In this document: piece by piece, positions 1 through 64,000 of the stretch
Layout of the letters: each line of letters begins with the position of its first letter
Numbering within the stretch: position 1 is the first letter of the stretch
Source of the DNA: an uncultured delta proteobacterium
GTDB lineage: Bacteria; Desulfobacterota; Binatia; UBA9968
Assembly (NCBI GenBank): GCA_963727625.1
Contig: CAVSHR010000004.1
Coordinates: forward strand, 1,312,001-1,376,000
Length of the DNA: 64,000 bases
Direction of reading: 5' to 3'
Translations under genes and position numbers: made by a program
The notes under the pieces: generated by a model
Told to the model about the DNA's origin: nothing
The model's input: the letters and a program-made list of their open reading frames with translations, nothing else
The model's database searches: none

Positions 1-968
1 GTGCCGAACACCTCGACGGCATCGCACATCCAACGCACCCAGTTGTCCCAGCCGACGCGCTCGGCCTTACCGGGATTGATCCATTCAAACAGCCGCTTGT
101 CCCACACCTCCATGTTGAAGTGGATGTTGTCGGCGCCGGCGGCTTTATAGCGCTTCACTTCTTCTCGCGGCCGGGCATTGACCTCGAAGGTGATTCTTGG
201 CCTTGCCGAGGTTCCTTTGATCGCGCGGATGTACTCCTCGTAGAAATCCACTTCGCTCTTGCCATGCAGCGTTTTGGTGATCGAGCCGCCGCTGAGCACG
301 AAGCCGGGCGCGGCTACTCCAAGCCGGCGCGCGTCGCTCGTGACCTCCTCGCAAACTAACCTGACATCTTCCAACGACTTTACCGGCGCCGCCAAAGTGA
401 AGTCGCGTGACAACTTCATTTGGCGGGCGTTCTCGTTGATGTCGCAGAACTTGCATTCCTCCTTCGCGCCCCAGTATTGACAATTGCGAAAGATGGTAAT
501 GAACGCGCCAAAGGCGACGATCTCGTGGTAGGGCGTGCCGTCAGGCAAGCTCTTCGAATAGTAGTCGGGAGTTTTTGGCAAGCGGACTTCCGCAAGAACA
601 CGCCCCTCCGTGGTCATAACGAGGCGGCCATCGACGACATCGATCAGGTAAGGCGAATAAGGCGAAAGCGAAGTCTGAATCGCCACAGGGCGCATGCCGT
701 AAGGCCCATTGAGTATTACGAAGTGTTCTGGCACGCGCCGATGCTCGCCCCTCTTGAGCTCGGACATCGGCACCAAGTCGTAGGAGAATAAGCGGTAGGA
801 CTTGACCAGCGTGCCCCCGGACGCTTGGAGCGCGGCGTCGCTGAACCAGTGCCCGAGGCTCAAGAGATGCTGCTTGAGAATAGTCTCCTTGGGAACGTCC
901 GGGTATTTTTGGAAATACGCTTCCAATACTTCGGGACTGGATTCGTTCGTCGTCGCCAGGTTAGCCAT
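1..968 (-). CDS. Radical SAM protein (partial, runs off left edge)
   Basis: Not in ORF track because there is no stop in the window. Manual translation from ATG at 968: MANLATTNESSPEVLEAYF...FRNCQYWGAKEECKFCDINEN...SGGSIT...NMEVWDKRLFEWINPGK. CX8CX2C cluster motif and GG motif; frame open to the edge. Confidence 0.8.
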   Translation of the reverse strand, partial: MANLATTNESSPEVLEAYFQKYPDVPKETILKQHLLSLGHWFSDAALQASGGTLVKSYRLFSYDLVPMSELKRGEHRRVPEHFVILNGPYGMRPVAIQTSLSPYSPYLIDVVDGRLVMTTEGRVLAEVRLPKTPDYYSKSLPDGTPYHEIVAFGAFITIFRNCQYWGAKEECKFCDINENARQMKLSRDFTLAAPVKSLEDVRLVCEEVTSDARRLGVAAPGFVLSGGSITKTLHGKSEVDFYEEYIRAIKGTSARPRITFEVNARPREEVKRYKAAGADNIHFNMEVWDKRLFEWINPGKAERVGWDNWVRWMCDAVEVFG

Positions 969-1034
969 TCGGCGGATCCTTTCAATGCGATCGTTGCGGC
1001 TTGCGCCTTTATCCGGGCCCGCTCGCCATCGTCG

Positions 1035-1603
1035 CTACTTCAATAGGGCTCGTGCAGCCTTGGCGGCGGGTTTGCGTACCTTTTTGATCTTCTCTTCCGA
1101 CTGATTTTCAACCTGCAAACATTCACTGACGGACATGGCGTCTTTTGCCGGGATCGTGCCGGACTTTCTCAGCCAGCGAGTGTCGACATCGAGGCGCCGG
1201 GTCGCTTGGCTAAGCGCTACGGTTCGATCGGATCGAGGATCCCCTCGTTCAACATGCCGGATATGATCGAAGAAGACCCGCCGATGTGCAGATCGAAATG
1301 GCGCACGCCGGCTTTGAATTCGTCCGCCATGCGGCGCACCGCCGCGCTGCCGCGCGCCGTAAATGTTTCGACTTCAATGCCGTAGTGTTTATTGAATTGC
1401 TTCTCGACCTGTCTTTTCAACTCGGCGCTGGCCGGCATCGATACCGTGACCTTGCCTTCCTTCTTTGCGCCATCGAGCACCTGTTCCCAATCCGCCGACC
1501 CGGCAACTCTGCTTTGCTGACCATAAACCGGGGGCGCCCATATCAGCAGCCAATACAGCAAGACCGATAAAAACTTCCTCGCAATTTTGATCTGGACTGG
1601 CAT
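1035..1603 (-). pseudogene. ABC extracellular solute-binding protein with large internal deletion
   Basis: The N-terminal 128 aa (signal peptide, WEQVLDGAKKEGKV) stop at 1217. An SBP-like C-terminus follows immediately in another frame (LSQATRRLDVDTRWL...ENQSEEKIKKVRKPAAKAARALLK*, stop 1035-1037). Confidence 0.7.
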
Positions 1604-1900
1604 CGTTCTACCTACACCACACGGGTAAAGATCGCGTGCTGAGCGAACACCTCTTTCCGAGCCTTACCGGGCTGGATGGATAATTCTTTAAGGAGAAATA
1701 GTTTATATGTCAAGAATTGTTTTCTAAATAAATCAACTGTCTTACGAGGGAACACCCCAAAGCTTAATACTGAAAAGACAATCAATTGTTGACCGGGTTT
1801 TGAAAAACCAAAGGCGCGCCCGTCTAATTATCTCCGCCGCGTGGCAATCCATGAATACGAACAGGCCGAGCTTTGTACAGTTGACGTCAGACCTATAGGT

Positions 1901-1982
1901 TCCGTCTATTCTCGCGACCCCTGACGGCAACCTTGTCGAAGTATCGGAGTATATCAGCGACGTGAGAGCAGCAAGCGATTGA
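1901..1982 (+). pseudogene. VOC/glyoxalase C-terminal remnant
   Basis: SVYSRD(+1 frameshift)PDGNLVEVSEY matches the VOC C-terminal motif 'YxRDPDGNxxE'; no N-terminus found. Confidence 0.5.
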
Positions 1983-2232
1983 ACGAAAGCTGACAGTAAG
2001 TACCCGTCCTGTTCCAGTTCACAGTTCATAGCAGCGAAGCACGGACAGGGTCTTGAACGTTGCTGTCAAATTGAAATTCCCCAGGACAATATAGATTCAG
2101 AGCAACCGCCGCCGCAGCGATTCTTACCGATCTCGTAGGCCAAACGTTTTTGACAAGGCCCGAAAAACAATCCGCTTTTCTCGGAGACCCCGCCAACCAG
2201 CCTAACAAGATTGCGTCTGATCTGGAGAAAGC

Positions 2233-3090
2233 TCAGCGCGAAATTTTTCCCGCGAACTTCTCGATCAAAGCGTTAAAGCGCTCGGGCTCGTCGACGAACA
2301 AGGCGTGGCCCGCTTTCTTGAACAGTTCAACTTGGGTCGACGGGCGATGCTTTTTGAAGTTGGCCGCTTGCTGCTCAAATTGCCGGGTGACGGCGTAGAG
2401 CAGAGGCTTGTCGAAACCGAGGGCAATCTGTTTCCAATGTCTGCGTGCGAAAGGATAGTCCAGCAGCGCCAGACTGTCTTCCAGCCTCATTCGCGTGGCG
2501 TCGCGCGTCAAGCGACGCAACTCTACCTCATCAAGCCGCGTGGCGAAAATGGATCGCACGAAATCGGTTATGGTTTTGTCCCGGTCTTGGCGCAGACACT
2601 GCTTGAAATTTCCGCCCGGCGCGGGCGCCGGCTCCTCACCCACCGAGCTATCGACCAAGACCAAACCGGCCATCGTTGCGGCACCGAACATGTGCACCAT
2701 TTGCAGCGATTCGATGGCGCCCAAGGACCAGCCGATCAGCAGAACCTTTGATCGTGGCAACAAAAATTCGTGGATATCGGTCGCCCGCCGCTCCGCGGTG
2801 TAGCCGGCCGTGGGAATTTCAGATTCACCCTGGCCGCGCGGATCCAAGGCGAGCGTCTCGTAGCGCCGGCTGAAAACTTCCAGCTGTCTACGCCAAATCG
2901 TCGCCGGCATCGACCATCCGGGAACTAAAACGATGGCCAACTTTTCTTTGCCGGCGAAATCCTGTCCGGCTTCCAGGAAGGAGAGCGTTACGCCGTCGCT
3001 GGTCTGAAAGGATCGTCGGGTAATTTCACTGGCGGTGCAAGGGCTTGCCATGATCAGCAACGCCGCGGCCAAGCACAAACGGCGCGCCAT
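2233..3090 (-). CDS. Alpha/beta hydrolase (non-heme chloroperoxidase-like), signal peptide
   Basis: VPGW oxyanion motif, DPRGQGES, GWSLG nucleophile elbow, AGHALF. Confidence 0.85.
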   Translation of the reverse strand: MARRLCLAAALLIMASPCTASEITRRSFQTSDGVTLSFLEAGQDFAGKEKLAIVLVPGWSMPATIWRRQLEVFSRRYETLALDPRGQGESEIPTAGYTAERRATDIHEFLLPRSKVLLIGWSLGAIESLQMVHMFGAATMAGLVLVDSSVGEEPAPAPGGNFKQCLRQDRDKTITDFVRSIFATRLDEVELRRLTRDATRMRLEDSLALLDYPFARRHWKQIALGFDKPLLYAVTRQFEQQAANFKKHRPSTQVELFKKAGHALFVDEPERFNALIEKFAGKISR

Positions 3091-3102
3091 GAATTCACTG
3101 AG

Positions 3103-4260
3103 CTAGCGGTGCGCGGCGATGAGCCCGGACTGCTGGCCGCGCCAATGGTAGCCGAAGGGAAACGGCAACGGAGCCTGTTCCTTCCGGGCGCTGTAAGCGG
3201 TTTCGAGATCTTTTTGATAACCATAGGTCATCGGCCTGATCGGCTTATTGTAGCGGCCGTAGAGCTTTACCTGCCAAGGGGTGTGTTTGATGTAACGGTA
3301 CGGGATGCCGGTGTCGTCTTGCACCAATACATCGGCGGCATCCAACAGCATAGCGCGGGTTTTGGAGAACTGCTGATCGTGTAGCAGATAAGAAGCCGAT
3401 TTGATCAACACCGTGGCCGGCTTGTACTGGCTCGCCCAGTTTAAAAAGTCCGGATAAGATTCCAGGGCCTTGTCCGACGCATCGAGCGAGACATAGGAGA
3501 GTTGCTGCGTAGTCGAACCGTTCGGATTGCCAAACTCGATGCGCACGGCGCGCATTCTCACCCGCGGCCGTTTCGCGTCGGGCGAATCGAAGCCATGAGT
3601 AATCTCCGGGAAAAGATCGAGAGGTTCGATCCTGATGATGCGCCGATTCATCAGCGCCATCATGGTCGCCATCACCGGGACGGTGCCGCGGATCCACGGT
3701 GTGCTCAACTGCTTGCTCATGTACGAAGTGATAAAATAGTTGCGTTCGAAAATATCGCGAAACGCGCTGCGTACGTCTTGCAGCAGCTCGGCGAACTGCA
3801 CGGGCGTCACCGACTCCAAATCCGGCAGCGTTCCGGGCCGCTCCAGGCTGAAGAATACATAGCGCCCATGCTCGGGGAAAAACGTATAGGCGTTCAGAAA
3901 ATCCGGACCGCTGAAAGGATAGAGCAGGGTCTTTTTAGGCGCGCCGGCAATCTTGATCTCCTGACTGCGCCACGACTCCATGGTTTGAATGCGATGGTGC
4001 ACTTGATTCCAGCTGGAGGTCATCCACTGCTGGTGTTCCTTGAACGCATCGGTTTCGACTAGCCGCTTTAATGCCGGCTCCGGCGGATTGGGAGCGACCC
4101 CCGCCAGGATTTGCGCTGTCGCCGTAGCGCGCCGGTTAAACTCCATGCCGTTGGCCGACAGAGCATTAACCGGACCAGAAGCCAGAAGGAGCGTCAAAAC
4201 GAGCGCGCTCATCAACCTCAGGAAATCAAATCGTTCCATAAATTGTAAGCTATATTTCAT
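3103..4260 (-). CDS. Hypothetical exported protein
   Basis: 385-aa ORF with N-terminal hydrophobic segment and motif-like blocks LLYPFSGPDF, KSASYLLH, QDDTGIPY, LPFPFGY; 12 bp upstream of the hydrolase. Confidence 0.7.
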   Translation of the reverse strand: MKYSLQFMERFDFLRLMSALVLTLLLASGPVNALSANGMEFNRRATATAQILAGVAPNPPEPALKRLVETDAFKEHQQWMTSSWNQVHHRIQTMESWRSQEIKIAGAPKKTLLYPFSGPDFLNAYTFFPEHGRYVFFSLERPGTLPDLESVTPVQFAELLQDVRSAFRDIFERNYFITSYMSKQLSTPWIRGTVPVMATMMALMNRRIIRIEPLDLFPEITHGFDSPDAKRPRVRMRAVRIEFGNPNGSTTQQLSYVSLDASDKALESYPDFLNWASQYKPATVLIKSASYLLHDQQFSKTRAMLLDAADVLVQDDTGIPYRYIKHTPWQVKLYGRYNKPIRPMTYGYQKDLETAYSARKEQAPLPFPFGYHWRGQQSGLIAAHR

Positions 4261-4677
4261 AGACTTGGCACGTAAAACTAAACCTTAGATAGAATTCTCA
4301 AATCGCGCTCCTCAGCCTAAACGATCTCCTTTCAGGGACTTTGACGAACAGAGTAGCATTTTCTAAGCTACAAGTAATATCATTTGCAAGGGGTCAATGG
4401 CTCACCGGCCGGCACTGTCTTGCCTCCGGGTCGGTAACGATCCCGGCGAATGAAGCGCCAGCGGCAAATGCCTTTTCATGAGAAACAGATTGAGATAAGA
4501 GAAAAAACACCGCGACAATACAAACCTAAGGAAGGATTGAGTCACGTGGTGCGTGTATTTGTTTCGGGCGGATCTCTAAATCGTGCGGCTGTGTGTATTC
4601 GCTTCATGCCTGTGGCTCGGCAAGCCCGCCGCCGGCAACATCACTAACGTCAACGACCACGCCAAAAGGAGAACAAC

Positions 4678-5388
4678 TTGTCAGGTTGGAAAGCTCGCAT
4701 CGGCTATTTATCACCGTCGGTTTTTGAAACACCGTCGGACTGGGATTTAATCTTGCCCAAAGGCTTCACCCTTGTCGCTTCGGGCCTCAACGTTCAAGCC
4801 CACACGGAAGCGGAGTTCAATAAAGCCATCGACGCGCTGGGCGCCGGCCTGGGAATTTTCGCCGCCGAAGAATGCGACGCCATTCTCATGGGCGGCATCA
4901 CTCTCGGCACGCAGCGCGGTTACGCCGCCGAGCAGGAAGTCGTCGCCAAACTTTCCCGTCAAGTCGGCTTGCCGGTCAGCACCGCCATGAGCGCGACGGT
5001 GGAGGCGTTCAAACATTTGCGCGTGCGCAGCACGGTGATCGCCACCGCATACAAAGAATCCATCAATCAAGCCGTTAAAAAATATTACGAGGACGGCGGC
5101 TTAAAAGTCCTGGAAATCAAGGGGCTGGAAGTTTCCAAACCGGTGGATCAAGTCAAGCTTCCTGACTACGCGTCGTATAAAGTCGCTCGCGAACTATTTC
5201 GCCATCATCCCGAGGTCGACAGCCTGTTGATTCAGGGCCGATGGCGGTCGGTCGCCTATGTTCAAGAGCTGGAAGACGACACCTTAAAACCGGTGATCTC
5301 CAGTACTGCGGCGTCGCTCTGGTGGGTCATGAACGCTCTCGGCATGAAACCACCCATCGAAGGTTACGGCAAACTGTTGCACGGCTAA
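4678..5388 (+). CDS. Maleate cis-trans isomerase / arylmalonate decarboxylase family (Asp/Glu racemase fold)
   Basis: GWKARIGYLSPS N-terminus, ATAY, KPVISS, GYGKLL C-terminus; RBS AAGGAG before TTG. Confidence 0.8.
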   Translation: MSGWKARIGYLSPSVFETPSDWDLILPKGFTLVASGLNVQAHTEAEFNKAIDALGAGLGIFAAEECDAILMGGITLGTQRGYAAEQEVVAKLSRQVGLPVSTAMSATVEAFKHLRVRSTVIATAYKESINQAVKKYYEDGGLKVLEIKGLEVSKPVDQVKLPDYASYKVARELFRHHPEVDSLLIQGRWRSVAYVQELEDDTLKPVISSTAASLWWVMNALGMKPPIEGYGKLLHG

Positions 5389-5471
5389 TGCCCCCGGCAG
5401 GGGGGGCGGCACGGTTCATTTAAATGAGCTCCCCCACGCTAATCCATGATTATCCGGCGCAGCGCTAAAAC

Positions 5472-5507
5472 AAAAAGGGCGGCCTGATCAATCAGCCCGC
5501 CCTTTTT
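5472..5507. terminator. Bidirectional intrinsic terminator
   Basis: AAAAAGGGCGG...CCGCCCTTTTT hairpin with A/T tracts on both sides. Confidence 0.75.
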
Positions 5508-5878
5508 ATTAACGCCAACGCGTTATTACTGTGATCTTATTATTTTTTCACTGCAGCCCGCTTACCAACGATTCGGCCAGCGCTTGTTTCGAACACACCT
5601 GCCGCCGGGGTTGTTTCGAGACTGCTTTGAGGAAGCCCAACCTACTGATTGACCCGCTCCCGGGTTCGCGCCAAGCGGCGCCGAGATTGAGGGCTTGATT
5701 CACACAGCTCGATTGCCAACGGCTAGCTCGATCGAACTGCTGGCATCCGCCGCCAGCGGGCTTGAATTGCCCGGTGGACTATCTTCTCCCGTCATAAAAC
5801 CTCCATCACGGAAAAGCTCCAGACAGGCGCGCTCTGCTGCCGCTCTTCCCACCCCGCTTGTACTACGGAGCTAGCCAA

Positions 5879-5907
5879 ACGCTATCGCTGCAAATAATTG
5901 ATGTCAA
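5879..5907 (-). promoter_or_regulatory. Sigma70-like promoter
   Basis: Minus strand TTGACA-N17-TAGCGT, upstream of a GGAGG RBS and ATG at 5795. Confidence 0.55.
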
Positions 5908-5976
5908 GAGCTCTTTTTGAATTATTTGCGCCGCAAATTTCAAACCGCGATTTTTTTCTGAAAAAGTATGACTCGC

Positions 5977-6285
5977 CTATCGATGCCCGCGCATTTCCGC
6001 CGCGCTGAAGGGACCGGCGCCCATGATTTGATGCACCTCCCACTCAAGCAACTCGAAGGTAGAAAATCCCGCAGCCGTATAGGGATCGCTGGCGGCAATT
6101 TTTTCCGCTTCCGCTTTGTCGGTGGCGCGAATGACGTAAACGCCGTACTTGCGATCCGTTGTCGGCCCGGAAAAAAGGATTTTACCGGATTCATGTTGTT
6201 GCTTCATCCAGACCAGGTGTTGATCTAGCGTCACCGTCCACTCCTCGCGCGGCTTCACCGGCCGGCGCAGAACCAAGTACCACAT
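5977..6285 (-). CDS. YciI family protein
   Basis: MWYLVLRR...QHLVWM...GKILFSGP...AEKIAASDPY; RBS AAGGAGG places the start at 6285. Confidence 0.85.
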   Translation of the reverse strand: MWYLVLRRPVKPREEWTVTLDQHLVWMKQQHESGKILFSGPTTDRKYGVYVIRATDKAEAEKIAASDPYTAAGFSTFELLEWEVHQIMGAGPFSAAEMRGHR

Positions 6286-6637
6286 GCTCGCCTCCTTTTT
6301 ATAAAAACGAAGAAACCATCCGACCCTAAAATTAACCGATACGCCGCCGCGCTTCGCGCTGTCAAGACCATGTCGCTGTGGATGCTTGCCCAGCGCGATG
6401 GCTATGGCGCCGGTCACCACGGCCCGCCCTCGCACAAACCGGAAATGAAAAAATTCAGCACTCCCTTCAGATGCCAAACCAACCTCTAGTCGGCGGGGTT
6501 CCAGAGGGATTAACTGCATGTACTAGACAAAGATATGCCAGTCAAAGCCTACGGCCGGCATCGGGCGGCTTAACTTAATGCGCTATTGATATATAATGCG
6601 TTGGGCCTTTCGAGATGGATTCACCCAAGGAGTTAAA

Positions 6638-8194
6638 ATGAACCGTACGTTTATCGGGCTGATCATAGTGAGTTCGTGCTTGCTTTCACCGAACTGGATC
6701 TACGCGCAAGATTCCATTCGTGATTTGGTCGTAAAGATTCACGCGATCCACCAACGACCGGATCTTTTTCGTCCTTGGACCAAAGCCAGCCCGCAACAGG
6801 TGAAGGGCTCCGGCGTGGTGATCGACGGTAAGCGAATTCTCACCAACGCCCATGTCGTCAAGTACGCCAGCCAGATTTATGTCCAGCCGAACCAATCGGC
6901 GAGCTACATCCCTGCACGGGTCGAGGCGATGACGCCGGGCATGGATCTGGCGATCTTGAAGCTCGACGACGAATCGTTTTTCGACAATCGCGGCAGCCTG
7001 CAATTCGCCGATGAAATGCCGCGGGTCAAAGACTCCATCAATGTCTACGGCTATCCTACCGGGGGCACCGAGCTTTCGGTCACCCAAGGGATCGTGTCGC
7101 GGATCGAATACACCGACTATTATTACCAGGCGACCGGTTTGCGCATCCAGGTGGACGCGGCGCTCAATTTCGGCAATAGCGGCGGTCCGGCCGTCTCGGA
7201 CGGAAAGCTCGTCGGTCTGGTTTTCAGTTTGATTCAAAACGCGCAAAACATCGGCTATTTGATTCCGGTCGAGGAAATAAAGCTTTTCTTAAATGACGTG
7301 GCCGATGGGGTTTATGACGGCAAGCCGCAAATGTACGACTTGATTCAGACGGTCGAGAACGACGCGCTGCGCCGCCGCCTCGGTCTGCCCAAAGGCGTCA
7401 ACGGTGTCATGATCGCCCAGCCTTACAGCAGCGACCCGAACTACCCGCTGCAAGAGTGGGACGTGGTGACCAAGATCGGCGATATGCCGATCGATAGCGA
7501 CGGGAAAGTGGCGATCCGTTACGACCTGCGTCTGTCCGCTGCGTATCTCGTGCAGAAATTTGCCAAAAATGGCATGCTGCCGATGACCATCTATCGCAAC
7601 GGCCGGCTGTTAGATATCAACTTGCCGGTGCGCTCTCAAAGAGAGCTGGTCATTCCCTATTTGATGGACAAAGCGCCGCGATTTTTTATCGTGGGGCCCT
7701 TCGTGTTTTCACAAACGACGCAAGATTACCTCGATCGCCTGGGCAATCAACGCACGCCCTCCCTCGGGCGCCAGCCGAGCCCGTTGGTCACCCGGCGTTA
7801 TGACAAGCCCGCCTTCGAAAACGAAGAGCTGATCATTGTCGCCTCGCCGCTGTTTCCCAGCCGTCTGACCCGTGGCTACGATGATCCCAGCCGCGCCGTG
7901 CTGAGCGAAGTGAACGGTATCGAAGTGAAAAACCTCCGGCATCTGGTCGAGATCTTGCGCGACAATCACGACGAGCAAATCAGCTTCAAATTCGCCAGCT
8001 CCGGCGTGTTGACCCACGAGACCATGGTGTTCAATCGCGCCGACCTGATGAACGCGACGGGGAAAATTCTCGAAGAGAACGGGATTCGCTATCCCTACTC
8101 GCCGGATTTGCGCGCGGTATGGGAAACTGGACCGCAAAACGGCACCAAAGCCGCGCAGGCCGCCTGCTGCGTCGCCGCCCCGACTGCCAATTGA
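6638..8194 (+). CDS. HtrA/Deg-like trypsin serine protease with PDZ domains
   Basis: GSGVVI, TNAHVV, DLAIL, GNSGGP catalytic motifs; signal peptide; RBS AAGGAG. Confidence 0.9.
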   Translation: MNRTFIGLIIVSSCLLSPNWIYAQDSIRDLVVKIHAIHQRPDLFRPWTKASPQQVKGSGVVIDGKRILTNAHVVKYASQIYVQPNQSASYIPARVEAMTPGMDLAILKLDDESFFDNRGSLQFADEMPRVKDSINVYGYPTGGTELSVTQGIVSRIEYTDYYYQATGLRIQVDAALNFGNSGGPAVSDGKLVGLVFSLIQNAQNIGYLIPVEEIKLFLNDVADGVYDGKPQMYDLIQTVENDALRRRLGLPKGVNGVMIAQPYSSDPNYPLQEWDVVTKIGDMPIDSDGKVAIRYDLRLSAAYLVQKFAKNGMLPMTIYRNGRLLDINLPVRSQRELVIPYLMDKAPRFFIVGPFVFSQTTQDYLDRLGNQRTPSLGRQPSPLVTRRYDKPAFENEELIIVASPLFPSRLTRGYDDPSRAVLSEVNGIEVKNLRHLVEILRDNHDEQISFKFASSGVLTHETMVFNRADLMNATGKILEENGIRYPYSPDLRAVWETGPQNGTKAAQAACCVAAPTAN

Positions 8195-8479
8195 GTTGCT
8201 GCGCGATGTCGTCGAAGGACCGTACAAAGTGATCTACCTGATCACCGGCAATCATGATGGCCGGGGTAGCCCCGCGCCGGATGATGACCGCCTCCTGCGT
8301 TTGGTTCCCAAGTGATCACCCGGTGGAAAAAAGGGATTTACTCGCGCCGCCGGCGTCGAAACCTTGCGGTGTTGGTTAAATCGTTGCCTTGCCATTGTAC
8401 ATGATTATTTATGAGTCCATTGGGCGTTGAACCCGGCCACTTGCTGAGATAGGATCAGCCCGCTCTAGCGAGGATCGTC

Positions 8480-9160
8480 ATGCGCAAGAAAGTATTCACT
8501 TGGCTTGGGAAAGAATTCGTCGAGCTCTCCGGCGAAGCGGAGCCGGCGCCAAACGCCGCGCTCGAAGCGCGGGACATTTTTCACCGTTTCGACCTGGAGC
8601 TGCGCAACCACGGCTTGTCGTTGGACAACACCGTGCGCAGCCGCCTTTGGGGACGAGATCGCGAAAGCCGCGATCTTGGCAGCAATGAGCGAGTGAAGAT
8701 TTTAACCGGCAAAGCGCGCTCGGCGAGCTCGAGTTACATCGCTCCGGGAGATTTCGATTCGCCCGCCAAAGTCGCCGTCGATCTGCTCGCCATGCGTCCA
8801 GCTGAAGCAAACGCGGCAAAGCGGGTGGTCGAGTACGATCCGCCGATCGTCCCGATCCGCTTTCTGATTTACGATTCGGTCGTTGTACTTTCCGGTGTGA
8901 CCACGGTTTTACCCACGCTCGAGGACCAGTTGAATAATATCCTGCCGCGCATCCAGGGCTCGTTGACCGCCGCCGGCAGCTCCTGGGATAAGGTCGCGCG
9001 TGTGTCGTTTTATCTTCACCGCACCCAGACCCTCGAGAACCTCAAGCGACTGTTCGCGCGCCATGTCAACCAACCGATAGCTCAAACGGAATATTGTTTC
9101 GTCGATGGTTACTCATCCGAGGGCAAATTCTGCGAAGTTGAGGTCACCGCTCATGTTTAG
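8480..9160 (+). CDS. RidA/YjgF-like tandem-domain protein
   Basis: Two YjgF-like halves; 'LTAAGSSWDKVARVSFYL' and C-terminal 'CEVEVTA'. Confidence 0.65.
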   Translation: MRKKVFTWLGKEFVELSGEAEPAPNAALEARDIFHRFDLELRNHGLSLDNTVRSRLWGRDRESRDLGSNERVKILTGKARSASSSYIAPGDFDSPAKVAVDLLAMRPAEANAAKRVVEYDPPIVPIRFLIYDSVVVLSGVTTVLPTLEDQLNNILPRIQGSLTAAGSSWDKVARVSFYLHRTQTLENLKRLFARHVNQPIAQTEYCFVDGYSSEGKFCEVEVTAHV

Positions 9161-9178
9161 GCTTCACCGGATCGCCCT

Positions 9179-10171
9179 ATGAACAAGCAGAAACTCAGAG
9201 TCGCCATACTCGATGATTTTGAAAAGATCGCAGCCACCGTCCCGGCCTTTGCGAATCTCGAAGCGAGCGCGGATGTGACGATCCTGCCCGGGCGCTTGGA
9301 CGGCTCTGAAAACATCGTCGCTGCCCTACGGGACTTCGACGCCATCCTGCTTATGCGTGAACGCACTTTCTTTAGCGACAAGGAGTACGCGCAGCTGCCG
9401 AAGCTTAAATTTATTTCCCAGACCGGTCGTACAACCAAGCATCTTGATTTGGCCAACGCCACTCGCCGCGGCGTCGCCATCGCCGGCACACCGCCCGACA
9501 ACGGCATGTCGACGATGGAGCTGACCATCGCGCTGATTCTCGCGCTGCTGCGCAAGATTCCTCAGGTGAGCATGCGCATGCGCGAAGAAATCTGGCCTGC
9601 CATAGCGGGAAACACGCTGGTTGGGAAAACCGTCGGTGTTTTTGGTTTTGGCAGGATCGGCAAGGAAGTGGCGCGGATCATGAAAGCGTTTCATGGCACT
9701 CGGGTGCTCGCCTTTTCGCGCACCCTAACTGCCGAACGCGCCGCCGAGGTCGGCGCCGAAAGCGCGTCATTCGAAACCCTGTTGAAAGAATCCGACATTG
9801 TGACGATTCACATCCAGTCCAACCCGGAAACCCGGGGGATTATCGGCGAACGGGAATTCGCGATGATGAAACGCGGCGCCCTGCTGGTGAATACCGCGCG
9901 CGGGCCGATCGTGTCCGAAGCGGCGATGGTCAAGGCGCTGAAAAGCGGCCAACTGGGCGGCGTCGGCCTCGACGTCTACGACATCGAACCGCTGCCGGTG
10001 GACCATCCGCTGCGCCGCATGGACAACGCCATTTTGATGTCGCACCGCGGCTACGCGACGGTCGAAGTTTTGAGCGAGCGCTACGAGCAGGCGATCAACA
10101 ATATTTTAGCATTCATTGACGGCAAACCGCTAAAGCTTTTGAACCCCGAGCCGGCGGCAAAAGGAAACTGA
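9179..10171 (+). CDS. D-isomer-specific 2-hydroxyacid dehydrogenase
   Basis: VAILDD, MRERT, GFGRIG, LVNTARGPIV, LDVYDIEPLP. Confidence 0.9.
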   Translation: MNKQKLRVAILDDFEKIAATVPAFANLEASADVTILPGRLDGSENIVAALRDFDAILLMRERTFFSDKEYAQLPKLKFISQTGRTTKHLDLANATRRGVAIAGTPPDNGMSTMELTIALILALLRKIPQVSMRMREEIWPAIAGNTLVGKTVGVFGFGRIGKEVARIMKAFHGTRVLAFSRTLTAERAAEVGAESASFETLLKESDIVTIHIQSNPETRGIIGEREFAMMKRGALLVNTARGPIVSEAAMVKALKSGQLGGVGLDVYDIEPLPVDHPLRRMDNAILMSHRGYATVEVLSERYEQAINNILAFIDGKPLKLLNPEPAAKGN

Positions 10172-10274
10172 ATGCTGCTGTCCGCTCCGTCGGTATGATC
10201 CCTCGGCTATCGCTGGCCGCGCAATTTGAATCTTTAAACCTGACTTGCCATCATGATTTAGGAGCTCGCCCAAA

Positions 10275-10940
10275 GTGAGCGAAAAACTTTCCGCGGTAGA
10301 GATCGCCAAAACCTCCGCAATCACTCTCGGCCATTATAATCAGCACGCCGAGAGTTTCTGGGCCGGCACCCGCAACCACGATGTCGGCCAAAACCGCGAA
10401 GCGCTGCTGCAAAACCTGCGTGGCGCCGGGCCGTTTCGCATCCTCGACTTCGGCTGCGGTCCCGGCCGCGACCTGAAAATCTTTCGCGATTTCGGCCACG
10501 AGGCGATCGGCCTCGAAGGGGCCCAACGCTTTGTCGAATTGGCGCGCAGCTACAGCGGCTGCGAGGTTTGGCAGCAAGATTTTCTAAAGCTTGACCTGCC
10601 CGCGGAATATTTTGACGGCATCTTCGCCAACGCTTCGCTTTTCCACGTGCCAAGCCAGGAATTGCCGCGAGTGCTGAGAGAACTTTGGGCGACCCTGAAA
10701 CCGGACGGTGTTCTGTTCAGCTCCAATCCACGCGGCGAAAACCAAGACGGTTGGGACGGCGAGCGCTACGGCTGCTACCATAATTGGGACAGCTGGCGGC
10801 AGCTGGTCATCGCCGCGGGCTTTGCCGAGATCCGCCACTACTATCGACCATCCGGCTTGCCGCGCGAGCAGCAGCCGTGGCTCGCGTCTGTCTGGAGAAA
10901 GCCTTATGAGAAGAACGATCTCTCATTGCATTTGAGATGA
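10275..10940 (+). CDS. Class I SAM-dependent methyltransferase
   Basis: ILDFGCGPGRD, FDGIFANASLFH. Confidence 0.9.
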   Translation: MSEKLSAVEIAKTSAITLGHYNQHAESFWAGTRNHDVGQNREALLQNLRGAGPFRILDFGCGPGRDLKIFRDFGHEAIGLEGAQRFVELARSYSGCEVWQQDFLKLDLPAEYFDGIFANASLFHVPSQELPRVLRELWATLKPDGVLFSSNPRGENQDGWDGERYGCYHNWDSWRQLVIAAGFAEIRHYYRPSGLPREQQPWLASVWRKPYEKNDLSLHLR

Positions 10941-11100
10941 CAACTAACGATTGGCGATTCGAGATAATCGGGAAACTTTGATTCCACGACTCGTGCCTCA
11001 CCTCTTCCGTCTCGCACCTCGCGGCAATTGACAGGCGCGCTCACAATCGATTAAGGTGCGATTGAATTTCTCTCAAAACCAGCCCAAGGAGGAACGACCT

Positions 11101-12154
11101 ATGGCCATAGCCAGCGATCTCATCATTTCATCGGATTCCCATGTTATGGAACCGGTGGATCTTTGGAAAAAGGGCGTGCCGGAAAACCTTCGCGACACGG
11201 CGCCGCTGTTTCCGCCCCATCAGGTCGGCGAGGGGTTTCAACAACACGCCGGCGGCTGGGATCCTCACGCCAGAATAAAGGAAATGGAAAAAGACGGATT
11301 GAGCGCCGAAGTGCTCTATCCGACCTTGTTGCTCGATCTGTTCGCGCTAGACGACCCGGCCCTTCAGGAAGCCTGTTTCCGGGTTTACAACGATTGGCTC
11401 ATCGAGTACTGCAGCGTCGACACGCGACCGCTTGATCGGCATTCCGGCCGTCCCCGTGTATAATATCGACACCGGCATCAAGGAGCTCGAGCGTTGCCGC
11501 AAGGCCGGGCTGAAAGGCGCGATTATCTGGCAAGCGCCGCATCCGGATCTCCCCTTTCACTCCAGCCACTACGACAAGCTTTGGGCCGCCTGCCAGGATC
11601 TGGAAGCTCCGGTGAGCCTGCATATCCTGACGGGTCACAGCTACAACAAAGACAAGAACCGCAAGGGCGTCGAGCGCTACCGCGGCAGCGTCAATTTGAA
11701 GCTGATGGACATCGCCAACGGTCTCTTCGAGCTGGTATTTTACGGCGTGCTGGAAAGAAATCCCAAGCTCAAGATCGTCTCGGTGGAGAACGAGAGCGGC
11801 TGGATGCCTTGGATGTTTCAGCAGTGGGATTATTATTACAATCGTTTCAAGAAGCAGAACCCGCCGCCGTTCACGAAGAACCCGAGCAGCTTTGTCAAAG
11901 AACAGATCTATGCCTGCTTCTTCAACGATCATGTCTGCGGCGAAAATCTAAAATTTTGGGGCGAAGACAACATTATGTGGTCGAACGATTTCCCCCATCC
12001 TAACTCCACCTGGCCCAACTCGCTGAAAATCATTGAACGGGATCTCGGCCACCTGCCGGCGGAAATCCAGCGCAAAGTGGTCTGCGACAATGTTTGCCGG
12101 CTTTACGATATCGATGCCGCCAAGCTCCCCCGGGTGGAAAAGCAGGCGGCATAA
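11101..12154 (+). pseudogene. Amidohydrolase family protein, single frameshift near 11425-11432
   Basis: ISSDSHVMEP start in one frame, continuing as LIGIPAV...SLHILTG...WSNDFPHPNSTWP in another. Could be a sequencing error. Confidence 0.8.
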
Positions 12155-12190
12155 ACCACGGAGATCATTCGCAACCAGAGGAAAGCCTTT

Positions 12191-12637
12191 TTGAAAAGCA
12201 TCAAGAAAATCCTTTACGCGACCGACTATTCGAAAGCATCGGCGCGCGCCTTTGACGAAGCCGTCAAGCTCGCCAAGCAAAACCGCGCCGAGCTCTTGGT
12301 CGTCCATGTCGTCGAGCCGACGCCCTATGTGGCCGGTGAAGAGTTCGGCAGCGCCCAGATTTACGCCAAACTTGAAGACGCCGCGAAGCGCGCGGCTCAA
12401 TCGTCAATGGCGAAGCTGATGCAACGGTTAAAAAAGCTCAGAGTCAAAGCGCAGAGTCTCTTGCTCAGAGGCTCTGCCCGCGAGCAAATCGTCAAAGCGG
12501 CCAAGAGCAAGAAAGCCGACCTCATCGTCATCGGCACCCACGGTCGCACCGGTCTATCGAAATTGTTCATGGGCAGCGTCGCCGGCAGCGTGGTCTCGAC
12601 GGCGGCCTGTCCGGTAATGACCGTGCGCGGAAAATAA
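12191..12637 (+). CDS. Universal stress protein
   Basis: ILYATDYS, ADLIVIGTHGRTGL, GSVA...CPVMTV. Confidence 0.9.
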   Translation: MKSIKKILYATDYSKASARAFDEAVKLAKQNRAELLVVHVVEPTPYVAGEEFGSAQIYAKLEDAAKRAAQSSMAKLMQRLKKLRVKAQSLLLRGSAREQIVKAAKSKKADLIVIGTHGRTGLSKLFMGSVAGSVVSTAACPVMTVRGK

Positions 12638-12645
12638 TTGGCATC

Positions 12646-13212
12646 ATGACGAATTCGTACTCGCTCAACGACTTTGTTAGCGATCTCGATCGCATCACTC
12701 GGGACGAAAAGTCCCAGGAGAAAATCGTTGCCGCAGCCAAGCCGCTGCTCGCCAAGCTGGTTAGCCAGCGCGATTGCCTCGCGCCGCAGTACCGCAAGCG
12801 CGGCTCCACCGCCTACGGCCGCTACATGTTGCACCGCGCGCCGTTGTTCAATATTTCCGCGGTGGTGTGGGGACCGGGGGACAACGCCAAGGCGCACAAT
12901 CATGACACCTGGGGCATGGTCGGTGTGATCGAGAACGAAATTCAGGAAACCCGCTTCGTGCGCAAAGACGACGGCGCCGATCCCGAGAAGGCCGAGATCG
13001 AAGCGACCAAGCTCCTGGTCAATAAAGCGGGAATGGTCTCTTGCCTGATCGCGCCCAACGACGACATTCACGAGATGAACAACGTCACCGATCGGGATAC
13101 CGTGGAGATCCACGTTTACGGCAAGGACCTCACCGACATGCCGCGTCTGCGCTTCGACGTCGCCAGCGGCACGGTTAAAACCTTCGCCAGCCCGAAGTAC
13201 GACAATTGCTGA
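12646..13212 (+). CDS. Cysteine/thiol dioxygenase family cupin
   Basis: VVWGPG...HNHDTWG, DIHEM, EIHVYG. Confidence 0.85.
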   Translation: MTNSYSLNDFVSDLDRITRDEKSQEKIVAAAKPLLAKLVSQRDCLAPQYRKRGSTAYGRYMLHRAPLFNISAVVWGPGDNAKAHNHDTWGMVGVIENEIQETRFVRKDDGADPEKAEIEATKLLVNKAGMVSCLIAPNDDIHEMNNVTDRDTVEIHVYGKDLTDMPRLRFDVASGTVKTFASPKYDNC

Positions 13213-13222
13213 GGCGCTTCGG

Positions 13223-14789
13223 CTAGCGCTCCAGCTTCACTTCCCAATCCAGATAACGCTGCATATCTTCTTTGTTGCCCCGGATCGAAGGCGACACCAC
13301 GACGTCGTTGGTCGGCGTCAAGCACGCGACTAAGCCTTGCTCGATTGGCAGTCCCGCCGCCGACCATGCGCGCACACCGCCGTCGAGTACGGCGATGTCC
13401 CTATACCCCATCTCGCTCAAGGTGCGCGCGGCCAGCAATCGACTGCCGGCCGTCGGTACAGCTGACGACGATCGCCTGATTGCGATCGGTGAACAGCTCG
13501 GGCATCCGCGGTTCGAGCCAGCCGCGCGACATCCATTGCGCGCCCGGCAAATGCGCCTCCGCGAACTCGAGACTCGTGCCCAGATCAAGAATCGAGATCG
13601 ATGATTCCCGCAGCTTGCGGTCGAGCGCGTGCGCCTCGATTGAGTGTGTCTGCGCTTTGCTCGCCGCCAGGCCCAAAGGCTCGTTGCCCCCAACCCCGGT
13701 CTCGACGGTACCTCCCTGCCGCGACCACGCCTCCAAGCCGCCCTCCAGGACAAAGATTTTTGGGAAACCCATCTGACGGTACCAGTAAGCCGCCATCACC
13801 GCGCGCGCCGATTGATCGCTGATGAAAATGATCGGCGCGTTGCGCACCGCAACGAAATCGTCGGCACGCTGCACCGCCTGGCCCCCGGGGACGCTGTGCG
13901 ATCCGGGCAAGTGGCCTGACTCGAATTCGCTCTCGGAGCGAACATCCATGAGATAATGCATGGCGCCTTTCACTCCCATCCAGCGGGCTAATTCCGCGGG
14001 CGAGATCCACGAAAGTTTTTCCTCCTCAGCGATTCGCCGCGCCAAAGCCGCAGCGTTGTCTTTGCCTCCTTGCGGCGCCGCCAGCCCGCTCCGTTGCGGC
14101 CGGGTTTCCAGCTCCAAGCCGGCAAGCACCCAACCCATCGTGCCGTTTCGAAGCGCCCGGACATTGGTCAAACCCAAGCGCCTCAGTGCCGCCGTGCCGA
14201 TAATACTCCGCGTGCGGCCGGCGCAATTGACAACGATCGGCCCGTTATTTTTTCGCTTCAGCTCTTCCGCCCAGAGAATTAGATCTCCACCGGGAACGTT
14301 GATGCCGCCTGGAATGCAGAATCGTCCGTACTCTTCGGGAGTGCGCACATCTAGAATCATCAGGTCTGCGAAGCGGGTTTTTAAATCCTTGAGCTCCTGA
14401 GAGGTCAAGTCCGGCACGTCGCGATCGTGATGTACTTTTTCGCCGAAGGCCTTGCTCGGCACGTTTACACCGCTGACCGTGGGCCGGCCTTCCTTTTGCC
14501 ACGCGCGCAGACCATCCTGAAGAATCGCAACCTGCTCGTAGCCGAACCGCAGCAGCGTGGCCGCCGCTAGAGGCGCGCGCACATCGCCCTCGCCGTAGAG
14601 GACTATTGGCACTTTGCGGTCGGGCACCAGCTCGGCGATACGAAACTCGATTTGGCTGCGCGGCAAGGAGGTCGCGCCGGGAATTTGGCATTCGTTGAAT
14701 TCGCCCCGCTCGCGCACGTCGAAGACTGCATACAGCTGGTCCGACGCCATCCGAGCGTCGAGATCCTGACAAGAAACAATCGCGTTCAT
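13223..14789 (-). pseudogene. Multi-domain rhodanese (sulfurtransferase), frameshift near 13430
   Basis: Four rhodanese repeats (DVRE..EF, DVRTPEEY, VNCAGRTRSIIG, DVRSESEF). The C-terminus continues in another frame (LAARTLSEMGYRDIAVLDGG...MQRYLDWE). Confidence 0.8.
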
Positions 14790-15043
14790 CAATCTTTGCA
14801 CTCCGGTTAGATCTGCTTACTCTGCGATAGCGGCCCGGTTAGGTCAAGAAGGCGCCGCAATGTTGATCGTTGGCACGGTGAAAAAGATCCCCACAGCGCT
14901 GAATGGATTCGCGTTCAACACGGCCGCTCCGCGCTCGTCTTGACCTCTTGTCCCGATCTGTTCTACTTATGCCAGCGGCAAATTGAAAGGCGATCACTTA
15001 TCATTAAGAGCATTGCCGAGCGATTAAACGCACGGAGGACATT

Positions 15044-16024
15044 ATGACAACGATTCACGAACGGTTTAGCGGACTTTTCATTCCTCATGTCACCCCTTTT
15101 GACGATTCCGGTGAGCTTGACCTGCCTAGTCTGATGCGCCTGACCAAATACTTTTCTTCGCTCCCGGGCGTGGCCGGCCTGGTCTCCTGTGCGCGAATCG
15201 GCGAAAGTCCGGTGCTGAGTATCGATGAAAAGCGCCAAGTTTATGAAGTTTCCGGCAAAGCCGCGCGCGACGGCGGCAAGGTGCATATTGCTACGATCGC
15301 GCCGCAATCGACCGACGAAGCGGTGCGCCTCATGCGCGATCTTGAAAATCTGCCGGTGGACGGCGTGATGATTTTCCCGCCCTTGCTGTTTGCATGGGGC
15401 AAAGTCGATCCCAATCTCAAGGTGCGATTTTTCGAAGACTTGGCCCGGGAAACCAAACTTCCAGTCGTGCTTTTTCAAGTACCGGTGAAAAGTTACTACT
15501 ATGACCCTGCGACGATTTGCCGCATTGCGCGCCTTGAAAACGTCGTCGCCTTCAAAGAGGCTTCCTTCGACATCGATCTGTTCACTCAGACCGTCAAAGC
15601 GCTCAAGCGCGACCAAGCCGCCATGCGCGTGCTCACCGGCAACGATCGCTTTGTCGCCGAGAGCTACCAGATCGGCGCTAACGGCGCGCTCATCGGCGTT
15701 GCCAATGTCGCCACAGAAAAATGGGGCGCCATGGATTTCTCCGGACGCGCGGGAAGGTTCGAAGAAGCGGTGGCGATCCAGCGCGAGCTGGAATCAGTGA
15801 AAGAACTCGTTTTCAGCGAACCCATCGTCGAAGCGGTGGCGCGCATCAAAGTGGTCTTGCAGCATGACGGCTTGATCAAAACCGCCAAGGTGCGCCGCCC
15901 CCAGCTGGGAATATCGGAAGCCGAGCAAAAGCAGCTCCTCGACAGCTACACTGTTTTGAAGCGAAATGAATTTCGCGGCGGGGAAGAGCCCAAAGGCTCA
16001 GCGCACCATCAAGCGGTGGGCTGA
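15044..16024 (+). CDS. Dihydrodipicolinate synthase family aldolase
   Basis: VTPFDDSGELD, GES, VAFKEASF Schiff-base Lys, LTGND. Confidence 0.85.
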   Translation: MTTIHERFSGLFIPHVTPFDDSGELDLPSLMRLTKYFSSLPGVAGLVSCARIGESPVLSIDEKRQVYEVSGKAARDGGKVHIATIAPQSTDEAVRLMRDLENLPVDGVMIFPPLLFAWGKVDPNLKVRFFEDLARETKLPVVLFQVPVKSYYYDPATICRIARLENVVAFKEASFDIDLFTQTVKALKRDQAAMRVLTGNDRFVAESYQIGANGALIGVANVATEKWGAMDFSGRAGRFEEAVAIQRELESVKELVFSEPIVEAVARIKVVLQHDGLIKTAKVRRPQLGISEAEQKQLLDSYTVLKRNEFRGGEEPKGSAHHQAVG

Positions 16025-16114
16025 GTCGCCAATAAATCGCCGCGCAGGGCACGGGCAATCCGAAGGCAACGGTGCTTTTTCCCTCGTGGTCTTCGCGGTA
16101 GAGTTTTTCTCATG

Positions 16115-17392
16115 TCAACTTACATCCTCCGGCATCCATCCGGGAATCACCAAAGCACACAACGTCACGGTCACCCCCAGTAGAATCATCGCGCTCAGCG
16201 CCAAAGACCAGTGCACGCCGATCACGCCGCCGACCACGCCGACGGTCACGCCGCTAAAGGCTCGCAGACCGTTGTTTGACGTGTTGAATAACCCGATCAA
16301 CCGGCCGCGCAGTTGTGCCGGCGCTTGCAGTTGCACAAGCGTCTGAGCCATCGAGAGAAACGCGAGATTCAAAAGCCCTGCGCAGAAAAGCAAACCCACC
16401 GACAGGGAGTAGCTATGCGACGCGGCGAAGCCGATGATCGCCAGGCACCAAAGGATCGAGCAGATTGCGGCGTTGCGCGCGTTCGCCTTGAGTAAACCTC
16501 TGCCTTCGAGCAAGATACCGCCGACAACCGCACCTGCGGCGCTGGCCGCGAGCAGCACGCTGTAAGCCAGGTCTTGCTTGTCATGGCCGTACTCGTGGGC
16601 GAACTCCGGCATCTGCGCTTGGAAGGCGTTGCCGACCAGCAGTGACGTTGCGCCGCCGAGCAGGATCATCGAGAGAATCGTCGGGTTCGCTGAGGTCTCG
16701 CGCAAGAGCTGGATGGTACTGGCGAGGCTAAATCGCGCCGTCCTGCCGCTGGCGCCGCTCTCGCGCCCGTGGCCGCTGTAGGGCAGCATGGACATAAAAA
16801 AAACCATCGGCAAAAACATCAGCACATTGATGAAGAGCCCCGTCGGCGGGCCGAACAGCAGCATGGTTGCGCCGCCGATTGCCGGGCCAAGTAAAACCCC
16901 CAACTGGCGCCCGGTGGAGTTGAGCCGCACCGCACTCTGCAGATACTCACGGCCGACGATGTCGTGGATGATCAGCTGGCTCGCCGGACTGCCTAATACG
17001 CCGGCCATGCCGTGAATCACCAGCAGCACACAGGCATGCCAGATCTGAATTGTGCCGGTCAGAAATAAGATCGCCCAGGTCAAGGAGACCGCCGCGTACA
17101 TACACTGCGCGGTTTGAATCACGCGCCGGCAATCGTGGCGATCGGCCAGCGCACCGAAATAAACCGCGAAGAACAAAAACGGCGTCCAGTGACTAATCAC
17201 GGCGAAGCCGGCCAGCACCGGCGAATGAAATTTTTGATAGAGCATCCAGTAGCTGATCACATGCTCGATGTTGTCGCCCATGGTCGAAAACAAGTTAACC
17301 AGAAAATAGCGGCGATAGTCGCGGTGGTGCAGCGCCGCGAATGCGACTCTGCGCTCGGGCGCTGCCTTCGTAGGAGAGGAATTAACAGCCAT
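16115..17392 (-). CDS. MFS transporter (paralogue 1 of 3)
   Basis: Multiple TM segments; DNIEHVISYW, GALADRHDCR, LRGRLIGLF. Confidence 0.9.
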   Translation of the reverse strand: MAVNSSPTKAAPERRVAFAALHHRDYRRYFLVNLFSTMGDNIEHVISYWMLYQKFHSPVLAGFAVISHWTPFLFFAVYFGALADRHDCRRVIQTAQCMYAAVSLTWAILFLTGTIQIWHACVLLVIHGMAGVLGSPASQLIIHDIVGREYLQSAVRLNSTGRQLGVLLGPAIGGATMLLFGPPTGLFINVLMFLPMVFFMSMLPYSGHGRESGASGRTARFSLASTIQLLRETSANPTILSMILLGGATSLLVGNAFQAQMPEFAHEYGHDKQDLAYSVLLAASAAGAVVGGILLEGRGLLKANARNAAICSILWCLAIIGFAASHSYSLSVGLLFCAGLLNLAFLSMAQTLVQLQAPAQLRGRLIGLFNTSNNGLRAFSGVTVGVVGGVIGVHWSLALSAMILLGVTVTLCALVIPGWMPEDVS

Positions 17393-17530
17393 GACGCCAT
17401 TTAGGAAAGGATGAGGCAGAGAGAGGAAGGATGGCGCAAGAATCAAGAAACACCGAGAGGCCTGTTGATTTTGGTTTCATTTTTACCTTTTGCCTTTTTA
17501 CTTTTGCCCTTTTGCCCCCTCCTTGACCGT

Positions 17531-18784
17531 TTAGCTAAACTCTTCCCGCGGCCCGCCCGGACTGGCGAAAGCAAACAGAACCACCGTCACGGTCAACAAA
17601 GCCAGCGCGCTGCCCGCGAGCGACCAGTGGACGCCGATCAAACCGCCCAGCACCCCTACGGTCAAACCGCTGAAGGCTTTGAGTCCCATGCTGGACATGG
17701 CGAACAGACCGATCAACCGGCCGCGCAGTCGCGGCGGCGCGAGCAGTTGCACGATGGTCTGTCCCATGGACGAAAACGTCAGGTTCAAAATTCCGGCGCT
17801 AAAAAGCAGCGCCAACGAAAGATAATAATTCGTCGACAGCGCAAATCCTGTGATCGCCACGCACCAAAGAATCGCGCTGATCATGGCGGTTTGCACGCGC
17901 GGTGGCAGCCAACCGCGACCCTCGAGTAAAAATCCGCCGATCACAGCGCCGGCCGCGTTGGCGCCGAGCAGCGCGCTGTAGGCGAAGTTGGCCTTTTCCG
18001 TGCCGAGGTCGTGGGCAAATTCGGGCATGGTCGCTTGAAACGCGCTTCCGACGAAAAACGACACGCAGCCGGCCAGCACGACCATCGTGATAATCGGCCG
18101 GTTGCCGGAAACTTCGCGGACAACTTCAAAGGCGTCGCGCCAACCAAGCGCGCGCCGCGCCGGCGCCGCCCCTTCGCGGCTATGGCCGGTATAGGGCACG
18201 GTCAACAACCAGATCGTCAACGGCAAATAAATCAGCGTGTTGACTACCAGACCCGCCGCGGGGCTCAACAAAAGCATCAGACCGCCGCCCACCGCGGGAC
18301 CAAAAAGAATTCCCAGTTGCCGGCTGGTAGAATTGAGCCGCACCGCGCTCTGCAGCTGCTCGCCGCCGACGATGTCGTGAATCAGCAGCTGGCTCCCGGG
18401 TCCCCAGAGTACGCCGGCCATGCCGTGAATCACCAGTAGAACGCAGGCGTGCCAGACTTGGATGGAGTCGGTGAAAAACAAAAACGCCCACGTCGCCGAC
18501 ACGCCCATGTACATGATTTGCGCCACCTGGATGACTTTGCGGCAATCGAAGCGGTCCGCGAGCGCGCCGAAGTAGACGGCGAAAAGCAAGAACGGCGTCC
18601 AGTGGCTGAGCACGGCGAAGCCGGCCAAAACCGGCGAATGAAACTTTTCATAGAGAAGCCAATAACTGATCACATGCTCGATGTTATCCGCCATCATGGC
18701 GAGCATCGTCGCCGCAAAGTAAGCGCGAAAATCCTTATTGTGCAACGCCGCAAAGGCGATTTTCTTATCTGTAGCAGCGGCCAC
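17531..18784 (-). CDS. MFS transporter (paralogue 2 of 3)
   Basis: Same conserved blocks as its neighbours. Confidence 0.9.
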   Translation of the reverse strand: MAAATDKKIAFAALHNKDFRAYFAATMLAMMADNIEHVISYWLLYEKFHSPVLAGFAVLSHWTPFLLFAVYFGALADRFDCRKVIQVAQIMYMGVSATWAFLFFTDSIQVWHACVLLVIHGMAGVLWGPGSQLLIHDIVGGEQLQSAVRLNSTSRQLGILFGPAVGGGLMLLLSPAAGLVVNTLIYLPLTIWLLTVPYTGHSREGAAPARRALGWRDAFEVVREVSGNRPIITMVVLAGCVSFFVGSAFQATMPEFAHDLGTEKANFAYSALLGANAAGAVIGGFLLEGRGWLPPRVQTAMISAILWCVAITGFALSTNYYLSLALLFSAGILNLTFSSMGQTIVQLLAPPRLRGRLIGLFAMSSMGLKAFSGLTVGVLGGLIGVHWSLAGSALALLTVTVVLFAFASPGGPREEFS

Positions 18785-18946
18785 GGAAACTCCAAAACAA
18801 ATTGGATTGAGTTGGGACAGTAACGAATCTTAGAAAGCTACGCAAATTGCTGGAATGGAGAACAAGGGGAGCGGGGATATGGAACAACCCTCGGATCCAA
18901 GGCCGAGTAGTTCTGAATTCGTCGACTCACGGTCGACATCCCTTTC

Positions 18947-18971
18947 GTCATTCCGGCGGAAGCGGAATCCA
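18947..18971. repeat. REP-like palindrome
   Basis: GTCATTCCGGCGGAAGCGGAATCCA, an intergenic ATTCC...GGAAT palindrome. Confidence 0.45.
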
Positions 18972-19065
18972 TGTGTCTTAGGTAATCAGGAGGAGACGGA
19001 ATCTCGCTATATGGGTGAGCCAATCAGGGAATTGAAATGCGATACCGTTGAGGCGGGGCATACGC

Positions 19066-20349
19066 TCAACCCAGTTCTTCGCCGGGTTGCTCTTGCGACG
19101 CGAAAGCAAGCAGCATAACTGTCACCGCTAGCAAAACCATCGAGCTCAGCGCGAGCGACCAATGGATTCCGATCAGCCCACCGAGAACCCCTACCGTTAA
19201 ACCGCTGAAGGCGCGCAAGCCGTAGGCGGACATAGAAAATAGACCGATCAGGCGGCCGCGCAAGGCCACTGGCGCCTCCAATTGAACGATCGTCTGCGCG
19301 ATCGAGTAAAACGACAAATTCAACGCCCCCGCGGCAAATAAAATCGCGAGCGACAACGGGTAGCTGTTTGAAAAAGCAAAAGCGGTCATCGCCACGCACC
19401 AGAGAATCGCGCAGCCGATCGCCGCTTTGACCGTCGGCGGTAACCAGGCTTTGCCGTCGAGCACGAAGCCGCCGAACACCGAACCCGCCGCGTTGGCCGC
19501 GAGCAGCGCGCTATAGGCGAAATCGGTCTTGCCGGTACCGAGGTCATGGGCAAACTCCGGCATATTCGCTTGAAACGCATTGCCGACGAACAGCGATGCC
19601 GCTCCGCCGAGAACGACCATCATGATCACCGGACGGTTATGCGCAACTTCTCCAATCACGTCGAGGGCGTCGCGCCAACGCAGCGCTCGGCGCGGCGCCG
19701 CACCTTCGCGGGTATGGCCGGTATAGGGCACCACCACCAGCCAGATCGTCAGCGGCAAATAGATCAGCGCATTGACGAACAGCCCCGCCGGCGCGCCGAA
19801 CCACAGCATCAGTCCGCCGCCGACCGCCGGGCCGAACAGAATTCCCAACTGGCGGCTCGTGGCGTTGAGCCGCACGGCGCTCGGCAGATCGTCCGAGCCG
19901 GCGATGTCGTGAATGATCAACTGCTCGGCCGGCGCCCAAAACACCCCCGCGATACCGTGAATCACCAGCAGCACGCAGGCATGCCAAATTTCGAGGGTGT
20001 CGGTGAGAAACAATACGGCCCAGGCAAACGACACGCCCATATACATCACCTGAGCGATTTGAATGAGCTTGCGGCAATCGTAGCGGTCGGCCAATCCGCC
20101 GAAATAGACTGACAGCAATAAAAACGGCGTCCAGTGGCTGATCACCGCGAAGCCGGCCAGCACCGGCGAATGGAATTTTTGAAAAAGCATCCAGTAAGAG
20201 ATCACATGCTCGATATTGTCCGCCATCATGGCGAACATGGTGGTGAAGAAAAACCAGCGGAAGTCGTGGTGCTGAAGCGCCGCAAAAGCGACTTTTCGAC
20301 CAACGCCAGTTCCGCTGGGCGGAGTTGAGGATGGGCTGCGTGGTTCCAA
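19066..20349 (-). CDS. MFS transporter (paralogue 3 of 3)
   Basis: Same conserved blocks as its neighbours. Confidence 0.9.
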   Translation of the reverse strand: MEPRSPSSTPPSGTGVGRKVAFAALQHHDFRWFFFTTMFAMMADNIEHVISYWMLFQKFHSPVLAGFAVISHWTPFLLLSVYFGGLADRYDCRKLIQIAQVMYMGVSFAWAVLFLTDTLEIWHACVLLVIHGIAGVFWAPAEQLIIHDIAGSDDLPSAVRLNATSRQLGILFGPAVGGGLMLWFGAPAGLFVNALIYLPLTIWLVVVPYTGHTREGAAPRRALRWRDALDVIGEVAHNRPVIMMVVLGGAASLFVGNAFQANMPEFAHDLGTGKTDFAYSALLAANAAGSVFGGFVLDGKAWLPPTVKAAIGCAILWCVAMTAFAFSNSYPLSLAILFAAGALNLSFYSIAQTIVQLEAPVALRGRLIGLFSMSAYGLRAFSGLTVGVLGGLIGIHWSLALSSMVLLAVTVMLLAFASQEQPGEELG

Positions 20350-20578
20350 GGGACTAACCGGGATCTGACACGGATCGATTCAAAAGTAGCGAATATCGAA
20401 AAACGGTGCAAACCAAAGCGGCACGCAATGAGGAGGTGCTAAACGCGTGGGCTGACCCGAACCGAAGAGACGATCCAAGGTTTATCGTTCCTTGACAATC
20501 CCTTGGGCGACCGGATAGATGAAAGATTATCATCGGCTAATCACGCCGCGCCATTTTTAAATTGTAAGGAGAATTGTC

Positions 20579-21283
20579 ATGGCAGCAGACTTCGAAGACC
20601 ACTGTTGGAAAGATATCGTCACGCCGGAAATTCTTAAAACCTACACGCCCTATCACCGCGAAACTTATATCGGTCAAAGACCGGCGCTGTTGGCGATCGA
20701 TTTGTACAATCTTGCGTACCAAGGTGGTGCCAAACAGCCACACGAGCTAGTCGACACCTACAAAAGCTCCTGCGGCGTTTACGCTCACAACGCGATCAAG
20801 CCGACCGAAGAATTATTTGCCTTGGCGCGGTCACTGAAAATTCCGATCTTCTACACCACCACGGAAACCCGCAAGGAAGCCAAGCCGGACTCCATCTACG
20901 CCACCAACCGCCAGCGCGTAAAGATCGATCCCGAAGCCTTCGAGATCAAAGCAGAATTCCAACCGCAGCCTGGCGATGTGGTGATTTTCAAAGAACGCGC
21001 CAGCGGATTTTTCGGCACGCCGCTGGTCGCCCATCTGACCCAGTTGGGCATCGACAGCCTGATCGTCTGCGGCGAGAGCACCAGCGGCTGTGTGCGCGCC
21101 AGTTGCGTCGACGCCTATTCGCTCGGCTATCACGTGTCTATCGCCGAAGAGTGCGTTTTCGATCGCAGCCCGCTGTCGCATAAAGTGAATCTCTTCGACA
21201 TGCATCACAAGTATACCGACGTGATGAAGCTCGAAGAGGTCAAAGAAAAGATCAAACAAGAGCGGCCGCGCAAGCCGCATTAA
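20579..21283 (+). CDS. Isochorismatase/cysteine hydrolase (maleamate amidohydrolase-like)
   Basis: PALLAID, KERASGFFGT, GESTSGCVRAS. Confidence 0.85.
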   Translation: MAADFEDHCWKDIVTPEILKTYTPYHRETYIGQRPALLAIDLYNLAYQGGAKQPHELVDTYKSSCGVYAHNAIKPTEELFALARSLKIPIFYTTTETRKEAKPDSIYATNRQRVKIDPEAFEIKAEFQPQPGDVVIFKERASGFFGTPLVAHLTQLGIDSLIVCGESTSGCVRASCVDAYSLGYHVSIAEECVFDRSPLSHKVNLFDMHHKYTDVMKLEEVKEKIKQERPRKPH

Positions 21284-21286
21284 ACT

Positions 21287-21398
21287 CGTTCAAGCAGTTC
21301 AAAACGTTCAAGTCGTTCAGGTCGTCAGTTCCACCCAAAAGAACCGCCCAGCCGATTTGAACGATCTGAACGGAGCGCAGCGGTTGACCGGCTTGAAC
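21287..21398. repeat. Intergenic inverted cluster of short GTTCAA / TTGAAC repeats
   Basis: CGTTCAAGCAGTTCAAAACGTTCAAGTCGTTCAG followed by TTGAACGATCTGAACG...TTGACCGGCTTGAAC. Confidence 0.55.
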
Positions 21399-21413
21399 CC
21401 GAGCATTTAAAGA

Positions 21414-22208
21414 ATGTACAGCACGGCCAACGGTGTAAGGATCTACTATGAAGTTTCCGGCGAAGGCATGCCCTTCGTTATGGTCCATGCCAATCCCTTC
21501 GACCATAATCTTTGGATGTACCAGATCACCCGCTTCTCGACCTACTTCAAAGTGATCGCCGTCGATATCCGTGGCTACGGCCGCTCCGACAAACCCGAGA
21601 CCCCGTTTACTCTCAAGGACATGACCGACGATGTGTTGGGCGTTTGCCGCGCCGAAGGGGTGCGGGAGGCGATTCTCGGCGGCGTCAGCGTCGGCTCGGG
21701 AATGGCGATTCTACTTGGTTTGGATCACCCCGAAATATTCAAGGCAATTATCCTGGTCGGCGGCAGCAGCGGACCGGGCGGGTCCATCGACGAGCGCATC
21801 CACGGATACACCCGGATCGGCATCAAAAAATATCACATTCAACATCTGCGCGAATTGGTCGCACCTGGCTTTCCCGAAACTAAGTTGGGCGAGTATCTGC
21901 TCAACATGTTCGTTGAAAAAGATCCCTGGCTCTCCGGCGAATCCATCGGCCAGATTTTTCGCGCCCGCGGCGGTCTCGACATGACGCCGCGGCTCCACAC
22001 GATGAAAGTGCCGACGCTGGTGATCAACGGCGAGTACGACAACTCTCTGGCCGGCGGCAAAAAAACCGCATCGCTGATTCCCGGCGCAGTGCATAAAATT
22101 CTGCCCAAGACCGGCCATGCCTGCAACATCGAAGATCCCGCTGGCTTCGACCAATTCGTCATCGAGTTTTTGCAGTTTCATGGGTTGATGCCGTTGCGTC
22201 CAAGCTAA
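21414..22208 (+). CDS. Alpha/beta hydrolase
   Basis: DIRGYGRS, GVSVG elbow, PTLVINGEYD, GHACNIE. Confidence 0.85.
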   Translation: MYSTANGVRIYYEVSGEGMPFVMVHANPFDHNLWMYQITRFSTYFKVIAVDIRGYGRSDKPETPFTLKDMTDDVLGVCRAEGVREAILGGVSVGSGMAILLGLDHPEIFKAIILVGGSSGPGGSIDERIHGYTRIGIKKYHIQHLRELVAPGFPETKLGEYLLNMFVEKDPWLSGESIGQIFRARGGLDMTPRLHTMKVPTLVINGEYDNSLAGGKKTASLIPGAVHKILPKTGHACNIEDPAGFDQFVIEFLQFHGLMPLRPS

Positions 22209-22264
22209 AAATTTCCAGTGCAGATGTCCGGCGCTTCACTGCTTGTCCAAGCCACACCGAATAC

Positions 22265-22349
22265 GAGATTCCTCGTCGCTTTGCTCCATCGGAATGACAG
22301 CAGATGGCGGCGAGGCATATTTGTCATTTCGAGCCTAGGGAGAAATCTT
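22265..22349. repeat. Inverted pair of REP-like palindromes
   Basis: GAGATTCCTCGTCGCTTTGCTCCATCGGAATGACA ... TGTCATTTCGAGCCTAGGGAGAAATCT. Confidence 0.55.
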
Positions 22350-22426
22350 TCTCCGTCCTTGATGTACACAACCTGCATGGACATGTTATAGGAATTGCCA
22401 TTCAAACTGACGGAGAGGAAACCTCC

Positions 22427-22981
22427 ATGAACGTTAATATCGCAAAGCTAAAAAGCATGGCGCCTCCCAAAGGCATGGAATTCCACATTGCCAAGGTCGG
22501 CCATGTCGTCCTGCAGGTGACCGATCTCGAACGCTCGACGGAATCCTACACGAAGGTTTTAGGTTTCAAGGTTTCGGACGTCTACCCCGAAGACATGATG
22601 CCCGGCGGCATGGTGTTTCTACGCTGCAACACCGATCATCACTGCCTTGCGCTGGTCGGCCAGGGCGACGGCAGCAGCAACCATCGCGAGCTACACCATC
22701 TTGCCTTCGAAGTACCGACGCTGGGCGAAGTGCTGCGCGCGCGCGATCGCTTGCGCGAATATAACGCCAAAATCGACTTCGAAGGCCGCAGACGCGCCGG
22801 TTGCCAGATCGCCGTGGAGTTTCGCGACCCTGATAATCATTCGTTGGAAATCTACTGGGGCGTCGATCAGGTCGGCAGCGACGGGCGCGTCCGGCCTCCC
22901 AACGAATGGCACGGCGTGCGATCCCTGGATGAAGCGATCGCCAATCCCGTGTCGGGACAGGACACGCACCTGTCCCGATGA
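22427..22981 (+). CDS. VOC (glyoxalase/extradiol dioxygenase) family protein
   Basis: VGHVVL, DHHCLAL, LHHLAFEV, FRDPD...EIY; RBS GAGGA. Confidence 0.85.
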   Translation: MNVNIAKLKSMAPPKGMEFHIAKVGHVVLQVTDLERSTESYTKVLGFKVSDVYPEDMMPGGMVFLRCNTDHHCLALVGQGDGSSNHRELHHLAFEVPTLGEVLRARDRLREYNAKIDFEGRRRAGCQIAVEFRDPDNHSLEIYWGVDQVGSDGRVRPPNEWHGVRSLDEAIANPVSGQDTHLSR

Positions 22982-23940
22982 ATGCTGCGCCGGACTCTCT
23001 CGAAGATTTGATCCGCGCTTCATCCCACGCGCTGGTTGTTGGCGTGGGCGGTGGCGGCGACGTGGCGGGCGCCTTGGCGACAGCGAGATTCCTGCAATTT
23101 CTCGGCCTGAATTTCACCCTTGGCGGGCTCTCTTGGGAACGCATCGTGTACGACCCTGTTCCGGGACCGCGCAAGCTGAGTGAAGTCAGAAACGTCCGTG
23201 TCATCCATCCGTTTGCGTGGATGGCCAATCCGATGAGTCGAACCGAGACCGGGGTAGCATTTGCCGAATCGCGAATGGCCGCAGTCATCGGCGAGGAAGT
23301 GTTATTAATCGACATCAACGGCGGCGTGCAAGGTGTCGTCGACGCTTTAAAAACGTCTATGATGCATCTCGATGCCGACTTCCTCGTTGGCATCGACGTC
23401 GGCGGCGATTCCCTTGCCCAAGGCCATGAGCCGGGGCTGCGCAGCCCGCTGGCGGACTCAATCATGCTCGCGGCGTTTGCAGAACTGGAAGAGCGCGGCC
23501 AGCGCGCGCTCTGGGGCGTGTTCGGCTACGGCAGCGATGGCGAATTAACCGTCGATGAGATCGAAGCCGCGCTGAGCAGGCTGGGCTCTGTCGGCGCTCT
23601 GCTCGGCGGCTGGTCGCTGACTCCGCAGATCGCCGCGGAACTGGAACAGGTCGTCAGAACGGTGCCGACGGAAGCGAGCGCCGTGCCGCTCGAATGTTTC
23701 CGCGGCGCCTCCGGTACGAGAGCGATTCGCGACGGCGGGCGCAATCTCAAACTCACGCCCTTGGCCGCCCTGACTTTTGTTATGTCGCCATTTAAACTAT
23801 ATGAAACCCTGTCGCGGCCCGCGCAAGCTCTGCGCCGCAGCGCTTCCTTGGACGAAGCCAACGATGCACTGCATGCTATCGATATCCGCACCGAGCTCGA
23901 CTTCGAGCGAGATCAGTACAACTCTGCGAGGCCCCGGTGA
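22978..23940 (+). CDS. DUF1152 family protein
   Basis: GVGGGGDV, IDVGGDSLA...LRSPLADS, GYGSDGE. Confidence 0.75.
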   Translation: MNAAPDSLEDLIRASSHALVVGVGGGGDVAGALATARFLQFLGLNFTLGGLSWERIVYDPVPGPRKLSEVRNVRVIHPFAWMANPMSRTETGVAFAESRMAAVIGEEVLLIDINGGVQGVVDALKTSMMHLDADFLVGIDVGGDSLAQGHEPGLRSPLADSIMLAAFAELEERGQRALWGVFGYGSDGELTVDEIEAALSRLGSVGALLGGWSLTPQIAAELEQVVRTVPTEASAVPLECFRGASGTRAIRDGGRNLKLTPLAALTFVMSPFKLYETLSRPAQALRRSASLDEANDALHAIDIRTELDFERDQYNSARPR

Positions 23941-25193
23941 TTCGAAAATTCTTCGGCGATCCCAACCGCGATGCCGTGATTCTAATGACCTCGCGCGGCG
24001 TGCGCGCTTTCGCGTTCTCCTACCTGAGCGTCATCTTTGCCATTTACTTGAACCAGCTCGGCTATTCTACCGTGACCGTAGGTTTGGTCATTTCCATCGC
24101 CTACGCCAGCGGTGCCTTTCTCACCGCGGTGTGGGGCTACCTCTCGGACCGCTACGGCCGCAAGAATATTCTCATGCTGCTCGCCGCCCTGACGATCGTG
24201 TCGAACGTTATCTACATTTTCTTCAGTCACTTGATCTTCATCATCTCCGCCGTGGTGATCGCCAACGTCGGCGCCGGCGGTTCCGGGGCGGGCGGCCAGG
24301 GCGGCGGACCGATGAGCCCGGTGGAGCAGGCGCTGCTCGCGGAAAAATGCACACCGGCGAATCGCAACAAAGTTTTCGCCACCAACTCCTTCGTCGGCTC
24401 GATGATGGGAGCGCTCGGCGCCTTGGTCAGCGGCTTGCCCCAGTATCTGCAAGAGAGCTGGGGCTGGCAGGCGATACCGTCCTACAAGCCATTATTTTTT
24501 CTCACCATCCTTTTCAGCCTGGTTTTGATCTTCGCTTACTCGCGAATCGACGAGCATCACGTGGCGAAGAAACAAGAGAAAAAGAAGCTCGTGACCAAGA
24601 CCAATGCCTTCGTGATCAAAATGTCGCTGCTCGGCATGGTCGATAATTTCGGCGCGGGCCTCGTCAGCCCGCTGATCTCCTACTGGTTTTTTCTCCGTTA
24701 CGGTGTCGAACTCAAATCCTTGGGTTTCATGTTTTTTCTCTCCTACATACTCGCCGCTCTGTCGTTTCTCACCGCGCCGGTCGTCGCGCGCCGTATCGGC
24801 GTTGTACCGACCATGGCGTTTTCACACGGCGCGGCATCGCTGATCTGGATCAGCCTCCCGTTCGCGCCGACCTTCGCTATGGCCGCGACGATGACCATCG
24901 CGCGCTCCTACCTAGCGTACATGGACAACCCGCTGCGCAGCTCTTTTATCATGGGCGTAGTGCGACCCGAGGATCGCGGCTCGGCAGCAGGGTTATTGAC
25001 GCTCTCGCGCCAAGTTCCCGTCGCGATTAGCCCGACGATCGCGGCCTATATGATGCAAGCTTTCAGTTTGAACGTGCCGATCTTTATTGGCGGATTCTTG
25101 CAACTGTTCCACGACTGCCTTTTTTACCGGCTGTTCCGCAACGTCAAACCGCCCGAAGAACAAGCCGCAACCTCGAAAGCCGAGACAGCTTGA
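23937..25193 (+). CDS. MFS transporter
   Basis: GYLSDRYGRK motif A; many TM segments. Confidence 0.9.
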   Translation: MIRKFFGDPNRDAVILMTSRGVRAFAFSYLSVIFAIYLNQLGYSTVTVGLVISIAYASGAFLTAVWGYLSDRYGRKNILMLLAALTIVSNVIYIFFSHLIFIISAVVIANVGAGGSGAGGQGGGPMSPVEQALLAEKCTPANRNKVFATNSFVGSMMGALGALVSGLPQYLQESWGWQAIPSYKPLFFLTILFSLVLIFAYSRIDEHHVAKKQEKKKLVTKTNAFVIKMSLLGMVDNFGAGLVSPLISYWFFLRYGVELKSLGFMFFLSYILAALSFLTAPVVARRIGVVPTMAFSHGAASLIWISLPFAPTFAMAATMTIARSYLAYMDNPLRSSFIMGVVRPEDRGSAAGLLTLSRQVPVAISPTIAAYMMQAFSLNVPIFIGGFLQLFHDCLFYRLFRNVKPPEEQAATSKAETA

Positions 25194-25507
25194 TTATGAA
25201 TACACTATCCGCTCTTTCTTCGCTTACGTGGGACAATCCCCCGCTCGCGTCGTTTACCATGGCTATGGTCAAGTCCAGCGAGCGCGGCTCGGCCGCCGGC
25301 GTCACAAACATTGCGCGCATCGTGCCGTCCAGCATCAAACTGACCATTTCCACCTATCTCACGCAAACCTTATGGTTGACGCTTCCCTTGTTCATCGGCG
25401 GCGGCTTACAATTGATCGCGAGATGGCTTTCTTTTCCAGGTTTCGCCATATCAGGCCGCCGGAAGAACTGGCAACACTTCAAAGTAGAGCGACGGTCGAG
25501 GAATTGA
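25190..25507 (+). pseudogene. C-terminal fragment of a paralogous MFS transporter
   Basis: WDNPPLASFTMAMVKSSERGSAAG...PLFIGGGLQL aligns with the upstream MDNPLRSSFIMGVVRPEDRGSAAG...PIFIGGFLQL. Confidence 0.7.
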
Positions 25508-25511
25508 GCAG

Positions 25512-25913
25512 ATGAAGCGACCCAGGCACCCAACCGGCGCGGTATCTTTCCTGCACAGGATCGCGGAGCAGCGGATTCTTGAAGCGCAGCGAAACGGCGC
25601 CTTCGACAATCTTTCTAGCAAGGGCAAGCCGCTCGACTTGGAAGACTTAAGTTGGGTGCCGGAGGATCTGCGCATCGGCTACCACGTGCTCAAAAACGCC
25701 CATGTGTTACCACCCGAAGTCGAGCTACTCAAAGACATTCACAGGTTGGAAGACTTGCTCAAGCATGTCGAGGACGAAGGCGAACGCCGAGCCTTGGCCA
25801 AGAGCATCCAGTGGAAAATGATCCGCTTTGACATGCTCAAACGGCGCTCGCTGGATATGAACTCCCTGCGCCACTACGGCCGCAAGCTCGTCGCAAGATT
25901 TCAGTATAAGTAA
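25512..25913 (+). CDS. DUF1992 domain protein
   Basis: IAEQRILEAQRNGAFDNL...GKPL...LKNAHVLPPE. Confidence 0.8.
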   Translation: MKRPRHPTGAVSFLHRIAEQRILEAQRNGAFDNLSSKGKPLDLEDLSWVPEDLRIGYHVLKNAHVLPPEVELLKDIHRLEDLLKHVEDEGERRALAKSIQWKMIRFDMLKRRSLDMNSLRHYGRKLVARFQYK

Positions 25914-26031
25914 CTCAATCGCTGACTTGGCGATGACTTTGCGCTTTGCCTTTGGGCCCGCTTCTGTGGTACAAATTTGCTACTTTAACACGGCATACAA
26001 ATCGCGGCGAACCCACAGAAAGGAGCTTTTC

Positions 26032-26541
26032 ATGGCGGCAGAAAGTTCTCCCATCAAAATCAAAAAAATCGGTCACGTGGTTTTGAGCGTTAGCGACGTC
26101 GAGCGCAGCACAAAATTCTGGACCGATATTATGGGTTTTAAATTCTCCGACAAAAACGAGGGTGGCATGATGTTCTTTCGCAACGCCACCGATCACCACA
26201 CGGTTGCTTTGGTTCAGGCGACGGAGAAAAACGAATTGCCTAAGCGCGGCCAGGTGGGTTTTGATCACATGGCCCTGGAAGTGGCCACGGTCTCGGAGCT
26301 TTTCAAGATCCGCGACTTTCTCAAATCGAAAGGCGTGACGATTTTCTACGAAGGACGGCGCGGCCCGGGCGGAAACCCCGGTATTGAGTTCTACGATCCC
26401 GACGGTTATAAAATCGAAATCTATTCCGCCATGGACCAGATCGGCACCGACGGCCGCAGCCGGCCGGCAAACGAATGGAAACGGGCCACGACTCTAGAAG
26501 AAGCGGTGTCGAATCCGCTGCCCGGCACGGAATATCATTAA
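26032..26541 (+). CDS. VOC family protein
   Basis: IGHVVL, DHHTVAL, DHMALEV, FYDPDGYKIEIY; RBS AAGGAG. Confidence 0.85.
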   Translation: MAAESSPIKIKKIGHVVLSVSDVERSTKFWTDIMGFKFSDKNEGGMMFFRNATDHHTVALVQATEKNELPKRGQVGFDHMALEVATVSELFKIRDFLKSKGVTIFYEGRRGPGGNPGIEFYDPDGYKIEIYSAMDQIGTDGRSRPANEWKRATTLEEAVSNPLPGTEYH

Positions 26542-26572
26542 GGCCGGGATTTATCCGCTAGAGGAGTCGAAT

Positions 26573-26607
26573 AAAAGAGGGGCGGGTTCGAAACCCGCCC
26601 CTCTTTT
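26573..26607. terminator. Bidirectional intrinsic terminator
   Basis: AAAAGAGGGGCGGGTT-CGA-AACCCGCCCCTCTTTT between convergent genes. Confidence 0.85.
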
Positions 26608-26629
26608 TATGCCCAATGGAAACTCGCCG

Positions 26630-27757
26630 CTAACTCGCTTCGCCGCGAAGAATCTTTTCAAGCTGCTTCTGAGTTGCCTTGTAGTTTTTATTCTTGTTGA
26701 GCCACTGCGGCGAGCTGATGACGACCTTCGCACCCTTTGCCTTCGCCGCGTCAAGCTTCTTCTTCTGGTGCGATTCCGGGTATAAGTGAAAGTCAAGCCC
26801 GTCGATATCCCACATCATCTTCTGACCTTCGACCGTCTGCAGATAGGCAATAAACAAAGCCGCGGCATTCGGCGCCCGGGAGTTTTTTGGGATGCCGGCA
26901 TAGCGAGTATGCGAGATCGTGGCGTCTTCCATGATTGCATAGCCAAGCGGAATATTCTGCCGCTGGGCCATGTTCACCTCCTGATCGCCGCAAGCCAGTC
27001 CAAGCATGAGGAACTCACCGCTGGTGATGCGGTCCATCTCGCCGCAGCGAATCAAACCGCCGATATGTTTGGAATATTTTTTGACGAAGGCGATGACTTT
27101 CTCCTTGCCTAGAAGCTCCGGCATGGCAAATTCTCTGAATCCGGCGGCGTACGGGGTCGAGGCGATTTTGCCTTTCCACTTGGGGTTCATCAGATCTTCG
27201 AGTTTTTGCGGAATATCTTTCCCCTTCACCAAATTACTGTTGTAAATGACTCCAACCAAAGTTGAAGCCATCGCGATACCAATGCCACCGGGGACGATCG
27301 GATCGAAACCGGCTTCCTTTTGCATCGGCCGTTCCAGCAGCGAATACCAATCCATCGATTTGAGCGATTTGGCATCCATGGCCTGCAGCATCGATTGCGG
27401 ATTGCCGAAGTACACGTCGCTGCTCGCCGGTTGACCGGCGGCCAATTCGCGCGTGATTTTACCCATCATCCCCTGCATGTTGGCACCCGGTGTAAAAGAC
27501 GGCTTGAGGTTGAGGCCGTATTTTTTGTTCATCGCGGCGACAATCTTCTGCAGCCCAGGACCGCCGTCGAGCGTATCGGCGCCCCACTGCGCCCGTAGGG
27601 TGGTTTCCTTCTGCGCGCCTTTGATCAGTTCTGCGATGGCGGCTCCTTTGCCTCCCTCGGCCGCCGGCGCAGCGCTAACCCCGATAACGAAAATCAAACC
27701 GGCGGTGAAAGCTGCCGCGGTTAATATTGCGCCGAATTTGCGTCTATAAAGCATCAT
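26630..27757 (-). CDS. ABC transporter substrate-binding protein (Fe3+/AfuA-like)
   Basis: Signal peptide, YNSNLV, DLMNPKWKGKI, PNAAALFIAYL..EGQ. Confidence 0.8.
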   Translation of the reverse strand: MMLYRRKFGAILTAAAFTAGLIFVIGVSAAPAAEGGKGAAIAELIKGAQKETTLRAQWGADTLDGGPGLQKIVAAMNKKYGLNLKPSFTPGANMQGMMGKITRELAAGQPASSDVYFGNPQSMLQAMDAKSLKSMDWYSLLERPMQKEAGFDPIVPGGIGIAMASTLVGVIYNSNLVKGKDIPQKLEDLMNPKWKGKIASTPYAAGFREFAMPELLGKEKVIAFVKKYSKHIGGLIRCGEMDRITSGEFLMLGLACGDQEVNMAQRQNIPLGYAIMEDATISHTRYAGIPKNSRAPNAAALFIAYLQTVEGQKMMWDIDGLDFHLYPESHQKKKLDAAKAKGAKVVISSPQWLNKNKNYKATQKQLEKILRGEAS

Positions 27758-27839
27758 TTGCCCTCCCTTTCTTTTTTGCCCATTCGCAATACTCAGTTCG
27801 TCCGTTTCCACTCAAAAGCGAATCGTTTACAGCCTAACT

Positions 27840-29585
27840 CTATGACTGCGGCATCAGTTGGCGCCGCCCGAACCACCAAAAGATCAAGATCAGCGGCGTG
27901 AGCACGGCCGTCATCAGCAATGTCACAGCAGCCGCTTGATTGATCGCTCCGGAGAACCAATAGCTCCAGATGACAGCAGGCAAAGTGATGCTCTCCTGGC
28001 TGATGAGAAACACCGCGACCGTGAGCTCGCGATACACGAGGATCGCTGACCAGATCCAGACCGACATTAGCGTCGGCCGCAGTAAAGGCACGAGAATCCG
28101 CCAGGAAGTCCGCACCGGCGATAAACCCGAGGTGTAAGCCGCCTCTTCAAGTTCCTTGTGGATTTGCAAAAGCGAGCTGTTGAGCGCGCGGGTGGCGAAT
28201 GCCAGTCGAGCGATTACATACACGATGGCGATCAGCCACACCGAGCCGTAGAGCGGAATAAATTTCGGCAGCACAAAAAGCGCCAGCAACAACGCTCCGA
28301 TGGCCATGATCACTTCCGGCAGCGCATGGGGCAGAAACGCGCCAAATTCGAGCAAGTAGCGCAGGCGGCTGCGCGAGCGCACGATCAGCCAGGAAATGCT
28401 GAAAGAAACGACCAAAGTGATCACCGGTACGGTAATCACTAGCAACGCGGTGTTGTAAAAGCCGCGCCAGAACAGATCCCAGTTTAGATTGTAAAAACCG
28501 GCGAGGGACATCTTGCCCAGCATTTCATAGGACGGCGGTGCTAGATAAGGCGTGAACGCAGCATAGGCGATCAGCAACAGCGGAATTAACTTGGTGGCCA
28601 GAAAATACAGCGCGATAAAGATCCAGGCGGCGATTGACCAGCGGCCGAGGTCAATGAGCGCGGGGCGGTAGCCCTTCCCCGTGACCACTTCGTAGCGATG
28701 CCCCTGGCGCAATACCTGGCTGTACCACCAGGTGAGCACCAGCGCCAAAAGAATCATTACCGTGCCCAAGGCGGCGGTAACGCCATGCTGCGGCAGGCCG
28801 CTATCCGGCGGATTGGCCTTCAGATAAACGTAGGTGCTGAGCATGTAAATACGGTTGCCCAAGCCGATGATCGCCGGCACGTCGAAGGTCGCGATGCCGA
28901 TGGTCAGCATGTAGATGAACGCCGCGAGAATGGCCGGGAACGCCAGCGGCAAAGTGACCCGGCGCAGAGTACCAATGAAGCTCAAGCCGTGAATCTTCGC
29001 CGCCTCTTCAAGGGAAGGATTCATGGCGCGAAACATCTGCGCGGTTAAGATGAAAGCGAGCGCCGTTAGGTTTAGCCCCTGCACGAAGCCCATGCCCACC
29101 GGAGTGGCGATATTGATCGGTCCGCTCTCGAATCCGAAAGCATCCATGAGCCAGCGATTCAAAAAACCGATGCGCACATGTGCGATGAAAGTCCAGCCCA
29201 TCGCCGTATAAATTCCCGGGATCAATAGCCCCAGGGTCATGATCGTATAGACCAGTCCCTTGCCCGGCAGGGTGCTCCGTTCGGCCAACCAGGCGATTGG
29301 CAGTCCGATTGCCAGCGCGGTAAAAGTCGTCGACAGAGTAAAGATCACGGTGTTCCAGACGACTGTGAGCACGAACGGATCGCCGAGGATTTCCATGTAG
29401 TTATTTAACGTGTAGGTCGCGTGCGCGGTGCCAACGATGCCGGTTTGAAAGCTGATCCACACCAAGGCAGCGACCAAAACGAGGATCACCAACATGGGCA
29501 CCATGGCAAGCGCCAGTAACAGTGGCGAAGTGCGCAAGCGGATCGCGAAGGAACGAGGCATTCTCAGAACGGCTTCCATAGGCAA
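27840..29585 (-). CDS. ABC transporter permease (FbpB-like, fused double domain)
   Basis: Two EAA loops (LEEAAKIHG, LEEAAYTSG). Confidence 0.9.
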   Translation of the reverse strand: MPMEAVLRMPRSFAIRLRTSPLLLALAMVPMLVILVLVAALVWISFQTGIVGTAHATYTLNNYMEILGDPFVLTVVWNTVIFTLSTTFTALAIGLPIAWLAERSTLPGKGLVYTIMTLGLLIPGIYTAMGWTFIAHVRIGFLNRWLMDAFGFESGPINIATPVGMGFVQGLNLTALAFILTAQMFRAMNPSLEEAAKIHGLSFIGTLRRVTLPLAFPAILAAFIYMLTIGIATFDVPAIIGLGNRIYMLSTYVYLKANPPDSGLPQHGVTAALGTVMILLALVLTWWYSQVLRQGHRYEVVTGKGYRPALIDLGRWSIAAWIFIALYFLATKLIPLLLIAYAAFTPYLAPPSYEMLGKMSLAGFYNLNWDLFWRGFYNTALLVITVPVITLVVSFSISWLIVRSRSRLRYLLEFGAFLPHALPEVIMAIGALLLALFVLPKFIPLYGSVWLIAIVYVIARLAFATRALNSSLLQIHKELEEAAYTSGLSPVRTSWRILVPLLRPTLMSVWIWSAILVYRELTVAVFLISQESITLPAVIWSYWFSGAINQAAAVTLLMTAVLTPLILIFWWFGRRQLMPQS

Positions 29586-29685
29586 CCTTTCAGACTTCCC
29601 AACCCCAAGCTAAGCGCCTTTCGATTAGTCTTAAGTCGATCATTCTTCGATTCATTGTTCCCGAGGACCGGAGCATGGCCGTGCC

Positions 29686-30810
29686 TTACCCGGTGGCCTG
29701 TATTTTTGGCTGTACCGACAGTAGTTGATTAGTAACCTCGGAGCGCGGAAACACCATCAGATCCGCAGGTCGGACGATCAACTGGAGCTGGCGGTCGCCG
29801 CGCGTCGGCAGGATGCGGCTTTTGCCGACGAGCACCTGATCTTGGATAACCGCCTCGTAAACAAATTGATCGCCGAGAAAAGTGCTGGAGCGGAGCGTCG
29901 CGGCAATACAGTTTTGCCCCGCGACGCTGGCGTGGTCGGCGATCTCCAAACATTCAGGTCTAAAGCCCACCAGCACTTCGGCGCCGAGCTCGCCCCGGAC
30001 GCAGACTTCGAAACCACCGATCCCAGTCTCAACGAAGTTGGCGGCGACACGCTTGCCGGAGAGCCAATTGACCGCCCCGAAAAAGTCAGCGACCTCCGGA
30101 CAGTTGGGTTCACGGTACAGCTCCATCGATTCACCGTACTGCAACAATCTGCCCAAGCTCATCACGGCAATCTTGTCAGCCATCGCCATGGCCTCGACCT
30201 GGTCGTGGGTGACATAGAGGACCGTCGCGCCCAATTGTTTGGCGAGCTCGCGGATCTTGCCACGCACTTCTTCCCGCAGACGAGCGTCGAGATTGCTGAG
30301 CGGCTCATCCATCAGCAGCACTCGGGGATTGACCGCGATCGCTCGCGCCAGTGCCACCCGCTGTTGTTGACCGCCGCTCAGGAGCGTAGAGGAGCGATCC
30401 TTTTGCTCGTCGAGCTGCACCATGCGGAGCGCTTCCTGCACCCGTTGATTGACTTCGCGGCGGGGAATTTTTTGCGCGCCTTCGCGCAGCGGCAAGGCAA
30501 CGTTCTCAAACACCGTCAGATGGGGCCAAACTGCATAGGATTGAAAGACCATGCCGAACCTGCGTTCCTGAGGTGAGACCCAAGTGGGCGGAGCGTCACA
30601 AAATACTGTTTTCCCGGCAATGCGGATTTCGCCCTTGTCCGGCGACTCCAGCCCGGCAACGCAGCGCAGCAGAGTCGTCTTGCCTGAGCCGCTGGCACCG
30701 ACGATGACAAAAAAGTCGCCTTCTGAAACTTCTAAATCGAGGCTCTTGAGAGCCGCGACTGTTCCATTGGTAACAATAAATTCTTTGCAGAGCTTGCGGA
30801 TGGAGATCAT
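29686..30810 (-). CDS. ABC transporter ATP-binding protein with TOBE domain
   Basis: GASGSGKT, LSGGQQQR, LLMDEP. Confidence 0.95.
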   Translation of the reverse strand: MISIRKLCKEFIVTNGTVAALKSLDLEVSEGDFFVIVGASGSGKTTLLRCVAGLESPDKGEIRIAGKTVFCDAPPTWVSPQERRFGMVFQSYAVWPHLTVFENVALPLREGAQKIPRREVNQRVQEALRMVQLDEQKDRSSTLLSGGQQQRVALARAIAVNPRVLLMDEPLSNLDARLREEVRGKIRELAKQLGATVLYVTHDQVEAMAMADKIAVMSLGRLLQYGESMELYREPNCPEVADFFGAVNWLSGKRVAANFVETGIGGFEVCVRGELGAEVLVGFRPECLEIADHASVAGQNCIAATLRSSTFLGDQFVYEAVIQDQVLVGKSRILPTRGDRQLQLIVRPADLMVFPRSEVTNQLLSVQPKIQATG

Positions 30811-31180
30811 CTCGGCCTACCCCGCTTACCTAAAGACAAGCAAATTATTCGATTCGCTGGAAATTCAAACGGCCCTTTCACACTCCGGCCATAAACTATC
30901 CGAACCAAAGCATAACTACCCATTCACGGAACTTGAGTCAAACGAATTCGCGGGCTTGGGCAACCACCGCAATCCGACCGGCGCCGACGTTTTTTATGCT
31001 CGTGAGGTCGGATCGTTTTGATCCATCGGCCACTTTCCGGCGACTGGAGCAAAAAAGCCGTTCCTGATATAGAGAGATCACTTAAATTTGTTTCAGTCAG
31101 CTCGCCGCGTTTTGATGCACCCGGAAGTCGTCTTAATCGAGCGCTTTGATGAGCTACAAAATCGGCAAGAAAGGACTTCA

Positions 31181-31828
31181 ATGGAAACCGAGCAGCTGTT
31201 AGACGTCATCCGCAGACGAAGAAGCGTGCGGGTTTATAAAAAAGGCAAAGTCAGCGACGAGCAATTGCAGATCATATTAGAAGCGGCGCGTTGGGCCCCT
31301 TCCGGGGCGAACACTCAGCCCTGGGAATTTGTCCTGACGCGCGATCAGGCAAAGATGAAGAAAGTGCGTGAAATCTACGCCAGAGAATGGAAACAACGCA
31401 AGCTTGAAGACCCCGTGCACTATAAAGGATTAAAAAAAGACTACGTTGGCGACGTCAGCGCACTCGTGCTGGTGTGCGGCGACGCCCGGACCAAACAGGT
31501 CTATCTAACGACGCGCCAGCCGGCGGACCGCGAAAAACTTTTTCAAGCGAGCGTCGCCAATGCGGTGGAGCAAATGATGCTCGCCGCGGCGAGTATGAGG
31601 TTGGGCACGGTTTGGGTGTCGGTTCGACAGGAAGTAGAGCCTGACTTAAGAGAGCTGTTCAAAGTGCCCAACGAGCTCCGGCTTCTATGGGTGATGCCGA
31701 TCGGCCATGCGAGCAGTTGGCCGAAAGCCAAGCCGAGACGCAGTGTCGCCGCTTTCACCCATTGGGAGAGCTACGATTCCACAAAACTTCGGCCCGCCTC
31801 CGAGATTCACGCCTGGCCCAAAAATTGA
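31181..31828 (+). CDS. Nitroreductase family protein
   Basis: RRRRSVR, ARWAPSGANTQPW. Confidence 0.9.
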   Translation: METEQLLDVIRRRRSVRVYKKGKVSDEQLQIILEAARWAPSGANTQPWEFVLTRDQAKMKKVREIYAREWKQRKLEDPVHYKGLKKDYVGDVSALVLVCGDARTKQVYLTTRQPADREKLFQASVANAVEQMMLAAASMRLGTVWVSVRQEVEPDLRELFKVPNELRLLWVMPIGHASSWPKAKPRRSVAAFTHWESYDSTKLRPASEIHAWPKN

Positions 31829-31829
31829 G

Positions 31830-33341
31830 CTAGGATTCGGTGATTTCGTATTTTTCGTGGTGCAGCTCTTGGCTTGCCTTGATGATGATCCGGTGGTTAA
31901 TCTCGCGTTCTAGATTTTCCAGGCTATGGTTTCTTTCGTCGTAAAGAAAGTTTGCCACATCGGGATGGAGCCGTACCACGATATTCTTGTCATCTTCAGT
32001 CTGCCCATGTTGGCGCTTGATCGCGCGTAAAACGTCATACGCGACGGTTGGCGCGGACCTGATCCGCCCCCTGCCCTCGCAGTGCGGGCAGGGACGGAGG
32101 AGCTGGTTCTCCAAACTTTCGCGAGTGCGTTGGCGGGTCATTTCGACTAGCCCGAGCTCGGAAATTTTGAGAATGTTGGTGCGCGCCTTATCTTTCTTGA
32201 GCGCGTCTTTTAACGCCTCGTAAACCTTCTTGCGGTTGGCTTCTTTTTCCATGTCGATGAAATCAATAATGATGATGCCGCCGACGTTTCTCAGGCGTAA
32301 TTGCCGGACAACTTCCTGGGTTGCCTCTAGATTAGTCTTGAAGATGGTGTCTTCTTGGTTGCGCTTGCCGACAAACCGGCCGGTGTTGACGTCTACCGCG
32401 GTGAGCGCCTCGGTTCGTTCAATAATGATGTAACCGCCGGAGCGCAACCACACTTTGCGTTCCAGTGCCTTCACCACCCTGTCCTCGATCCCTTGTTGCT
32501 CGAAGAGCGGCTCTTTGCCTGTGTACGCGACGATTTTCAATTTAAGCCGCGGCATGAAGTGGCGCACGAAATCGACCACCCGGCGATGATCTTTCGGCGA
32601 ATCAATCACCACCTGTTCGGTATCCGTGGAAAAAAAATCGCGAATCGTGCGCGTAATCAGATCGAGATCCTGGTGGATCAGCGACGGCGCCGCGGCGCTT
32701 GCGGCCTTTTTCTGAATGCCCTTCCAGAGCCTCGTGAGAAACCCCAAATCCCGTTGGATTTCCCTCTTGCTGCGCCCTTCGCACGCCGTCCGCAAGATAA
32801 ATCCGCCATCATTGGTTCCCAGCGACTGGGCAATTTCCTTTAGCCGTTTGCGCTCTTCGTCGCTTTCGATGCGCCGGGAGATACCGATATGCTTGGTGCC
32901 CGGCATAAAAACCATATAACGCCCCGGTAACGAAACATGCGAGGTCACTCGCGCGCCTTTGGTTCCAAGCGGATCTTTAGCCACTTGGACGAGAATCTCT
33001 TCGCCGCGGGATAGTTGTTTTTCTAACGGCAGACGGCGCGACGGCCGCGGCTTGGGCGCTTCTGCAAACTCGACCTCCTCCACCGAGTCATTGAGCAGCG
33101 GGACGTCTTCCGGTTCGCTGGAGAAATCGGAGGCATGGAGAAAGCCGGCCTTCTCCATGCCAATATCGATAAAGGCGGCCTGCATGCCCGGCAACACGCG
33201 CGCGACCTTGCCTTTATAAATATTCCCGGCAACACCCATTTCTTCTTTTCGTTCGATCAGAAATTCGGCCAGGAGGCCGTCTTCAATGATCGCAATACGG
33301 TTTTCTTGCGGCGTCGAGTTTATGAAAATCTCTTGTTTCAT
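31830..33341 (-). CDS. rng: Ribonuclease G (Rne/Rng family)
   Basis: GNIYKGKV..VLPGMQAAF S1 domain, DVNTG, LRLRNVGGIIIIDFIDM, CPHCEG; 503 aa. Confidence 0.92.
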   Translation of the reverse strand: MKQEIFINSTPQENRIAIIEDGLLAEFLIERKEEMGVAGNIYKGKVARVLPGMQAAFIDIGMEKAGFLHASDFSSEPEDVPLLNDSVEEVEFAEAPKPRPSRRLPLEKQLSRGEEILVQVAKDPLGTKGARVTSHVSLPGRYMVFMPGTKHIGISRRIESDEERKRLKEIAQSLGTNDGGFILRTACEGRSKREIQRDLGFLTRLWKGIQKKAASAAAPSLIHQDLDLITRTIRDFFSTDTEQVVIDSPKDHRRVVDFVRHFMPRLKLKIVAYTGKEPLFEQQGIEDRVVKALERKVWLRSGGYIIIERTEALTAVDVNTGRFVGKRNQEDTIFKTNLEATQEVVRQLRLRNVGGIIIIDFIDMEKEANRKKVYEALKDALKKDKARTNILKISELGLVEMTRQRTRESLENQLLRPCPHCEGRGRIRSAPTVAYDVLRAIKRQHGQTEDDKNIVVRLHPDVANFLYDERNHSLENLEREINHRIIIKASQELHHEKYEITES

Positions 33342-33583
33342 TAGAATTATTGATTAGGCAAAGACTGCGGGGGAGATCCGTGAGTCGGAATCACCGGAAA
33401 TAAGACGGCGAATTCATTAAATTCGTAACTGAAATTAGTTGTGGTTATAGTGGAATTTATACCCGACTTCAAGCAAACAGCGCGCCGCTCTAAAACCGCG
33501 GAATTGACTTTGACCGTCCCTCCGGATATTTTTATCGGAGTATCGTTGCATCTAGTTCCCATCATGTAGGCATCGAAAACTAT

Positions 33584-34216
33584 ATGATTTATCCGGCCAC
33601 AGCGCCTGCTTACGGTATCCTCAATACTAAAGTCCTGATTCTCAATCGGTCCTATTTGCCGATCCATGTCACGTCGGTACGGCGCGCGTTCGTGCTGCTT
33701 TATCAGGGCATCGCCAAGGCGGTTAACGAGCAGTACCGGACCTTCGATTTTGCCAGCTGGAGCGATCTTTCGATATCGGCCCATGACGAGACCATTGGCT
33801 TGGTAAACCGGGTGATCCGGGTTCCCAGGGTCGTTTTGCTGGTTGGCTATGATCGAGTGCCCAAGCGCCAGGTTCGCTTCAGCCGATACAATATTTACGC
33901 CCGCGATAAATGCACCTGCCAGTATTGCGGCCGGCGCCTGCCACGCCATGAACTCAACCTTGACCATGTTATCCCGCGCTCGCAAAACGGCACCTCGACT
34001 TGGGAAAACGTGGTCTGCTCGTGCCACGAATGCAACCGGCGCAAGGGCGGAAGAACGCCCCAACAGGCCAACATGCCGCTGGTCCGCAAACCATTTAAGC
34101 CGCAGTGGACGCCGTTCATGCAAGAAACCTTCAGCATGTCTCGTTACAAGGAATGGATGCCGTTCCTGAACACGATCGACGTCTCATACTGGAACACCGA
34201 ATTGCTCGAGATGTAG
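33584..34216 (+). CDS. HNH endonuclease (McrA-like)
   Basis: VLILNRSY, RDKCTCQYC, LDHVIPRS, WENVVCSCHECNRRKG. Confidence 0.9.
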   Translation: MIYPATAPAYGILNTKVLILNRSYLPIHVTSVRRAFVLLYQGIAKAVNEQYRTFDFASWSDLSISAHDETIGLVNRVIRVPRVVLLVGYDRVPKRQVRFSRYNIYARDKCTCQYCGRRLPRHELNLDHVIPRSQNGTSTWENVVCSCHECNRRKGGRTPQQANMPLVRKPFKPQWTPFMQETFSMSRYKEWMPFLNTIDVSYWNTELLEM

Positions 34217-34317
34217 TTCTGTTCAGCCCATCGAAAGGTGACCTGCTTTTCGCTCATGGGCTGCCGACCCCCTAATCCTACAAAAATCACAGGGCTGCTT
34301 CCGGCGCAGCGCTTACC

Positions 34318-34365
34318 TCCCCATATCTTGCGGTAAATTTCAACATGTCCCCCCGTATATTGTGA
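34318..34365 (+). promoter_or_regulatory. Tandem NrdR-box-like operators upstream of smc
   Basis: TCCCCATATCTTGCGG (34318-34333) and CCCCCGTATATTGTGA (34350-34365) resemble acaCwAtATaTwGtgt, with starts 32 bp apart; TTGACA at 34373. Confidence 0.65.
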
Positions 34366-34456
34366 TTATCACTTGACACCCTCAGTCTACTATGGAATAT
34401 TGCAGCTATATTTCGCCGGTTTCAACTGCCAGGAAATTCCCTAGATAGAATTAGCT

Positions 34457-37400
34457 ATGCGTTTAAAACGCCTTGAAATGGTTGGATTTAAGTCATTCGC
34501 CGGAAAGACCGTAGTGGAGCTTAATCCGGGCATCACTGCGGTGGTCGGCCCGAACGGCTGTGGCAAGTCGAATATCGTCGATGCCTTGCGCTGGGCCATG
34601 GGCGAGCAAAGCGCGCGCCATCTACGCGGCCAGCAAATGGAAGACGTGGTTTTTAATGGTAGCGACAGTTTACCGCCCACCGGAATGGCGGAGGTGTCGA
34701 TCATCTTCGACAATGAGGACGGCCGCGGTCCCGCTGAGTACGGCAACTTTAGCGAGATCATGGTGACCCGGCGGCTGTTTCGCTCCGGCGAATCGGAATA
34801 CGCGATCAACAAAGTCATCTGCCGTCTGAAGGACGTGGTCGAGCTATTTTTGGGAACCGGGGTCGGCAGCAAAGCCTATTCGATCGTCGAGCAAGGTAAA
34901 GTCGATGAATTGGTCAATTCCAAACCGGAAGATCGGCGCGGGGTGATTGAAGAAGCCGCCGGCACGAGTAAGTACAAAAGCCGCAAAAGCATCGCTGAGA
35001 AGAAACTGGAGCGCACTCAGCAGAATCTTCTGAGAGTGAGCGACATCGTGCGCGAGATCGAACGGCAGATCCGCACGATGGAGTTGCAGGCGAAAAAGGC
35101 CGAGCGTTACCGCGCCCTCAGAGAGGAGCTCAAAGACAAAGAGCTCGCCAGCGCATTTTTGCAAACCGAAGTCTTTAACGTTGAAATTGCCCGTCAAGAA
35201 AGCCAATTGGCCGGCGTGGAAAATCGGTTAGCCGAGCACCTGGCTTTGATGCACGGAAAAGAAGCGGAAAACGAGTCGGTACGATTGTCCTTGATGGAAG
35301 CCGACAAGGAAATTGGTTTGCTCCAAGAATGCGTCTATCAACGGCGGGGGGCGATTCAAGCCGACGAACAGAAGTGTGAATTTTACCGCAAAGATCTGAC
35401 GCAACTGGCGCAGACCGAAGCCGACACCCGCACCTCGCTAGCGCAGCTCGAAGAGAGAACCAAATCCCTCGCCCAAGAAATCGACGAGCTTAACAAGGCG
35501 AACGAGAGTTTCATTCAGCTCTCGCTCTTTGAAGAATCGTTTCTCCGCGACAAGGAAAGCGAGCTCGAAAATCTTCAGATTCGGCTACGCTCGCTCCAAG
35601 CCGAGCTTGAAGAGGAAAAAGCGGCATTGATCGACGCCGCCAACCAGATTGCCAATCTGAAAAACGAAGCCCTGGCCAAGGAAAAGCGCCATAGCGAAAT
35701 CGACCGAGAGCTGGCGCGCAACCGTGCAGAGCTCGCCCAGGCATCGGCCGAGCTGGCGGCATGCGAAGAGAAGAAGTGCGCCAGCGCCGGGGCGTTGGCA
35801 GGCTGCTCGGACGAGGTGCGTGAGCGCACATTAGAGGTCGCTCAGGTTAACGCGACGATCCAGGGCTTGAGCAAGTGCCGCGCAGAGCAAGAATCGAAAT
35901 TTGCCTCGATCAAGGAGCAAATCCACGAGAGCCGCTCGCGCTTGCGCTCCTTTGAGGAGCTGCAAAAAAACTACGAAGGCTATCAAGAAGGCGTGCGCGC
36001 CATCATGCTCAAGAGACAGCAGGAATCCGAGCCGAACGGGATTTACGGGTTGGTAGCCGAAGTCATCGAAGCGCCGGAGAACTACGAAAAGGCGCTGACT
36101 GCGGTTTTGGGTGATCGCCTGCAATATGTCATCGTCAAAAGCCACCGGGAGGGCCTTGAAGCGATCGATTATTTAAAGACCCAAGCCTCCGGCCGCGGCA
36201 GCTTCATCCCCCTCGAACTATCGCGCAAGCCCCATAAGGAATTACCCCTCGGCGAAGCTGAAGTGATCGCGCCACTGATCAACGTCATTTCCGTCAAAGA
36301 AGGTTTTCGCGATGTCGCGGAATATTTACTTTCCGACGTCGTGGTGGTGCGCGATCTTCAGGCCGGCCTGGCGCTTTGGAACCGCAACGGTTATCACAAC
36401 ACGATGGTCACTTCGGAGGGCGAGGTGATCGACCCGATCGGCATCGTCACCGGTGGCAGCAGCGCGCCCTTGGAAGCGAGCTTTCTCACCCAAAGGCGGC
36501 GCATCCGCGAGCTCAAAGCCATACTTGCCGAGCGCGAGCTGCAGATCGCCCAGGAGCAGCGCAAACAGGAAGAACTCAAACAGCAGCTGGAGCAAGCGGA
36601 AACTCAAAAAGCGGTATTGGCCGCCGAGATCCATCGGCTCGAGCTCGATCGGGTGCGTTTGGATCATGAGAATCGCGCCGCGAGCCAGGAATATGAGCGC
36701 TTGACCCAGACGGTGCAGGCGCTTACTCAGGAACAAAGCGATCTGACAACCACGGTGCAACTTCTCACCGAAGAGATCCAAAGCTGTCGAAGCCAGGCAC
36801 AATCGCGCAGCGATGAGAAGACCACGCGCGAGGCGGCTTTGGCGCGCAAGCAGACGGAGCTCGCTGAGTTAGACCAGTCCGTGGAAGGGGCTGAAAGCGC
36901 GGCGACGCAGTCGCGCATCCGCAACGCGGCCTTGGGCGAAAAGCGCGACAACACCCATTTGAATTTGGCCAATCGCCTCAAACTTCAAGAGGAAACCGCT
37001 CGAGAAATCGCCACGCGCCAGGGACAGATCGCCGATTGCCAGCAGCGCCGCGTCGAGATCGAGCAGGCCTTGGGGCAAACCGAGGACGCCCTTGGGCAAA
37101 ACCGCGTCGAGCTGCAAGAGCTTGAAAAACGGCTCCATACCGACCGCCAGAAATACCGGGAGATCTCTATGCGGGTCGCCGAGATCGGCGAGACGCTCAA
37201 AGAGCTCAGGCCGGTGCTCGAAACTTGCCAGGAGGAAAAGAGCCAGATTCAATTGACCCTCACCGAGCAACGGCTCGGCCTGCAACATTTGGCCACCAAC
37301 TTGCGGGAAAAATACGACACCGACTTGAAAAACTTGACCATAGAATTTCCCGACAATCGGCCGTCGCAAGCCGAGCTGAGAGTTGAGATCGACGATCTGC

Positions 37401-38011
37401 GCGGCCGACTGGAGCGCATGGGCGAAGTAAACTTGGCCGCCATCGGCGAGTACGAAGAGCTCACCGAGCGCTTTCGTTTCATGAGCCGGCAAAAAGAAGA
37501 TCTGGAAAAATCGATCGCCGACTTGCAACAGACCATCGTCAAGCTCAATCGCATTTGCCGGCTGCGCTTCAAGGAAAGTTTCGAAGCCATCAATGAAAAA
37601 TTCGAAGCGATTTTTCCGCGTCTATTCCGCGGCGGCAAAGCTAAATTGGTGCTTACCGACGAGAACGATTATCTCGAAACCGGCGTCGATATCGTAGTCC
37701 AACCACCGGGTAAAAAACTGCAATCGATAACCCTGTTGTCCGGCGGCGAAAAGGCGCTGACCGCGGTCAGTCTTTTGTTCGCGATCTTTTTAACCAAGCC
37801 CAGCCCATTTTGCTTTCTCGACGAAGTGGACGCGCCGCTCGATGACGCCAACGTCGATCGCTTCAATGACATGATCAAGGAGATGAGCGAGCTCTCGCAA
37901 TTTATCCTGGTCACGCACAATAAAAAATCCATGCAGGCCGCCGAGACGCTGTATGGCATCACTATGGCGGAGCCCGGGGTTTCCAAGGTCGTTTCGGTAA
38001 GAATGCAATAG
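34457..38011 (+). CDS. smc: Chromosome segregation protein SMC
   Basis: GFKSF, GPNGCGKSN, coiled coils, hinge, LSGGEK, LDEVDAPLD; 1184 aa; followed by ftsY. Confidence 0.97.
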   Translation: MRLKRLEMVGFKSFAGKTVVELNPGITAVVGPNGCGKSNIVDALRWAMGEQSARHLRGQQMEDVVFNGSDSLPPTGMAEVSIIFDNEDGRGPAEYGNFSEIMVTRRLFRSGESEYAINKVICRLKDVVELFLGTGVGSKAYSIVEQGKVDELVNSKPEDRRGVIEEAAGTSKYKSRKSIAEKKLERTQQNLLRVSDIVREIERQIRTMELQAKKAERYRALREELKDKELASAFLQTEVFNVEIARQESQLAGVENRLAEHLALMHGKEAENESVRLSLMEADKEIGLLQECVYQRRGAIQADEQKCEFYRKDLTQLAQTEADTRTSLAQLEERTKSLAQEIDELNKANESFIQLSLFEESFLRDKESELENLQIRLRSLQAELEEEKAALIDAANQIANLKNEALAKEKRHSEIDRELARNRAELAQASAELAACEEKKCASAGALAGCSDEVRERTLEVAQVNATIQGLSKCRAEQESKFASIKEQIHESRSRLRSFEELQKNYEGYQEGVRAIMLKRQQESEPNGIYGLVAEVIEAPENYEKALTAVLGDRLQYVIVKSHREGLEAIDYLKTQASGRGSFIPLELSRKPHKELPLGEAEVIAPLINVISVKEGFRDVAEYLLSDVVVVRDLQAGLALWNRNGYHNTMVTSEGEVIDPIGIVTGGSSAPLEASFLTQRRRIRELKAILAERELQIAQEQRKQEELKQQLEQAETQKAVLAAEIHRLELDRVRLDHENRAASQEYERLTQTVQALTQEQSDLTTTVQLLTEEIQSCRSQAQSRSDEKTTREAALARKQTELAELDQSVEGAESAATQSRIRNAALGEKRDNTHLNLANRLKLQEETAREIATRQGQIADCQQRRVEIEQALGQTEDALGQNRVELQELEKRLHTDRQKYREISMRVAEIGETLKELRPVLETCQEEKSQIQLTLTEQRLGLQHLATNLREKYDTDLKNLTIEFPDNRPSQAELRVEIDDLRGRLERMGEVNLAAIGEYEELTERFRFMSRQKEDLEKSIADLQQTIVKLNRICRLRFKESFEAINEKFEAIFPRLFRGGKAKLVLTDENDYLETGVDIVVQPPGKKLQSITLLSGGEKALTAVSLLFAIFLTKPSPFCFLDEVDAPLDDANVDRFNDMIKEMSELSQFILVTHNKKSMQAAETLYGITMAEPGVSKVVSVRMQ

Positions 38012-38074
38012 CCGCGCGGCCAATTTCCAGCCCATCCGGTTGACTCCATCACAACCTTCCAACAGTATGAGTCC

Positions 38075-39001
38075 ATGAACGGTGGATCGTTTTTTCAGCG
38101 CCTCAAACAGGGCCTGAGCAAGAGTCGCGAAAGCCTGGCGGGAAAAATCGGCACGATTTTTCAGAACCGGCGCTGGGATGAAAATTCCCTGGCAGCGATG
38201 GAAGAAAGCTTGATCGCCGCCGACGTGGGCGTAAAGGCGACCCAGAAACTCGTTGATAGCCTGCGGCGTCAATCGCCCAACGGCAGCGATGATTTGGCGC
38301 AAGAAATGAGCGCGCGCCTACAGGCCGCCATGATTCAGATGCTGCAAGAGTCCAAAGGCGTGACTAAACTGCCGCCCTTCTCGGTTCGCCCCTGGGTCGT
38401 CATCTTTCTCGGCGTCAACGGCGTCGGCAAGACCACCACCATCGGTAAGCTCGCCGCGCAATTGCGCGGCGCCGGCAAGAAAGTCTTGCTGGTGGCCGGC
38501 GACACCTTTCGCGCCGCCGCCGTCGAGCAGCTTGATGCCTGGGGCAAGCGCACCGGGGTCGACGTCGTCAAGCATCGCGCCGGCGCCGATCCATCGGCCG
38601 TGGTCTTCGACGGTATGCAAGCGGCTAAAAGCCGCGGCGTCGATGTTCTGTTGATCGACACCGCCGGGCGTCTCCATACCAAGGTTCACTTGATCGAAGA
38701 GCTCAAAAAGATCCGCCGGGTGATCACCCGCGAGCAGCCGGATGCGCCGCACGAGACTCTCCTGGTGCTCGATGCCACCACCGGACAGAACGGTCTGCAG
38801 CAGGCGCGCGCCTTTAAAGAAGCCGCCGACATCAGCGGCATCGTGCTAACCAAACTCGACGGCACCGCCAAAGGCGGCGTCATCATCGGCATCCAAGAGG
38901 AGCTGGGCGTGCCGGTCAAGTACATCGGCATCGGCGAAGATGTCGAAGATCTACAACCCTTCGACGCAGCGAGCTTTGTCCGCGCTCTGTTTGAAAATTG
39001 A
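38075..39001 (+). CDS. ftsY: SRP receptor FtsY
   Basis: GVNGVGKTTTIGKLA, DTFRAAA, DTAGR, TKLDGTAKGG. Confidence 0.97.
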   Translation: MNGGSFFQRLKQGLSKSRESLAGKIGTIFQNRRWDENSLAAMEESLIAADVGVKATQKLVDSLRRQSPNGSDDLAQEMSARLQAAMIQMLQESKGVTKLPPFSVRPWVVIFLGVNGVGKTTTIGKLAAQLRGAGKKVLLVAGDTFRAAAVEQLDAWGKRTGVDVVKHRAGADPSAVVFDGMQAAKSRGVDVLLIDTAGRLHTKVHLIEELKKIRRVITREQPDAPHETLLVLDATTGQNGLQQARAFKEAADISGIVLTKLDGTAKGGVIIGIQEELGVPVKYIGIGEDVEDLQPFDAASFVRALFEN

Positions 39002-39075
39002 CGGTCGCTTTGGGTGACGGCAACGGGCTCTTGACTTGTTTAGGGACGAGCAATAACCTTCTTGAGGGAGTAATT

Positions 39076-39426
39076 ATGGAAACCTCGCATACCGACATCG
39101 TCGACTTATCCCTGAGCTCCAGCGCCGCTGAGCAGATCAAGAAGCTTTTGGCCCGCGATTCGCGTGAAGGTTATGGTCTTCGGGTTTCCGTAACCGATGG
39201 AGGTTGTTCCGGTTTTTCTTACAAACTGGATTTTGACGAGCGCCACAAGCCGGATGACCTGGTTCTGGAGCTAAGCGGATTAAAGGTTTTCGTTGATCAC
39301 CGCAGTGCGCCCTATCTGGCCGGCACGGTGATCGACTTTATCCCGGGCATTTACGGCGGCGGCTTTAAATTCAGCAATCCCAACGCTACGGCCACCTGCG
39401 GCTGCGGCACGTCTTTCTCGGCCTAA
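39076..39426 (+). CDS. A-type Fe-S cluster carrier (IscA/ErpA/HesB)
   Basis: GGCSGFSY, NPNATATCGCGTSF. Confidence 0.92.
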   Translation: METSHTDIVDLSLSSSAAEQIKKLLARDSREGYGLRVSVTDGGCSGFSYKLDFDERHKPDDLVLELSGLKVFVDHRSAPYLAGTVIDFIPGIYGGGFKFSNPNATATCGCGTSFSA

Positions 39427-39584
39427 GCGCCGGAACCGATCTCAATCGGATAATTAGCGTTTCGTGCCCACAAGGCTAACGAGTTTCCGAGAGACGGCAG
39501 CGGACTGTCCGTGTTTGTTTTGGTCTACTGGTTTGGCGCAGCCGCGGATCTCGTCAACGAGTAACAATATTTCAAGGACGACTT

Positions 39585-40622
39585 TTGAAGGCGGTAAAAA
39601 TCCACGCTCATGGCGGCATCGATCAACTGCGCTACGGCGAAACCGAGGACCCGGAGATCCGAGGGTCCATGGATGTCATCGTCAAGCTCAAGGCCGCCGC
39701 AGTCAACCGTATTGACTTAGCCATCCGCGCCGGCGTTAATGGCGAAAGCCTTTTTTCGCCGCGCATTCTCGGCGCCGACGGCGCGGGCACGGTTGTCACA
39801 GTCGGCGCCGAAGTGAAACACGTCACACCAGGCGATGCAGTTTGCCTTTATCCTCTGATCGGCTGCGGCCAGTGTCGTTACTGCGCCATCGGACGCGAAT
39901 CCAGCTGTGACGCAAGGAAAGTTTTGGGTGAACGCGACGACGGCACCTACGCTGAGTACATCCGAGTGCCTGCAAAAAATTGCTTCGCCGTGCCCGCTGG
40001 ATTATCGTTCGAAGAAGCGGCCGCCCTCCCGCTGGTGTACGTGACCGCTTGGCGCATGTTGATCAGCCACGCCGATGTCAGGCCAGGCGAATGGGTCTTG
40101 ATCATGGGGGCCGGCGGCGGCATCGCGACGGCGGCGCTGCAACTGGCCGCCGCCATCGGCGCGCATATTATCGTGACTTCGAGCAGTGAGGCAAAATTGG
40201 CCCGAGCCATGCAGCTCGGCGCGGCGCATGGCCTCAGCTATCGAGACCCGGAATTTGCCAGAGAAGTACGACGGTTGACCGGCAAGCACGGCGCCGATGT
40301 CGTTGTCGACTGCAGCGGTGGAGAGAACTGGGCCAAATGCCTGGCGGCCCTCGCGCGCGGCGGCAGACTGGTAACTTGCGGAGCTGGCGCCGGAGCGTTG
40401 GCCAAATCTGATCTGCCACGGGTATTCTGGAACCATCTGAAGATTTTCGGGACGAGACCGGGAAATCGCACCGAGTTTTGCCAGCTGCTCAACTTCATGG
40501 AATTTTCTTTTGCAAAACCAGTCATCGACCAAGTGTTTCCCCTCGAAGACGCCAAGTGGGCGCAGCGGCGTATGCAAGATGGTCAACAATTCGGTAAGAT
40601 CGTGCTGCGCATGAACACTTGA
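39585..40622 (+). CDS. Zinc-binding alcohol dehydrogenase family protein
   Basis: GADGAG, CGQCRYC..C, GAGGGIA, FGKIVL. Confidence 0.88.
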   Translation: MKAVKIHAHGGIDQLRYGETEDPEIRGSMDVIVKLKAAAVNRIDLAIRAGVNGESLFSPRILGADGAGTVVTVGAEVKHVTPGDAVCLYPLIGCGQCRYCAIGRESSCDARKVLGERDDGTYAEYIRVPAKNCFAVPAGLSFEEAAALPLVYVTAWRMLISHADVRPGEWVLIMGAGGGIATAALQLAAAIGAHIIVTSSSEAKLARAMQLGAAHGLSYRDPEFAREVRRLTGKHGADVVVDCSGGENWAKCLAALARGGRLVTCGAGAGALAKSDLPRVFWNHLKIFGTRPGNRTEFCQLLNFMEFSFAKPVIDQVFPLEDAKWAQRRMQDGQQFGKIVLRMNT

Positions 40623-40684
40623 CAGGCCGGCTCATTAAAATAATCACGGAGTTGACAAACCGCTCGTTGAGCGAGGAATAGTCG

Positions 40685-41257
40685 ATGCGAGTCATCGGAG
40701 GAACGGCGAAGGGCCGCCGTCTGCTTGTACCTAAAGGCCGGTCGGTAAGACCGACGGCAGCGAGAGTCAAAGAGTCGCTCTTTAACATCCTGCCGCGAGA
40801 TTTTTCCGGCATGAAAGTCCTTGACCTTTTTTCCGGTACGGGCAATGTGAGCATCGAAGCGTTGAGCCGCGGCGCTGCGAACGCGCTGCTGGTCGACGCT
40901 TCGGCAAGATCTGCCCACACGATGCGCGAAAATCTCTTGCGCCTGGGATTCGGCGAATGCTCGATGGTTTGGGTCGCCCCGGTGGCCCGGGCTCTGCGCG
41001 CCCTGGCAAAACGCGGCGCCACTTTCGACGTGATTTTTCTCGATCCGCCTTACGAGCAAGGGTTGATGGGCTCCTCCCTAAAGCTCATCGCCCAAGGCCA
41101 TTTGCTCAGCGCCTCGGGAATCGTAGTCGGGGAGCATAGCGCGCGGGAAGCGGTCAAATCGAGCTACGACTCGCTTGTACAATATGACCAGCGGCGCTAC
41201 GGAGATACGCGGTTGTCCTTTTTTAAACAGGCGGTGAACGCCAATTCAGCACTCTGA
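40685..41257 (+). CDS. rsmD: 16S rRNA m2G966 methyltransferase
   Basis: MRVIGG..KGRRL, RPT..RVKESLFN, LDLFSGTG, FLDPPY; upstream of coaD. Confidence 0.93.
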   Translation: MRVIGGTAKGRRLLVPKGRSVRPTAARVKESLFNILPRDFSGMKVLDLFSGTGNVSIEALSRGAANALLVDASARSAHTMRENLLRLGFGECSMVWVAPVARALRALAKRGATFDVIFLDPPYEQGLMGSSLKLIAQGHLLSASGIVVGEHSAREAVKSSYDSLVQYDQRRYGDTRLSFFKQAVNANSAL

Positions 41258-41267
41258 GGATCATGCC

Positions 41268-41768
41268 ATGACAAACAACACGGTTGCCATTTACCCCGGG
41301 TCCTTCGATCCGATGACCAACGGGCATGTCGATCTGGTTAAACGCACGTTGAGAGTCTTCGATCAGGTCGTCGTCGCCATCGCCACCAACCCGGATAAGG
41401 ACCATTCCCTCTTTAGCGTCAAAGAGCGCCTGCAGATGATCGACGAAGTCTTCGTCGGCCTTCAAGGGCGAGTCCAAGCCGACTCGTTTCAGGGCTTGCT
41501 GGTTGAATACGCCGAACGAAAAAATTCCAAGGTGATCATCCGCGGCTTGCGCGCGGTCTCCGATTTTGAATACGAATTTCAGATGGCGATGATGAATCAC
41601 CGCCTCAAACCGCAGCTCGAAACCCTATTCATGATGACCGGTGAGTCGGAGTTCTACACCAGCTCGCGGCTGGTCAAAGAAGTGGTCAGCCTAGGCGGCG
41701 ATGTCTCCGGCTTGGTGCCCGATAATGTCTTAAAGAAGCTTAAAGATAAGTTTAAGCGCCGAGGATGA
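41268..41768 (+). CDS. coaD: Phosphopantetheine adenylyltransferase
   Basis: YPGSFDPMTNGH, RGLRAVSDFEYE, SSRLVKE. Confidence 0.96.
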   Translation: MTNNTVAIYPGSFDPMTNGHVDLVKRTLRVFDQVVVAIATNPDKDHSLFSVKERLQMIDEVFVGLQGRVQADSFQGLLVEYAERKNSKVIIRGLRAVSDFEYEFQMAMMNHRLKPQLETLFMMTGESEFYTSSRLVKEVVSLGGDVSGLVPDNVLKKLKDKFKRRG

Positions 41769-41774
41769 CGTCGG

Positions 41775-42971
41775 ATGACAAAACTCGCTGACCGAACCAA
41801 ACTGATTAAGACTTCCGTCACACTGGCAATCGCCGCAAAGGCGGGCAAGCTGCGCGCCGAAGGCGTCGACGTGGTCAACTTTTCCGCCGGGGAACCTGAT
41901 TTCGACACGCCCGAACATATCAAGGCGGCGGCCATCGATGCCTTGCGCAAAGGCATGACCAAGTACACCGACGTCAAAGGCATCGAAACATTGCGCGCCG
42001 CGGTCAGCGAAAAATATCAGCGCGAGCATGGACTCGATTATCGCAAGGAGGATGTGCTGGTAAGCTGCGGCGCCAAACATTCTCTGTACAACATATTGCA
42101 AGCCGTGGTTAACCCGGGCGACGAAATAGTGATCCCGGCCCCCTACTGGGTGAGCTATTCGGATATGGCTTTGCTTGCCGGCGGCGTGCCGAAATTGATT
42201 CCATCGAACGAGGCCACCGGCTTCCGAATCAAGGCTGAACAACTCCAAGCCGCGTTGACACCGCGAACCCGGGCCTTTTTGTTGAACAGCCCGTGCAATC
42301 CCACCGGAGCAACTTACAACCGGGCGGAATTGCAAGCCATCGGAGCTGTACTCGAGAAACAGGACTGCCTGATCCTGGCCGACGATATTTACGAAAAAAT
42401 CGTTTACGACGGTTTTGAGGTTCATAACCTCGTGGCCCTCTGCCCTGCCCTGCGCGATCGCACGATTATTGTCAACGGCGTGTCCAAAACCTACGCAATG
42501 ACCGGTTGGCGCATCGGCTACGCGCTCGGACCGAGTGACGTCATCGCAGCCGGCGCGAAGATTCAAAGTCAAAGCACATCGAATCCAACTTCCATCGCCC
42601 AGGCCGCCGCCCTCGAGGCGATTCGCGGGCCTCAAGACGAGGTGGCGCGCATGGTTCGCGAGTTTCAAAAAAGGCGCGATGTGATCGTCGACAAGCTCAA
42701 CGCCATCGACGGCATTACCTGCCTCAAGCCAGAGGGCGCGTTCTACGTGTTCCCGAACTTTAGCGCGTTGCTGAACAAAACCGGCCGGGGCAAGAAGCTC
42801 AGCTCCCCCTGCGATATCGCCGACTATCTGCTTGAGGAAGCCAAAGTCGCCGGGGTGCCGGGAGAAGACTTCGGCTCCCACGAGCACATTCGTTTTTCCT
42901 ATGCGACATCGCTCGAAGACATTGAAAAGGGCTGCGAGCGCATTCGCGACGCGGTAGCGAAACTGAGCTAA
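41775..42971 (+). CDS. PLP-dependent class I aminotransferase (aspartate aminotransferase)
   Basis: GEPDFDTP, NSPCNPTG, DDIY, SKTYAMTGWRIG. Confidence 0.92.
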   Translation: MTKLADRTKLIKTSVTLAIAAKAGKLRAEGVDVVNFSAGEPDFDTPEHIKAAAIDALRKGMTKYTDVKGIETLRAAVSEKYQREHGLDYRKEDVLVSCGAKHSLYNILQAVVNPGDEIVIPAPYWVSYSDMALLAGGVPKLIPSNEATGFRIKAEQLQAALTPRTRAFLLNSPCNPTGATYNRAELQAIGAVLEKQDCLILADDIYEKIVYDGFEVHNLVALCPALRDRTIIVNGVSKTYAMTGWRIGYALGPSDVIAAGAKIQSQSTSNPTSIAQAAALEAIRGPQDEVARMVREFQKRRDVIVDKLNAIDGITCLKPEGAFYVFPNFSALLNKTGRGKKLSSPCDIADYLLEEAKVAGVPGEDFGSHEHIRFSYATSLEDIEKGCERIRDAVAKLS

Positions 42972-42983
42972 GCGACGGCCGAC

Positions 42984-43409
42984 TCAAGGTTTCGGCCGGC
43001 GGCCGGTCTTCTTGAAGAGGAAGTAGTCGCGCAAGATCTGCGCGTGATCAAATACCAGCGGTGTCGGTAATTTATTTTCACTGAACGCGCGCGCGACCTT
43101 GGCATCGTCGGCACCCCGCGGCACGCCCTCAGCGCTAGCGATGAAAACGGTCGAGACCGTATGATGGCGAGCGTCTCTGGTCGGATCGGAGTATGTATAA
43201 AACTGCTCGGTCAGTTTGACATCGAGAGAAGTTTCTTCCCTGGCTTCGCGCACCGCCGCGCTTTCGATGCTCTCGCCATAGTCGACGAATCCGCCGGGCA
43301 AGGCCCAGCCGTGGGGTGGATTTTTTCGTTCGATCAGGACGGTTTCTCCACCGGCGAGTTCGATGATGATATCGACGGTCAACAATGGATTGCGATATTT
43401 TTCGCTCAT
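42984..43409 (-). CDS. NUDIX hydrolase
   Basis: [24 protein letters not shown] Nudix box, FDH. Confidence 0.92.
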
Positions 43410-43470
43410 GGCGCTTCCCTACCTTGACTCCGTTGAAAGCGCAAGGTAGAAGAATAACTCAAATTCATGT

Positions 43471-43547
43471 CGCGGGGTGGAGCAGTCTGGTAGCTCGCAA
43501 GGCTCATAACCTTGAGGTCCCGGGTTCAAATCCCGGCCCCGCAACCA
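43471..43547 (+). tRNA. tRNA-fMet (CAT), initiator
   Basis: 77-nt cloverleaf, anticodon arm CAAGG-CTCATAA-CCTTG, GTTCAAATC T-loop, encoded CCA, C1xA72 mismatch typical of bacterial initiators. Confidence 0.95.
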
Positions 43548-44607
43548 ATTCTTTCAAGGCTTTATCAACCAACGGTTCGAAAACGGTTTGATCGAGCTTC
43601 AGTCCTAGGGTCCCGCAGTAGTCCGCCTGTATCATCGCCAACGACGTTCCGCAGTATTGAGCTACGGAAAGCGGATTTTCACCCCGCTTGATTGCTTCCG
43701 TTATGAACGTGTGCCGAGTCGCGTAGAATTTTCGATGCCTAATCCCGATTTTCTTTAACGCACCGCCCCAATTGTGCTCACTCCATTTCCTCGCGTTCAT
43801 CGGTTCCCCGTTCTTGTTCACAAAGAGATGCTTAAGCCCGAGCTGGCACGAAGGAAGGATTTCCAGAACCCTTAAAACGGGCTTCCCGAACTGAATCGTC
43901 CTAGCACTGCCAAAGGTTTTAGGCCCCGACTCGCTGCCCATATATCTCGATTTGCTTATCGCTATCGTCTGCCGCTCCAAGTCTACATCGGCCCAGGCAA
44001 GCGCGGAGGCTTCAGACGGTCGCATTCCGGTATGGAACAACGTAAAGACCCAAGGGAAATAAAAGAAGTCGCTCGCAGCCCAATACGCCACAATCCTGTC
44101 CCTTTCTTCTGCCGTGAACGGATCAGGCTTGGCCCGCTGGTTGGATGGCCATCGAATATCGATAAATGGATCTCTCCCCATCAACTCCTCAAGTTCTGCC
44201 CTAGCATCTCGATAAAGCGCTCTAAATGAGCCGTCAATGACATTCCTCACAGTTTTGACACTAAGACCTTGCCGTAACAGCTGCATCCTGAATTCGGTCA
44301 ATTCGCCCGTACCAATGGCCAACAGACGCCTACTTTTGAATTTGGGCAGAATATACGCCCGAAAATGCTGGCTGTAGTCCCGAACCCGCGACCGTCTAAA
44401 CAAGGGCTCAATCTTGGTATTGATCCACGAATCGAAGTACTCCTGGACCGTCGGAGTTGGGGTTAATCCGTACGTGCCCTGGATGTACTGCTCAAGACGA
44501 TGCTGGGCTAATCCCTTTTTCGTCGTCTTAAGCGACTTCATCAGGCTTCCGTCGATCAGGTACCACATAGAGCCGCGGTCCTTACGTTGTTTTAGGTGTG
44601 GGGGCAA
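43504..44607 (-). CDS. Tyrosine recombinase/integrase (phage-type, not IntI); 3' end overlaps the tRNA
   Basis: HTGMRPSEA, PKT, FYATRHTF (YxxRH variant of HxxRH), terminal catalytic Tyr in MIQADY. The last codons (LVAGPGFEPGTSRL) are antisense tRNA sequence. Confidence 0.92.
   Translation of the reverse strand: MPPHLKQRKDRGSMWYLIDGSLMKSLKTTKKGLAQHRLEQYIQGTYGLTPTPTVQEYFDSWINTKIEPLFRRSRVRDYSQHFRAYILPKFKSRRLLAIGTGELTEFRMQLLRQGLSVKTVRNVIDGSFRALYRDARAELEELMGRDPFIDIRWPSNQRAKPDPFTAEERDRIVAYWAASDFFYFPWVFTLFHTGMRPSEASALAWADVDLERQTIAISKSRYMGSESGPKTFGSARTIQFGKPVLRVLEILPSCQLGLKHLFVNKNGEPMNARKWSEHNWGGALKKIGIRHRKFYATRHTFITEAIKRGENPLSVAQYCGTSLAMIQADYCGTLGLKLDQTVFEPLVDKALKELVAGPGFEPGTSRL
43525..43548 (+). 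repeat. attL core
   Basis: TTCAAATCCCGGCCCCGCAACCAA, identical to 49046-49069. Confidence 0.9.
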
Positions 44608-44803
44608 TTACGGCCTCCTGAAAGGGAATCTGTAATCCGTCTACAACGCGGTAAAGGGCATCGATCCGTCGCGGAGCTTCGCCCCGCAATATCTTAGCCA
44701 GGGTTTTGTTATTAACTCCACAAAGGGCACAAACGTCAACGACCTTAAGCTGCTTGGCGGCCATCGCCTGAAGGATGCGGGGAACGTTGATCGAGACGTT
44801 CAT
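44582..44803 (-). CDS. Small HTH (XRE/Cro-like) protein, possible regulator or excisionase
   Basis: 73 aa, 'VVDVCALCGVNNKTLAKILRG' HTH pattern; overlaps the integrase start. Confidence 0.7.
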   Translation of the reverse strand: MNVSINVPRILQAMAAKQLKVVDVCALCGVNNKTLAKILRGEAPRRIDALYRVVDGLQIPFQEAVIAPTPKTT

Positions 44804-44819
44804 AGACCCAGCCTAAAGG

Positions 44820-45086
44820 CTAACTAGCCTTTTTCCACCCCGTGACTATTTTCCTCAGTCCAGGTTCCCGCAGTTTTTCCATGGTCTCTTGGACGGTATC
44901 AACCACACCCTTTGCAAGGCTTTTTAGGCCATAGCGATTGACGGTTATCGCTAAATACAACAACGTGGCCGCCCGCAGGAATTCGCTAACTTTCATGTCA
45001 AGTTTTTCGGCAGCCTCTTCAAAGGCTTTTTTATCCTGCGCCGACACTCTAACCATGATCACTTCACTGCGGTCTTGTTTTTCCAT
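44820..45086 (-). CDS. Ribbon-helix-helix DNA-binding protein
   Basis: RSEVIMVRVSAQDKKAFEEAAEKLDMKVSEFLR strand-helix-helix pattern; RBS GAGGAGG. Confidence 0.75.
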   Translation of the reverse strand: MEKQDRSEVIMVRVSAQDKKAFEEAAEKLDMKVSEFLRAATLLYLAITVNRYGLKSLAKGVVDTVQETMEKLREPGLRKIVTGWKKAS

Positions 45087-45241
45087 AGCGCCTCCTCACG
45101 AGTAGATTGTGTATATCATTATAGCTCAGAGTATGTCAAGCGCTACTTTGACCGTATATAACAAGTGAACCGGAAAATAACCCGCCTATAGTTAGGGAGA
45201 TAACCCGCCGCCCCGGTCGGCTTTTGCCGGAGAAGTTTACG

Positions 45242-45270
45242 TTGACAAAACGGGCTAGTTACACGATATT
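45242..45270 (+). promoter_or_regulatory. Pc-like sigma70 promoter facing the cassette array
   Basis: TTGACA-N17-GATATT, about 90 bp upstream of the first GTTRRRY core. Confidence 0.55.
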
Positions 45271-45324
45271 TTAAACGATTCCGATTCTATCGTCGAAACC
45301 GCCGCAGGAGATAAGCCGACCGGG

Positions 45325-45362
45325 ATTTCCCGCGGCTACTGCGGGTCACTTATTAGTTAGGC
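45325..45362 (+). other. Putative attI-like site / first cassette junction
   Basis: Core GTTAGGC at 45356-45362 complements the R'' of cassette 1; no standard attC precedes it. Confidence 0.5.
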
Positions 45363-45370
45363 CAACAACA

Positions 45371-46089
45371 ATGGTTTATTCCATCCCAATTGCCATCATA
45401 CTTTTCGGAATCATTCTCATTGCTCCGACGGTCGACGAGTCAAGGTACGCAGATCCAAGTTGGCGTTGGGAATTCGAGACCGCGGACGTGTCGCGACCTT
45501 TCCGGCGATCTGTCCCGGAAATTCTACGAAGCACAGGCTAACAATTTGACTCCAGCCGCCATACGCTCGGACCATGGTGCCGCGGTAATCAGTCTCGGAG
45601 TGTCGATTGCTGCTCTCTTTCTGATGCTTCGACTTCGAACGTTTCGAGATCTGTTTCATTTAGGGACACTAGCAACTCGGCGAGGAATGTTCTGGATGGC
45701 AACCGCAGCATGGTGGGGTTGGGTTCCGGCACAGTTGCTGTGGCTGCAATATACACTTGAGCGTGGAGACTATCCGTGGTGGGCGGACAATATTGCAATC
45801 CCAATCGCAGAGGAGCGTGTTCTTTTGTGTGCTTGGTTTTCCCTTTGTGCTATGCGGTTGGTATCTCTCAACGCGCGGAGTGAGACTGCCGGTCGCCGTT
45901 TTACAAGTTCCACGGGGCTCCAAGGGTGTGGTGGCCACGGCGTTTTTAATGGTACTCCTTTCATGGTTTGTGCTCGCAGGCGTTCGGGCCTTTGGGGAAG
46001 GTGACGTGTTCACAATTCCAGTATCGGTTGTCGGGGTTTATGCAAGTGTTGCTCTCTGGGCAGCGGCGTGTGCACCGCGAGTGGCCTAA
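45371..46089 (+). pseudogene. Cassette 1: hypothetical membrane protein, two frameshifts
   Basis: ATG 9 bp after the core site. Hydrophobic pieces in three frames (MVYSIPIAIILFGIILIA / ...ERGDYPWWADNIAIP / FFCVLGFPF...APRVA*); the stop lies within R''. Confidence 0.65.
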
Positions 46090-46164
46090 CAAACGGCTTG
46101 AAACGGATCGTCGGACCGGCTCGCTGCGCTCGCTGGCCTTGTCCGTTCAGCCGTAGCGTTAGAT
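46084..46164 (+). other. attC site 1 (81 bp)
   Basis: GCCTAAC...GTTAGAT; CGGCTTGAAACGGA pairs with TCCGTTCAGCCG with extrahelical bases. Confidence 0.88.
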
Positions 46165-46178
46165 TTCAAAGGAAGCTT

Positions 46179-46803
46179 ATGACCAACTACTTTTGTCAAC
46201 TCGAGAATCAACTTCCGGCCATACAGAGCTTATCTTCTTCTGAAGGAGTAAAGGGCTTTTTTGGCCAGGAAGTGCTCCGCTTCCACTCAATTGCCGGGAC
46301 CTTGCTTGCCAACTTTTGCCTCGATGGTGGCGCCAGCGTTGATGAGCGCTACATTACGCACATCCTTGCCCGATCGTTATTGGAAAACTATTTCTGGCTC
46401 ATCTACCTGTTCGATGATCCCGCCCAAGCAGAAATTCGATATCAGCACCTGACGAACTCCTTCAAACGGGATTACTTGAAGCTAATGAATGAAGACCGGC
46501 TCCCCCAGAAGGATCAGCTCGAACCCGCAGATCCGGCTCTGGGCGAGCTGGCAGCGCGCACCCGATGTAAACAGCATGCTCGCGCAAGTGACGAACGACT
46601 ACGGAGACCGCCTTAATTACCTGTATTTCATTTACCGGATTACCAGCTTCGATACGCACGGTAAGAATTTAGGCACAGTTCTCCAGACCGTGTTCGGCAA
46701 AACATGCAATTTTCCGGTGCTTGATCTCAAGCACGTTATTGAGCTTGTTGCCAATCAATACCTTGTTATCCTCGATGGGCTCCGAAATGATCATGAAATC
46801 TAA
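46179..46803 (+). pseudogene. Cassette 2: DUF5677/HEPN-like helical protein, one frameshift near 46535
   Basis: LARSLLENY block, and YRITSFDTHG (R-X6-H) block in the second frame; the stop lies within R''. Confidence 0.6.
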
Positions 46804-46882
46804 CCGCCGCTTGAGCCGACGCCGAGCGTTGTGAGTTAATGAAGCTTTTCTGCTGTAGCGGCTCAGCGGCATGGCGTTAGCT
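46798..46882 (+). other. attC site 2 (85 bp)
   Basis: ATCTAAC...GTTAGCT; CCGCTTGAGCCG pairs with CGGCTCAGCGG. Confidence 0.85.
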
Positions 46883-46890
46883 AGCACTGC

Positions 46891-47587
46891 ATGATCACAT
46901 CGAATGTCATTCATCGCGTCTTTCGCATCCGGCACGGAGCTTCGGAGGCGACGGCGTTCACGTTAGAACTAGACGAGAGGGAGTATCTCGTCACGGCGAA
47001 GCACGTGGTCAAAGACTTGACGAACGAGCAAACGATCGACGTTTTCGGAAATGGAGCTTGGCAGCCAAGGGAAGCGACGCTTGTCGGTCACGCGGTTGGA
47101 GACCGCGACATTTCGGTCCTGGCTTTTAAGACCGTTCTGACGCCTCCGGGCCTGCCGATGCCGGCGACAAGCAAGGGTGTGATCTATGGTCAAGATGTGT
47201 TCTTTCTCGGATTCCCCTACGGCTTTGTCGGTCATTACGCATTCGGTCCGGCAAGGCTTTCCGCTACCTTTTGTGAAGAAGGCAATCGTCTCATTGCTCG
47301 ACCGAGACACCTTTCTGCTTGATGGTCACAATAACCCAGGCTTCTCGGGTGGGCCGGTCGTTTTCAGGGAAGCCGGAAAAGTAGACCTGAATGTCTTTGC
47401 AGTCGTTTCAGGATTCCAGGCAGTTAACGAGCCGGTCTACGTTGGTGACAGTCCCGTATACGCCGGCGCTGGCGAGCCCGTTGTCTTCAGGTACAACACC
47501 GGAATCATCGTAACGTGGAGTGTCGATTTCGCTGTGGAACTCATCAAGGCGAACCCGATCGGCGCGATGAGAAACGGTGCTGGCTAA
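46891..47587 (+). pseudogene. Cassette 3: trypsin-like serine protease, one frameshift near 47250
   Basis: LVTAKHVV, DISVL, FLGFPYG in frame 1; NNPGFSGGPV in frame 2; the stop lies within R''. Confidence 0.75.
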
Positions 47588-47631
47588 CCAATGGGGTGAG
47601 ACCGGCAGGCAGCTCACCCAGAACGTTATGC
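47582..47631 (+). other. attC site 3 (50 bp, unusually short)
   Basis: GGCTAAC...GTTATGC; TGGGGTGAG pairs with CTCACCCA leaving one bulged base. Confidence 0.7.
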
Positions 47632-47889
47632 CGTAACCACGCAAGGCCGTGCCGTATGTTCCAGCGTGCCTTACGCCATTCACAGCGACGTTCACGTGCC
47701 TTGCAGTGTTCTGCCACCTTGAACCTTTTTTCGGAGATCCGAAAACCCCGAACGCTAGTAAGGGGTTTTCGAAGGGATTCAAGTCATGAGCCCCAGTGCC
47801 ACGCCGGAGCAGCGCGCCGGAATCCGCCGCCCTGCTCCGCCTGTCAATGAACACGAACGGAGAAAAGCGGATTAGTCGACTTTGTAATG

Positions 47890-48096
47890 TCACAACCCCG
47901 CTCCAGGAGACATTGAGCGAAACTCATTGACGATGCCCGGTGACCCCATCATGAGAGTCACTTCACAACACACACAGTACATTTCCAGTTCGCCCTCAAA
48001 GTCCGGTATCAATTGAACCCTAATCTTGTGGCCGCGACTCCCGTGACTTACTAGACTACGAAATGAGCCGTTGAACATCTTTTGAACTTTCACCAC
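47890..48096 (-). CDS. Small hypothetical protein of the element
   Basis: 68 aa with GAGGTG RBS and a CVCC motif, downstream of rep on the same strand. Confidence 0.5.
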   Translation of the reverse strand: MVKVQKMFNGSFRSLVSHGSRGHKIRVQLIPDFEGELEMYCVCCEVTLMMGSPGIVNEFRSMSPGAGL

Positions 48097-48201
48097 TCAC
48101 CTCTCGAAATTTTCTTCCACATTTGCCTTTAAACGAACGATCTCACGTTAACCCTTGTCTGAACCCTCGCCCTTTACAGAGGCGCACCACTATTGTAAAG
48201 C

Positions 48202-48894
48202 TCAGAACAGCTCAACTATTTGACGCTCTCGTACATCGAGCAGCCTTCCTCCAAACACCGTCGAGCCCTCATTCAATAACTCTTCCCACGCAACAAGCAG
48301 ATCTTGAAAAGTGACCTCTGGCACTTCACGATCAAACTTGTAAGCGTAATGCACGTCATGGCGAACCAATCTCAACATGCGAACCATAAACTTCCAGCCT
48401 TTACCTATGGCAAATCTTGCACGCTTCCAGCTCCAGGACATCCTCACCAGTGCCCCCCGCTGATCGGCCAGGTATTGAAGAGCGAAATATCTCCCAACGC
48501 GACGAATTGAATTCTTCCCCAGATTCATCCGCTGAATATAAACAATGTACGCTCCGTGAATGACGTCCCACTGTTCGGAAAGCCAACCTTGATCGATGAT
48601 GAACGTCCGATCGCCAGCCCAGGCCCAAACCATGTGGAGAACTCCATTGCCCTCCGAGGTTTCCACCACGAACGTTTCGACTCCTTTGTAACCGAGGTCA
48701 CGTTCAACTCGCCGGCGAAGCTCTTGGAGATGGCGACGCAGGAGATGAGCCGGACCATTATCAGCAGTGGTTAGATCGATCCTCGAAATCTGACAATTAC
48801 GAGATTTTGCTTCGTAGCACCAACTTATAAGCCGGTTAAATACTCGCTTCTGTTGTTTTGTCCACGGCTTAAAATCACCCTTAGAATTCACCAC
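48202..48894 (-). CDS. Putative HUH-superfamily rolling-circle replication initiator
   Basis: Ordered motif 1 (RIDLTT), motif 2 (E..EGNGVLHMVW, only one His) and motif 3 (RYFALQYL), plus a 'WLSEQW' block; RBS AAGGAGG. Confidence 0.62.
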   Translation of the reverse strand: MVNSKGDFKPWTKQQKRVFNRLISWCYEAKSRNCQISRIDLTTADNGPAHLLRRHLQELRRRVERDLGYKGVETFVVETSEGNGVLHMVWAWAGDRTFIIDQGWLSEQWDVIHGAYIVYIQRMNLGKNSIRRVGRYFALQYLADQRGALVRMSWSWKRARFAIGKGWKFMVRMLRLVRHDVHYAYKFDREVPEVTFQDLLVAWEELLNEGSTVFGGRLLDVRERQIVELF

Positions 48895-49045
48895 AAAACC
48901 TCCTTTGCACGACAGCCAACGGTTTGATTTTGGTTAGATCAAGGGTAGCCATAGGCAGCCTTTAGGCGCTTTTCCGCTTTCGTAACTTGTTGATTTGTTG
49001 AGAACTTAGCAGTTGCAGACTGTTAACAGCAGACGCTTCGGCGGA

Positions 49046-49069
49046 TTCAAATCCCGGCCCCGCAACCAA
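49046..49069 (+). repeat. attR core
   Basis: TTCAAATCCCGGCCCCGCAACCAA, a duplicate of the tRNA 3' end. Confidence 0.9.
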
Positions 49070-49275
49070 CTTTTCCGAATAGTTAGAATACCCGCTGTGC
49101 CGATTTTGAGCGATGTTGAGCCCCTGCCGCGCGCAATAGTTCGCCTCGATCATCGCCACGCTGGTTCCTACGTAATCTGCAATCGCCTTTAGATTGTGCC
49201 CTGCCCTTACCAGCTCGGTGATGGTCGTATGCCGGCAAGCGTAGAATTTGCGGTGCCGGATGCCGAGCTTTTTCA
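49070..49275 (-). pseudogene. C-terminal relic of a second, related tyrosine integrase
   Basis: LKKLGIRHRKFYACRHTTITE...GTSVAMIEANYC vs the intact LKKIGIRHRKFYATRHTFITE...GTSLAMIQADYC. Confidence 0.85.
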
Positions 49276-49327
49276 GTTGAGAACTTAGCAGTTGCAGACT
49301 GTTAACAGCAGACGCTTCGGCGGATTC

Positions 49328-49699
49328 GTCGAGGACGTTCATCGAACGGTCGACGAACGAGAGGAGACACGGACTGTAAGGATCGCGATGGGAGATGTCG
49401 TTCAGGAGATTGCGCGGGGGAGCCGGAGTGTCCGAGAGTGTGGTGCTCAACAAGGGACGTGGTCGGCTTGGGAGCCCCGGCTCAGGGCCGAGGCGGCGTA
49501 TGTGGGGCGGGAACTGGGAGGAATTAGTTTGACGCAGGCTGCGCAGTATTTGGGGCGAGATCTGAGCACGATGTCGTTAGCGCTAACGCGTTTGGAGAAT
49601 GAGCTGGGAAGCGACGGCGAAAAGCGCAAGCGCCTGGACTCTCTTTGCGTCCGGCTGCGACAAGGGAGAAGGCGCAAATATCAAATAAGCAAAGCCTGA
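49328..49699 (+). pseudogene. C-terminal fragment of a REP-associated tyrosine transposase (RAYT) with DnaA-C-like HTH
   Basis: FVEDV...RAEAAYVGRELGGISLTQAAQYLGRDLSTMS...QISKA*; no HUH N-terminal domain. Confidence 0.55.
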
Positions 49700-50060
49700 C
49701 ACCTGGTCCCGATTAATTTTTCAGGACGCTGCGCGATCAATACGCAACGCCCGGAACAGTTATAACAAAGCCCAGCTGCGGTTGGTTAATGGAGAAAGCA
49801 GACTTTCGAGGTCGCGGGCATGAGGAATGCGGTTGGGTCGCGAATCATGTAGAAATCTAAGGCGCAATAACCGGCTAGATCGCGCTTACACCCGACCATC
49901 GATAGGATCGGCTCGCGCATGGGTGTGGGCGATGGATAAGGCGTGTGATCCCTCGAGCCGATTGAGCTCCACCTCGAGCACGAAATCGGTGTTGACCATC
50001 AAGCACCGGGGCCCGACAGAAATCGCCGGCGCCTACCGGATCCGCCAGGGGTACAGGAGG

Positions 50061-51473
50061 TCAGTCGACCTTCTTGAAATCAGCGATTTTGATTTCGTGC
50101 TTTTTCAGCAGGTCATAAAAGTCCGCTCGATATTTACCGGCCATTTCCGCAGCTCGAGCGGCTTTTCCGCCACATAGCTCCAAGACCCGAATGAGATAGT
50201 CGCGCTCGAATTCAGCGCGAGCCTGCTTCAAGGTTTTTTGCGAGTCGCGCGTTGGCAGGAGGTGGGACTGGTCCGACGCTCCGTTACCCGGGAAGCCGGA
50301 CGGCGTCTTGACCTGCAAAACCAGGTCATCCGTCACGACTTCTTTCTGGGTCATGGTGACGGCAAATTCCAAGGTGTTTTCCAACTCCCGCACATTGCCC
50401 GGCCAATCATGTTGCATCAACTTTTGCATCGCGGCGGGGGTCAGGCCGCTCACCGGTTTCTTCATCTGCCGAGAGATCTTCTTCAACAGATGTTCGACCA
50501 AATAGGGGATATCTTCGGCGCGCTCTTTCAGAGGCGGCAAAACGATCGGAATGACATGAATCCGATAAAATAGGTCCTCGCGAAAGCGATCCTGTCGCAC
50601 TTCTTCCACCAGGTTTTTCTTAGTCGCAACGACGATTCTAACGTCGACTTGAACCGGTTTTTCGCCGCCCACGGGATAAAACTGGCGTTCCTCAAGGGCG
50701 CGCAAGAGCTTAACTTGAATCGACAGGGGCATGTCGCCGATCTCGTCCAAAAATAGCGTCCCGCCATTGGCCTGGGTAAATAGCCCTTTGGTGCTTCGCA
50801 CGGCTCCGGTAAAGGCCCCCTTTTCATGTCCAAATAACTCGCTCTCGAGGAGATTCTCGGGAATTGCCGCGCAATTGATCGCGACAAAGGGTCCATCTTT
50901 GCGATTGCTCTGCAAATGGATCGCCTTGGCGATCAATTCTTTGCCCGTGCCGCTTTCGCCATGAATGTAAACCGTCGAGTCTGTCATTGCGATGCGTGTT
51001 ACGGCCTCGAGCACCCTCTGCATCTTCTCGCTCTTCGCGACGATGTTGGCGAAATCGTATTTCTCCTTGAGCATGCCCCTCAGCCGTTGATTTTCAAAAA
51101 CAAGCTTGCAGCTGTCCAGGGCCCGGCTCACCTGCAAGACCAGCTCATGGGGGTCGAAAGGTTTTGTCAGGTAGGTGTAAGCGCCGCGCGTCATCGCCTC
51201 GACCGCGCCTTCGACGCTGGCATGGCCGGTGAGAATGATGACCGGCATACCCGGCTGGAGCGCATGCAACCGCTCCATGAGTGTCATGCCATCCTGGTCG
51301 GCGAGGCGCAGGTCGACGATCGACAAATCGAATTCGCCGGTCTTGGCGATGCTCAATGCCTCCTCGCCATCCAAGGCAATGCTCACCGCGCAATTCGCAG
51401 CGCTCAGTTTTGCTTTGACAAGTTCGAGTAGATTTTGATCGTCGTCCACCACGAGAATGTTTGCCGTTGACAT
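50061..51473 (-). CDS. Sigma54-dependent response regulator (NtrC/GlrR-like)
   Basis: Receiver domain, GESGTGKE, GAFTGA, WPGNVRELEN, C-terminal HTH. Confidence 0.95.
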   Translation of the reverse strand: MSTANILVVDDDQNLLELVKAKLSAANCAVSIALDGEEALSIAKTGEFDLSIVDLRLADQDGMTLMERLHALQPGMPVIILTGHASVEGAVEAMTRGAYTYLTKPFDPHELVLQVSRALDSCKLVFENQRLRGMLKEKYDFANIVAKSEKMQRVLEAVTRIAMTDSTVYIHGESGTGKELIAKAIHLQSNRKDGPFVAINCAAIPENLLESELFGHEKGAFTGAVRSTKGLFTQANGGTLFLDEIGDMPLSIQVKLLRALEERQFYPVGGEKPVQVDVRIVVATKKNLVEEVRQDRFREDLFYRIHVIPIVLPPLKERAEDIPYLVEHLLKKISRQMKKPVSGLTPAAMQKLMQHDWPGNVRELENTLEFAVTMTQKEVVTDDLVLQVKTPSGFPGNGASDQSHLLPTRDSQKTLKQARAEFERDYLIRVLELCGGKAARAAEMAGKYRADFYDLLKKHEIKIADFKKVD

Positions 51474-51795
51474 GAGGTTTCCCTCTTTTTTCATCTCGAT
51501 TTGAGCCTTCCTCAGCTCTGGAAAAACGCTTGAAAACGGTCGGTCAGAGAAGCTGAATCCAATCGATCCGCATCGGCTTCAATCCGGATTAACGCCGCGT
51601 CCAGTGCGCGACCGATCGATGGTTTCCAACCGCGACAAACGAGAAATATTGTCCGCAAGACTTAGAACATCGCATTTTTCTCTGAATCAAGCCGCCGCGG
51701 GTGCAACCTTATCGGTAATGGAAGTCCACTAGCTGCGATGAATCGATTCGGGTCGAAATGGATATTGACGTTTCGTCTCTCATGGGCCTAGTTAA

Positions 51796-51810
51796 TCAAG
51801 CGTCATGCCA
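51796..51810 (-). promoter_or_regulatory. Sigma54-like promoter
   Basis: TGGCAT-GACGC-TTGA (imperfect -12). Confidence 0.4.
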
Positions 51811-51951
51811 ACCGCTAAAAACTTGGAAAATTAGCATTTCCCAACTCTTCTGTTCCGAAGAACCCAGCAATCCCGCCCCCAAGTGAAGGGTTTTCTGCAA
51901 CATGAAGGGAATTCCCTCCCGTCACGACAGTATTGATTGAAGTCGAACGTT

Positions 51952-54714
51952 TTAATGCAGCCCGATCACCGCCTGGGAATTTTCCGCTGGCGGCTCTATG
52001 GGCAACTGAACTATGAACGTTGTTCCGCAACCAGGCTTGCTTGCTACCTCAATTTTACCGCCATGTGATTTCACAATTCGGGCGCAAATGGGCAGCCCCA
52101 GACCCAAGCCGCGCCGTTTCTTCAAAGTAAAAAATGGTTGAAAAATCCTCGGCAAGACATCGGCGTCGATGCCGATACCGGTGTCGCCCACAGTAATGGC
52201 TAGCTGATTGATCGGATCGACGGCCGCCCTGAGTGTCAGAGTACCGCCCTTCGGCATGGCGTCCACGGCATTCAACGCCAGATTCAACAACACTTGCTGC
52301 ATCTGCTGCGCGTCCGCTTGGATCCGCGGCAGTTGATCGGGAATTTCGATAATCGTCTCCACCTGGTTTTTACCGGCGTGCGGCCGGACGAGATCCGCGG
52401 TCTTACGAACGATCTGTTCGATGTCGGTCGAGGCAAACTCGGCGTTCTTCGGACGGCCGAACTCCAGCAGCTCCTGCACCAGTTTTTCGCATCGATTCGC
52501 CTCTTCGACAATGATTTGAACATGGTGGTAATTAGGATCGGAAGGCGCCAGATTCGCCAACAACCCCTGCGCGAAGCCCAGGATAATACCCAGTGGATTG
52601 TTGAACTCATGCGCCATTGAAGCGGTCAGCTCTGCGACTGCGACCAACCGCCCGGACGCCAACAATTGCCGCTCCAATTCCTGTGCTTGATTGCGCAGAT
52701 GTTCTTCGCTTTCGCGCAGCGCCGTCTCCGCCCGCATACGTTCCAAAAATTGACCGATTTCGCCGCTGATGGACTGAATCATTTTCAGTAAATTTTCATC
52801 CGGGTCACGCCCCGCGCCGTCATAAAATTCCAAAACGCCAAGCACCTCGTTACGCATCTTGATCGGAAAGGCAAATCCCGTATGGGAGCTCTGGCTCTCG
52901 CTCAACGAACGCGGCATTGTTTCCACCGCTTTTCCCAGATCCGCCGTCCACTCCGGATGCTCCGTGCTCCATACGCGTCCCGGCAGCCCCCATCCGCGCG
53001 CCAACGCGGGGCGATCATCGTCCGGGATAGCGGTCCAGGCCGGATCATGCCAGGTCTCCGTGCATTCCAGCCGTTGAGAGTTTTTGTTGACCAACCAGAC
53101 AGCGCCGTAGATCCAGTTCCAGCCGCTGCCGATGGTCGCCAGAATCTTTGGCCATGCGGCTTGTCCCGTATCCGATTCTGCGAGCGCCGAGGTCACGGCG
53201 TGCTTCGCCGCGAGGCTGCGGGCGACACGCTTGCGCTCGCTGATATCACGGTTGCATTCCAAAATAATCCGGCTGCCGGTCCGATCGACAATCAATTTAA
53301 AGCGGCTCTCTACCTCGATGAGCTGGCCCGCTTTCGTCGTCTGGCTCAGTTCTCCGTTCCATTGCCCGGTCTCGATCAGCGTCGTTTTAAAACTCTCTCG
53401 GCCGCCGGGAAAATTCGTGGCAAGCAGCTCGTGGCTTATAAACCCGATAGCCTCATCGGCGGAGTAACCGTAAAGCTGCTCCGCGCCGCGATTCCAGTAA
53501 GTGATGCGGCCGTCAAGCTCGCGGGCGAAGATCGCTTCGTTGGCGAGATTTAAAAGATCGGCTTGCCTCTGGAGAAACTCTTCTTGTTTGCGCAGTTCGC
53601 CTTCGACGTGGTCTCGCTCGCTTTCGCGCTCTTGCAGGAGTTGACCCGCCCGTTCCATCTCACGGGCCAGCTCGTCGAGCTCGGCGATTGGGGAGGTCGC
53701 GGGAAATTCTAGAGAACGGCCACGCCCCAAAGCATGCGCTGCCGTCGAAAGCGCCGCGATCGGACGGGCCGCTTGCCGGGCAAAAACGACCGCGACTCCG
53801 AGGCCAAGCAGCAAAAGCAAAACGCCTCCTCCTCCCACTGTGGCCACTGAACCGTACAAAATCGCGTTTATCTCCGAGCTCGGCACCGTCAACGCGATAA
53901 ACCATCCTGAGCGCTGCGAGCGGCTGATTGCGGCGTAAGCGCTGACCCCATCTTCAGTTACGCCGCTCAGGAACTGCTCGCTGGCGAGCGTGTTCATTTT
54001 CGCGAGCAGCGGCGCCACCGGCTGGCCGATAAACTTTTTCGCTTCCTTGCTCCGGGCGATAATGATCCGCTTGGTATCGAACACCGTGCCGAGCCATTCC
54101 TGCGGCACTTTCTGCTTTGCCAGAATCTCTGTGAACACCCGCGGATCGAGGGCCGCCGTGAGGATGTAAATGATGGTGTTCTCCCGCACCACCGGAACGT
54201 GAATATTGATGCCGTCTTCATTGGACCCGGGGCTGGGATAATCGCTGATGACCGGGAGCCGGGTCCGCATCACGGCGTCAAGATTGTCGCGCTCTATCGC
54301 CGCGGATTCTTCAACCAGAGGCTTCGCGATGCTCATCAGGGCGCGTCCCGTCGGATCGAACAAGGTCAGTCTTTTCCAGCTATTCTGTGTGCGAAGAATG
54401 CGCGCAGCAGTCGCGCGGAAAACCTTCACCGCACCCACGTCGAGGGGCTCCGACGTTGCAAGCGCCTCCAGATTGGTAATCGAAGACTCAATTTCCTGAT
54501 CGATGGCGAGTGCCAACGCCCGGGTCGTATCTTCGAAACCGCGCCGTCGATTGGCCTGCTCCTGGCGCGCAAACAAGATCATTATGAAAATCGAAAACAC
54601 CAGTAATGGACCGACTGCGCCGATGATCAAACGAATCAAGAATGAATGCATCGACAGCCGGCGGCTGAACCAACTGTTCCGTTGTACTCGTGGAGACGCC
54701 ATTAGGATGCTCAA
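51952..54714 (-). CDS. Sensor histidine kinase (TM-Cache-TM-PAS-GAF-HisKA-HATPase)
   Basis: YWNRGAEQLYGY PAS, GLPGRVW GAF, AHEFNNPL, DTGIGI, GLGLGL. Confidence 0.93.
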   Translation of the reverse strand: MSILMASPRVQRNSWFSRRLSMHSFLIRLIIGAVGPLLVFSIFIMILFARQEQANRRRGFEDTTRALALAIDQEIESSITNLEALATSEPLDVGAVKVFRATAARILRTQNSWKRLTLFDPTGRALMSIAKPLVEESAAIERDNLDAVMRTRLPVISDYPSPGSNEDGINIHVPVVRENTIIYILTAALDPRVFTEILAKQKVPQEWLGTVFDTKRIIIARSKEAKKFIGQPVAPLLAKMNTLASEQFLSGVTEDGVSAYAAISRSQRSGWFIALTVPSSEINAILYGSVATVGGGGVLLLLLGLGVAVVFARQAARPIAALSTAAHALGRGRSLEFPATSPIAELDELAREMERAGQLLQERESERDHVEGELRKQEEFLQRQADLLNLANEAIFARELDGRITYWNRGAEQLYGYSADEAIGFISHELLATNFPGGRESFKTTLIETGQWNGELSQTTKAGQLIEVESRFKLIVDRTGSRIILECNRDISERKRVARSLAAKHAVTSALAESDTGQAAWPKILATIGSGWNWIYGAVWLVNKNSQRLECTETWHDPAWTAIPDDDRPALARGWGLPGRVWSTEHPEWTADLGKAVETMPRSLSESQSSHTGFAFPIKMRNEVLGVLEFYDGAGRDPDENLLKMIQSISGEIGQFLERMRAETALRESEEHLRNQAQELERQLLASGRLVAVAELTASMAHEFNNPLGIILGFAQGLLANLAPSDPNYHHVQIIVEEANRCEKLVQELLEFGRPKNAEFASTDIEQIVRKTADLVRPHAGKNQVETIIEIPDQLPRIQADAQQMQQVLLNLALNAVDAMPKGGTLTLRAAVDPINQLAITVGDTGIGIDADVLPRIFQPFFTLKKRRGLGLGLPICARIVKSHGGKIEVASKPGCGTTFIVQLPIEPPAENSQAVIGLH

Positions 54715-54764
54715 TTCATCGAGCGACCGGAGTGACTCTCATCACAGCAAAATCTCAGCGCCAT

Positions 54765-55196
54765 TCAGAGAACGAGCCTGATCGCTTCGGCCAGCTCCGG
54801 CAAATCCACCGGTTTGGTCAGGTAACGAACCGCTCCCTTGTCGAAGGCAAGCTTGATCGAAGCTACCGTCGGATATGCCGTCATCATGATCACCTTGATT
54901 TCAGGCGCGCATTGAATCAATTGCTCGAGCAAATCGATGCCGTCCACGTTGCCGAGGCGGACGTCCAGTAAAGCTACTTTGAAAGATTGGCGATCGAGCA
55001 GAGCCAGCGCTTCGTCGGCGCTCGACGCCGTGGCGACAGCGTAACCTCGTTGGCTGAGAAACCAGCGTAGCAGCGTCAGAAAGTTAATTTCGTCGTCAAC
55101 CACTAGAACCGACTCGCGGGCGGCCTCACGTGTGAGATCATTCCGGGTGTCGGCTGTCGCGCGAGAGCACGGCGGTTGGCAATTGATTTTATCCAT
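54765..55196 (-). CDS. Single-domain response regulator
   Basis: VLVVDDE, LLDVRL, MTAY, YLTKP; start uncertain. Confidence 0.85.
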   Translation of the reverse strand: MDKINCQPPCSRATADTRNDLTREAARESVLVVDDEINFLTLLRWFLSQRGYAVATASSADEALALLDRQSFKVALLDVRLGNVDGIDLLEQLIQCAPEIKVIMMTAYPTVASIKLAFDKGAVRYLTKPVDLPELAEAIRLVL

Positions 55197-55661
55197 TTCC
55201 TCTGCGGCATCGCGGCCTGCACACGACCGGTCAGGTAGAGGCCTCCTGTTAGCGCGGAACGCCGGCCCTGGCCTGGTTTGCACCTCCGCTCAAGACTCTA
55301 TGGGAATCGAGCATTTCGGAACCACGACGCTCCCGGGACCCGATCCCGGGGAGCATTTCACTGAAGCTCGATCTCATTTGCAGCTCGAAATAATTCATCC
55401 AGTGGGCGAGAACCTTTTCCCGCATCGTAAGTCTAATTTGAGTATAGTCTGAACGAGCTCAACGCTGGTTCAGACGCGTCGATAAATTTGCCGGTAGACA
55501 GTGTCATGGTTCCGAATCTTAACCGATGCCATTGACGACCAATTGAGAGCGGCAGCCATGCGCTTGATAACTGAACTGCCACTTTGCCGCACTATCAGCT
55601 CAGAGGTGAGAAATTCTCTTCTGGCTTCAAATGCGCTGCGTCATTCAACTTGGGATCAAAA

Positions 55662-55676
55662 GCACTTCTTGTACCA
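55662..55676 (-). promoter_or_regulatory. Sigma54-like promoter
   Basis: TGGTAC-AAGAA-GTGC (GG-N10-GC). Confidence 0.4.
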
Positions 55677-55842
55677 ACCGGAGAATCGCCAATTGTTTAG
55701 TTAATACAGCGACTTTGAAGATCGTGTACGACACATCAAACTAGCGGTGAAGGGAATTTCCTCTTTTATGAGACGATTTTTACCGACAGTCCAAGTTTCG
55801 AGACCGCGAACGGAGCCGGCCATTTTTTAAGCCTCGCAGAAG

Positions 55843-56271
55843 TTACTTAGATAGCAGGCCGAAGGATTGGTAGGGTGGGCAACTCGCGAGATATTCCAAA
55901 ATCGCGAGCAGCTGGGATGCCTTCGACTTCCGACTTTTCTGATCGGTCCGGGCGCCATCGAGGGTCTCGGCCGAAGTTGGCATATTTTCAGCCTTTGTCG
56001 CCGATGTTCCCGCAAATCTCACGGCATTCGAGCGCCACGGCCGCGGCCACCGAGGCCTCGGTTGCCTCATGCGCTTCTGCCCGCGGAATTTGGCCATTTT
56101 GCCGTAGCCGGATCCGCCTGGTTTGTTGCCGCCTTCATGAAATTTATGGACTGTAGCCCAGGCGCGGGCTGCAGCCGTTGCCTCGCTGAGGCCGCGCAGT
56201 TTGTAGCCTTTCTCGATATGCCTAGCCTGGCGCTTTTGCTTGTCTGAGTACTTGGATTTATCCCTTGGCAT
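55843..56271 (-). CDS. Small basic hypothetical protein (KQKRQA..IE..Y...AWATV family)
   Basis: MPRDKSKYSDKQKRQARHIEKGY...ARAWATVHK N-terminus recognisable; C-terminus uncertain. Confidence 0.55.
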   Translation of the reverse strand: MPRDKSKYSDKQKRQARHIEKGYKLRGLSEATAAARAWATVHKFHEGGNKPGGSGYGKMAKFRGQKRMRQPRPRWPRPWRSNAVRFAGTSATKAENMPTSAETLDGARTDQKSRKSKASQLLAILEYLASCPPYQSFGLLSK

Positions 56272-56334
56272 AGGCACTCCAAACCAGCGCGGCCCTCCAG
56301 CCGCGACGACCGGCGGCATCGCGCATGAGATCGC

Positions 56335-56955
56335 TTACGCGGCCACGTCAATTTGATTGTCGACTCGCTTCACCCCTTCGGTCGCCCGCGCCAATCGTTC
56401 GGCCTCGCTTTTTTGCGCGCGGTCTTTCACTTTGCCGCGCAAGGTTACGTTGCTGTTCACCACATCGACGTCGATCGTGCGCTCTTGGGTCTTCGTGCTG
56501 GCGATCAACTGGGCGACGATCTTACTGTGAATCCATGCGTCCTCAAGCCGGTTGCCGACCTTTTCGCCGAATTCTTTGGCCTTCCGCCATTCTTCCTTGG
56601 CCATCTCCTCCGTGAACTCCTGTCGCGACACATCGGTCGGCCGCACGGTAATGCGATCGTCGATCGTCAAGTCAGTCTGCGCGCTTCGGGCGAGTTCAAG
56701 CGCTTTGGCGCGCAGCGATTCGGATGGAACCGTGCCAGACAGCGTGGCGCGCTTGGCCTGCTCGTCGACATCGACGCTCAAATGGGCGGCGCTCAGCTGT
56801 TCATCAGCGTCGAGACGGGCTTTGATCAGGTGCTCGATATTTGCCGACGATCTTTCCTCGCTCGCGCGCATTTGATTTTCATCCGGCTTCTCGCAACCCA
56901 GAAAAGCGGGGCTCACCGCGAGCACCCCAACCAGTGCCCAAGCAAATGTCTTCAT
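56335..56955 (-). CDS. Dual BON-domain lipoprotein (OsmY-like)
   Basis: Lipobox FLGC; ATLSGTV and VTLRGKV...EGVKRVDNQI BON motifs. Confidence 0.88.
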   Translation of the reverse strand: MKTFAWALVGVLAVSPAFLGCEKPDENQMRASEERSSANIEHLIKARLDADEQLSAAHLSVDVDEQAKRATLSGTVPSESLRAKALELARSAQTDLTIDDRITVRPTDVSRQEFTEEMAKEEWRKAKEFGEKVGNRLEDAWIHSKIVAQLIASTKTQERTIDVDVVNSNVTLRGKVKDRAQKSEAERLARATEGVKRVDNQIDVAA

Positions 56956-57057
56956 ACGTCCTCCTTTGTAACGTTGCCGGACACAGGAAAACTTGCCTCC
57001 CGCAATCCTCATCAAACCGGCAGGCATCGATGAAGCTGCCGCTCGTGCAACCATCTG

Positions 57058-57405
57058 CTAGCGCGGCGATTCATCGCGTAGACGCTGATTCTCCCGTCTC
57101 AGTCGCTCGAGCTCGTCGGCATTGCGATCGATCTGTCGCTGCTGTTCATTCTGGGTTTGCTCTTGGCCCATGAGCTGGTCCCCGATCAGCGCGCCGGCGA
57201 GGAGCCCCACCGGGCCGCCGATCAATGCGCCGACGGCGGCATGTCCGACCGTGCTGCCGATAATCGCCCCGCTTCCGGCTCCCAGTCCGGCGCCGATCAG
57301 TCCGCCCTGCTCCCGGGTCGTGAGCGGCGAGCTGCATGACGTTGCCAATAAGCCTGCGAACGCGCAGACTGCGCTCCATTTACTTATTTGCTTGATCGCA
57401 ATCAT
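57058..57405 (-). CDS. Glycine-zipper lipoprotein
   Basis: ATSC lipobox, GGLIGAGLGAGSGAIIG...GALIGG, coiled-coil tail. Confidence 0.85.
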   Translation of the reverse strand: MIAIKQISKWSAVCAFAGLLATSCSSPLTTREQGGLIGAGLGAGSGAIIGSTVGHAAVGALIGGPVGLLAGALIGDQLMGQEQTQNEQQRQIDRNADELERLRRENQRLRDESPR

Positions 57406-57560
57406 ATTTAACCTCCTCGCGTTTTAAACCTTGGGGCCTTTTCGCTCCAAGCGACCGCCGACCCCGACCGGATCGATTGATAAAATTTTTGTGCGTACGT
57501 CGCGCGTATCTGAATCGTTCGACCATCGCCGCCGGACGCCGACAATCCGTCGCCCACCGC

Positions 57561-57728
57561 TCAATGCCAGCGATTCGAGCCCCGTGTGGAACCCAGCAGA
57601 TCGGACAGGATGTAAGCGACCAGGATGTGCGGATGTTTCTCCTCGCGTTCGTCAAGCGCTTCAACCTCTCCGGTCAGTGCAGCGATTAGATCCCCTAGAG
57701 TCGTCTCGACGGTTTCATTGTTAGCCAT
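57561..57728 (-). CDS. 55-aa small protein (below ORF-track cutoff)
   Basis: MANNETVETTLGDLIAALTGEVEALDEREEKHPHILVAYILSDLLGSTRGSNRWH*, with GGAGG RBS and an upstream sigma54 consensus. Confidence 0.65.
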   Translation of the reverse strand: MANNETVETTLGDLIAALTGEVEALDEREEKHPHILVAYILSDLLGSTRGSNRWH

Positions 57729-57790
57729 GACATTTTCCTCCAGGCATCTTGAGGCCGCGCCTGCCCTCTTCGTGCTGATACGTTAGCAGC

Positions 57791-57805
57791 GCAAGTCCTG
57801 TGCCA
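57791..57805 (-). promoter_or_regulatory. Sigma54 promoter
   Basis: Perfect TGGCAC-AGGAC-TTGC. Confidence 0.75.
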
Positions 57806-57923
57806 CTCCTAAAGGCTTCCGAGACGGTCAACGCAGTTAACTATTTTATTCAGCGAAAATTCGGTGTCGCGCTTCTGTCTGCGAATTTCAGATAGCATGA
57901 TGGCAATGCGCCGATCATCACTG

Positions 57924-58223
57924 CTACCCGGCTGCCACCGGAACCGCGCCGTTATTCTCTTGGCGCGAAACGGCGATGGTATCGTAACCGGGGTCCTCGT
58001 CGACCGCTTCGCTGAACTCGCGCGGATCAAGCCAAAGCTTATTGCCGTCAATACCTCCGCCCGGATAACGGTTATCGAACTGCACTAACCAGTTATTCTG
58101 ACCGCGCTGCTCGAAGCGGACAAGCTGTCCGACCTCGCCGCCGCGCAGCCAATGCTGCTGCGATACTTTTACGTGAACCCCGATGGTGGTTTTTGCTTCG
58201 CATCTGACACCTCCCGCAACCAA
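57924..58223 (-). CDS. Small hypothetical beta-rich protein
   Basis: VKVSQQHWLRGGEVG...WLVQF...GGGIDGNKLWL; start uncertain; sigma54-like motif upstream. Confidence 0.5.
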   Translation of the reverse strand: MVAGGVRCEAKTTIGVHVKVSQQHWLRGGEVGQLVRFEQRGQNNWLVQFDNRYPGGGIDGNKLWLDPREFSEAVDEDPGYDTIAVSRQENNGAVPVAAG

Positions 58224-58263
58224 CGCCTGCTTGGGCTCGCGCTGGTCTTAAATAGACATAGGC

Positions 58264-58278
58264 GCAAACCGCGTGCCC
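58264..58278 (-). promoter_or_regulatory. Sigma54-like promoter
   Basis: GGGCAC-GCGGT-TTGC. Confidence 0.55.
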
Positions 58279-58575
58279 ATGGATTCATTGGCGGATCCAA
58301 GTGAAATTTCGTGCGTTTTGGGGATTGGTGGAATTTATCAGCGTCTATTTGCTAGAGATTTTCCTACAGAAAATTCTGGCTTACCCGAAAGCATGGCTCC
58401 ACCGCTTGCGTGGGGTTTTTCTGAATCGACCGCCACATCGCCGGCACAACCCAATGGCCGCTGAATTCATGGGTGAGTGAATAGACACTATCTTCAAAGG
58501 TCGAGCGCGCCAGTCCCCCGCCGCGCGCTGCAATGCAACCGTATGCCCGCGCCCATCGATGCTCGCACCGCCAGG

Positions 58576-58962
58576 CTACGCCGCTCTCCGGCGGCGGCGC
58601 GTTTGGGCCGAAACCCGCTCCACCAGTTCGCTGCCCTCGAACGGCTTGGGGAGAACTTCGGCGTGATGTAGTTTGGTTTCCTCGGCGAGCTCCGCCCGGT
58701 AACGCCCCGGGTCGCCGGTCATGTAGATTGTTTTTATATTTACGTCCTTGCTGCGAATGCGCGTCATGAGATCCAATCCGTTTTCGTCGCCAATACCGAT
58801 ATCCGTAATGATGAGATGGGGTTTGAAACTCGCAAAGGCTCGATAGGCCTCGACGGCACTATTGGCGGTTCGGACAACATAACCTGCAGCCCGAAGGCGC
58901 GCTTCGATCAGCAGGGCGAGGTTAGCGTCGTCATCGACGATCAGGATTTTGATTTTTTTCAT
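58576..58962 (-). CDS. Single-domain response regulator
   Basis: ILIVDDD, IITDI, YMTG, LPKPF. Confidence 0.88.
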   Translation of the reverse strand: MKKIKILIVDDDANLALLIEARLRAAGYVVRTANSAVEAYRAFASFKPHLIITDIGIGDENGLDLMTRIRSKDVNIKTIYMTGDPGRYRAELAEETKLHHAEVLPKPFEGSELVERVSAQTRRRRRAA

Positions 58963-59007
58963 TGCATATCCTCCGCTGCCGGGTGAGCGCGCCCATAGGC
59001 GTAACTG

Positions 59008-59022
59008 GCAAACTGCATACCA
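59008..59022 (-). promoter_or_regulatory. Sigma54-like promoter
   Basis: TGGTAT-GCAGT-TTGC, 45 bp upstream of the receiver gene. Confidence 0.55.
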
Positions 59023-59292
59023 ACCTGCCCGCTTTGGGTAAACGGGCGATTTTCAACGGCGGAAGAAAACATAGATCCGACCGCCAGGTCGATAGTGGAG
59101 GAAATCCGCTGGTTGAATTGTCTGGCAAAACGGATTGCTGCCGACTTCTCGAGGAATGCTCTTATGCGGGTTTGCGCGGTCAATCGGGAAGACTTCGAAC
59201 GCCCTGAGAACGGAAGAGCCTTGCCACCGCCGATAAGGACGCGCGTGATTTGCAGGTACAGCAACTCCCGCGACCTTGGCGGGATCACTCTT

Positions 59293-59836
59293 TTAAATCT
59301 CGCAGAAGAAGCATGAACCCAGGGCCTCGACCTTCTTTGGGTAAGAACTCGGATCGAGAAACCAAAGCGCCGCAGCGGCGCTGCTCAAAAGCGAGTTGCC
59401 GTCTTGGGGCGTGAAACCGGTGCCGATCACCTCGCGTTTTCCGCGGAGCGCGAGACTTTGCCGCACCATCACCGTCTGATTGAATATGCGACCGAACATC
59501 CCCTGGTTGCGTCCTAAGGAAAACACCGACGCCGAGGACTGCTTGTGGGTCAGCGCGATTCTAGGGTTGGATTTGAGCCTGTGGACGACCTCCTCTAGAG
59601 TCGTCGGCTGTTGGAACGTCAGGCCAAAGTTGAATTTCCCCCGATTTTTTATCGACGCAAAGGCTCGCTCCCCGGCGGGCCAGCGCTAAAATCCTGGATC
59701 GGTCGTTCGACAACGGCGAGCGTTCATGAAATGTGATTTCATCGATCTCGAAAGGCGCGTGAAAATTCAGCAACAGGCCGATCAACGGCTCACCGATGGT
59801 CCCCGTACCGATCACATGAACGATGTTTTTCCGCAT
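59293..59836 (-). pseudogene. Type II (archaeal-like) GAPDH-related oxidoreductase, internally deleted
   Basis: Rossmann N-terminus VHVIGTGTIGEPL joined out of frame near 59640 to a C-terminus ...LKSNPRIALTHKQSSASVFSLGR...FTPQDGNSLLSS... Confidence 0.55.
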
Positions 59837-59931
59837 CCATCGCCCCCAGTTTCAGTTCCCGGTCGAGCCACGGAACTGCCGACGTCCATGCCCGAGCCGA
59901 CCCCGTCCGCGGGCGCTTTTCGATTGGATAC

Positions 59932-60330
59932 TCATGACCGAACTCGCTCTGCTTCGATTAACTCGAGCGCTCGATTGCGCAGCTGCTCATCGGCGCTGAT
60001 CGTTTGATACAAGGCGGCGTAGCGCTCCATGCTGAGACCTTCTCGCTCCAGCGCCGCGCCAAATTTGGCAACCGCTTCCTGTTCGACACGGCCTTTCTCT
60101 TGAGGCGAAGTCGCACCGCCTAATTTTGGCTCGTACTCCGCGCGGATCTTGTGGAATTGCACGTAGGCTTTTGCAAACGCTTTGAGCTCGTTATCGCTGA
60201 TGGCCCGCTGCTTGCTCACCGACCCCTGATCCTGGGTTTTCGTTTGCGCGTGGAGCGCACTGAACGACCCGAACGACGCTAAAGGCAACAGCAATCCGAT
60301 ACCCAGCGTCAATCTTCGAAGTGTTTTCAT
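59932..60330 (-). CDS. DUF4168 domain exported protein
   Basis: Signal peptide; ISDNELKAFAKAY, EGLSMERY...DEQLR. Confidence 0.75.
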   Translation of the reverse strand: MKTLRRLTLGIGLLLPLASFGSFSALHAQTKTQDQGSVSKQRAISDNELKAFAKAYVQFHKIRAEYEPKLGGATSPQEKGRVEQEAVAKFGAALEREGLSMERYAALYQTISADEQLRNRALELIEAERVRS

Positions 60331-60561
60331 GGCCCTTCTCCTCATCCCGCCGGCAACCGGCGCGGGTCCTGGTCCGTCTTTAAAATTCGTCGCCTTGAAT
60401 CAAACCCAAACTCCGCGGCGTCGAACTGCAAGAGACCGCGGATGGTATGTCGGTTTGCGATTCGCACTGGCCGTGGCGGGTCGCAAACGTCGGCGATTTC
60501 GCCTACGGCATCGGAGGAGGCGCTGCACTAGCGCGCCCCTCCGATGCCTCATCGAGGCGCG

Positions 60562-60903
60562 CTAGTGCGCGCCCATGGGCGACTTGCCGCCCGCTTTGCG
60601 CGAATCGTTTGGATGAGCGGAGGGGGAATTCACCGACCCGCTCTTGTCCTCGGCGATCGCGCTGGCCACGCGCTTTTCACCCTTTTGGGTATACGTGACT
60701 CTTACCTTGTCTCCCGCTTTCACTGAGTTCGCACCCTTGGTCGCGCTGCTGATCGCTACGGTCTCTTTCCCGTCGGCGGTGTTCAGCACGATCTCCTGCT
60801 TCGACTTATTGATTTGTTGAACCGTGCCCTGCAACATGGCAGCCGACGCGGAAAACGCAGGCAAGAACAACAGAGCGATCAAGACAATAAAGGCCTTTTT
60901 CAT
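60562..60903 (-). CDS. Small secreted OB-fold-like protein
   Basis: Signal peptide; GTVQQIN, VKAGDKVRVTY; RBS AGGAGG. Confidence 0.7.
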   Translation of the reverse strand: MKKAFIVLIALLFLPAFSASAAMLQGTVQQINKSKQEIVLNTADGKETVAISSATKGANSVKAGDKVRVTYTQKGEKRVASAIAEDKSGSVNSPSAHPNDSRKAGGKSPMGAH

Positions 60904-61066
60904 CTTTATTCACCTCCTTTCTTGTTTATTTTTAGAACACTTCAAAAACCCAATTTTGAATCGAACACCGACGCGCGGTGTCGCCGGCTAGGAGCAGCAG
61001 CTTCGAGCCTGTGCTTGCGTCTCGCTTGGCATCGATCATCCTCATCGGTGTCGAATTAGTTATTTC

Positions 61067-61081
61067 GCAAGCCTCATGCCA
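61067..61081 (-). promoter_or_regulatory. Sigma54 promoter
   Basis: TGGCAT-GAGGC-TTGC. Confidence 0.65.
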
Positions 61082-61532
61082 GCATCGCGATGATTAGACA
61101 TCGGCTGAAAATAAAGAACTTACCGACGGGAGGGTCCGCCTTGTTCAATTCCGGTGTAGGTATTTCTTCGAACGACGTCGGAATATTGATTGCGGTGTTT
61201 TTCATGCACCAGGTAAAACCCGAACAATGATGACGCAGCAGTCTTCATCGAGATCCTGGCTTTTGTTAAGGACATTTGTCGGCCCAATTTCCTCTGGCTG
61301 GAGCCATAGCTGCCAACGCCGGTGACATAGGTTGATGATGTGCTTTTCACGTGCTTCAGAGAGACCGTTTCTCGCTTGTCTATGATGGGGAATCTTGCGC
61401 GACCGGCGCGCAATCAGGCACTCGCTTTAATTCGGAAATTTAGAAGGCAAAACCCCTTCAAAATGTTCCGAATAACTCCTACGCGATTTGGCCCCGATGA
61501 GCATTTCCAACGAGTTAGTCAGACAAGGAGTC

Positions 61533-61547
61533 TGGCATTCTGTTTGC
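61533..61547 (+). promoter_or_regulatory. Sigma54 promoter
   Basis: TGGCAT-TCTGT-TTGC upstream of the ExeA-like gene. Confidence 0.65.
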
Positions 61548-61660
61548 TCGCGTAGACGTAGACGAGGATGAGGGTCGGGGCAAACGTGCGACGATAAGAA
61601 CAGGCGATCCCTTGGCTTAGTCTCGCGGATGATATTTCGGAGTATGAAAATCTAGTCCTC

Positions 61661-63253
61661 ATGGAAACGCCTTCAGCCGAAAGTGCGCCCCGCTCAGCGC
61701 CCTTCAGCGGATTTCCTTCAGGCGGCTTCTTCTTTCGCGGCCTCCACATCGAAGAAATCTTGACGACGCTCCGCGCCAATATCGAAGCAAGAAGAAGCCT
61801 GACCGCCGTCATAGGCGAAGGGGGCAGCGGAAAGACCGCTCTGCTGAACAATCTCACCGCCGATTTGCGCGGCGACGTCATTCCCATCAGGACATCGAAC
61901 CCGCGGTTGAATTTCACCGGCATCCTGCGCCTGATCCAGTTCACCCTCGATCCGGAACTAAGCGCTGCGGAGGAAGACGCGCTGCTGGCGATCTGCAAGT
62001 ACTGCCTGCGCGCGCGCAGACGACAAAAGCAAATCATCGTCTTGATTCTTGACAACGCGCATCACCTCGCAGAATCGACCCTGAGCCGGCTAGCGCAAAG
62101 TTTTACTGAAACTGGTCCGCAGGATTACGACGGTCCGTTGTTGCAAGTAGTCTTCGCCGGCCGGCCGCAGCTGAAAACAGTGCTGCTGCAGGCCGCTCAG
62201 TCACCACCAAGCCAGCGCCCGGTGATCTGCGAGCTTGGCCCGCTGCGGGGCTTTGAGGTCGCTTCCTACATCGAGCAAGGGCTGCGCGCGGCTGGCTTGC
62301 CGTCTAAGTTATTCGAGCTTTCCGCCGTCGAGCAAATCGCCCGGTCAAGCAACGGCAATCCGGCTCGGGTCAACGCGCTTTGCAACCGCGCCTTGCAAAT
62401 TGTCGGCACAAGCAGCAGCGGACAAATGACCGCCGAGTTGATTCAGACCATCGCCCACGACCTCCATATGGGCGACGCTCGAGCCCAAGACCACGAACTG
62501 GTACGGGAAAAGATCGGGCCGGCCGAGAAGGATAACTCCACGGAATTTCAGTTCGGGGAGCCGAGCGCGACGGACGTCGTCGGCGAAACATTTCTACATT
62601 ATCATACCGGTTATGATCGCAATCGTCTTCTCCAGCCGCGCCGGATTATCAGGAGTGTGGCGCCGCTCGTCGCTCTTCTAGCACTGGCCGCGGGGGCCGG
62701 CGCGTGGAGCCAAACCAAGCCGGGAGCCAGTCAATTGACCCGCGTGAGCAGGGCGCTTTCGCAAATCTTTCCGTCGCTCTACCGTATCGCCGAGCCTCCA
62801 CGAGCTCAATCCTTTTCGGCGCCGATGGCGCTCCCGGCGATCCCTGAGGAGCCGTTCCCAAGCGCCTCTCATCCGGCTGCGCAGGAACGAGAGAGCAACG
62901 TACCACAAGCTGAGCAACCGCGGACCACTGCGGAAGCACCGGGTGATGCTGCTGAGGAAACCTTTGGATCGAGCGAAGCGGCACCACCGCGCGCACCTGC
63001 ACCGACACAGAAGCGGAACTTCCCGCCGACGCAAGCCAACACCTTCGAACCGCGCGACAAGTTGGAAGCCAAAATCATTCAGGCAATTTCGCATCGCGCG
63101 ATCATCGGTGTCGGTGTCTCCGTGGTTGGGGGCACGGCCATCCTCGAAGGCCATGTCGCTAGTGAACGGCAACGGCGAGCCGCCGAACGGGCTGCGCGCA
63201 GCGTGGATGGGATAGAACGGGTGCGTAACCGAATCACGGTCAGCGTTGGCTGA
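61661..63253 (+). CDS. ExeA/GspA-like AAA ATPase with TM segment and C-terminal BON domain
   Basis: GEGGSGKT, LILDNAHHL, VVFAGRPQL, SNGNPARVNALC; TM; AILEGHV...DGIERVRNRITV. Confidence 0.8.
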   Translation: METPSAESAPRSAPFSGFPSGGFFFRGLHIEEILTTLRANIEARRSLTAVIGEGGSGKTALLNNLTADLRGDVIPIRTSNPRLNFTGILRLIQFTLDPELSAAEEDALLAICKYCLRARRRQKQIIVLILDNAHHLAESTLSRLAQSFTETGPQDYDGPLLQVVFAGRPQLKTVLLQAAQSPPSQRPVICELGPLRGFEVASYIEQGLRAAGLPSKLFELSAVEQIARSSNGNPARVNALCNRALQIVGTSSSGQMTAELIQTIAHDLHMGDARAQDHELVREKIGPAEKDNSTEFQFGEPSATDVVGETFLHYHTGYDRNRLLQPRRIIRSVAPLVALLALAAGAGAWSQTKPGASQLTRVSRALSQIFPSLYRIAEPPRAQSFSAPMALPAIPEEPFPSASHPAAQERESNVPQAEQPRTTAEAPGDAAEETFGSSEAAPPRAPAPTQKRNFPPTQANTFEPRDKLEAKIIQAISHRAIIGVGVSVVGGTAILEGHVASERQRRAAERAARSVDGIERVRNRITVSVG

Positions 63254-63373
63254 GTAGCAACCGACCCCGGGATCATCCTGAACGTGAAATTAACCGGCGC
63301 GACGAAGAACCCGGCACCGCCATCCGCTTGGCGTCCGGCGAAACCCTCCCGGCACACCGGGTGATTTCCGTCG

Positions 63374-64000
63374 TCACCTTTCCAAGTCGTCGCTCGGCTG
63401 CAACGCCGATATTTTCCAACCTTGCCGCGGCCGGCCGATGATCCGGTTATTCTGCGCTCGATTGCCACCGAGGGAATCTTCGACCGCAAACGCTATGCCC
63501 GACGCTTCAACCACGTTGTTGCTCAACTCATTACCCAGCAGGGCGCCGCCGAGAGCCACGCCGTTGGCGAATCCTTGGACCTTGTTTTCGGCGACCAATG
63601 AGTTCTGCAGGCGGCGCAAATCGATGGCGAATTCCTTGCCGTTTCGCCCGTGATTTTCAAGAATATTGCCGACAATCGAAATTTTCTTAAACAGGATTCC
63701 CGCGACCGCCGAGGTATTGGCAAAGATGGTTTGCGCCGGCGCCGGCGCACCCGCCTCGATGCGAAAACGGTTGTTTTTGATTTCCAAATCTTCGAAAACA
63801 TTGCCGTCAGCCGGCTTGGAATTGTCCGGTGTGCCGATCCGTATACCGTAGCCTGCGGTCGTCGTCCGAATCACCTGATTGTTGGCGATCGAGATCCGCG
63901 TGAATCGACAGTGACGGTCGGTCGGCGGGTCGATGCCGACGCTGATGCCGGCGCCGAGCGGATCGACGATTTTATTGTTGACGATTTTGAAATCCTCGGC
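63374..64000 (-). CDS. Right-handed parallel beta-helix repeat protein (partial, starts beyond right edge)
   Basis: Frame open to 64000; repeated I.NN.I motifs (KIVNNKI, SIANNQV, EIKNNRF, SIVGNIL). Confidence 0.75.
   Translation of the reverse strand, partial: AEDFKIVNNKIVDPLGAGISVGIDPPTDRHCRFTRISIANNQVIRTTTAGYGIRIGTPDNSKPADGNVFEDLEIKNNRFRIEAGAPAPAQTIFANTSAVAGILFKKISIVGNILENHGRNGKEFAIDLRRLQNSLVAENKVQGFANGVALGGALLGNELSNNVVEASGIAFAVEDSLGGNRAQNNRIIGRPRQGWKISALQPSDDLER

Follow-up and report, generated by a model that had tools for sequence, protein, structure and literature searches.

An integron cassette array without intI in a small tRNA-integrated Rep element, probably derived from off-target IntI insertion

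The 64-kb window analysed here (the whole stretch of DNA, at its full length) contains three integron cassettes without intI, that is, a CALIN, inside a small tRNA-integrated Rep element. We propose, with a probability of about 0.7, that this CALIN results from off-target IntI insertion into a cargo slot of the element that is bounded by a promoter and a terminator. An integrative element of ~5.5 kb targets the 3' end of tRNA-Met and holds, between its backbone ends, a slot equipped with a resident outward promoter and a likely terminator hairpin; host IntI would have put cassettes into this slot at the GTT secondary site ACTTATTAG|TT (attC x attG route), leaving a three-cassette array with no integron integrase of its own. 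The arrangement seen in the initial annotation of this DNA is confirmed as real, and its interpretation, a self-replicating cassette shuttle that borrows a host IntI, is partly supported. The array looks like a stray insertion rather than a purpose-built cassette carrier, because all three cassette genes are broken and the sister islands have no cassettes.

The element is delimited by a 33-nt repeat pair found by repeat search (43521-43553 and 49042-49074, 91% alike), and base-by-base reading narrows the identical run within this pair to 24 nt (TTCAAATCCC...AACCAA), giving an attL core at 43525-43548 and an attR core at 49046-49069. The integration target is a tRNA-Met (CAT) gene on the plus strand (43471-43547; ARAGORN, and Rfam RF00005 with 63.9 bits), the 3' end of which is attL. 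The repeat search and the ORF list bear out the proposed att repeats 5521 bp apart around int, HTH, RHH and Rep genes and a small ORF, all on the minus strand. RHH, HTH and int form one end of the backbone and a pRQ7-type rolling-circle Rep gene the other, and a promoter and the three attC-bounded cassettes are placed on the plus strand between RHH and Rep. Pfam, NCBIfam and PHROGs gave zero matches to intI, conjugation, capsid or transposase families among the element ORFs, so that the stated absence of such genes is upheld. These features support an island that is integrated in a tRNA gene and encodes a tyrosine integrase of its own.

The integrase gene int (43504-44607, minus strand) encodes 367 aa with matches to Phage_integrase (E 7.6e-12) and PHROG 1 integrase (E 7e-41), and its final codons are read from the complement of the tRNA-Met 3' end. 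The start of int is overlapped by a gene for a small HTH protein of 73 aa (44582-44803, minus strand) with sub-threshold HTH matches (HTH_26, E 0.002), a candidate regulator or excisionase. The adjacent ribbon-helix-helix protein (44820-45086, minus strand) is NikA-like, of the relaxosome-accessory type (PF21983, 31.7 bits against a cut-off of 27), and also has weak MobA/MbpA matches. The reading frames of int, HTH, RHH and rep are all open. The small ORF of 68 aa (47890-48096, minus strand) fell into no family in the profile search, and its reality is doubtful because it straddles the cargo/backbone boundary at 48107.

The Rep protein (48202-48894, minus strand, 230 aa) carries the motifs DLTT (residues 39-42) and LHMVW (86-90) together with Y136/Y141. 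It is a homologue of the pRKU1/pRQ7 rolling-circle Rep (tblastn to pRKU1 Rep, E 3e-5; hhalign probability 99.65%, E 4e-25). The best structural match of its predicted model (pLDDT 89) is the SIRV1 ORF119 Rep (Z 11.3, with 114 of 116 residues aligned at rmsd 3.1), ahead of AAV5 Rep (Z 7.6) and MVM NS1 (Z 7.2). Homology and model support a relative of rolling-circle plasmid Rep with an HUH-type fold, although the canonical HUH motif is degenerate (H87-M-V89). The homologous Rep proteins of the 846-bp Thermotoga miniplasmids pRQ7, pRKU1 and pMC24 are 28-29% identical and have the full H-M-H motif, whereas the family of the element's Rep has H-M-V; these miniplasmids, unlike the element described here, carry nothing besides Rep and are not integrative. 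Rolling-circle replication has been reported for pRQ7. In metagenomes, the Rep of the element has 387 relatives.

A comparable set of functions is found in the pSAM2-type elements of actinomycetes, which combine int, xis, a rolling-circle Rep and an FtsK-like Tra, integrate in tRNA genes, and excise before they replicate. The present element likewise unites an integrase, a small DNA-binding protein and a rolling-circle Rep in a tRNA gene, but it has no Tra/FtsK-like gene, its Rep family is unrelated and its host belongs to another phylum. It may still excise and replicate; the circle formed by excision would set rep directly downstream of int, and rep would then be active only in the circular form. 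In provirus SNJ2, the int and rep ends become adjacent upon excision, and the replication operon exists only in the circle (PMC13107129). The order int, attP, rep on one strand would do the same here, a logic drawn from gene order alone; SNJ2 differs in being an archaeal virus with a Rep_trans-like Rep.

The attC sites were evaluated with a covariance model (R1) built from seven attC sites elsewhere in the same genome and none from the window, which was scanned over the whole 64 kb on both strands with filters off. R1 accepted all three sites, all on the plus strand: attC 1 (46084-46164, 81 nt; 76.9 bits, E 4e-19), attC 2 (46798-46882, 85 nt; 37.7 bits, E 4e-8) and, weakly, attC 3 (47582-47631, 50 nt; 17.9 bits, E 0.016), which is marginal in the window and falls below reporting in a genome-scale R1 search. 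The runner-up in the 64 kb reached 10 bits (E 2.7), and a model-free box-and-stem scan found the same three sites and no others in the window. The claim of three attC-bounded cassettes is thus sustained by a model from other loci and by a model-free scan, with attC 3 as its weakest part. In every attC the L'' arm contains one or two additional bases compared with L', as read from the sequence and seen in the folds. By sequence, all three sites fall into the attC family of this genome, and attC 2 is 82% like a chromosomal attC at C4:338727-338801. R1 is lineage-specific, with zero matches in a class 1 integron region, and its silence on distant Rep loci is uninformative.

The slot opens with a cargo-side promoter and leader (45175-45356, plus strand), immediately beyond 45174, where backbone homology with a second, diverged copy of the backbone stops. 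The promoter, TTGACA-17-GATATT at 45242-45270, agrees with 10 of 12 consensus positions; two such sites occur in the region, which is not above shuffles (1.8). Promoter and leader are kept at two other loci of the genome (72-74% like C9:503063-503230 and C2:191742-191867), which bears out the proposed plus-strand promoter. The left insertion junction (45356/45357, plus strand) is an attG-like secondary site, ...ACTTATTAG|TTAGGCC, at which identity to a chromosomal cassette begins exactly, and the corresponding position of the paralogous leader at C9, which has no cassettes, reads ACTTAATAG|TTGAT. The GTT of insertion is ~90 nt downstream of the resident promoter. The array thus begins after the G of GTT, and it finishes in GTTATGC, the R' of attC 3 and a hybrid right junction with the target. 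Beyond it, where cargo and backbone transcripts converge, a strong hairpin (47718-47783; -18.6 kcal/mol, z -4.1, equalled by 0 of 200 shuffles) is likely a two-way terminator.

All three cassette genes, on the plus strand, are frameshifted against intact relatives. Cassette 1 (45357-46158), a membrane-protein gene, has lost 2 nt at one place and gained 1 nt at another compared with an intact 239-aa chromosomal copy; cassette 2 (46159-46876), a DUF5677 gene, is frameshifted near 46540-46550 relative to intact 207-aa homologues, and cassette 3 (46877-47625), a trypsin-like serine protease gene, near 47220-47227 relative to an intact 232-aa homologue. Because of these frameshifts the array is not under selection now. 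A genome search with TIGR02249 revealed an intact host intI on the same contig, 0.98 Mb away (467.8 bits against a cut-off of 265), whose product is 51.5% identical to IntI1. At 98.5% identity, cassette 1 duplicates the second cassette of the chromosomal integron (C4:369152-369970), which is separated from intI by one cassette, and the identity spans G|TTAGGCC to ...GCGTT, ending at both R' boxes. Given the intact intI and these exact G|TT boundaries, action of an IntI in trans on the element, as the initial annotation had supposed, is close to shown, and we infer IntI to be the catalyst of the insertion. No counterpart of cassette 2 or 3 exists in the present chromosomal array or elsewhere in the assembly; therefore, the array was not simply copied from today's integron.

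The transfer of cassette 1 most likely went from chromosome to element. The reverse, in which the element came with its cassettes and the chromosomal integron took cassette 1 at attI, has an outside chance: the chromosomal twin sits near attI, the entry point of new cassettes, the chromosome lacks cassettes 2 and 3, and the cassette 1 protein was found in one of the 61 genomes searched, the window's own, and in none of 60 relatives. However, the three attC sites of this genome's own family point to a local origin, it is the copy in the element that has degraded (though degradation has no polarising power), and the element would still need some IntI to gain cassettes. Descent of the array from a complete integron that was once on the element and lost intI and attI by deletion is the classical account of CALINs but very improbable here. 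The TIGR02249 search detected no piece of intI within or next to the element, the element's int matching that family at E 0.012 only, and the leader that contains the left junction can be followed along its cassette-free paralogue without a break as far as the GTT itself. A repeat-driven mis-join that placed integron sequence in the element is hardly to be credited either. Cassette 1 is indeed a 0.8-kb repeat within the genome and assembly contamination is 6.3%, but both junctions lie exactly at G|TT recombination points rather than at arbitrary repeat positions, the two copies of cassette 1 differ by seven changes, cassettes 2 and 3 occur nowhere else in the assembly, and backbone sequence runs on at both sides.

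A dedicated cassette platform, on which an evolved promoter, pseudo-attI and terminator form a landing pad that captures cassettes via host IntI and carries them between cells as a mobile integron without integrase, is improbable. It would account for a slot made of promoter, 90-nt leader, GTT, ~90 nt and terminator hairpin with almost nothing besides, for integration and replication genes owned by the element, and for cassettes 2 and 3 missing from the host's array, as expected if they are foreign. The 9 nt left of the crossover also match the chromosomal attI at 7 of 9 positions (ACTTATTAG versus ACTTAATGG), but this match is post hoc. Against it, neither of the two other backbone versions compared (the second copy, at a non-tRNA site in the same genome, and the L031/L032/L033 element) has attC, the best R1 score with filters off being 10.7 bits; their slots are filled by ordinary genes that have promoters of their own. 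The promoter and leader of the present slot also occur outside such elements ahead of unrelated genes, the cassette genes are all broken, and a search of 60 related genomes found no Rep. The initial annotation named cassette-free related backbones as a refutation of its "cassette shuttle" class; with no attC in either of the two other backbone versions and with all cassette genes frameshifted, that class is not supported.

Integron cassettes are also carried by SGI1-type integrative mobilisable islands, which, like the present element, bear an integrase, are non-conjugative and have replication and mobilisation genes. SGI1 holds a complete integron with intI1 in ~40 kb with recognised mobilisation functions, whereas the present element has no intI and a backbone of 5.5 kb. 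Off-target insertion has precedents: IntI inserts cassettes at GWT sites, where they are expressed when beside a resident promoter (Loot et al., bioRxiv 10.1101/2022.09.11.507474; cited as Nat Microbiol 2024;9:228 in PMC11389934), natural cases cited there include two small plasmids with an aadB cassette, RSF1010 and pRAY, and mobilisation of CALINs in trans is already published. The GTT insertion just downstream of a resident promoter is this published attC x attG route. As described by Loot et al., SALINs and small CALINs likewise comprise attC cassettes placed by IntI at G(W)T outside attI and attC, are kept or expressed just downstream of a resident promoter with no intI nearby, and can be moved again in trans. 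The present case differs from them in its target, a small integrative Rep element rather than the chromosome proper, in its three cassettes with all genes frameshifted, and in that both intI and the twin of one cassette can be located in the host genome. RSF1010 and pRAY are free plasmids, and the one cassette they carry is a functional resistance cassette, whereas here three broken non-resistance cassettes are chromosomally integrated in an environmental bacterium. The initial annotation had not recognised the architecture as a described class; the cassette insertion is a known process, of which the element provides a new example, but the backbone family itself may be undescribed.

The same site also retains the scar of an earlier element (49075-49327, minus strand), in which a 3' integrase fragment (49075-49275, 71-72% like the element's int) is followed by 52 nt (49276-49327) that are identical to the right end of the element (48997-49048).

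It is proposed that the cassettes on the 5.5-kb island at 43525-49069 result from off-target insertion by an integron integrase (IntI), which left a CALIN (clustered attC sites that come with no integron integrase) on a small integrative element encoding a replication protein, Rep; the mechanism is mostly a known one. The element is integrated at tRNA-Met (43471-43547), its target. The att repeats at 43525-43548 and 49046-49069 comprise the last 23 nt of tRNA-Met and one further base, duplicating the tRNA 3' end at the far end, and the tyrosine integrase gene int (43504-44607, minus strand) adjoins the tRNA gene, its last codons being the complement of the tRNA 3' end. Also encoded on the minus strand are an HTH protein of 73 aa, whose gene overlaps the start of int, a ribbon-helix-helix (RHH) protein of 88 aa scoring above the Pfam cut-off for a NikA-like family, a 68-aa small ORF and the 230-aa Rep. 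The GC content changes from about 0.57 in the flanks to 0.48-0.55 within the element. The coordinates, gene calls and attC model bear out the layout described in the initial annotation (flanking repeats, minus-strand genes, a plus-strand promoter and attC-bounded cassettes), and its statement that intI is missing holds as well: neither Pfam and NCBIfam searches of the element ORFs nor a TIGR02249 search of the genome found intI in the element, whose own int reaches 14.9 bits (E 0.012) against TIGR02249 at a cut-off of 265. An intI with adjacent attI and Pc, as in a complete or mobile integron, is not part of the element.

An Rfam search of the window returned tRNA only and no attC family match; because Rfam had no matching family, a covariance model (R1) was built from seven attC sites of the host genome (G000), taken from the array beside intI and from scattered sites, all of them outside the window and attC 1's twin not among them. 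The sites were aligned and only the R and L boxes were modelled as paired. With filters off, this lineage-specific model accepted in the whole window the plus-strand sites closing the three cassettes, attC 1 at 46084-46164 (76.9 bits, E 4e-19), attC 2 at 46798-46882 (37.7 bits, E 4e-8) and attC 3 at 47582-47631 (17.9 bits, E 0.016). The fourth-best match in the window has 10 bits (E 2.7; 22 rows at E up to 10), and a whole-genome run gave 16 sites at E <0.1, including attC 1 and 2 and not attC 3. A scan that used no model but looked for NNNTAAC ... GTTANNN and tested the stem found exactly the same three sites in the 64 kb, and 23 matches across 392,829 bases of related loci. A stricter early scanner missed known sites, and a relaxed one was unspecific, with 50 matches on the array strand versus 40 on the opposite strand. 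In a class 1 integron region from an E. coli plasmid, a record with no annotated attC, R1 gave nothing above 8 bits; we regard R1 as specific to this lineage and read nothing into its lack of matches at distant loci.

The R''/R' pairs GCCTAAC/GTTAGAT, ATCTAAC/GTTAGCT and GGCTAAC/GTTATGC are paired both in the folds and in the covariance-model alignments. The L''/L' stems are formed by ACGGCT-T-GAA-A-CGGA and TCCGTTCAGCCGT in attC 1, GCCGCT-T-GAGCCG and CGGCTCAGCGGC in attC 2, and TGGG-G-TGAG and CTCACCCA in attC 3, the L'' arm being longer than L' by one or two bases in all three sites. Extrahelical bases on the L'' arm fix the orientation of attC, and the extra bases therefore orient the three sites along the plus strand. 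Judged by their sequence features, the three attC sites of the element are real. They lie within 1.55 kb of one another and the nearest intI is about 0.98 Mb away, in keeping with the definition of a CALIN as at least two attC sites that have no intI in their vicinity, as given by Loot et al. (bioRxiv 10.1101/2022.09.11.507474) and in an essay on CALINs.

The host intI lies at C4:370957-371898, on the contig whose positions 1312001-1376000 form the window. It scores 467.8 bits in a profile search with TIGR02249 (cut-off 265; exceeded in none of 14 control genomes), and its product is 51.5% identical to IntI1. Within the genus, IntI above the cut-off was found in 9 of 31 genomes, counting the host and the unpublished genome G005 (8 of 30 without G005). 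A blastn comparison of element and genome showed cassette 1 (45356-46173) to be 98.5% identical to C4:369970-369152. The identity starts at G|TTAGGCC, which is the R' box of the site before the cassette, and stops at ...AGCGTT, the R' box of the cassette itself; the flanks are unrelated. The twin, with an intact 239-aa ORF, is the second chromosomal cassette counted from intI, a methyltransferase cassette standing between them. A precise cassette unit present twice in one genome, once beside intI, is the signature of IntI-mediated movement; a G|TT-bounded counterpart in the true integron was found for cassette 1 only. In this chromosomal integron (C4:364115-372081; locus L012 10925-12082 and downstream) intI is co-oriented with the cassettes, and the array starts past the intI 3' end with about seven attC sites within 7 kb. 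Scattered attC sites also occur at C4:338 kb, 376 kb, 762 kb and 789-792 kb, at C2:111 kb and 274 kb and at C11:66 kb, those at C4:789-792 kb adjoining a 30-codon IntI fragment.

The array on the element starts after the G of ...ACTTATTAG|TT and ends in the hybrid R' box GTTATGC. Within the 180 nt to its left (45175-45356) lies TTGACA-17-GATATT, and this stretch is 72-74% like two other intergenic stretches of the genome. The paralogue on contig C9 parallels the leader up to ACTTAATAG|TTGAT and then diverges exactly at the junction, which places the insertion at a GTT inside a resident promoter-leader. Of the nine bases on the left side of the crossover, seven agree with the chromosomal attI, a post hoc comparison that is suggestive. 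According to Loot et al. (bioRxiv 10.1101/2022.09.11.507474), IntI inserts cassettes at GWT genomic sites, the cassettes recovered as expressed adjoin resident promoters and remain excisable, and GWT insertion may be how small CALINs and single-attC sites (SALINs) come about; the aadB cassette in RSF1010 and pRAY is cited there as natural cases, and the essay already views CALINs as elements mobilised in trans by integrons. The promoter-plus-leader module, with an iterated ATAACCCGCC motif and TTGACA-17-GATATT, stands before unrelated genes at three loci of the genome, namely 45175-45358 in the window, C9:503063-503230 (L017 3064-3231) and C2:191742-191867 (L018 2743-2868), the last before a gene for a 262-aa alpha/beta hydrolase. 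A portable promoter, a small RNA and an element end are candidates for its nature.

Each cassette has one co-oriented reading frame, ending at 46089, 46803 and 47587, inside or at R''. All three cassette genes are frameshifted; reading frames are open in the four genes of the backbone and in the chromosomal genes next to the element. Cassette 1 differs from the chromosomal copy by five substitutions, a deletion of 2 nt and an insertion of 1 nt, and is split into three frames. Against an intact 207-aa DUF5677 homologue (83% identity), 46179-46550 of cassette 2 is read in one frame and 46540-46800 in another; the second ORF has no Pfam match, and the frameshift was settled from homologues. Cassette 3 aligns with residues 1-110 and 112-227 of an intact 232-aa trypsin-like protease from genome G057 in different frames, with a switch near 47220-47227. 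PADLOC gave weak LmuA and RT-protease matches for the protease cassette only and none for other cargo. The cassettes are predicted to be non-functional at present. The array could be in decay, or gene inactivation might have been selected, the cassette genes being behind a promoter. Sequencing error may also account for the frameshifts, but the cassette 1 indels do not have the form of homopolymer slips.

No Pfam, NCBIfam or PHROG family matches Rep. In tblastn searches it matched no phage, and among plasmids only the Rep of 846-bp Thermotoga plasmids (E 3e-5, 71% coverage); the identity to pRKU1/pRQ7-type Rep is 29% over 164 aa by blastp, and hhalign gives a probability of 99.65% (E 4e-25, 183 columns). 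From these alignments Rep is evidently a homologue of the pRQ7/pRKU1-type plasmid Rep over the catalytic core, and pRQ7 has been reported to replicate by rolling circle. The Rep profile found nothing meaningful among PDB sequences (best E 0.041). An AlphaFold model (pLDDT 89, pTM 0.85) has the RRM-like beta-alpha-beta-beta-alpha-beta core followed by a helix, and its best structural match is SIRV1 ORF119 (Z 11.3, rmsd 3.1, 114/116 residues), which has been described as a superfamily II Rep. Next come the parvovirus nuclease domains of AAV5 Rep (Z 7.6) and MVM NS1 (Z 7.2), then Helitron, RAYT, vientovirus and geminivirus Reps at Z 5.9-6.5, among generic ferredoxin-like folds. Motif 1 (DLTT) and motif 3 (Y136 and Y141) are conserved. 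Y136 and Y141, invariant in 35 sequences and located in the model on helix 127-142 after the core sheet, are the predicted catalytic tyrosines. H87 is also invariant, but V, I or L takes the place of the second His (position 89) in each of the 35 aligned members, so that a His-hydrophobic-His metal-binding motif is absent from them; pRKU1 Rep has H-M-H at the place aligned to H87-M-V89. The HUH fold expected of the Rep-like gene is present in the model but the second His is replaced; we therefore call the protein HUH-fold and, in its predicted action, Rep-like rather than a canonical HUH member. Upstream of rep no origin hairpin was found, folding being no better than in shuffles (z +1.0 to +1.4).

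Integration at tRNA-Met has occurred repeatedly. To the right of attR lies a 200-bp fragment of a second integrase (49075-49275), 71-72% like the 3' end of int, and 49276-49327 is an exact 52-nt copy of the right end of the element (48997-49048), so that a 52-nt direct repeat flanks attR and the fragment on both sides. The fragment and the 52-nt copy are read as the probable scar of an earlier tandem resident at the same site; the outer junction of this older element is gone, since no att copy follows the second repeat. Just outside the element, a plus-strand ORF of 135 aa (49292-49699), the C-terminal part of which presumably resembles a DnaA-C-like HTH, may be part of another remnant.

A second, diverged copy of the backbone is present in the same genome (C2:524234-529723), with amino-acid identities of 86% for int, 72% for RHH, 71% for HTH and 95% for Rep; its site is not a tRNA gene, and only CAAATC is common to both sites. 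The cargo slot between RHH and Rep contains there a gene for an 858-aa HD-CE plus HATPase protein (L011 6960-9536). At two further loci, L031 and L032, the backbone again occupies this tRNA-Met, with Nudix and aminotransferase genes as neighbours just as here, and a third, L033, shares with them Rep and what lies beyond it, the contig ending before the remainder of the element; the slot of all three holds a gene for a 242-aa membrane protein. The slots of the element, of copy 2 and of L031/L032 begin at one backbone boundary, ...GTGAACCG, each with its own TTGACA promoter. R1 with filters off gave at most 10.7 bits in the sister loci. A candidate attC behind the cargo gene of L031/L032/L033 (L032 5777-5831) was rejected: its fold is not that of an attC (z +1.1), it has no L box, and the matches that R1 listed with filters off, down to 7.3 bits, do not include it. 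A 10-nt palindrome-like word, GCCTAAAGGC / GCCTTTAGGC, just downstream of the RHH gene (44811-44820) and upstream of rep (48958-48967), is retained in copy 2 (L011 about 10627-10637) and may be bound by the RHH or HTH protein.

For the working of the element, we propose that an RHH-HTH-int operon would be read from the promoter-like site at 45296-45268 on the minus strand. In the excised circle the int end would abut the 150 nt that lie upstream of rep, with RHH-HTH-int-rep on one strand, and Rep would be made mainly from this circle, a circle-dependent logic demonstrated for provirus SNJ2 (PMC13107129). No cell-to-cell transfer machinery is visible in the element: no ORF belongs to a recognised relaxase family, and oriT was not found. 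The element does encode the NikA-like RHH protein (Pfam), which hints at possible mobilisation by a helper, and Rep could double as the relaxase. An FtsK-like Tra translocase is a feature of pSAM2-type actinomycete integrative conjugative elements; unlike these, the element has no such gene, family searches giving no match in any of its ORFs.

A broader reading is that tRNA elements with a pRQ7-type Rep form an integrase-less mobile integron platform that carries cassettes out of sedentary integrons. The host IntI would load cassettes at a pseudo-attI in the slot, the element would excise, replicate and move, and the integron of the next host would unload them. Such elements have a promoter-to-terminator cargo slot and occur in Nitrospira-like, verrucomicrobial and archaeal genomes. 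The initial annotation had likewise suggested a class of cassette shuttles. The sister backbones speak against such a class, the other two of the three backbone versions in this small sample being without attC, with distant loci outside the reach of R1; as their slots hold other cargo, the cassette array is one cargo among several and not a property of the family. We consider the platform improbable and prefer off-target insertion by IntI, with the broken genes and cassette-free sisters as a caution that the event here was incidental. Sedentary chromosomal integrons are large gene pools from which the exit of cassettes is poorly documented. The element offers a natural case of a cassette found twice, once in the resident integron and once, with exact recombination boundaries, at a GTT close to a promoter in an int/Rep element. 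This is evidence from the field for the attC x attG route and for a possible way in which cassettes could pass from a sedentary integron to a mobile vehicle.

In the open-access literature searched we found no description of the backbone or of a CALIN on such an element, and the backbone family seems to be undescribed. It combines a Rep akin to those of the smallest known plasmids, an integrase beside a tRNA gene and a slot often occupied by defence-like genes, and may merit a study of its own. Relatives of Rep number 71 among 330 candidates (E 0.001 or lower; no Pfam domain in any of them) and 387 in metagenome contigs, and reference genomes hold ten loci, in Verrucomicrobia, Nitrospira lenta, Bathyarchaeia and Thermoplasmatota; of the 61 genomes searched, Rep was found in the host alone and not in the 60 related ones. 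A tyrosine recombinase (L021, L059, L065, L069, L079) or a serine recombinase (L076) adjoins a tRNA gene 2.5-6 kb from rep at six loci of the family. Related slots hold defence-like genes, such as that for a 952-aa SIR2 plus STAND NTPase protein (L059 2154-5012), which, like the HD-CE plus HATPase gene of copy 2, lies on the strand opposite to rep. The C9 locus with the promoter-leader paralogue also encodes a tyrosine recombinase followed by an IS91-family Y2 transposase (L017 5348-7378; C9:505347-507377), and a copy of this recombinase with identical scores lies at C4:1404391-1405194, 28 kb beyond the window end. None of 14 small contigs has the terminal overlaps that mark circular contigs. 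One metagenome contig (L089 1-3675) consists of three head-to-tail units of 1505-1508 nt, each with rep only; compared stretches of the units are 96-97% alike, with 81% for a single shifted stretch of the third copy, and the contig looks like a concatemer of a free 1.5-kb mini-replicon of the Rep family.

Follow-up and report, generated by a model that had tools for sequence, protein, structure and literature searches.

The window, the 64-kb stretch of DNA that was analysed as a whole, contains an integrative element of 5.5 kb (5,521 bp) inserted in a tRNA-Met gene between two exact 24-bp cores (Table 1). The core, TTCAAATCCCGGCCCCGCAACCAA, takes in the 3' 23 nt of the tRNA gene, and the repeat stretches to 33 nt at 91% identity. 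A search of the window for a third copy with up to 3 mismatches gave none, and 0 of 100 shuffles gave any match. The 10-mer AACGGTTYGA has four exact matches in the window, three of which adjoin the cores. Two lie within the 3' end of int, 23 nt from the core, and are candidate arm-type Int binding sites on the P' side; the third (48918-48927, plus strand) is in the spacer upstream of rep.

The minus strand of the element carries RHH, HTH and int at one end and rep and ORF68 at the other. RHH is the first gene of the int operon, a gene order shared with a distant relative of the element in Nitrospira lenta (L003), and its NCBIfam MobA/RelB-type matches fall below their cut-offs. The HTH gene overlaps the start of int and encodes a candidate regulator or excision factor. 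Divergent promoter-like sites occur upstream of RHH (minus strand, TCGACG-17-TAAAAT) and upstream of the cargo genes (plus strand, TTGACA-17-GATATT). The cargo includes a DUF5677-like ORF (46068-46616), in a region of overlapping ORFs, and a gene for a trypsin-like protease (46891-47587), with a frameshift near 47250-47280. The element showed no transfer gene.

Neither ORF68 nor the gene that the preliminary description had labelled rep has a family match in Pfam, PHROGs or NCBIfam. Support for the label came from 71 homologues, in which H87, Y136, Y141 and E81 are invariant, from a match to the Rep annotated on pRKU1 and pRQ7, Thermotoga plasmids of 846 bp (28% identity over 71% of the query, E 3e-5), and from weak Foldseek matches to HUH Reps. 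In the ESM Atlas, 25 of 30 feature hits fall in the PF23343 REP_ORF2-G2P set. A rolling-circle (HUH-type) replication initiator is thus a plausible, and the probable, identity of the product.

Table 1. Features of the integrative element and its flanks, in window coordinates
Feature	Position	Strand	Basis or remark
tRNA-Met (anticodon CAT), integration target	43471..43547	+	ARAGORN; Rfam RF00005, 63.9 bits
int, integrated form, tyrosine recombinase, 367 aa	43504..44607	-	Pfam PF00589; phrog_1
attL core copy, 24 bp	43525..43548	.	T-loop to acceptor end + 1 nt
Two exact 10-mers AACGGTTYGA, 11 nt apart (candidate arm-type sites)	43571..43591	+	Within int 3' end
Small HTH protein, 73 aa	44582..44803	-	Pfam HTH_26, 18.8 bits, below cut-off of 22; weak
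RHH protein, NikA/MobA-like, 88 aa	44820..45086	-	Pfam PF21983, 31.7 bits (cut-off 27)
Divergent promoter-like pair	45242..45296	.	Consensus matches only; count not above shuffles
Cargo block	45390..47587	+	DUF5677-like ORF and trypsin-like protease
ORF68, downstream of rep	47890..48096	-	ORF call
rep (probable), 230 aa	48202..48894	-	Homologues; Thermotoga Rep match; weak fold hits
Spacer, tail stop to rep GTG, 67 nt	48895..48961	-	AAGGAGG Shine-Dalgarno; third AACGGTTYGA
27-codon tail and stop	48962..49045	-	Joined to int in the circle only
attR core copy, 24 bp	49046..49069	.	Exact repeat of attL core
Second integrase, same family, C-terminal fragment with catalytic Tyr region	49070..49275	-	Sequence identity; phrog integrase hits
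Exact duplicate of 52 nt from the tail region (= 48997-49048)	49276..49327	.	Repeat search

Int matches PF00589 at 45.8 bits (cut-off 27.1; residues 190-320 of 367) and phrog_1 with an E value of 7.2e-41. Its gene overlaps the 3' 44 nt of the tRNA-Met gene. Read on the minus strand, the attL core codes for Int residues VAGPGFE, and the last six codons and stop (43504-43524) are tRNA-derived and give PGTSRL*, so the integrated protein ends ...LVAGPGFEPGTSRL*, coded antisense to tRNA-Met. When the circle was rebuilt in silico by script from the window sequence, the Int frame ran 27 codons further, giving a protein of 388 aa with a basic tail. The tail's stop codon is at 48962-48964, 67 nt from the rep GTG at 48894. 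This reconstruction reproduced every number in the preliminary proposal that the att core lies inside int and yields Int forms of 367 and 388 aa, and with the geometry of the ORFs it bore out the accompanying statement that RHH-HTH-int-rep-ORF68 are collinear in the circle only.

Free-form Int comprises arm-binding, core-binding and catalytic domains, a flexible linker, 7-8 core-coded residues and the 27-residue tail. Integration keeps the whole catalytic domain and exchanges the tail for six tRNA-encoded residues, and the catalytic and both DNA-binding domains stay within one ORF. In an alignment of 23 long forms, R193, K227, R295, H296 and Y327 are invariant, and every one precedes the core; the catalytic residues among them we presume from familiar motifs.

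An open stretch of 27 codons is not in itself significant (P ~0.27 under a uniform-codon null), and the significance of the tail comes from relatives. We sorted the best 120 of 586 Int relatives by C-terminus and found 78 short tRNA-coded ends, 27 long forms and 15 truncated or unanchored sequences; PGTSRL ends 54 of the 120. A tail frame that is not conserved in relatives had been set beforehand as grounds to reject the proposal, and the relatives showed the opposite: in 19 of the 27 long forms, exactly 27 aa follow the G-x-G-x-E anchor (P0133 was re-anchored by eye). Under the null, the probability that a given sequence stops right at codon 28 is ~0.013. The remaining eight tails measure 13, 15, 22, 22, 24, 30, 33 and 45 residues. 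Six more 27-aa tails were picked by eye among 148 C-termini listed from a second library, clustered at 50%.

Mean pairwise identity among the 26 tails, that of the window included, is 25%. Nevertheless, 25 of them have A or G at position 27 and 21 have K or R at position 25. Hydrophobic residues occupy position 18 in 22 tails and position 21 in 21, and the last 10 residues carry a mean net charge of +3.2. What these sequences retain is the precise tail length, hydrophobic residues in an i/i+3 pattern, a basic end and Ala or Gly as the final residue, which supports the long tail as a real, conserved coding feature, although part of the conservation could stem from spacing constraints within attP. 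Judged from sequence, the same design recurs in a large family of environmental integrases with several tRNA targets. Tail length varies among more distant integrases that also extend into tRNA-like cores, and four long forms come from contigs of 13-27 kb, which exceed the length of a 5-kb circle. In an AF2 model of one long form (P0095), the core is confident as far as the catalytic Tyr, residues 330-377 have pLDDT <50, and a terminal helix spans 378-389; the tail is thus predicted to be a flexible appendage.

So, what might the exchange accomplish? The preliminary description proposed that integration would silence rep and that the basic tail may alter the stability or directionality of Int. 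The explanation that we lean towards, with some reserve, has two parts. First, the two Int isoforms would differ in function, which we consider fairly probable, and the topological state of the element would then set the properties of its own recombinase, as with IntP and IntX of phage Mx8. If the isoforms do differ, we tentatively prefer the tail as a C-terminal recognition tag, either a degron or a remodelling signal of the basic MuA type, such that free-form Int would be short-lived or disassembled after integration and the prophage form would escape. Given the same difference, a need for the tail in recombination or oligomerisation is rather doubtful. The MuA sequence RRKKAI is listed as a ClpX degron in the relevant entry of PMC8138137, and a passage of PMC4557955 reports a C-terminal proteolysis signal on a mycobacteriophage Int. 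Second, excision would bring rep immediately behind int, without a recognisable terminator in between, and the circle would be the main source of Rep, in line with Tn916; that rep is expressed chiefly from the circle is a possibility that we hold loosely.

This second part may instead be the main meaning of the arrangement, and the tail swap secondary. The circle would then join a promoterless rep-ORF68 to the RHH-HTH-int operon, and rolling-circle replication would begin only after excision, in a Tn916-like manner, a reading that we rate as conceivable, if short of probable. The genes are collinear in the circle, with a 67-nt gap that includes a strong Shine-Dalgarno sequence, and neither a sigma-70-like promoter nor a terminator-like site turned up in consensus scans of the minus strand, be it in the int-rep interval or ahead of rep; these scans gave no more sites than shuffled sequence does. 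The organization also extends to distant relatives. L003 measures 5,056 bp, has an exact repeat of 59 bp at its ends and shows the order rep ... RHH-HTH-int-tRNA-Leu, and a Bathyarchaeia relative (L007) has the order rep ... int-tRNA-Ala. In both, int and rep flank att and rep is the first gene past it. Arm-type-like repeats occur upstream of rep here (48918-48927) and in L003, where 2571-2592 matches 7378-7399. However, the scans are weak evidence, being consensus-only, and the host may well use other promoter types. Chromosomal read-through into rep is possible from an NtrC-type gene (50061-51494, minus strand) or the remnant ORF at 48962-49453, with only a weak terminator-like site at 50039-50026 to oppose it, and transcription leaves the conservation of the tail unexplained.

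Tn916 is the closer precedent for transcription across the joint, which is itself inferred here. As in this element, the sequence 3' or 5' of int differs between circle and integrated form, a difference that sets expression there and may do so here. The pertinent passages of PMC5812530 describe tec genes that lack a promoter in the integrated state and, once Tn916 is excised, are transcribed from the xis-int operon, and those of PMC13023037 describe ICEKp1 int promoters that are switched by state. Similarly, sib, distal to int in lambda, modulates Int synthesis, as outlined in part of PMC2951348. The downstream gene here is a probable replication initiator, whereas in Tn916 it is a conjugation operon.

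A further reading assigns the tail to the recombination machinery, as a helix donated to a neighbouring protomer or as a DNA contact, needed for efficient attP x attB integration. A weaker or altered tail-less prophage form would then stabilise the integrated state and limit further integrations, as a ratchet of the Mx8 type. In Cre and lambda Int, segments C-terminal to the catalytic Tyr form contacts in trans, and for the tail an amphipathic helix is predicted, with hydrophobic residues conserved at positions 18 and 21, but we consider this reading unlikely. About 45 residues between the catalytic Tyr and the tail are predicted to be disordered, and the conserved last residue and exact end point would suit a free-C-terminus signal better than a docking helix. 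Nor is the Int family close to any phage Int: all 565 matching records have <60% identity (best 31.8%), and Mx8 is absent from the 12 phage matches listed.

Mx8 IntP to IntX is the closest precedent for the C-terminal change. Its attP lies within int, and integration creates a new 3' end and another C-terminus without inactivating the enzyme, according to the passages concerned in PMC6070905 and PMC4383910; the former adds that recombination with different attachment sites is altered, and Mx8 and SSV integrases are both described as reaching across attP (PMC4383910, Islander paper, in the relevant part). Here, unlike in Mx8, 27 residues are swapped for six, the carrier is a 5.5-kb plasmid-like element rather than a phage, and conservation of the tail extends over a family that uses several tRNA targets. 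The target of Mx8 is also a tRNA gene, and its C-terminal exchange is much larger than 27 for six. The tail-swap design is known from Mx8, and is here common to a family that keeps the 27-residue tail in the free form only.

Might the switch be historical, and this copy no longer excise? The frameshifted protease gene, the overlapping ORFs in the DUF5677-like region and the rearranged attR flank, which holds an int remnant and a duplication of 52 nt, would fit a copy in decay. Against this, int, rep, RHH and HTH are intact, the cores are identical (24/24 nt), and the frameshifts may be sequencing errors. A near-identical copy is on a 5,471-bp contig, near the size of the element, with Int identical over 321/321 aa and a near-identical protease. 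A dead relic is improbable. Very unlikely is a by-product of compaction, with int running into attP, a functionally equivalent short form, and a tail kept for reasons unrelated to the integration state, such as folding or solubility, or because attP tolerates no indels. In its favour, overlap of int with a tRNA-like core is common, since many distant integrases end in antisense-tRNA residues (e.g., ...PTGFEPVLPA, ...GLEPGTNRL), the monomer model predicts the tail with low confidence and undocked, and the int of L003 stops 42 nt before tRNA-Leu, so the element type works without an overlapping int. Against it, the 19 and six tails have stayed open for exactly 27 codons, with chemistry conserved at 25% identity, which points to selection on the protein, and losing a selected segment at each integration would hardly be neutral for the integrated form.

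The precedents offered in the preliminary description, SSV-type integrases and mycobacteriophage repressors, fit less closely than Mx8 and Tn916. In SSV-type archaeal integrases att is also inside the integrase gene, which integration alters, and the review PMC8371274, in its section on these enzymes, finds self-disrupting recombinases only in archaea. There int is split and inactivated, whereas here the catalytic domain is whole in one ORF after integration, which rules out an SSV-type split; this is a bacterial case without disruption of the enzyme. In the mycobacteriophage BPs and its relatives, integration likewise removes a C-terminal segment of a protein coded across attP, and that segment is a degradation tag; their Int also has a C-terminal proteolysis signal (in the relevant part of PMC4557955). 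However, their attP falls within the repressor gene and integration leaves the Int tag in place, whereas here the integrase itself is changed and, unlike for the repressor tag, a degron role of the tail is hypothetical.

The element resembles pSAM2-type AICEs in being small and tRNA-integrating, with a tyrosine Int, a small candidate regulator or excision gene and a probable rolling-circle Rep. The gene order in pSAM2 is rep-xis-int-attP and integration does not uncouple rep, whereas the order here is int-attP-rep. The part of PMC2440964 on these elements places rep, xis and int of pSAM2 in one operon and attP of AICEs directly downstream of int. By the searches made, the Rep here is unrelated to AICE Rep, and its best annotated match is the Thermotoga pRKU1/pRQ7 Rep.

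The attR flank is not plain chromosome: the first reading overlooked a second integrase there. Its fragment directly adjoins the attR core on the right, shares the reading frame of the tail, and is 86% identical to P0135, one of the Int relatives, and 54% identical to the int of the element. By these identities, the flank is a remnant of an earlier, related element. A 52-nt duplicate of the tail region follows the fragment.

The 5,521-bp element is bounded by a 24-bp exact repeat, the core, which has no further match in the window even with three mismatches allowed (0 of 100 shuffles gave any match). Its recombinase, Int, belongs to the tyrosine recombinases (Pfam Phage_integrase PF00589 over residues 190-320, 45.8 bits, cut-off 27.1; PHROGs phrog_1 integrase, E 7.2e-41). 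When the circle was rebuilt by script, the int frame passed through the core and 27 further codons to give a protein of 388 aa, stopping 67 nt before the GTG of rep, and this GTG is preceded by a strong AAGGAGG Shine-Dalgarno sequence. The preliminary description had proposed that excision swaps the Int tail and joins rep to the element's operon, so that integration would silence rep, and all of its figures for the int frame, the tail and the gap to rep were reproduced in silico. Within the cargo block, the trypsin-like protease gene lies in two overlapping frames, with a frameshift near 47250-47280 that is either real or a sequencing error; relatives (P0340 and P0341) are one uninterrupted protein of 231 aa. 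Two further overlapping cargo ORFs, the first weakly DUF5677-like, may be another frameshifted gene (46068-46803).

Features of the integrative element and its right flank (window positions; minus-strand genes are written from start to stop where so given)
Feature	Position	Strand	Remarks
tRNA-Met(CAT)	43471-43547	+	sole tRNA gene of the window; ARAGORN annotation; Rfam 63.9 bits
int	43504-44607	-	367 aa; overlaps the 3' half of tRNA-Met by 44 nt; C-terminus LVAGPGFEPGTSRL, then stop
core, attL	43525-43548		24-bp exact repeat
AACGGTTYGA, left sites	43571-43591		exact copies at 43571 and 43582
small HTH gene	44803-44582	-	below Pfam cut-off
RHH gene	45086-44820	-	NikA-like, Pfam 31.7 bits, cut-off 27
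15-nt direct repeats	45172-45209		GGAAAATAACCCGCC and GGGAGATAACCCGCC, 23 nt start to start
promoter-like site	45296-45268	-	upstream of the RHH gene
cargo block	45390-47587	+
cargo ORF	46068-46616	+	weakly DUF5677-like
cargo ORF	46489-46803	+
protease gene	46891-47587		trypsin-like
ORF68	48096-47890	-	after rep
rep	48894-48202	-	GTG start at 48894; tRNA-distal end of the element
AACGGTTYGA, right site	48918-48927		exact copy at 48918
stop of circle-form int	48962-48964	-
chimeric ORF	48962-49453		163 aa
52-nt duplicate, first copy	48997-49048		part of the tail region
core, attR	49046-49069		24-bp exact repeat
second integrase, C-terminal fragment	49070-49275		right of the attR core
52-nt duplicate, second copy	49276-49327
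135-aa ORF	49292-49699	+	overlaps the integrase remnant

Could the tail be a chance open frame? Taken alone, 27 codons without a stop are unremarkable (P about 0.27), and the preliminary description had set conservation of the tail frame in relatives as a test of its proposal. A search of a large protein collection with Int returned 586 relatives, and the C-termini of the best 120 were classified by the residues that the tRNA-like core encodes (anchor G-x-G-x-E). Short ends, which stop 3-9 residues past the anchor in antisense-tRNA sequence, make up 78 of the 120; 54 of these read PGTSRL, exactly as in the window, and the others (PVLPA, PVLSA, PLLPA and similar) point to other tRNA targets. 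Long tails occur in 27, and the C-termini of 15 are truncated, frameshifted or anchor-less. The tail is exactly 27 residues long in 19 of the 27 long forms (18 by script, plus P0133, where the script had misplaced the anchor and the true tail has 27 residues); the remaining eight tails have 13, 15, 22, 22, 24, 30, 33 and 45 residues. At least six more 27-residue tails were picked by eye from 148 C-termini examined among 150 listed matches, after a profile of 23 long forms had been run against a 50%-clustered library.

The 26 tails of this length, that of the window included, share a mean pairwise identity of only 25%. Their chemistry is position-specific: Ala or Gly at position 27 (25 of 26), Lys or Arg at position 25 (21 of 26), a hydrophobic residue at positions 18 (22 of 26) and 21 (21 of 26), and a mean net charge of +3.2 over the last ten residues. 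Under a uniform-codon null, a stop precisely at codon 28 has a probability of ~0.013 per sequence; set against this, the recurrent length and the position-specific chemistry mark the tail as a conserved coding feature. On sequence comparison, then, conservation of the tail goes well past what chance would give, which rules out a chance ORF, and members of the Int family either carry the tail or have tRNA-encoded residues in its place. More distant integrases from the same clustered-library search also enter tRNA-like cores, with tails of varied length, so that overlap of int and core is as such common and it is the 27-residue tail that sets the closer family apart.

The exchange is predicted to leave the enzyme fold alone. 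P0095, a natural long form, was modelled with AlphaFold2 (23-row alignment, mean pLDDT 80.5); the model has an N-terminal domain of beta-strand and helix, which can be read as arm-binding, followed by a helical middle domain and a catalytic domain that is confident as far as Tyr327. Beyond it, residues 330-377 fall below pLDDT 50 and a short terminal helix occupies 378-389, suggesting that integration would exchange a flexible appendage. A complex prediction between A2 residues 140-332 (catalytic domain) and 345-390 (tail) gave a score of 0.02 and a mark of 0.32, which carries no weight either way. R193, K227, R295, H296 and Y327 (numbering of the long-form alignment) are invariant in the 23 long forms, and among them are the residues that we take, from familiar motifs, to be catalytic. 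In the 367-aa Int of the window, the corresponding segments ATRHT and ADYCG precede the core, and the integrated form keeps all five residues.

So, to which known switch does this correspond? In SSV-type elements, integration splits and disables the integrase, as a passage in PMC8371274 describes; here only the 27 residues past the core are exchanged and the domains stay intact, and the intact catalytic domain rules out a split of that kind. In mycobacteriophage BPs, according to a section of PMC4557955, the repressor loses a degradation tag on integration, and BPs Int has a C-terminal proteolysis signal of its own. Here attP lies in int instead, and integration leaves the RHH and HTH genes as they are. 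The closest likeness is to the Myxococcus phage Mx8, whose attP lies inside int and whose integration alters the Int C-terminus with no inactivation, in the account excerpted from PMC6070905; the Islander paper notes that Mx8 and SSV integrases reach across attP (PMC4383910, in part). In the window, too, the attP core sits within the int ORF, and integration gives int a new 3' end and keeps the catalytic domain. Phage records that matched Int number 565, all at <60% identity; Mx8 is absent among the 12 matches listed, and the best phage match among those listed reaches 31.8% (Acidovorax phages). The likeness is one of design, not of descent. In the open-access literature searched, neither this Int family nor a conserved Int tail that integration erases is described, and the closest systems there for a tail-type switch were BPs and KplE1. 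We class the arrangement as an Mx8-like C-terminal isoform switch, shared throughout a family of integrases that target tRNA genes and are carried by small integrative elements.

A more specific reading, which we consider rather unlikely, is that the tail is a C-terminal tag that integration erases from the recombinase: a basic, MuA-like signal that an unfoldase, for instance ClpX, would recognise, family-wide and shared across several tRNA targets. In MuA transposase, RRKKAI is listed as a basic C-terminal ClpX signal in a portion of PMC8138137, and in our own comparison by eye the tail ends RKRKSA, RRRKVG and KRAKSA resemble it. Such a signal would either destroy the free form of Int or dismantle the Int-DNA complex after strand exchange. 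As integration itself would delete the tag from the gene, the lifetime of the enzyme would follow the topology of the element directly. The conserved 27-residue tail of the isoform switch is a precise, testable handle. If the isoforms do differ, the family would be a compact natural case of a recombinase gene that records its free or integrated state without a separate regulator. The two ends also offer a simple signature in metagenomes, with 27-aa tails for free copies and tRNA-encoded ends for integrated copies of these elements.

The other half of the proposal concerns rep, which matches no family of Pfam, PHROGs or NCBIfam at E <= 0.01 and has 71 homologues without informative names. In tblastn against PLSDB, it matches nothing but the protein annotated as Rep on two 846-bp Thermotoga plasmids, pRKU1 and pRQ7 (E 3e-5; 28% identity, covering 71% of the query), and in the ESM Atlas the PF23343 REP_ORF2-G2P set takes 25 of its 30 feature hits (score 0.97). 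An AF2 model of the rep product has high confidence (pLDDT 88.9), and Foldseek found no match for it in the PDB at E <= 0.001. The top match, eEF1B-gamma, is unrelated; the other weak matches are HUH nucleases, led by the SIRV1 ORF119 Rep (1.7e-3), with circovirus, nanovirus and parvovirus Reps and RepB weaker still (0.05-0.17). E81, H87, Y136 and Y141 do not vary across 35 sequences, and the LHMV motif holds one His only. The distant Rep match, the ESM Atlas result, the weak fold matches and the invariant residues argue moderately for rep as a probable rolling-circle initiator, and elements bearing these integrases probably replicate by rolling circle.

A profile search of genome contigs with the Rep alignment found 10 loci, in MAGs of Verrucomicrobiota, Nitrospira lenta, Bathyarchaeia and Thermoplasmatota. 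This Rep-like family is unnamed in the libraries searched and distantly like the pRKU1/pRQ7 Rep; the present work gives a name to a widespread, hitherto unannotated family (Nitrospirota, Verrucomicrobiota, Bathyarchaeia). None of the 10 loci holds a close relative of the element's Int, and tblastn of its Int, HTH, RHH and ORF68 against them returned nothing at E <= 1e-3. In N. lenta (L003), an exact 59-bp repeat (2396-2454 and 7452-7510) encloses a 5,056-bp element in the order rep, cargo, RHH, excisionase-like HTH, int, tRNA-Leu; its int is of another lineage and ends 42 nt short of the tRNA. In the Bathyarchaeia locus L007, rep comes first and int later, adjoining tRNA-Ala. No tRNA was found at L001 or L002, both also Rep loci, and no direct repeat of >=20 nt at L002. 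Together with the window, L003 and L007 show that int last before att, and rep first after it, is a conserved order among elements with this Rep, and that the overlap of int with att is not conserved across them.

Short repeats also flank the cores. Three of the four exact copies of AACGGTTYGA in the 64-kb window do so, one set inside the 3' end of int and the other just upstream of rep. With one mismatch there are 16 copies in the window against 9.6 expected, a total not above chance (3 of 100 shuffles reached 16), so that only the clustering of the exact copies at the cores is suggestive. L003 carries a 22-nt direct repeat on both arms (2571-2592 and 7378-7399, with the site stretch running to 7410). 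The repeats of both elements are candidate arm-type Int sites, and if they are such, the region upstream of rep belongs to attP.

How would rep be read? Consensus scans for sigma-70-type promoters and for terminators, with counts not above those of shuffles, gave a promoter-like site upstream of the RHH gene; for the minus strand of 48895-50300 and for the int-rep interval they gave neither promoter-like nor terminator-like sites. These results fit transcription of rep from the int operon in the circle. The two 15-nt direct repeats lie between the RHH gene and a divergent promoter-like pair, and are possible operator sites. In pSAM2-type elements the gene order is rep-xis-int-attP, so that integration would not uncouple rep. 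A section of PMC2440964 places the rolling-circle Rep and xis-int of those elements in one operon. In Tn916, excision is needed before genes past the joint can be transcribed from the int operon (PMC5812530, in part), promoter use in ICEKp1 depends on state (abstract of PMC13023037), and in lambda the sib site, distal to int, modulates Int synthesis (from an extract of PMC2951348). Besides the isoform switch, the element may link rep to the int operon in the manner of Tn916. Both halves of the proposal thus have clear precedents, in Mx8 and Tn916, which had already established each of them, and no new principle is involved.

The right end of the element has a history of its own. Next to the attR core lies the C-terminal piece of another integrase of this family, 86% identical to the relative P0135 and only 54% to the element's Int. 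This remnant rules out attR as a simple chromosome junction, and since it is in frame with the tail it creates the chimeric ORF of the window. Next comes a repeat, without mismatch, of 52 nt from the tail region, ending 3 nt into core sequence before unrelated DNA; no third core occurs in the window. Identity is complete over the 52 nt but only about 71% between the int pieces. The stretch 49070-49327 looks like what an earlier family member at this tRNA left behind after rearrangement. The plus-strand ORF that overlaps it matches a LysR-type HTH weakly (20.2 bits, under the cut-off) and is probably a further gene fragment.

A near copy of the element is found among the relatives. P0073, on a 5,471-bp contig, is the same as Int over 321 of 321 residues and is then frameshifted into the 52-nt repeat in another frame; from its C-terminus, about 53 nt, the whole core included, are missing from that copy. 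The protease P0341, near-identical to that of the element, is also on a contig of 5,471 bp, a length close to that of the element. The contig may reflect noisy assembly or a free, core-less copy of the element.
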